NCBI GenBank assembly: GCA_964493715.1
Contig: CAZBPC010000089.1
Span: 1-13,273, forward strand
Direction: 5' to 3'
DNA: 13,273 nt
Origin: an uncultured archaeon
GTDB lineage: Archaea; Asgardarchaeota; Lokiarchaeia; Sigyniarchaeales; SOKP01
Shown here: positions 1 through 13,273 of the stretch, one piece after another
How positions within the stretch are numbered: the stretch's first letter is position 1
How the letters are laid out: each line of letters opens with the position of its first letter
Made by a program: the position numbers and the translations under genes
The notes under the pieces: generated by a model
Told to the model about the DNA's origin: nothing
Database searches by the model: none
What the model saw: only the letters and a program-made list of their open reading frames with translations

Positions 1-74
1 AGAAAAAATCAAATATCTAATCTTTTTTTTATTTTTACATAATTTTTATAGATTCGAATTAATTTGTTCACTCT

Positions 75-860
75 ATGAGAAAGGAAAGTTTGAAATCAGT
101 TGAAGTCACGCCAGATAATGAATTAATATTTTATAATTATATTAAAGATAATTTTTCAGAGTACTTATTTTTCCACGTTGATTATGCTCAATATTCAGAA
201 GATACTAAAATTTATATGGTTCTGGATAATAAGGCCAAGATTCATGGAATGTTGCTGAACTGGAAAGATCGAAGAATTCAATTGAGAGGTTCCTTCGAGA
301 GTCTTGAGCTTTTATTAAAGGATAATAATTTCAAGCCCATATCAATAACTGGATTTGAAGAACATAAGGGAATAATAACAAATTATTTTCCAGAATATAC
401 TAAGGAAACTGGGTTGTATCGCATGGGTATGAAAAAAGGGGAACAAAAGAATTTTGAGATGTATTCTTACAATATTTTATCAGATGCCAATAGAGAAGAG
501 ATCGCATCATTCATGAATATATGTGATCCAGAATATTGGGGTTCTGTTAAAACTGAAGACGTCTTGATTGATGATACTAATATTCCAATTGCTATAATTC
601 ATAACAATCAACTAATTTGTTTGACTCGGATTTGGAATTATGAAAATATCGGCTATTTCATGGTAGTAGGAACTCATCCAGATTATAGAAATAAAGGTTA
701 CGCCAGTTCCTTAATTTCCTCAGTATTAAATGGACTTCTGGTTGATAAAAAAGAATGTCTTATCACGGTTAGGGTTAATAATCCACCAGCAATACATACA
801 TATGAGAAGTTGGGTTTTTCAATCCGCAATACTCAATATTCATATGAAAGACCTACCTAA
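75..860 (+). CDS. GNAT family N-acetyltransferase (C-terminal GNAT domain)
   Basis: 261-aa ORF with acetyl-CoA binding motif A (VGTHPDYRNKGYAS) and motif B (VRVNNPPAIHTYEKLGF). Confidence 0.9.
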   Translation: MRKESLKSVEVTPDNELIFYNYIKDNFSEYLFFHVDYAQYSEDTKIYMVLDNKAKIHGMLLNWKDRRIQLRGSFESLELLLKDNNFKPISITGFEEHKGIITNYFPEYTKETGLYRMGMKKGEQKNFEMYSYNILSDANREEIASFMNICDPEYWGSVKTEDVLIDDTNIPIAIIHNNQLICLTRIWNYENIGYFMVVGTHPDYRNKGYASSLISSVLNGLLVDKKECLITVRVNNPPAIHTYEKLGFSIRNTQYSYERPT

Positions 861-998
861 ATATCAAACTCTAGCTTCATATGAGAAAAATTGCTAATTT
901 TATTGCCATTAGTGTAAAAATAATCATACAAAATATTTATTTAACAAAAAATTGAATATGATTAATTACCATTTCAATTAAAAAAAGTGGGATTTTAA

Positions 999-2391
999 AT
1001 GAGTAAAAAAGAATCTAGTACGGGTAAAAAAGCTTTGTTTTATAGTTTTGGCCAGATAAGTGATATCACTGCATATCAGTCATTTATATTACTAACATTC
1101 ACTTTTTATTTTGCGATAGTGGGAATTGAAACATGGTTAATGGTTCTTGGCTTTATACTGTGGTCGATATGGAATGCATTCAACGATCCGATAATGGGTT
1201 ATCTATCCGATAGAACACACACGAAATGGGGCCGACGAATGCCATATATCATCGGTGCATTTATTCCTTTGGCAATAGTGATGCCATTAATATATACACC
1301 CCCCATTTCATACGGAATAACTGGTCAAATCGCGAATTTTTCCTATTTTTTAATAATAATTGTACTATTTGAGCTATTTTATACCATCTTTAGCTTGAAT
1401 TTAACTTCACTCTTCCCTGAAGTTTTCATGACTGAAAAAGAACGGACACAAGCTAACAATATTCGTCAAGTTTTTACAATTATTGGATTAATCGTTGCAT
1501 TTATATTACCAGGATTAATAATTTCATCCTATACTAAACCAAGTTCCTTACCACAATTCCAGCTGTTTGGTATTATTGCAGGAATCATCATAGTTTGCAT
1601 GTTCTCTCATATTTTTAATCTTTGGTCCAAAGGAAAGAACTGAATTTCAGCAAGATTACATGAATGCTTTCAGCTTGTTCAAAACAATAAAAAATTGCTT
1701 TAAAAGTAAATCATTTCGATGGTATATCATCGCTGAGACGTGCGTGTGGTTCGTATATGGCATGCTTCCTACGATCGTGCCATTATATGCGCAAAATGTA
1801 CTGCATGTGGAATCAGGAATCTTAACTTCTGTGCTACTAGCAACTACATTTTTATCTGCGACGCTATTCATTACCTTTCTATGGAAACCTTTAGTGCGAA
1901 AAATTGGGAATAGAAAGGCCTGGATTATATCTTTTATAATCTGGATTTTCGCTCTTTCCGGAACTATGTTTATAAGCGAATTTATTGGAGGGTTAATTGT
2001 CTTCTTTTTGATCGGAATCGGTTTATCGGGATCACTTTTTATTATCGATCTAGTGGTTGCTGATATTGTTGATGAAGATGAGATTGCTACAGGCATGAGA
2101 CGAGAAGCAGGATATTATGGCGTCAATGCGTTCGTTCTTCGATTTTCAAATGTTTTAGTCATTTTAGCTATTGGATTTGTTTTCTCAGGAACTGATTGGA
2201 GTGGAGGATATGTACCCAACCCTGGGATAGACGTGGAAATAGGGTTAAAAATACTAATGTTTGCCCTTCCCGCCATTGCATTAGTAATTGCGGCATTAGC
2301 AATATATAAATATCCATTACATGGAGAAAAACTTCTTAAAGTAAAAGAAAAACGCGAAATAATACATGATCAAAAAAAATCACGAATATAA
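999..2391 (+). pseudogene. GPH/MelB-like MFS sugar:cation symporter, frameshifted by one extra base at about 1594-1596 (pseudogene or sequencing error)
   Basis: ORF 999-1643 has the GPH N-half (WNAFNDPIMGYLSDRTHTKWGRRMPY). ORF 1660-2391 has the C-half (ADIVDEDEIATGMRREAGYYG). Deleting one T in gtttgca joins them as ...IIIV-ACSLIFLIFGPKERTEFQQDY-MNAF..., restoring a membrane helix and the central loop. Confidence 0.85.
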
Positions 2392-2517
2392 TGTGATATT
2401 TTTTTCTCTTTTTTTCTATTTTCTTTATTAAGCTTAGCCGTTCAAGACCTTGGTGAGAGCAAGTAAAAGAATAAAAAGAAATTAACAAAAAAAATTAGTT
2501 TTTACATATTAAATACG

Positions 2518-2556
2518 TTAAAATTCATATCCACACTTTTTACAAACGTGCTTCTT
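2518..2556 (-). repeat. Orphan second copy of the last 12 codons plus stop (KKHVCKKCGYEF*) of the coiled-coil/Zn-ribbon gene; degenerate direct repeat of 3293-3331
   Basis: Minus strand reads AAG AAG CAC GTT TGT AAA AAG TGT GGA TAT GAA TTT TAA, versus AAA AAG CAC GTA TGC AAA AAA TGC GGT TAC GAG TTT TGA at 3331-3293. 30/39 nt are identical and all 9 differences are silent. Confidence 0.95.
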
Positions 2557-3124
2557 AAAAAAATCGAGCAGAATTAAGCCAAATTTCACAATCACAATGA
2601 CCACCATAGTATCGGCAAAATCTCAGAAATTGATCTTGAATTTCTGGGCTTATCCCCATTTTTGTTAGAATTGCTCTAGAAAGAGGGTAAGAGTCGCCAC
2701 CACATTTGATGCCCGAACGCGTTAATCGAGTGATTCCAATGCCCTCACCTCCTTTCAATCGGTTGAAAAATTCTTCAATTTCACTCTTATTCATCTGAAG
2801 TTCATTTCTTAGTTTATCATAATACACGATTTCAGAATTACATTCAATACAGAGCCATTGTCTCATATCAGGACGATATATCATATCTTTATCTCTATGA
2901 CCGCAATGAAGACAGAGACAAATGGACAATTCCTCAAATAGACATAATTCGGATCTATTTCTTAGAATTATTGTAGATCGATCATCATCCCAATTATGTT
3001 TCTCTATTTGTTCGGTTAAAGAACTCCAAATATCATCAATCCACAATTGTAGTATGTTTCTTAATTCATTCCGAATTCTTCTCAGTCGGGGATTCTTAAT
3101 GATAATTGCTCTCTCTTTTTTCAT
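2555..3124 (-). CDS. Cys-rich protein: central CxxC...CxxC zinc finger plus C-terminal DUF2695-like domain
   Basis: 189-aa ORF with CLHC...WLCIEC and a C-terminal C...GGHCDCEIWLN matching the GGxCDCE(V/I)xxN signature I associate with DUF2695. Its TAA overlaps the orphan repeat. Confidence 0.7.
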   Translation of the reverse strand: MKKERAIIIKNPRLRRIRNELRNILQLWIDDIWSSLTEQIEKHNWDDDRSTIILRNRSELCLFEELSICLCLHCGHRDKDMIYRPDMRQWLCIECNSEIVYYDKLRNELQMNKSEIEEFFNRLKGGEGIGITRLTRSGIKCGGDSYPLSRAILTKMGISPEIQDQFLRFCRYYGGHCDCEIWLNSARFF

Positions 3125-3260
3125 GGTATTAATCTTTTAAAAATTTTGCAATCTTTTTTCATCAATATTCAATTTCAATTCTAATACTCTCTTAATATTA
3201 TCAATACTTAATTAAGACTCTCTATAGTAAGTTTAATCAACTTTGATTAAGATTTTTAAT

Positions 3261-3278
3261 AAAAATAGAAAAAAAAAC
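3261..3278 (-). terminator. Oligo-T tract, probable archaeal terminator after the coiled-coil gene
   Basis: A-rich run on + (T-rich on -) starting about 15 nt after the TGA at 3293. A similar tract lies at about 2465-2494 after the orphan tail copy. Confidence 0.45.
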
Positions 3279-3292
3279 AGATTATTATTCTT

Positions 3293-4234
3293 TCAAAACT
3301 CGTAACCGCATTTTTTGCATACGTGCTTTTTGGCATACAGTTCCCAAAATATTAGAAATTAATAGATTTTTGGAATATGCCCCACGTAACTCAAAACTTT
3401 GCCTTTATCTTCAATTTGTTTAATATCATGGCCTACAGCACCACACATGGGGCACGTGGTCCTCTCATCGCTAGCAAAGCCACCCGAACCAATATCAGGG
3501 GGTTTTAATTCACTTAGTTCGGTTTCAACTTCTTCAATGAGAGAAGTCTGGGCTTCAATCAGTTTTTCTTTCTCACCAATAGAACCCGATAAATTCTGAA
3601 TTTCTCCATTTTTTTGTATCAATAAATCATTAAATTCTTGCAGTTGGGATTGAAGATTTGCATTCTCTGATTGAGCAGATTCAAGTTTGCTTGTTAATTC
3701 TTGGATTTTATTTGAAAGTTGACTAACTTGCTCTTGAGATTCTGAACCAAGACTCATGGCGTTATTTAATTCACTTTTCAAATCATCCAAATCAGCAGTT
3801 AGACTAGCATTTTTTTCATTTAAAGCGGATACTTCGCTCTCTTTTGCTGCATAATTTGTTTCCAATTCACTTATTTTCGAATTTGCTCCAGTCAGATTTG
3901 TTTGTAACCCATCCATTTCTGCCGTAATTCTAGCAATCGTTTGCGTTTTACTCTCGATATCTTTCATACTTTGTTCGAGAGAGGATTTAACTGATGCCAA
4001 TTCAGTTTTAACGCCATCCAAAGTAGATTTGGTTGAATTATGCTCGTTAGTTTCCTTATCTAAATTTTTTGTAGTATCTTGGAGCGTTTTTTGTGTTTGA
4101 GTAAGCTCTTTTCGGTGTTCACTTACTTGTTGTTCAAGATCATTAACTTTAGCCCTCAGATCCAGCAAGAATCTGCCTTCAACCTTCTGAGTTTTGTCTG
4201 GTTTGGCTTCTGCGGCGGCCCAATCAATCGACAT
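3293..4234 (-). CDS. Long coiled-coil protein with C-terminal zinc ribbon (CPMC...CKKC), interrupted by a 30-nt putative intron; about 303 aa if spliced
   Basis: Heptad-rich Q/E/K/L/S region, then CPMCGAVGHDIKQIEDKGKVLSYVGHIP. The ORF track stops at TAA 3359-3361, but the same frame continues to YAKKHVCKKCGYEF-TGA (3293), supplying the second CxxC. Likely start is ATG 4234 (MSIDW); GTG 4243 is the alternative. Confidence 0.85.
3340..3369 (-). other. Putative 30-nt BHB-type (tRNA-endonuclease-spliced) intron in a protein-coding gene
   Basis: Insert AAAUCUAUUAAUUUCUAAUAUUUUGGGAAC contains an in-frame UAA. It folds with a 4-bp central helix UUCC/GGGA, 5' bulge AAA, 3' bulge ACUG, flanking exon helix GGCAUA/UAUGCC and an internal hairpin. 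Removal gives CCA A|UG UAU = ...HIPMYAKKHVC. Confidence 0.7.
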
Positions 4235-4429
4235 ATTTTTCACACTCGTAATAGAATATTGTTGATTCTAATTTGATCATTTTGATTAAATAAACAATAA
4301 TTGGATATATATTTAATTTTAATGAAAAAAAAAATTCTGGAGCTTCTTTTTCAAGATAATTTTTATTAGAACTTTAAAAACATAAATTTTGAATAAAACA
4401 ATAAGGCTCTAAAAAAAGATAATTCGCTA

Positions 4430-5080
4430 ATGATAAATCTACAAGCAAATTTTGAAAAAGCATTACAAAAATTACAGAGGATTTTTAAAAATTCGTTTTA
4501 TTCCGCTCACATTATTGATGTTGACGCCTTACCAATCGCTAATTGCATATCTGACGGAACTAAAATCGATCCTGATGAAATATGTGCAAAAGCTTGCTCA
4601 ATAATTTCGGAACTCGATAATATTAATGATAAATTAGTGGGAAAAACGTATGACTCATCATTGATCAAAAATCGAGATTTTATATATCTTCTTTCACAAA
4701 TTCCTGCCGATTTACGGCTTCTCATAATTTTAAGAAACAATGAAAATGATTTTACATTGAACAATGTCAATAAGATAGCGAAAGAATTAGGAGGAATGGT
4801 GGACAGCATAATCCTTGATGAAAATGCTATTTCAGACATTTTTTCTGATTTTGATTTTCTTCCAAAAGATAACCTTCACATATTGAATTCAGAGGATATA
4901 CTTATTAGAAAAATCATTATTGAATTAAAAAGCATTTTAACGCCCTCTAGTTATAAAACCCGATTTATCAAGGAATTTCAAACAAATTCTATTAATATCA
5001 ACAGCAATAACGAGAATTTGCGTTTTATATTACGAATGATGAAGCTTTTAAAAAATAATTACAATTTTCATCTGAGATAG
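4430..5080 (+). CDS. Roadblock/LC7 (MglB-like) domain protein with C-terminal extension
   Basis: N-terminal pattern of helix, SAHIIDVDALPIA, helix DPDEICAKACSII, then beta strands (SSLIK, FIYLLSQ, LRLLIIL) typical of the roadblock fold; recognised by eye only. Confidence 0.6.
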   Translation: MINLQANFEKALQKLQRIFKNSFYSAHIIDVDALPIANCISDGTKIDPDEICAKACSIISELDNINDKLVGKTYDSSLIKNRDFIYLLSQIPADLRLLIILRNNENDFTLNNVNKIAKELGGMVDSIILDENAISDIFSDFDFLPKDNLHILNSEDILIRKIIIELKSILTPSSYKTRFIKEFQTNSININSNNENLRFILRMMKLLKNNYNFHLR

Positions 5081-5201
5081 CTCATTCCTCATAGTTTTCT
5101 AATTTTTAGTTTTATTTCCATAAAGGTATAAAAGATATATATTAAGGGCTGATCATATATTGATATATTGAAGAATAGAGGCATGAAACAAGTTTTTTAT
5201 C

Positions 5202-6044
5202 ATGGAAAGCGAGATTTTAGATAAGAAAGTTCAAATAATATCTACCTCAGGAGTGTATAAAACACCCTTCACGCTGATAATAATATTACAATTATATATA
5301 GGATTGTTAATTACCATTTTTGCGAATTTATGGTATTGGAATAATTTGTATTATTATTTTACGAATCAGATTATATTTCCATTTCCGATAAATGATTCAT
5401 TAATAGAGCGCATATTGTTTATTTGCCTCATACCATTTAATATTTACGGATGTGTCTTTTTATTTGCTTTTTCAATTATTCTCTTCTCGGTTGTCATATT
5501 TAAGATTTTAAATAAATTATCTCCATCAAAGGAAGGAAATTTCTTGCGAGATAGTAAGGAATGGAAATATGTACATAGGAAATTTTGGACTGCGTATTTT
5601 CCTATTTGGTTAGCAAGAGCATTACCCCTACCGTGGGCCGATATTTTTGCGTATAGATTTTTTGGCTTACGTATCGGCAAAAATGTAGTCTTATACGAAG
5701 GATATGTAGATCCTTACTTTATTGAAATAGGAGATTTTACAATGACTTCGTTAAATATATGCATATTTTCTCATTTGATATATCAAGATAGATTGTTTAT
5801 CCAAAAAGTCAAAATTGGTGAAGCATGCGTAGTAGGACCTCAAACAATTGTTGCTCCTGGCACGCAAATGGAAGATAGAGCAATACTAGGCGCAAATAGT
5901 TACACTTCGATTGGTCAAAAATTGGAGAGTGATCTTATACATGTTGGGATCCCAGTTAATATTAAATTACCTTTACAATCAGTTGAAGACTCCCAACAGA
6001 AGGTCTCAAAGATAAAGGATACATCAAAGAAAATGGAGGACTGA
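5202..6044 (+). CDS. Membrane-anchored left-handed beta-helix (hexapeptide repeat) acyltransferase-like protein
   Basis: Two long hydrophobic segments, then FFGLRIGKNVV, IEIGDFT and VKIGEACVVGPQTIVAPGTQMEDRAILGANS hexapeptide repeats. Confidence 0.8.
   Translation: MESEILDKKVQIISTSGVYKTPFTLIIILQLYIGLLITIFANLWYWNNLYYYFTNQIIFPFPINDSLIERILFICLIPFNIYGCVFLFAFSIILFSVVIFKILNKLSPSKEGNFLRDSKEWKYVHRKFWTAYFPIWLARALPLPWADIFAYRFFGLRIGKNVVLYEGYVDPYFIEIGDFTMTSLNICIFSHLIYQDRLFIQKVKIGEACVVGPQTIVAPGTQMEDRAILGANSYTSIGQKLESDLIHVGIPVNIKLPLQSVEDSQQKVSKIKDTSKKMED
6035..6040 (+). promoter_or_regulatory. Shine-Dalgarno-like GGAGGA for the gene at 6048
   Basis: GGAGGA ends 7 nt before ATG 6048, inside the end of the upstream CDS, consistent with translational coupling. 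Confidence 0.5.
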
Positions 6045-6047
6045 CAC

Positions 6048-6782
6048 ATGTTCCAACCTGCCAGCTTGAAAGGTGATTCCCCTACACCAATAGATGAAAA
6101 TGTTAGAAAGAAGTTTATCCCTATATATTTACTAATAATAATTCTAAGTTTTATCCCAGTATCAATTATGGAATATTATTTCATCCTCTTTTTATGGCGT
6201 ACACCATTTTATCTTATATTTGTGTTTCTTTTTCCTTTTAATTTAGTGCTTATGATTTATCTTCTTCAATTTGGTGCAATTTTAGTTTCATTTCTATTCT
6301 TAAAAATAGCAAATTTAATTCTTACTCCAACGGAAGGCATTTTTGAACGTAATCTAAAAGACAAGAATTATTTCTTCTGGAACTTGAGAAATATTATTAA
6401 AAAATGGCCCTTATTCATTATGGCATCAAATCCTTTACCTTGGTTTAAAAACCGATTTACATTGAGATTCTTTGGTGTAAAAATTGGAAAAAATAGCTTG
6501 TGTGATAATACTTGGATTTCTTCGGAATTTGTTAAAATAGGTAAGAATGTCATTTTAGGCATGAATTCAACAATTTTGACATTTGGTATCGAACAAGACA
6601 AATTTATCTTAAAGAGGATTGTTATCGAAGATGATGCTCTTATTGGTGCTAAATGCGTGCTTCTTCCAGGAACAATTATAAAAAAAAAAGTCCAATTAGG
6701 AGCACACTCTTATAGTGATTATAATTCTATTCTTGAAGAAGATAGGTTATATAGAGGACATCCTGCAAAATTAATAGATTAA
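6048..6782 (+). CDS. Membrane-anchored hexapeptide-repeat acyltransferase-like protein (paralogue of the upstream gene)
   Basis: Same architecture: hydrophobic segments, PTEGIF (compare SKEGNF upstream), RFFGVKIGKNS and IVIEDDALIGAKCVLLPGTII...GHPAK. Confidence 0.8.
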   Translation: MFQPASLKGDSPTPIDENVRKKFIPIYLLIIILSFIPVSIMEYYFILFLWRTPFYLIFVFLFPFNLVLMIYLLQFGAILVSFLFLKIANLILTPTEGIFERNLKDKNYFFWNLRNIIKKWPLFIMASNPLPWFKNRFTLRFFGVKIGKNSLCDNTWISSEFVKIGKNVILGMNSTILTFGIEQDKFILKRIVIEDDALIGAKCVLLPGTIIKKKVQLGAHSYSDYNSILEEDRLYRGHPAKLID

Positions 6783-6791
6783 ACAATTATT

Positions 6792-8387
6792 ATGACAACA
6801 GATAAGATTTTACGCTTTAATAATTCAGAAAAGATTATTCCAAAGAAGAAATTTGTCACAATATCAGATACACACTTTAGTCGTTCTGGTGGTGCTTTTA
6901 ATTTACATGCGTATAATGTGGGCATTGACCAGATAAATAAAATTAAGGATGTTTCTTTATATCTTCACTTAGGAGATATTACCCATACAGGAACATTATT
7001 GGAATATGAATTTAGTTTAGAGCAATTAGCAAAATTCAATCCCCGTTCTAAGGCACCAATAATGATGCTTATTGGAAATCACGATGCGATGAATGTGGGT
7101 TACTTATTATTTGAAGAAATGATTGGCAGGCGTCATTATGAATATGAAGATGATGATATATACGTAATTGGAATTGACAGCACTAAACCGGATCTTCCAG
7201 GAGGGATAATTCATCATAGTATTATCGATACTGTTCGCAAAGAATTAGAAATTCCCGAACGTGAAGATAAATTTAAAGTTGTATGTTTTCATCATCAACT
7301 CATTCCCATTCCAAACACGGGAAAAGAGCGCTCAGCAATTGATGATTCAGGAGATATGCTTCAAATGCTTTTAGATGCGAAAGCTGATCTTGTTTTAAAT
7401 GGTCATAGACACATTTCTAATCTATACACAGTTAGCAGTAGTGAGAAAGATTTACTTATTTTTAATGCTGGTACTTTTTCCTGTAATAAGACAAGATACC
7501 GAGAATTATTTACGTATTCAATAATAGAAATTGAGGGAGGGAATGTTAGTTTCAAAATAATACCCGTTTTAGATTCAACATCCCAGATACAAATTCATAG
7601 AGAAGTTAATTATTATATTCCTTTAGATTTAAAAATTAATAAGAGACCTATTTGCAGAATTATTCAAATTTCAAATTCATTAGTTTCTGATATCCCAAAT
7701 AATACAAACACATCATTTCCTCTAGCTATAGACAAGATTAATCATATTTCCGATGTAGATTTGATAGTACATTCTGGAAATTTGACTAGAAATAGTTTTA
7801 AAGAGGAATTTGTTATTTCTAAGGAAATGTTGAACCGATTTAAATATCCTTATATAGTAGTCCCAGGTCCTCAAGATTCTATCCCTCCTGCATGGGATTA
7901 CTGGAAACGGTATATAGGTGAATATAATCCTCTCTATAATAGTGATAAATTATATTTTCAAGGGATTAATTCAACCACTCCAGACTCAAAAGAAGGTTTT
8001 ATAGGGAGAAAAAAGTTAAATAATCTTATAGAACAAGTACTTTCATTGAGCCATAAAAAAATTTTTGGAGTATCATGTTTTCATGGTTTAATTCCTACTC
8101 CTCTAAGTGTATGGAGAACAGAGCTATTAGACTCAGGAGATGCATTATCACAGTTTGCGCGATCACAAATTGATTTAGTATTAAATAGTTCTCCGAGTAT
8201 TTCATTCAATGTAAAGATTGAAAATACGATATTTTCAAACGGTGGAAATTTAGATGGGAGAAGATTTGACGAAGCATTTATTGAGATAGAAATCTTTGAG
8301 AAAGGACTCGTCTTGCTCAAAGAACATAATTTAAAAACCGGAAAATCTAGAATTATTGGAAATTATTATATTAACATTTTAATTTAG
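6792..8387 (+). CDS. Calcineurin-like metallophosphoesterase (Icc/CpdA-like) with two tandem domains, the second degenerate
   Basis: Domain 1 has all five metal motifs: SDTH, GDITH, GNHD, FHH, NGHRH. Domain 2 has SNSL, GNLT, GPQD, FHG and NSSPS at the equivalent positions. Confidence 0.9.
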   Translation: MTTDKILRFNNSEKIIPKKKFVTISDTHFSRSGGAFNLHAYNVGIDQINKIKDVSLYLHLGDITHTGTLLEYEFSLEQLAKFNPRSKAPIMMLIGNHDAMNVGYLLFEEMIGRRHYEYEDDDIYVIGIDSTKPDLPGGIIHHSIIDTVRKELEIPEREDKFKVVCFHHQLIPIPNTGKERSAIDDSGDMLQMLLDAKADLVLNGHRHISNLYTVSSSEKDLLIFNAGTFSCNKTRYRELFTYSIIEIEGGNVSFKIIPVLDSTSQIQIHREVNYYIPLDLKINKRPICRIIQISNSLVSDIPNNTNTSFPLAIDKINHISDVDLIVHSGNLTRNSFKEEFVISKEMLNRFKYPYIVVPGPQDSIPPAWDYWKRYIGEYNPLYNSDKLYFQGINSTTPDSKEGFIGRKKLNNLIEQVLSLSHKKIFGVSCFHGLIPTPLSVWRTELLDSGDALSQFARSQIDLVLNSSPSISFNVKIENTIFSNGGNLDGRRFDEAFIEIEIFEKGLVLLKEHNLKTGKSRIIGNYYINILI

Positions 8388-8453
8388 CCCAAAAGTTAAT
8401 ATTATTTTCATTTAACAAATTACATATTATAATCATATCTGGAATCAATTAGC

Positions 8454-9680
8454 ATGGAAAAACTTCATTTATTGAAACAATATAATTTAGTAATCATCCG
8501 ATACTCCGAAATATGGTTAAAATCTCAAAAGGTAAAGATACGCATGTTAAAAATCTTGATGGAAAATATCAAGAACGCTCTTAATCGAAATGGTATTCCA
8601 TTCAATAAGTATCAACTGAGTAAAGATTCATCGAGAATTTTCTTTTTTTTTAAAAATGATGATTTACGGGATGCAATTAATGTACTAAAAAAGGTATTTG
8701 GGATTTTCTCAATAAGTCCAACCATAAGAACTTCAAATAAAATTAATAATATTAGTGAAAGAGTTATTGAAATAGCTAAGGAAATACTAAAAAAAGGAGA
8801 CACGTTTGCACTAAGAGTAAGAAGATCTGGCACGCATGATTATTCCTCTATTGATGTTGCTCGAATTGTAGGAGGAAGAATAGTCGAGGAATTACCTGAT
8901 TACGATTTGAAAGTTAACTTATCAAATCCGAATAAGAAAATCTTTATCGAAATTCGCGATGAGTTTTCATATGTATTTTCTCAAATAATAAAAACCCCCT
9001 GGGTAGGTCTCCCCATCGAATCACCAAAAAAAATGTTCGTAATGGATGTTGGGAGAATATATGATTTGATTGCAGGCTTTATGTTGATGAAGCGAGGCAG
9101 TAATATTTTTCCTATCCTATTTTGCATGACAAATAATCTTGAAAATCAAAATATTTGGGAATCTAATTGGAGAGAATTATTAACTTATACACCTTATTCT
9201 CAATTTACGCTTATTAAAATCAATTTGTTACAATTATTAGAAAAAATTGTCCTAAAAATTAATAATCCTGAACTAATATGTGGAATTTGTCGATTGACCA
9301 GATTTAAGTTAATTGGAAAGTTAAATTCCGAGCTTGAAGCAAAACGTTATGACAATATCAGAGCTTTTACAGATGGACTTACTCTAACAAATACCTCATA
9401 TTGCGATGATAATGTTGATTTAGAATCAATTGCATTAAGTTATTTATTTTCAGATTATCCGATTTTTACCTCTTTAATTGGGTTCGATGCTAAAGAAATA
9501 CACAATTTAAGAGAAAAAATATCTAAAAATTTGAAAATTTTTGAGTATTGTAAATTAAAACCACAAAATCAAAATTACAATCAAGAAGAAATTTTGAAGA
9601 TCTTTAACAATTTAAATATTGATCCACTAATTGATGAGGCGTTGAAAAATATGACTAAAATAAATATTTCCTTATCATAA
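8454..9680 (+). CDS. ThiI-like THUMP-domain protein (tRNA s4U synthase family) with degenerate PP-loop
   Basis: ThiI N-terminus IRYSEIWLKS, THUMP domain (TFALRVRRSG...VNLSNPNKKIFIEIR), GLP, LMKRG, CGICR and LIGFD..EI are present. The canonical SGGIDS is replaced by VGRIYD. Confidence 0.8.
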   Translation: MEKLHLLKQYNLVIIRYSEIWLKSQKVKIRMLKILMENIKNALNRNGIPFNKYQLSKDSSRIFFFFKNDDLRDAINVLKKVFGIFSISPTIRTSNKINNISERVIEIAKEILKKGDTFALRVRRSGTHDYSSIDVARIVGGRIVEELPDYDLKVNLSNPNKKIFIEIRDEFSYVFSQIIKTPWVGLPIESPKKMFVMDVGRIYDLIAGFMLMKRGSNIFPILFCMTNNLENQNIWESNWRELLTYTPYSQFTLIKINLLQLLEKIVLKINNPELICGICRLTRFKLIGKLNSELEAKRYDNIRAFTDGLTLTNTSYCDDNVDLESIALSYLFSDYPIFTSLIGFDAKEIHNLREKISKNLKIFEYCKLKPQNQNYNQEEILKIFNNLNIDPLIDEALKNMTKINISLS

Positions 9681-9769
9681 TCTAAAGAATCGATCATTTG
9701 AACCTTTTTCTTAGATTTAAAATAGCATGAAGTTTTAAAAAGATGAGACATTTAAAAACATGAAAAATA

Positions 9770-10051
9770 ATGGTTAAAATAGAATTAAATTTGCTTAATA
9801 TTTTTGCTCTTAGAACAAACAAAAGCAAGATAGAATATGATGGAATGACAGTCGGTGATATTATTACTCAATTTTTAAATGATTATCGAGATAATCTTGA
9901 TGAGAATATTTTGAGTAAAAATAAGAAGAAGTTAAATCCTATTATGATTGTATTATTAAATGGAAGAAACATTACTTATCTAAAGAATTATAAGACCAAA
10001 TTAAAAGAAGGTGATAAGCTTTATTTATCTTTTCCGATTTCAGGAGGATAG
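9770..10051 (+). CDS. MoaD/ThiS/SAMP (Urm1-like) ubiquitin-fold sulfur carrier or protein modifier
   Basis: 93 aa; TVGDII, IVLLNGRNI, TKLKEGDKL and C-terminal PISGG diglycine. Confidence 0.9.
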   Translation: MVKIELNLLNIFALRTNKSKIEYDGMTVGDIITQFLNDYRDNLDENILSKNKKKLNPIMIVLLNGRNITYLKNYKTKLKEGDKLYLSFPISGG

Positions 10052-10228
10052 AGCTATCATATATCTTCTTAAAAATTGAGATGAAATAGATTTTTTTGAT
10101 TATACCATTTCAGGCATATTTTTCAATAATTTTCAAATTAATCTGCAATTAATCTATTTTACGACAAATTTTTAAATCCTAAGATGATGATATTCTTATA
10201 GAAGAACTGCAACCAACGATGTAAGAAA

Positions 10229-11161
10229 ATGCGAAAATTGGGATTTTTAGGCTTAGATAATGCGGGTAAAACCAGTATAATTACAGCTATAACTAAACGG
10301 TTTGGTTTTGAACAAGAAGTACTAAAATTGATGCCTACAAGAAGAATAGCTCGAGATGCTTTTAAATTCTTAGGAATTGAATTTATAAGGATGGATTTTG
10401 GAGGTCAAACTCAATATAGAGAAGAATATCTAAAAAGTCCAACGAGACACCTTTCTGGCATTGATCTAATTTATTATGTAATTGATGCACAGGATTATGA
10501 TCGCTATGTACAAACCATAGATTATTTAGATGAAATTCTGCTTCATTTTAAAGAAGAACAGGAATATCCCCCCATATGTATATTATTTCATAAATTTGAT
10601 CCCGAAATTAATAGAGACTTAGAACTCAATCAGCGTATTTTAACAATAAAACAAGCTTTGATGAGATATAGCATGGATTTTGATATATTTTTCTTTGAGA
10701 CTTCAATATATGATATAAAATCAATCATGGATGCATTTTCAAGCGGGTTATCATTATTGTTTGAAAAAATGGAGATGGTTTCTCAATTATTTGCTGAAAT
10801 AAGTAATAATTATGATTCAGTTTTAATTGCTTTATTTGATTCAAGAGGGTTCACGATTGGAGAATATTATCGTCCCCATTTACAATTACAAGAAAAGGTC
10901 CGAATATATGAAAAATATCTCGAAGCACAGAAAAAAATCTTGTCTGAAAATCACTCAATGTATGAATTTTCAGATAAGTATGAAAATGGTGAAAGATATT
11001 CCGGGCTAATCGAAGTACTTAAATTTGGGAATTTAGAATTTTACTTGCTCTTTATCGTCGAGGAAGATGTTGAAAATCTTGAAAGGACCGTAGAAATCTT
11101 AAATAAAATAGAGTCTGCAAAACCTCAAATGGAAAATATCATATTCCAAATTATTCAGTAA
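10229..11161 (+). CDS. Small GTPase of Arf/Rag(Gtr)-like type with C-terminal roadblock/longin-like extension
   Basis: G1 GLDNAGKTS, G2 PT, G3 DFGGQ, G4 HKFD, G5 ETSI. The C-terminal ~130 aa include IALFDSRGFTIGEY. Confidence 0.9.
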   Translation: MRKLGFLGLDNAGKTSIITAITKRFGFEQEVLKLMPTRRIARDAFKFLGIEFIRMDFGGQTQYREEYLKSPTRHLSGIDLIYYVIDAQDYDRYVQTIDYLDEILLHFKEEQEYPPICILFHKFDPEINRDLELNQRILTIKQALMRYSMDFDIFFFETSIYDIKSIMDAFSSGLSLLFEKMEMVSQLFAEISNNYDSVLIALFDSRGFTIGEYYRPHLQLQEKVRIYEKYLEAQKKILSENHSMYEFSDKYENGERYSGLIEVLKFGNLEFYLLFIVEEDVENLERTVEILNKIESAKPQMENIIFQIIQ

Positions 11162-11171
11162 AATCATCTGT

Positions 11172-12254
11172 TCAATTCTTTTTATCAAATTGCCTAATAA
11201 AATCATCGAGTTCTGCTTTTGATGGGGATAACTGCTTAGTTATCTTGTATAAAGAAGCCATTGTGCCAAATCTCATTGAATCTTTTAGTATATCTTCAAA
11301 TTCTTTAATTCGTTCTATTTTCATGAATTCCTGAAAGTGCAATTTATCTTCAAATAATTCATAAATTTTAGATAAAAATCCTGCTGCATAAGAATCACCA
11401 GCTCCTGTTAAATCAATTGTATCTTTCAATTTAATACTTGGATGCTGAATATGAAAATTATTAGTAAAGAGATAAGATCCATTTTCTCCATCAGTATAGA
11501 CTCTTACTTTCGCAAATTGGCTTAATTTTTCATCAATTTTATCTAAAATAAGATCTTCTTTTAAAATAAATTTCGCATCATTAAGTTTTACAAAAAAAAT
11601 ATCTTTTGTTTCTCCAATTATAGTTGATAATTGATCAAGAGAATGAATTTTCTGTGCTTCTATAGTAAATGCGGTAATTAATCCTAAAGACTCACCCATT
11701 TCGAATAAAAACTTGTATTTAGATGAAATAGGTGTCGTAAATATTATTTTAGCATTTTCAAATGCTTCTTTAGTAATTTCTATACCATTAAAAATCATTT
11801 TCTGTTTAAGATTTGGAGCTATATAAATTTTGGTTGTAAAAGTCGATTTAATTATTGTACTGATTGGTGTTAAGGCATCTTGCTGAAAAATATAATCCAC
11901 ATTAATGCCATTTTCTTTGAGTTCTGAAATCATCCATTCACAATCTCGACCTATTACTGTGATTAGTCTCGTTGGAATTTCCAATCGTGAGATATAATCT
12001 GCGGAATTATTACCATTCCCTCCTCTTTTGATATAGCCTTGAGCTTCAATCTTCTTGGGGATTTCTCCAAAAGCTTGTGTTATTAGTTTATGGACAATTC
12101 GAGAATTAAGATCATCAGGATTATGATGTAAGAAATTAAGTAAGTTAGTCGTGATTTTTTCGACTAATTTATCATAAAAGTCACTTTCATAATAAAGATC
12201 TTGATGTAATTCTCCCAACACGATAAATTCTTTGGTCATTACAATACTACTCAT
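11172..12254 (-). CDS. PfkB/ribokinase family carbohydrate kinase
   Basis: Signature motifs GGNGNNSA and DLTGAGDSYAAGF. The real start is ATG 12254 or 12239, because the track start (12308) lies inside the tRNA. Confidence 0.9.
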   Translation of the reverse strand: MSSIVMTKEFIVLGELHQDLYYESDFYDKLVEKITTNLLNFLHHNPDDLNSRIVHKLITQAFGEIPKKIEAQGYIKRGGNGNNSADYISRLEIPTRLITVIGRDCEWMISELKENGINVDYIFQQDALTPISTIIKSTFTTKIYIAPNLKQKMIFNGIEITKEAFENAKIIFTTPISSKYKFLFEMGESLGLITAFTIEAQKIHSLDQLSTIIGETKDIFFVKLNDAKFILKEDLILDKIDEKLSQFAKVRVYTDGENGSYLFTNNFHIQHPSIKLKDTIDLTGAGDSYAAGFLSKIYELFEDKLHFQEFMKIERIKEFEDILKDSMRFGTMASLYKITKQLSPSKAELDDFIRQFDKKN

Positions 12255-12271
12255 ATTAGTGAAAGATTGAA

Positions 12272-12375
12272 CGCAGATGGAGGGATTCGAACCCCCGAGC
12301 GCTTTCACGCACCAGCTTTCTCCGTCACTTTTTATGCTCTCGAAGCTAGCGTCTTACCAACTAGGCTACATCTGC
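12272..12375 (-). tRNA. tRNA-Ser(CGA) with a 21-nt intron at 37/38 (about 12318-12338); CCA not encoded
   Basis: Acceptor stem GCAGAUG/CAUCUGC, discriminator G, anticodon stem CUAGC/GCUGG, loop UU-CGA-G|A, long variable arm GCGU-GAAA-GCGC and T arm GGGGG-UUCGAAU-CCCUC. Confidence 0.95.
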
Positions 12376-12414
12376 ATCTAGATAAATTCTTCAATTAGGT
12401 ATAGTTTAGTTGAA

Positions 12415-12428
12415 TATAAATTTTTTTC
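12415..12428 (-). promoter_or_regulatory. Putative BRE/TATA promoter of the tRNA gene
   Basis: Minus strand GAAAAAAA-TTTATA about 40 nt upstream of the mature tRNA 5' end. Confidence 0.5.
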
Positions 12429-12464
12429 TAAATTTACTGGTACTTTTTGAATGCTAGAGGTGAT

Positions 12465-12764
12465 TTAGGAAGAAGGAACATAAATTTTTAAATTAAGAGA
12501 AGGATCAAGAAGCTTGATTACACCTTGTTGTTCCATCTGTTTGAGTAAGAGTTTTACTGTAGAAATTCGGATATCATATTTTAATGCAATATCGGGAGCT
12601 AGTATAGACTTTTTCTTCAAGATAGATTCCTTAATTTCCTCCTCTAAGGAATTAGGAATAAAAGCATCTCTTTCTACTATGGTAATTTGTTTGGTTCTGC
12701 CGTATTTTCTCCTTAAATTTAATGTTGCTTTTCTTACAAGAACTCTTTCTTCTTTTTCAGACAT
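12465..12764 (-). CDS. rps25e: Small-subunit ribosomal protein eS25-like (winged helix)
   Basis: About 99 aa with a basic N-terminus. EEIKESILKKKSILAPDIALKYDIRISTVKLLLKQMEQQGVIKLL...KIY parallels the eS25 core as I recall it (KLITP..VSERLKIRGSLAR..L.EL...GLIKLV...IY). Likely start is ATG 12764. Confidence 0.7.
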   Translation of the reverse strand: MSEKEERVLVRKATLNLRRKYGRTKQITIVERDAFIPNSLEEEIKESILKKKSILAPDIALKYDIRISTVKLLLKQMEQQGVIKLLDPSLNLKIYVPSS

Positions 12765-12929
12765 GATATTCACTTAATTCTGTGTGGACCTGTTTTAACT
12801 TTTTAATTTTATGAAAATTTAATACTTGACAACTGATTTATTAAATATTTAAATTTTAATAAAATTTTTGATTTATACTTGAATCTTAAATATTAGATCA
12901 GTAAAAATAAATGTCAAGGCAAAATTTCT

Positions 12930-13273
12930 GTGAATGATGATTACAAATTCGAAATAAAGCGTGTAAGACCTGAAGATAAATATTCAAACGTCAAAGTGTA
13001 TTATGATAAAGAGAATATTGAAAAATATGCAAATTCAAAGTCTCTAATGAGAATTCAAGAAAAAATTACAATTAGAACTTTGGAATTATTGGATTTACCT
13101 GTACATGATTCTCTTATATTAGATTTAGGGTGTGGAGCAGGATTTGTTGGAATGTATTTAACTGAAGTGGGTTACAAGACAATAGCGATAGATATCATAT
13201 CTGAATTTCTTAGATATTATGATATTAAGGAATTAAATCCTATCTTAGCAGATATGTGTACTCTTCCATTTAA
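12930..13273 (+). CDS. Class I SAM-dependent methyltransferase, Bud23/WBSCR22-like (partial, runs off the window; absent from the ORF track)
   Basis: My translation from GTG 12930: MNDDYKFEIKRVRPEDKYSNVKVYYDKENIEKYANSKSLMRIQEKITIRTLELLDLPVHDSLILDLGCGAGFVGMYLTEVGYKTIAIDII...LADMCTLPF. It has motif I LDLGCGAG and the Bud23-type N-terminus RPE..YY..KY..S..IQ.K.T.R.LELL.L. Confidence 0.85.
   Translation, partial: MNDDYKFEIKRVRPEDKYSNVKVYYDKENIEKYANSKSLMRIQEKITIRTLELLDLPVHDSLILDLGCGAGFVGMYLTEVGYKTIAIDIISEFLRYYDIKELNPILADMCTLPF

What the first reader, a model, noticed from the sequence alone, without database searches (positions are those of the whole stretch)
2518..3331. Synonymously recoded duplicate of the gene's 3' end brackets a 775-bp insert
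Seen in sequence: the peptide KKHVCKKCGYEF* is encoded twice on the minus strand (3331-3293 and 2556-2518), 775 bp apart. The copies have 9 differences in 39 nt, all silent (8 third positions plus TGA/TAA). The downstream copy has no start or upstream coding context, begins exactly within the stop codon of the DUF2695-like gene, and is followed by its own T-tract. Inference: purely silent divergence implies both tails evolved under protein-level selection, probably in different genomes, and were brought together recently. This is the footprint of DNA inserted into the 3' end of a conserved gene that supplies a replacement tail and displaces the original, as integrative elements do at att sites. 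Here, however, no integrase, transposase or terminal inverted repeats are visible.
Basis: partly seen in the sequence, partly recalled or inferred. Interest (0 to 1): 0.8.

Follow-up and report, generated by a model that had tools for sequence, protein, structure and literature searches.

The report
Replaced gene tail carrying a mini-intron
A conserved archaeal gene had its last 15 codons replaced by a foreign copy that arrived with an extra gene, and the new tail is interrupted by a 30-base insert that looks like a spliceable archaeal intron.

Summary
KKHVCKKCGYEF* is encoded at 3331-3293 and 2556-2518 (minus strand), with 9/39 differences, all silent.

The predicted empty allele exists. In relatives G022 and G006 the coiled-coil/zinc-ribbon gene (CC) runs ...GHIPMYA straight into the tail, downstream spacer and MFS gene that match the 2556-2518 copy. 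That copy is therefore the resident tail, now a fossil. About 814 nt (2557-3370) came in, carrying a second CC tail with its terminator and gene X (zinc ribbon plus a DUF2695-like part).

This stop lies in a 30-nt insert (3369-3340) inside the Met codon. Removing exactly those 30 nt restores GHIPMYAKK. The insert has bulge-helix-bulge (BHB) geometry.

Similar 30-31-nt inserts sit at four sites of this domain in six other sequences. In the same genome, 29-31-nt inserts interrupt rtcB, leuS, nadE and two thiolase genes. I read them as EndA/RtcB-spliced mRNA introns; no RNA data were available.

No recombinase is present. The left junction is seamless and the right one is illegitimate. Contigs from three runs support the assembly.

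The parts
3370..4243 (-). CC gene, exon 1: coiled coil plus the first half of the C-terminal zinc ribbon. It ends with CCA A, that is Pro plus the first base of the Met codon.
   Evidence: ORF and translation. Orthologues in 41 of 41 genus genomes. Collinear with G022 and G006 up to 3372-3396.
3340..3369 (-). 30-nt insert inside the Met codon (A|30 nt|TG). It carries the in-frame TAA at 3361-3359 and is a candidate BHB mini-intron.
   Evidence: Removing exactly these 30 nt restores GHIPMYAKK. In that register H is 4/4 and h' is 6/8. RNA fold z = -2.74. A homologous insert sits at the same site in G137, with two compensatory pairs read by eye.
3293..3339 (-). Incoming tail (exon 2): TG TAT GCC plus KKHVCKKCGYEF plus TGA.
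   Evidence: This tail and about 40 nt after it match CC 3' ends of other genera at 74-92% identity.
3269..3277 (-). Run of nine T after the incoming tail, a likely archaeal terminator that came in with the tail.
   Evidence: Read. Similar T-runs follow CC tails in relatives. The terminator role is inferred.
2555..3124 (-). Gene X, 189 aa: helical hairpin, CxxC...CxxC zinc ribbon, and a helical DUF2695-like domain with a YGGHCDCE motif. Its last 2-3 codons are missing, and its TAA stop is formed with the first bases of the resident tail.
   Evidence: Pfam DUF2695 scores 23.2 bits against a cut-off of 25. Alignments. AF2 model pLDDT 93.9. No fold match.
2518..2556 (-). Resident tail, now an orphan: KKHVCKKCGYEF* with no start codon and out of frame with X.
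   Evidence: It is contiguous, at 85% identity, with G022's tail, spacer and MFS gene.
2487..2494 (-). Run of eight T after the resident tail, in native intergenic DNA shared with G022 and G006.
999..2391 (+). Neighbouring MFS transporter gene, convergent with CC. In the window it is broken by a +1-nt frameshift near 1594.
   Evidence: Pfam MFS_2 profile positions 22-186 and 210-425 fall in two ORFs. Alignment with G022's intact 451-aa gene.

Best explanation
The resident CC gene (coiled coil plus C-terminal zinc ribbon) of this Asgard-type archaeon took up a foreign fragment of about 0.8 kb.

The fragment carried two things:
- the 3' end of another lineage's CC gene: the last 15 codons, interrupted inside the Met codon by a 30-nt BHB-type mini-intron, followed by its own terminator;
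- the neighbouring accessory gene X.

The left side joined by homology within CC and is seamless. The right side joined illegitimately: the end of X, short of its last 2-3 codons, met the resident tail at its KK codons. The resident 39-nt tail was pushed 775 nt downstream, where it is not translated.

The gene now yields a full protein only after the splicing endonuclease EndA and the ligase RtcB remove the 30-nt insert from the mRNA.

Shown: the two tails, the polarity of the insertion, the empty alleles, the exact restoration of the reading frame, the BHB geometry, and comparable inserts in essential genes of the same genome.

Inferred: the splicing itself, the donor's gene arrangement, and the recombination route.
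For: Polarity of the insertion:
- G022 locus L057 aligns with window 1008-2557 (85.4% over 1550 nt) and then with 3396-3824 (83.9%).
- G006 locus L031 aligns with 2269-2556 and then with 3372-4333.
- The spacer after the 2518 tail is homologous to those of G022 and G006. The spacer after the 3293 tail is not.

Tail conservation: all 31 CC tails listed from the genus loci read IPMYAKK[H/N][V/L]CKKC[G/S]YEF*.

Intron in the window: removing 30 nt restores GHIPMYAKK. In that register H is 4/4 and h' is 6/8. I calibrated the BHB rule on this genome's own tRNA introns. Among 400,000 random 30/31-nt stretches of this genome, 2.4% have H 4/4 and 0.12% also have h' of at least 6/8.

Similar inserts in the same domain:
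- 6 CC orthologues among the matches listed from 159 class genomes carry a 30-nt insert with a stop, at three sites: G019/G103, G000/G137 and G157/G153.
- Metagenome locus L121 has a 31-nt insert in a gelsolin-type zinc-ribbon gene.
- 5 of these 7 have H 4/4 in the register that restores the frame.

Same genome:
- rtcB is split at Pfam profile positions 47/48 by 29 nt, with H 4/4 and h' 8/8.
- leuS, nadE and two thiolase genes are split by 30-31 nt, with contiguous Pfam profile coordinates across the insert.
- Two EndA paralogues and RtcB are present.

Right junction: X ends ...ARFF*, whereas homologues end ...PRF[FL]E[DN]*.

Assembly.
Against: - No RNA evidence was available. The single run search returned DNA runs only.
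- In the window the outer helix h is one base out of register for the 30-nt excision. The perfect h 6/6 plus H 4/4 register would remove 31 nt and shift the frame.
- The two site-A inserts (G019, G103) have H of only 2/4.
- I chose the BHB score thresholds after seeing the first cases.
- No donor arrangement (CC with intron, tail, then X, contiguous) was found in 159 class genomes.
- The left border of the foreign tract could not be placed.
- X lies next to zinc-ribbon tails far too often for a one-off accident. This favours a more specific mechanism than simple illegitimate recombination.
Confidence: 0.7

Rival explanations
1. X, with or without the small gene Y upstream of it, is a site-specific mobile cassette that targets the DNA encoding the MY[AG]KK..C part of zinc-ribbon tails. 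It would move by a homing-like break and repair, or by an unknown recombinase. It brings a recoded tail, possibly made immune by its intron, and leaves orphan tails as footprints.
For: - In the genus, all 3 loci with a full-length X homologue lie next to a zinc-ribbon tail. None of the 34 loci with only the N- or C-module does.
- Across all 19 full-length X loci, 8 have a tail or an orphan tail fragment within 1.5 kb.
- Orphan or extra tails flank X in G051 (three tail copies, starting at the ATG of MYA), in L116 and in L122.
- In L121 the layout intron-tail-X recurs in another zinc-ribbon family.
- X is patchy in the genus: 3 of 41 genomes hold a full-length copy.
Against: - The insert holds no integrase, transposase or known nuclease.
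- The confident X model has no fold match at E <= 0.001 in the PDB or BFVD libraries, and no useful hit in PADLOC or PHROGs.
- X is truncated at the junction.
- X lies in either orientation relative to the tails, and there are no terminal repeats.
- Four intron-bearing CC loci (G019, G103, G153, G157) have no X or second tail in the stretch examined, so intron and X are separable.
Confidence: 0.2
2. The 30-nt insert is not spliced. The CC gene is a pseudogene truncated at TAA 3361-3359, both tails are dead, and the BHB-like fold is incidental.
For: - No RNA data were available.
- The neighbouring MFS gene is also broken, by a frameshift.
- Helix h is out of register in the window.
Against: - The 30-nt size and architecture recur at four sites in seven sequences of this domain, always with exact restoration of the frame.
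- The G000/G137 pair keeps its inner stem through two double changes, which I read by eye.
- Inserts of the same size class interrupt the only rtcB and leuS matches seen in a genome scored 100% complete. They are found there by BHB geometry, and the Pfam domains are contiguous across them.
- The incoming tail carries no nonsynonymous change.
Confidence: 0.07
3. The 2518-2556 tail is the remnant of a tandem CC paralogue that was mostly deleted or replaced by X. Alternatively, the structure is an assembly chimera of two strains.
For: Tandem CC paralogues, each with this tail about 1050-1070 nt apart, exist in G018, G021 and G045.
Against: - The closest relatives, G022 and G006, have one CC gene. 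Its body is orthologous to the window's CC, and its tail, spacer and MFS gene are orthologous to the 2518 copy. The paralogue model would need a precise in-frame fusion in those lineages.
- No CC-like coding sequence lies between the two tails.
- Chimera: independent contigs bridge both junctions with 0 differences.
Confidence: 0.03

Closest known systems
BHB introns in archaeal pre-mRNA: cbf5 of Desulfurococcales and Sulfolobales (PMC2738675, passages read)
   Same: A short insert in a protein-coding gene. The reading frame is restored by exact excision. A BHB-like motif sits at the exon-intron junctions. The host has a two-subunit type of EndA.
   Different: - The lineage here is Asgard-type.
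- The inserts are uniformly minimal, 29-31 nt.
- They occur in several genes of one genome (CC, rtcB, leuS, nadE, thiolases) and at four sites of one small domain.
- They are patchy among close relatives.
- No splicing has been shown experimentally.
Noncanonical tRNA introns of Asgard archaea (bioRxiv 10.64898/2026.10.13.758758, passages read; PMC11291895, passages read)
   Same: The same presumed machinery, frequent recent gains, and a preference for sites where the BHB motif can form.
   Different: Those introns lie in tRNA genes. Neither set of passages mentions protein-coding hosts. The preprint calls the route of intron arrival open. Here an intron-bearing exon has visibly arrived by recombination.
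Prophage integration into the 3' end of a gene with a substitute end, such as phage 21 and e14 at icd of E. coli (recalled, not from any call)
   Same: A duplicated, synonymously diverged gene end brackets the inserted DNA. The incoming copy completes the gene and the resident copy is displaced.
   Different: Here there is no integrase and no identical att core. The insert is only 0.8 kb with one cargo gene, which is truncated at the junction. The substitute end also needs RNA splicing.
Homology-facilitated illegitimate recombination in natural transformation (recalled, not from any call)
   Same: One homologous anchor and one illegitimate joint, giving an insertion of foreign DNA beside the anchor.
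   Different: The route is inferred from the junctions only. Uptake and recombination pathways in this organism are unknown. The repeated linkage of X to zinc-ribbon tails is not explained by it.
Collaborative homing of an intron and a free-standing homing endonuclease gene in phages (recalled, not from any call)
   Same: An interrupted target gene with a separate small gene just downstream, patchy distribution, and co-transfer of flanking exon sequence.
   Different: X shows no recognisable nuclease fold or motif. Most intron-bearing CC genes lack X.

Membership tests
Archaeal BHB (EndA/RtcB-spliced) intron | Two 3-nt bulges on opposite strands of a 4-bp helix H, with the cuts in the bulges, flanked by h (exon-exon) and/or h' (intron-intron) helices | tested here: met
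   For window 3369-3340, H is 4/4 including one G-U pair, both splice sites fall at N2|N3 of the bulges, and h' is 6/8. Helix h is one base out of register, so this is the relaxed HBh' form. The rule was calibrated on this genome's own tRNA introns. Null frequency is 0.12%.
Archaeal BHB (EndA/RtcB-spliced) intron | Exact excision restores the conserved product | tested here: met
   Removing 30 nt gives GHIPMYAKKHVCKKCGYEF*, the consensus of the genus.
Archaeal BHB (EndA/RtcB-spliced) intron | The host encodes the splicing endonuclease and the RtcB ligase | tested here: met
   Two PF01974 paralogues (contigs C5 and C58) and one PF01139 gene, all above the Pfam cut-off. 12 of the 27 tRNA genes found by ARAGORN have introns.
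Archaeal BHB (EndA/RtcB-spliced) intron | A spliced RNA or an excised circular intron is observed | not testable with these tools
Integrative element at an att site inside a gene end | An integrase or recombinase gene in the inserted DNA | tested here: not met
   The insert holds only X. Pfam gives a weak DUF2695 hit only.
Integrative element at an att site inside a gene end | An identical core sequence at both junctions | tested here: not met
   The left junction is seamless within CC. The right junction joins a truncated X to the KK codons. The two tails share at most 8 identical bases in a row.
Free-standing homing endonuclease | A recognisable nuclease fold or motif (LAGLIDADG, HNH, GIY-YIG, PD-(D/E)xK) | tested here: not met
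   The AF2 model (pLDDT 93.9) is all-helical plus a zinc ribbon. There are 0 matches at E <= 0.001 in the PDB or BFVD libraries. The His after the first CxxC is not conserved. A new fold cannot be excluded.
DUF2695 (PF10905) | A score above the Pfam gathering threshold | tested here: inconclusive
   23.2 bits against a cut-off of 25, covering residues 145-184. A profile of X homologues finds 889 proteins, many holding only this module.
Polymorphic toxin or CDI-type orphan C-terminal cassettes | Displaced C-terminal modules differ in sequence and are each paired with an immunity gene | tested here: not met
   The two tails encode the same peptide.

The most novel reading that the evidence does not exclude
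Minimal 29-31-nt BHB introns are a regular feature of protein-coding genes in this Asgard lineage. They include the splicing ligase gene rtcB itself, leuS and nadE. This locus is a rare fossil record of how such an intron reaches a new genome: as part of a foreign exon brought in by recombination, with the intron-less resident exon left beside it. In addition, gene X may be a new kind of mobile gene that travels by attaching to zinc-ribbon tails.
Probability: 0.55. Interest if true: 0.9.

Novelty: new variant of a known kind. Interest (0 to 1): 0.78.

Why it matters
According to the 2009 paper whose passages I read (PMC2738675), cbf5 of some Crenarchaeota was then the only archaeal protein-coding gene with confirmed endonuclease-dependent splicing.

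If these 30-nt inserts are spliced, several things follow:
- Relatives of the eukaryotic ancestor interrupt ordinary and essential genes with protein-spliced introns.
- Gene callers truncate or split such genes. Here CC, rtcB, leuS, nadE and two thiolase genes would be miscalled.
- The question of how archaeal introns arrive becomes testable. At this locus the old and the new exon lie side by side, and relatives carry the empty allele.

Separately, the locus shows a conserved gene end being swapped by recombination without any recognisable recombinase. It also points to an uncharacterised gene (X) that is strongly linked to zinc-ribbon tails of Asgard coiled-coil and gelsolin-domain proteins.

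Tried and rejected
- Which lineage donated the incoming tail: pairwise differences of the 39-nt tails are saturated and uninformative, at 6-10 for tail 1 and 2-11 for tail 2.
- Left border of the foreign tract: 60-nt block identities to G006 and G022 drop to background in places but not consistently. Unresolved.
- Donor search by DNA in 159 class genomes: only separate hits to CC tails and to X genes, none contiguous.
- Function of X: no lead from Pfam beyond the weak DUF2695 hit, from PADLOC (PDC-S64, E 0.002, zinc ribbon only), PHROGs, the PDB sequence profile search, the ESM Atlas, or Foldseek against PDB and BFVD. An NCBIfam call failed on my coordinates and I did not repeat it for that library.
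- Empty-allele reads in the metagenomes: no joint was seen in the contigs of four runs. Contigs drop rare variants, so this is not evidence of absence.
- Continuation of G051's contig after its third tail copy: not found.
- Sigma-70 promoter and hairpin-terminator scan: at chance level, and not suited to archaea.
- Stop-codon reassignment for the TAA: rejected. Sister inserts of 29 and 31 nt shift the frame, and orthologues lack the ten extra codons.
- Not run: an Rfam search, complex prediction, and supplementary files of papers.
Full report
**1. The observation**

On the minus strand, 3331-3293 and 2556-2518 both encode KKHVCKKCGYEF*, 775 nt apart. They differ at 9 of 39 bases: eight third positions and the second base of the stop (TGA against TAA). 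Only 17-18 of the 117 possible single-base changes in these codons are silent, so nine silent changes by chance would have a probability of about 3-5e-8.

The downstream copy starts inside the TAA stop of ORF 3124..2555, in another frame, and has no start codon.

The 294-aa ORF 4243..3359 ends at a TAA, and the upstream tail follows in the same frame ten codons later...GHIPKIY*FLIFWELYAKKHVCKKCGYEF*.

**2. The gene**

The protein is a coiled coil with a C-terminal CPxCG...CKKC zinc ribbon. Record titles of related loci name Promethearchaeota, that is Asgard archaea. The window's neighbours fit this: a Gtr1/RagA-type GTPase and ribosomal protein S25e.

All 41 genus genomes, the window's included, have a match at E <= 1e-10. 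The closest are G006 (80% identity) and G022 (81% over residues 135-316). In the 31 tails listed from these loci the end reads IPMYAKK[H/N][V/L]CKKC[G/S]YEF*, while the codons vary freely. Two identical peptides with saturated silent differences are therefore what two lineages' tails look like.

**3. Which tail is the resident one**

blastn of window 1-6000 against the orthologous loci gave these alignments:

| Relative (locus) | Window segment | Identity |
|---|---|---|
| G022 (L057) | 1008-2557 (MFS gene, spacer, downstream tail), 1550 nt | 85.4% |
| G022 (L057) | 3396-3824 | 83.9% |
| G006 (L031) | 2269-2556 | 72.4% |
| G006 (L031) | 3372-4333 | 79.3% |

- In both relatives the gene reads ...GHIP-ATG-TAY-GCN-AAA-AAA..., and the tail is followed by a spacer clearly homologous to the one after 2518.
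The 2556-2518 copy is the resident tail.
- About 814 nt (2557-3370) are extra in the window, and the resident MYA codons are missing.
- The incoming tail and about 40 nt after it, including a run of nine T, match CC 3' ends of other genera at 74-92% identity. It is therefore a genuine CC end from elsewhere.

**4. Is the structure real**

Logan contigs support it:
- Run X1, a possible source of this DNA, has one contig over 2300-3700 with 0 differences.
- Run X4 has a 1061-nt contig over 2365-3425 with 0 differences, bridging both junctions.
- Run X11, from a different study, has a contig over 2462-2826 with 0 differences, bridging the right junction.
- No empty-allele joint was seen. Contigs cannot show rare variants.

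**5. The 30-nt insert**

The canonical sequence is CCA ATG TAT GCC. The window has CCA A, then 30 nt, then TG TAT GCC. Removing 3369-3340 restores GHIPMYAKKHVCKKCGYEF* exactly.

*Calibration of the BHB geometry.* I used this genome's own tRNA introns. Each cut falls between the second and third base of a 3-nt bulge, and exon 2 starts with the third bulge base followed by helix h. With this rule, tRNA genes on C2 and C24 give h 6/6 and H 4/4 at the canonical position 37/38.

*Result for the window.* In the register that restores the frame, H is 4/4 (UUCC with GGGA, one G-U pair) and h' is 6 of 8. Helix h is one base out of register. The perfect h 6/6 plus H 4/4 register would remove 31 nt and shift the frame. 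This is a relaxed HBh' form. RNAfold gives z = -2.74.

*Null.* Among 400,000 random 30/31-nt stretches of this genome, 2.4% have H 4/4 and 0.12% also have h' of at least 6/8. I fixed these thresholds after seeing the first cases.

**6. The insert is one of a class**

A search of 159 class genomes with G022's 56-aa zinc-ribbon domain listed six CC orthologues whose match spans 198 nt instead of 168 nt and holds one stop. A further 410 matches were not listed. Together with metagenome locus L121, the cases are:

| Site | Position in the domain | Sequences | Length | BHB score in the frame-restoring register |
|---|---|---|---|---|
| A | CP^MCG | G019, G103 | 30 nt | H 2/4; h 5-6/6; h' 6-7/8 |
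| B | GHIP^MYA | the window (G000), G137 | 30 nt | H 4/4; h' 6/8 |
| C | MYAK^KHV | G157, G153 (identical inserts) | 30 nt | H 4/4; h' 7/8 |
| D | KKYR^CGECG (gelsolin-domain zinc-ribbon gene) | L121 | 31 nt | H 4/4; h' 8/8 |

- Sources.
- In each case exact removal restores the consensus.
- 5 of the 7 have H 4/4 in the frame-restoring register.
- The G019 insert folds with z = -4.44.
- The window and G137 share an 11-nt core. They keep two inner-stem pairs through double changes (A-U to G-C). I read this by eye.
- The loci of G019, G103, G153 and G157 hold no X and no second tail in the stretch examined. G137's contig ends 93 nt after the tail, and the G103 stretch ends about 276 nt after its tail.
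- The insert is therefore a property of some CC alleles, not of X.

**7. The same genome has such inserts in essential genes**

While checking for the splicing machinery I found two EndA paralogues and RtcB.

*rtcB.* The gene is itself split at Pfam profile positions 47/48 by 29 nt. One of the three equivalent registers gives H 4/4, h' 8/8 and h 4/6, and removal restores GGVGY|DINCGVRLL. In the genus, 34 genomes have an uninterrupted RtcB match, and only G000 and G001 show this split.

*Genome scan.* I scanned for H 4/4, h' of at least 7/8, length 27-45 nt, an interrupted frame, and a frame that is open after removal. This gave 170 rows, most of them probably chance or gene boundaries. I picked four by eye. 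In all four the Pfam profile coordinates are contiguous across the insert:

| Gene | Pfam family | Profile positions before and after the insert |
|---|---|---|
| leuS | tRNA-synt_1g | 4-46 and 48-135 |
| nadE | NAD_synthase | 3-143 and 144-242 |
| thiolase (C120) | Thiolase_C_1 | 1-48 and 51-143 |
| thiolase (C28) | Thiolase_C_1 | 14-49 and 52-143 |

I did not test the remaining rows. The CC insert itself falls just below this scan's threshold.

*Reading.* A genome scored 100% complete cannot plausibly have lost rtcB and leuS. The simplest reading is that these inserts are removed from the RNA.

*Literature.* In the passages I read, cbf5 of Crenarchaeota was the only archaeal pre-mRNA with confirmed BHB splicing as of 2009 (PMC2738675). 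Asgard tRNA genes are heavily interrupted, most of these genomes have a two-subunit EndA, and how the introns arrive is called open (bioRxiv 10.64898/2026.10.13.758758; PMC11291895). My five full-text searches found no report of BHB introns in Asgard protein-coding genes. The library is incomplete and supplements were closed.

**8. Gene X and the junctions**

*What X is.* ORF 3124..2555 (189 aa) has a helical hairpin, a CxxC...CxxC zinc ribbon and a helical domain with YGGHCDCE. The DUF2695 hit is weak, at 23.2 bits against a cut-off of 25. The AF2 model has pLDDT 93.9. No fold or family gives a function.

*Right junction.* X ends ...ARFF*, where homologues end ...PRF[FL]E[DN]*. Its TAA stop uses the first two bases of the resident tail. 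The right junction therefore cuts into X, which does not fit a defined element end.

*Left junction.* It is seamless.

*Favoured route.* I favour one homologous exchange within CC plus one illegitimate join. This is inferred, and no donor was found.

**9. X is linked to zinc-ribbon tails**

- In the genus, full-length X occurs only in G000, G007 (48% identity) and G051 (36%). All three lie next to a zinc-ribbon tail. None of the 34 loci with only the N- or C-module does.
- Across 19 full-length X loci from genomes and metagenomes, 8 have such a tail or an orphan fragment within 1.5 kb.
- G051 has three CC tail copies around an inverted X, the extra copies starting at the ATG of MYA.
- L116 (X 72% identical) has an orphan tail fragment on one side of X and a complete gelsolin-type zinc-ribbon gene on the other.
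- L122 has an orphan tail after X.
- L121 repeats the layout intron-tail-X.

This recurrence keeps a site-specific mobile-cassette model alive, at about 0.2. It has no recombinase or nuclease to rest on.

**10. Rivals dismissed**

- Tandem paralogues exist in G018, G021 and G045. The single-copy synteny of the closest relatives makes a remnant paralogue unlikely.
- Codon reassignment cannot explain the TAA. Sister inserts of 29 and 31 nt shift the frame.

**11. Verdict**

The duplicated, silently recoded tail is real and marks a recent replacement of the gene's 3' end. The orphan tail has no nonsynonymous change. The new end works only through a 30-nt BHB-type intron.

The larger result is that such mini-introns interrupt several protein-coding genes in this Asgard lineage. 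It is still unproven at the RNA level.

Noticed in passing
G000 contig C2:12134-12162 (minus strand); locus L202: rtcB, the RNA ligase needed for BHB splicing, is itself split by a 29-nt insert with H 4/4 and h' 8/8. Pfam profile positions 1-47 lie on one side and 48-426 on the other. In the genus, only G000 and G001 show this split in the 41-genome search; 34 genomes have an uninterrupted match.
   Followed up: yes
G000 C44:26027-26056 (L198), C39:8748-8777 (L199), C120:4198-4228 (L200), C28:23007-23036 (L201): leuS, nadE and two thiolase genes each carry a 30-31-nt BHB-type insert. The Pfam domains are contiguous across it. A further 165 scan rows were not examined by homology. Some look real, for example C145:329 and C28:34411.
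   Followed up: partly
L148 (G019), L182 (G103), L180 (G157), L181 (G153), L183 (G137): CC orthologues in three genera carry 30-nt stop-bearing inserts at three sites of the zinc-ribbon coding region. G019 and G103 share one site, and G157 and G153 have identical inserts.
   Followed up: yes
L041 = G051:C193:8085-11799, positions 2362-3715: There are three CC tail copies. The native unit tail-spacer is tandemly repeated. An inverted X homologue and a small gene Y are inserted near the end of the MFS gene, and the contig ends inside the third tail. The architecture is not resolved.
   Followed up: partly
L106, L108, L118, L119, L120, L122; L041 3409-3582: A small gene, or the C-terminal domain of very large proteins (839-1235 aa), ending ...LHLYVHLEDIDFIRE.WG.W.P lies directly upstream of X in seven loci. 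Its function is unknown.
   Followed up: no
L109:1205-1975, L106:4657-5430, L116, L121: A 257-aa protein with a gelsolin repeat (Pfam E 8.7e-9) ends in the same kind of zinc ribbon (...DYPRMYGKKYRCGECGVEWREK*) and often lies convergent with X.
   Followed up: partly
window 999-2391 (+): The MFS_2 transporter gene is split into two ORFs by a single extra base near 1594, compared with G022's intact 451-aa gene. It is either a pseudogene or a sequencing error.
   Followed up: partly
window 12271-12376 (-): ARAGORN calls a tRNA-Ser(CGA) gene with an intron of about 21 nt. 12 of the genome's 27 called tRNA genes have introns, and ARAGORN misplaces some intron borders.
   Followed up: partly
L039 (G018), L045 (G045), L049 (G021): Tandem CC paralogues, each ending in the same tail, about 1050-1070 nt apart.
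   Followed up: partly

What the first reader, a model, noticed from the sequence alone, without database searches (positions are those of the whole stretch)
3320..3388. Candidate BHB (tRNA-type) intron in a protein-coding gene of an Asgard archaeon
Seen in sequence: the Zn ribbon of the coiled-coil gene reads ...GHIP-KIY*FLIFWE-LYAKKHVCKKCGYEF*, so a 30-nt stop-containing segment separates the two CxxC pairs without shifting frame. The RNA can fold as exon-exon helices UACGUG/CACGUA (3388-83/3325-20) and GGCAUA/UAUGCC (3381-76/3337-32), a 3' bulge ACUG, a 4-bp central helix UUCC/GGGA (3375-72/3345-42), a 5' bulge AAA (3371-69), then AA/UU and UAUUA/UAAUA closing a 5-nt loop. Established: archaeal EndA cuts after the second nucleotide of each bulge, some EndA types accept relaxed HBh'/BHL motifs, and RtcB ligates the exons. 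The well-known mRNA example is the cbf5 intron of Crenarchaeota. Applying that rule removes exactly 3369-3340 and gives CCA A|UG UAU, i.e. HIPMYAKKHVCKKCGYEF, in frame with a complete C4 ribbon. Inference: an EndA-spliced mRNA intron, possibly gating production of the full-length versus Zn-ribbon-less protein. Caveat: the alternative register UUCC/GGAA with bulge CUG would excise 31 nt, out of frame, so the exact junction is inferred.
Basis: partly seen in the sequence, partly recalled or inferred. Interest (0 to 1): 0.92.

Follow-up and report, generated by a model that had tools for sequence, protein, structure and literature searches.

The report
Thirty-base intron inside an archaeal gene
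A 30-base, stop-containing insert in a zinc-ribbon gene of a Lokiarchaeia-type (Asgard) archaeon has the shape and exact borders of a tRNA-type intron; similar inserts sit at three sites of the same gene in five other genomes and in the RNA ligase gene, so these archaea very probably splice some messenger RNAs with their tRNA-splicing enzymes.

Summary
All 20 orthologue copies first examined read ...HIPMYAKKHVCKKCGYEF with no insert. The insert can only be placed at 3369..3340 (minus strand), which are exactly the cut sites the bulge-helix-bulge (BHB) rule predicts.

Across 152 genomes of the order, six copies of this zinc-ribbon domain carry an internal stop. Each is exactly 30 nt longer than normal. 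The inserts lie at three sites and share one architecture: one bulge base, a 9-position stem with a 5-nt loop, a 4-nt strand that pairs with the upstream exon, and two bulge bases. A genuine 30-nt tRNA-Gly intron of this genome has the same layout.

The genome encodes a two-subunit EndA and RtcB. Its only rtcB locus is itself broken by a 29-nt frame-shifting insert with a clean HBh' motif. A second species shares that insert, and its exons differ mostly at synonymous sites.

No RNA of this strain was available, so splicing is inferred, not seen. In this window the motif is relaxed: it has a 4-nt 3' bulge, it is not the minimum-energy fold, and competing registers would be out of frame.

Verdict: very probably EndA/RtcB-spliced mRNA mini-introns, not described for Asgard coding genes in the literature I searched.

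The parts
3370..4243 (-). Exon 1 of the coiled-coil / C-terminal zinc-ribbon gene. It carries the first CxxC (CPMC). Its last bases are CCA A, the first base of the Met codon.
   Evidence: ORF list. The orthologue alignment covers residues 2-316. Pfam gives only sub-threshold coiled-coil hits for the orthologue.
3340..3369 (-). 30-nt intervening sequence (AAATCTATTAATTTCTAATATTTTGGGAAC) with an in-frame TAA at 3361-3359. Proposed BHB-type mini-intron.
   Evidence: Absent from 20 of 20 orthologue copies, with a unique placement. Only copy in the genome and in 41 genomes of the genus at up to 3 mismatches. Present in an independent DNA contig.
3293..3339 (-). Exon 2: TG of the Met codon, then YAKKHVCKKCGYEF and TGA. 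This is the second CxxC of the ribbon.
   Evidence: The amino-acid sequence is identical to the orthologue consensus.
3372..3375 (-). 5' strand (UUCC, exon 1) of the central 4-bp helix H.
   Evidence: Pairs 4 of 4 with GGGA 3345-3342. This register has pair probabilities of about 0.8, against about 0.2 for the 31-nt register.
3369..3371 (-). Proposed 5' bulge AA^A, with the cut between 3370 and 3369.
   Evidence: Geometry. The cut rule was checked on tRNA-Gly(GCC) of the same genome. In the free-RNA MFE these A's pair with U3346-3348.
3346..3368 (-). Intron helix h': AA/UU, a 2x2 mismatch, the 5-bp stem UAUUA/UAAUA and the 5-nt loop AUUUC.
   Evidence: 7 of 9 positions pair. All six inserts and the tRNA-Gly intron share this layout.
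3342..3345 (-). 3' strand (GGGA, intron) of the central helix H.
3338..3341 (-). 3' bulge AC^UG, with the cut between 3340 and 3339. It has 4 nt instead of the canonical 3.
   Evidence: h = 0 with a 3-nt bulge and h = 6 with a 4-nt bulge. The site-2 insert of G130 has the same 4-nt bulge.
3376..3381 (-). Exon-1 strand (GGCAUA) of the exon-exon helix h.
   Evidence: Pairs with 3337-3332. The helix is 6 bp only in the two site-2 intron bearers. In 54 intron-less copies the longest is 5 bp.
3332..3337 (-). Exon-2 strand (UAUGCC) of helix h.
2518..2556 (-). Second copy of the tail KKHVCKKCGYEF*, in the +1 frame after gene 2. It is most likely the original 3' end of the gene, or of a tandem paralogue, displaced by insertion of gene 2. 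It is not part of the intron.
   Evidence: Direct repeat D1, 37 nt, 78% identical. I counted 9 differing bases by eye: eight lie at synonymous third codon positions and one changes the stop (TGA to TAA). The downstream flank resembles the terminator region of the closest orthologues. Tandem paralogues exist in G018 and G021.
2555..3124 (-). Gene 2 (189 aa). It belongs to a patchy, genus-restricted family and is inserted between the zinc-ribbon gene and its native terminator.
   Evidence: Matches in 17 of 24 same-genus genomes and 0 of 16 outside the genus, at other loci. Absent from the orthologous loci. Only a sub-threshold DUF2695 hit.

Best explanation
Window 3369-3340 (minus strand) is a 30-nt mini-intron of the archaeal bulge-helix-bulge type inside the coding sequence of a coiled-coil/zinc-ribbon gene.

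Proposed mechanism:
1. The pre-mRNA folds so that exon bases UUCC pair with intron bases GGGA, forming the central helix. An exon-exon helix lies on one side and an intron hairpin on the other.
2. The genome's two-subunit splicing endonuclease EndA cuts after the second base of each bulge, at 3370|3369 and 3340|3339.
3. RtcB joins the exons. This recreates the Met codon and the complete C4 ribbon exactly as it stands in the orthologues.

Unspliced RNA would give a protein that stops at TAA and lacks the second Cys pair.

The insert belongs to a small family of 30-nt introns at three sites of this gene in three genera. The family is patchily distributed and probably spreads with short tracts of flanking exon. 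The same genome also has a 29-nt intron of this kind in rtcB.

Shown: the insert, its exact borders, its structural potential, its recurrence, the presence of the enzymes, and purifying selection on exons downstream of such inserts.

Inferred: cleavage and ligation in vivo, the register EndA uses, and the mode of spread.
For: (1) Borders. 20 of 20 orthologue or paralogue copies lack the insert and read HIPMYAKK. Only removal of 3369-3340 gives that sequence.

(2) Structure at exactly those borders. The central helix pairs 4 of 4, h' has 2 contiguous pairs (7 of 9 positions of the hairpin pair), and h is 6 bp with a 4-nt 3' bulge. Chance rates are 0.17% for random genomic 30-mers at this site, 0.02% for shuffled inserts and 0.015% for arbitrary segments in the strong class.

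(3) Recurrence. One search lists only the best matches over 152 genomes (all at E <= 2.3e-20; 461 weaker matches not listed). Six of them have an internal stop, and all six are exactly +30 nt: G000, G019, G096, G130, G146, G150. They occupy three sites (CP^MCG, IP^MYAKK, YAK^KHVC). All share one layout. The central helix pairs 4 of 4 in four of the six and 2 of 4 in the two site-1 copies. The inner stem pairs 7-8 of 9 positions.

(4) Same layout in a genuine tRNA intron. tRNA-Gly(GCC) of this genome has a 30-nt intron with the central helix 4 of 4, h = 7 and h' = 9 under the same cut rule.

(5) Exon helix h at site 2. It is 6 bp in both intron bearers, which belong to different genera, and at most 5 bp in 54 intron-less copies. 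Exon flanks of intron bearers resemble each other more than they resemble their own sisters.

(6) Enzymes.
- A catalytic EndA subunit: best solved-structure match 3p1z_B at 1e-36, with the His retained.
- A second EndA paralogue in which the position aligned to that His is Ser.
- Published passages state that Asgard archaea have (alpha-beta)2 EndA with the L1 loop that goes with relaxed-motif cleavage (PMC5829648).
- RtcB is present.

(7) rtcB.
- The only rtcB locus of G000 is split at Pfam model position 47/48 by a 29-nt frame-breaking insert.
- Removing it restores GGVGY|DINCGVR, as in 5 of 5 relatives read.
- Central helix UUGG/CCAA 4 of 4, bulge AU^A and a 9-bp h' appear in the MFE itself.
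- G001 shares the insert (28 of 29 bases identical).
- Between G000 and G001 the exons differ at 14 synonymous and 3 non-synonymous codons upstream, and 16 and 6 downstream.
- 34 other genus genomes have rtcB contiguous.

(8) Selection downstream of the site-1 insert. G019 and G096 differ at 23 synonymous and 3 non-synonymous codons of 42 compared; two of the 42 are the stop and the codon after it.

(9) tRNA genes. Only 27 were found by ARAGORN, 12 of them with introns of 11-39 nt. This fits the heavy, repeatedly gained tRNA interruption reported for Asgard archaea (10.64898/2026.10.13.758758, abstract and passages).
Against: No spliced RNA or circular intron was seen. The two RNA runs laid hold only a relative about 93% identical. 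Its contig reads straight through without the insert and differs at synonymous sites, so it is an intron-less allele, not a spliced product.

In this window the motif is relaxed:
- The 3' bulge has 4 nt.
- The 5' bulge AAA is paired in the MFE (pair probabilities about 0.8).
- The BHB conformer costs 5.5 kcal/mol more than the MFE.

Two other registers also score as BHB-like and would be out of frame: 31 nt with an all-Watson-Crick central helix and a proper 3-nt bulge, and 28 nt.

The site-1 inserts have only 2 of 4 central pairs.

The insert is single-copy, and it is absent from the closest sisters G006 and G022, so it could be recent.

The neighbourhood shows other damage: a +1 frameshift in the adjacent MFS gene and a displaced gene tail.

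Two genome-wide structural scans found no excess of such motifs over controls.
Confidence: 0.85

Rival explanations
1. A recent pseudogenising insertion. A 30-nt piece of DNA landed in the gene, the protein is truncated, and the BHB likeness is chance.
For: The insert is unique to G000 within its clade; sisters G006 and G022 lack it. The adjacent MFS gene is frameshifted, and the locus was rearranged by insertion of gene 2. The motif is relaxed and is not the MFE. No RNA evidence is available.
Against: Chance gives such a motif at the exact borders in at most 0.17% of trials. Six separate genomes have inserts of exactly 30 nt in the same 62-aa domain, with the same geometry. Exons downstream of the inserts evolve mostly by synonymous change. 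Among the four matches to the full-length protein elsewhere in G000, none exceeds 34% identity, although matches to it were found in all 41 genomes of that search and matches to its ribbon domain in 151 of 152 genomes of the order. The essential single-locus rtcB carries the same kind of insert in two species.
Confidence: 0.06
2. A small DNA-level mobile or recombination-borne hairpin element that is not removed from the RNA. The truncated protein is tolerated, or is the functional form.
For: The distribution is patchy with intron-less sisters. G146 and G150 share a stretch of 100% identity around the insert, two 50-column bins from -21 to +79, inside a gene otherwise 36-88% identical. Exon flanks are shared between genera. 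All of this shows DNA-level transfer.
Against: DNA-level spread is equally expected for a mobile intron. It does not explain pairing between exon and insert at the cut register. It does not explain conserved downstream exons, or a 29-nt frame-breaking insert in rtcB. No terminal inverted repeats or target duplications are visible at the three sites (sequences; inspected by eye).
Confidence: 0.05
3. Translational recoding. Either ribosomes hop from the UAU before the UAA (3364-3362) to the UAU 27 nt downstream (3337-3335), or they read through the stop.
For: In this window a stop directly follows a UAU codon inside a hairpin, and a matching UAU lies 27 nt on. This is the layout recalled for phage T4 gene 60 and for mitochondrial 'byp' elements; both comparisons are from memory, not from a call.
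Against: The hop product, IPKIYAKK, differs from every orthologue, which read IPMYAKK. The site-1 inserts have no matching take-off and landing codons (sequence, inspected by eye). The rtcB insert is 29 nt and changes frame. The stops are TAA in some inserts and TAG in others, and the inserted peptides are not conserved between G000 and G130.
Confidence: 0.03
4. An assembly or binning artefact.
For: The genome is a metagenome assembly in 160 contigs.
Against: An independent run's contig reproduces 2365-3425 without a single difference. Homologous inserts occur at the same sites in assemblies of other species.
Confidence: 0.01

Closest known systems
cbf5 pre-mRNA intron of Crenarchaeota (Watanabe 2002; Yokobori 2009, PMC2738675, passages read)
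   Same: A short BHB-type intron inside a protein-coding sequence, often with a relaxed motif. It is linked to a hetero-oligomeric splicing endonuclease of broad specificity, and it shows lineage-specific presence and absence. Some cbf5 introns are of similar size (36 bp in Staphylothermus, per that paper).
   Different: The host gene and the phylum differ; cbf5 of this genome is uninterrupted. Here there are three insertion sites within 62 codons and a uniform length of 30 nt. Homologous introns sit at the same site in different genera with intron-less sisters. There are signs of co-transfer of flanking exon. Splicing is not yet shown here, whereas cbf5 splicing was shown experimentally.
[quoted passage not shown]
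   Same: The same motif and cut rule, the same size range (11-39 nt in this genome), and the identical 30-nt layout in tRNA-Gly(GCC). Repeated gains on terminal branches with no known route of arrival.
   Different: The host is an mRNA, so the exon half of the motif must be written in codons. An in-frame stop makes the unspliced form a truncated protein. There is no sequence similarity to the tRNA introns.
BHB intron in the 5' UTR of HVO_1309 mRNA of Haloferax volcanii (PMC7714728, passages)
   Same: An mRNA substrate of the tRNA splicing endonuclease, found outside the Crenarchaeota.
   Different: That intron lies in the untranslated leader, not in the coding sequence. It was demonstrated in vivo and in vitro.
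Unconventional HAC1/XBP1 mRNA splicing in eukaryotes (recalled; the abstract of PMC8718801 in the listing mentions RtcB and XBP-1)
   Same: A short intron is removed from a coding sequence by an endonuclease and RtcB without a spliceosome. Removal changes the C-terminal part of the protein.
   Different: The endonuclease there is IRE1, which recognises stem-loops, not EndA and a BHB. No homology is claimed. A regulatory role is established there and is unknown here.

Membership tests
Archaeal BHB (EndA/RtcB-spliced) intron | An intervening sequence absent from orthologues, whose removal restores the conserved gene product. | tested here: met
   20 of 20 orthologue copies lack it. The placement 3369-3340 is unique and restores HIPMYAKK.
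Archaeal BHB (EndA/RtcB-spliced) intron | A central 4-bp helix between exon bases just upstream of the 5' cut and intron bases just upstream of the 3' cut, with each cut after the second bulge base. | tested here: met
   UUCC/GGGA pairs 4 of 4 at the exact register. The rule was validated on tRNA-Gly(GCC) of the same genome. Chance rates are at most 0.17%.
Archaeal BHB (EndA/RtcB-spliced) intron | Two 3-nt bulges on opposite strands, flanked by helices h and h' (canonical hBHBh'). | tested here: inconclusive
   h' is present but weak (2 bp, then a mismatch, then 5 bp). h is 6 bp only if the 3' bulge has 4 nt. The 5' bulge is paired in the MFE, and the BHB conformer is 5.5 kcal/mol above the MFE. 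By the published classifier this is an HBh' class motif (passage).
Archaeal BHB (EndA/RtcB-spliced) intron | The host encodes a splicing endonuclease able to cut relaxed motifs, and an RtcB ligase. | tested here: met
   Two EndA paralogues, one with and one without the catalytic His. Passages state that Asgard archaea have (alpha-beta)2 EndA with the L1 loop. RtcB is present. The assignment of the catalytic residues and of the loop is recalled knowledge.
Archaeal BHB (EndA/RtcB-spliced) intron | Spliced RNA, a circular intron, or in vitro cleavage observed. | not testable with these tools
   The one read-laying run found RNA contigs only of an intron-less relative about 93% identical. No raw RNA reads of this strain were available.
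Programmed translational bypass (T4 gene 60 / byp-like; features recalled) | Matched take-off and landing codons flank the gap, and the product equals the conserved protein. | tested here: not met
   The UAU...UAU match exists only in G000, and its product IPKIYAKK differs from all orthologues. The site-1 inserts have no match. The rtcB insert changes frame.
Self-splicing group I/II intron or intein | A ribozyme core of hundreds of nucleotides, or an in-frame protein-splicing domain without stops. | tested here: not met
   The insert is 30 nt and contains an in-frame TAA.

The most novel reading that the evidence does not exclude
Lokiarchaeia-type Asgard archaea carry a family of mobile 29-30-nt BHB mini-introns in protein-coding genes. 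The introns enter BHB-permissive codon contexts (CCAA^UG at sites 1 and 2; an exon ending in AA at all three). They spread between species together with about 100 nt of flanking exon. The tRNA-splicing machinery removes them. One of them sits in rtcB, so production of the RNA ligase would depend on the ligase itself, a built-in feedback loop. This would make mRNA splicing by EndA and RtcB a regular part of gene expression in the closest prokaryotic relatives of eukaryotes. It would also provide a living system in which intron gain in coding genes can be watched.
Probability: 0.5. Interest if true: 0.93.

Novelty: new variant of a known kind. Interest (0 to 1): 0.88.

Why it matters
A passage in a 2020 paper (PMC7714728) says that only one further BHB intron in an mRNA had then been reported, in cbf5 of Crenarchaeota. 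That paper adds one in a 5' UTR. My four literature searches found no report of such introns in Asgard coding genes. The library searched is limited, and supplements were closed.

Here the same kind of intron appears in two unrelated genes of one Asgard genome, and at three sites of one gene across three genera. Presence/absence polymorphism among close relatives is still visible.

Consequences:
- Gene callers will truncate or split these genes.
- The question of how archaeal introns arrive, stated as open for Asgard tRNA introns, becomes testable. Donor and recipient alleles, co-conversion tracts and target contexts can all be compared.
- It raises the possibility that the tRNA-splicing enzymes already acted on mRNAs in the lineage from which eukaryotes arose.
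- The intron in rtcB suggests self-dependence of the splicing ligase.

Tried and rejected
RNA evidence. One run search and one laying gave no transcript of this strain. X19 and X20 hold a relative 90-95% identical, and X11 does not cover 3010-3364. Nothing about splicing follows from this, either for or against.

Repeat or mobile-element copies. blastn-short in G000 found no second copy; the next best hit is 13 nt. Pattern searches at up to 3 mismatches in 41 genus genomes and 152 order genomes found each insert only at its own site.

Genome-wide scans in G000:
- CCAA...TGT plus any 5-bp hairpin: 2234 real against 1529 in the reversed genome, too permissive.
- Isolated in-frame stops plus the 30-nt layout: strict class 11 against 10 in the control.
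- HBh' motifs that would join two long open frames: 336 candidates, mostly adjacent genes.
None of the three discriminates, so I cannot say how many further coding introns exist. The rtcB case was found by chance when I checked for the ligase.

cbf5 of G000 is uninterrupted.

Pfam gives no domain above cut-off for the zinc-ribbon protein.

I considered the second tail copy at 2518-2556 as a sign of +1 frameshifting in gene 2. I rejected this in favour of a displaced original 3' end.

The careful tree did not finish, so the quick IQ-TREE tree was used.

Supplementary files of papers were not consulted because they are closed. Those of 10.64898/2026.10.13.758758 and PMC5829648 may list the EndA types and intron catalogues of these very genomes.
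Full report
WHAT IS THERE. On the minus strand, the ORF 3359..4243 encodes a coiled-coil protein. It ends ...TCPMCGAVGHDIKQIEDKGKVLSYVGHIPKIY and stops at TAA (3361-3359). The same frame continues FLIFWELYAKKHVCKKCGYEF to TGA at 3295-3293. The region folds better than shuffles, with z = -2.72.

The window is contig C89 of a 3.68-Mb, 31% G+C genome in 160 contigs. Relatives returned by the search for related loci are titled Promethearchaeota or Promethearchaeia MAGs, that is, Lokiarchaeia-type Asgard archaea.

A search of 41 related genomes found orthologues of 47-81% identity. In 18 loci, 20 copies of the C-terminus could be read, and all 20 read SYV(G/S)HIPMYAKK(H/N)(V/L)CKKC(G/S)YEF without any insert.

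Their DNA reads CC(N) ATG TA(Y) GC(N). The window reads CCA A[30 nt]TG TAT GCC. Only removal of 3369-3340 recreates the ATG, and shifting the deletion by one base in either direction does not.

A DNA contig from another sample's run covers 2365-3425 with no difference, so the insert is not an assembly artefact.

STRUCTURE AT THE BORDERS. I wrote a scorer for the rule 'cut after the second base of each 3-nt bulge, bulges separated by 4 bp'. I checked it on this genome's tRNA-Gly(GCC), which has a 30-nt intron at the canonical position with central helix 4 of 4, h = 7 and h' = 9.

At the window's borders:
- The central helix UUCC/GGGA pairs 4 of 4.
- h' begins with 2 pairs, and 7 of 9 positions of the hairpin pair.
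- The exon-exon helix GGCAUA/UAUGCC (6 bp) is adjacent only if the 3' bulge has 4 nt, AC^UG.

Chance gives this class at exact borders in 331 of 200,000 random genomic 30-mers placed at the site, in 38 of 200,000 shuffles of the insert, and in 31 of 200,000 arbitrary in-situ segments for the strong class.

Against this:
- The MFE pairs the AAA of the 5' bulge with UUU.
- The BHB conformer is 5.5 kcal/mol less stable than the MFE.
- A 31-nt register (all Watson-Crick central helix, 3-nt bulge CU^G) and a 28-nt register also score as BHB-like and would be out of frame.
- In the ensemble, the in-frame register of the central helix dominates, about 0.8 against 0.2.

THE INSERT IS NOT ALONE. One orthologue (G019) showed an internal TAG. 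It has a different 30-nt insert at CCAA^TGTGC, inside the first knuckle CP-M-CG.

I then searched the 62-aa ribbon domain in all 152 genomes of the order. Among the matches listed (E <= 2.3e-20; 461 weaker ones not listed), six have an internal stop, and every one is exactly 30 nt longer than normal:
- G000 and G019 (genus g1)
- G096 and G130 (genus g22)
- G146 and G150 (genus g23)

The sequences define three sites:
- Site 1, CP^MCG: G019 and G096; inserts 24 of 30 identical.
- Site 2, IP^MYAKK: G000 and G130; 17 of 30 identical, with a shared 11-nt core.
- Site 3, YAK^KHVC: G146 and G150; inserts identical.

All six have one layout: base 0 completes the 5' bulge, bases 1-9 pair with 23-15 (7-8 of 9), bases 10-14 form a 5-nt loop, bases 24-27 are the 3' strand of the central helix, and bases 28-29 open the 3' bulge. 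All three sites have an exon ending in AA.

The central helix pairs 4 of 4 at sites 2 and 3. G130 has UUCC/GGAA, all Watson-Crick, and a 5' bulge that cannot pair away. At site 1 it pairs only 2 of 4, although there h and h' are spaced 7 by 7 nt with both cuts after the sixth base, which is the BHB geometry.

Each insert sequence occurs nowhere else at up to 3 mismatches.

EVOLUTIONARY PATTERN. In a quick maximum-likelihood tree of 60 copies, the gene follows the genera. Each intron bearer has intron-less sisters:
- G000 with G006 and G022 (SH-aLRT 99)
- G019 with G017 and G010 (99)
- G096 with G128 (92)
- G146 plus G150 (99), next to the intron-less G148 (97)

Homologous inserts at one site in different genera therefore mean either many precise losses or lateral spread. 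Three results favour spread with flanking exon:
- G146 and G150 are 36-88% identical along the gene, but 100% identical in the two 50-column bins from -21 to +79 around the insert.
- The exon flanks of intron bearers resemble each other more than their own sisters: 19 of 19 identical bases upstream of site 1, and GGGCATATTCCAA / TGTATGCC at site 2.
- The exon helix h at site 2 is 6 bp in both bearers, and at most 5 bp in 54 intron-less copies (lengths 1: 22 copies, 2: 12, 4: 18, 5: 2).

Downstream of the site-1 insert, G019 and G096 differ at 23 synonymous and 3 non-synonymous codons of 42 compared, the last two being the stop and the codon after it. Downstream of site 2, G000 and G130 differ at 6 and 1 of 14. 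If the inserts arrived separately in each lineage, these counts say little about the time spent with the insert.

THE MACHINERY, AND A SECOND GENE. G000 has two EndA genes.
- The first (C5) matches the solved structure 3p1z_B at 1e-36 and keeps the His.
- In the second (C58, best match 1a79_A at 8.6e-21) the position aligned to that His is Ser.
- That these are a catalytic alpha and a structural beta subunit, and that the N-terminal loop is the specificity loop, rests on recalled knowledge and on passages of PMC5829648. Those passages state that Asgard archaea have (alpha-beta)2 EndA with the L1 loop, and that only such enzymes cut non-canonical introns.

ARAGORN finds only 27 tRNA genes in this 100%-complete genome, 12 of them with introns of 11-39 nt. 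This is in line with the heavy interruption reported for Asgard tRNA genes.

Checking for the ligase, I found that the only rtcB locus is split at Pfam model position 47/48, with a 29-nt gap between the matches.
- The sequence reads ...GGVGY, then a 29-nt insert with a TAG, then DINCGVRLL in another frame. Relatives read GGVGYDINCGVR without a break, in 5 of 5 loci read.
- With the placement C2:12164-12136, the central helix is UUGG/CCAA (4 of 4), the 5' bulge is AU^A and h' has 9 contiguous pairs. This is the minimum-energy structure itself.
- G001 has the same insert (28 of 29 bases identical).
- Its exons differ from those of G000 at 14 synonymous and 3 non-synonymous codons upstream, and at 16 and 6 downstream.
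- 34 other genomes of the genus have rtcB contiguous.

A frame-breaking insert in a single-locus gene that an intron-rich organism needs, kept through this much synonymous divergence, is hard to explain unless it is removed from the RNA. This is the strongest indirect evidence that these organisms splice mRNAs at BHB motifs, and it raises my confidence in the window's insert.

WHAT IT IS MOST LIKELY. The insert is a BHB-type mini-intron cut by EndA at 3370|3369 and 3340|3339 and sealed by RtcB, giving the complete C4 ribbon. Confidence is about 0.85.

Rivals:
- A recent pseudogenising insertion (0.06)
- An unspliced DNA-level hairpin element (0.05)
- Ribosomal hopping or read-through (0.03)
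- An artefact (0.01)

The hopping idea arose because UAU-UAA is followed 27 nt later by UAU. However, its product differs from all orthologues, and the other inserts lack such codon pairs.

COMPARISON WITH WHAT IS KNOWN. The mechanism proposed is that of the crenarchaeal cbf5 intron (PMC2738675, passages) and of tRNA introns. As of 2020, cbf5 and a 5'-UTR intron in Haloferax were the only mRNA cases cited (PMC7714728, passage). Four full-text searches found nothing on Asgard coding genes. cbf5 of this genome is intact.

What is new here:
- The host lineage and the host genes
- The uniform 29-30-nt hairpin layout
- Three sites within one small domain
- The polymorphic, apparently laterally spreading distribution
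- An intron in the ligase gene itself

LIMITS.
- No transcript evidence.
- The register used by EndA is inferred from the orthologues.
- The motif in this window is relaxed.
- My genome-wide scans could not tell real from chance, so the true number of coding introns is unknown.
- The tree is the quick version.
- The regulatory gating idea is untested.

Noticed in passing
G000 contig C2:12136-12164 (minus strand), outside the window; also locus L191 (G001): The only rtcB locus of this genome is interrupted by a 29-nt frame-breaking insert between GGVGY and DINCGVR, with a clean HBh' motif (UUGG/CCAA, bulge AU^A, 9-bp stem). G001 shares it (28 of 29 identical), and 34 other genus genomes lack it. 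The RNA ligase mRNA would need splicing to make the ligase.
   Followed up: yes
window 999-2391 (+), break near 1590-1600: The MFS-type transporter gene is in two frames (ORFs 999-1643 and 1660-2391). Relatives have one ORF of 444-460 aa. The difference looks like one extra base after GTT near a run of T. It could be a pseudogene, a sequencing error or recoding.
   Followed up: partly
window 2518-2556 and 2555-3124 (-): A second copy of the KKHVCKKCGYEF* tail lies after gene 2 and differs from the first at 9 bases: eight synonymous third positions and the stop codon (counted by eye). Its downstream flank matches the terminator region of the orthologues. Gene 2, from a patchy genus-specific family, seems to have been inserted into the 3' end of the locus or into a tandem paralogue.
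   Followed up: partly
window 12271-12376 (-): With its intron option, ARAGORN calls a tRNA-Ser(CGA) with a 21-nt intron here. The standard tRNA tool call found nothing in the window. My BHB scorer found no canonical motif within 4 nt of ARAGORN's borders.
   Followed up: no
whole genome G000: ARAGORN finds only 27 tRNA genes in a genome rated 100% complete, 12 of them with introns. Several have lengths of 104-135 nt, which suggests further, non-canonical introns. Many tRNA genes are probably hidden by interruptions.
   Followed up: no
loci L093 (G150) and L094 (G146), around the site-3 insert: Two species whose gene copies are 36-88% identical share a stretch of 100% identity, two 50-column bins from -21 to +79 around the insert, covering the insert, exon 2 and the start of the 3' flank. 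This is the signature of a recent recombination or co-conversion event.
   Followed up: partly
window 3375-4272, RNA runs X19 and X20: Metatranscriptome contigs 90-95% identical to the gene show that a close relative's intron-less allele is transcribed in sediment. At 3375 the X19 contig continues with the uninterrupted IPMYAKK coding sequence, using different synonymous codons.
   Followed up: partly
loci L007/L036 (G018), L010/L043 (G021), L035 (G045): Some genomes of the genus carry two tandem paralogues of the zinc-ribbon gene.
   Followed up: no
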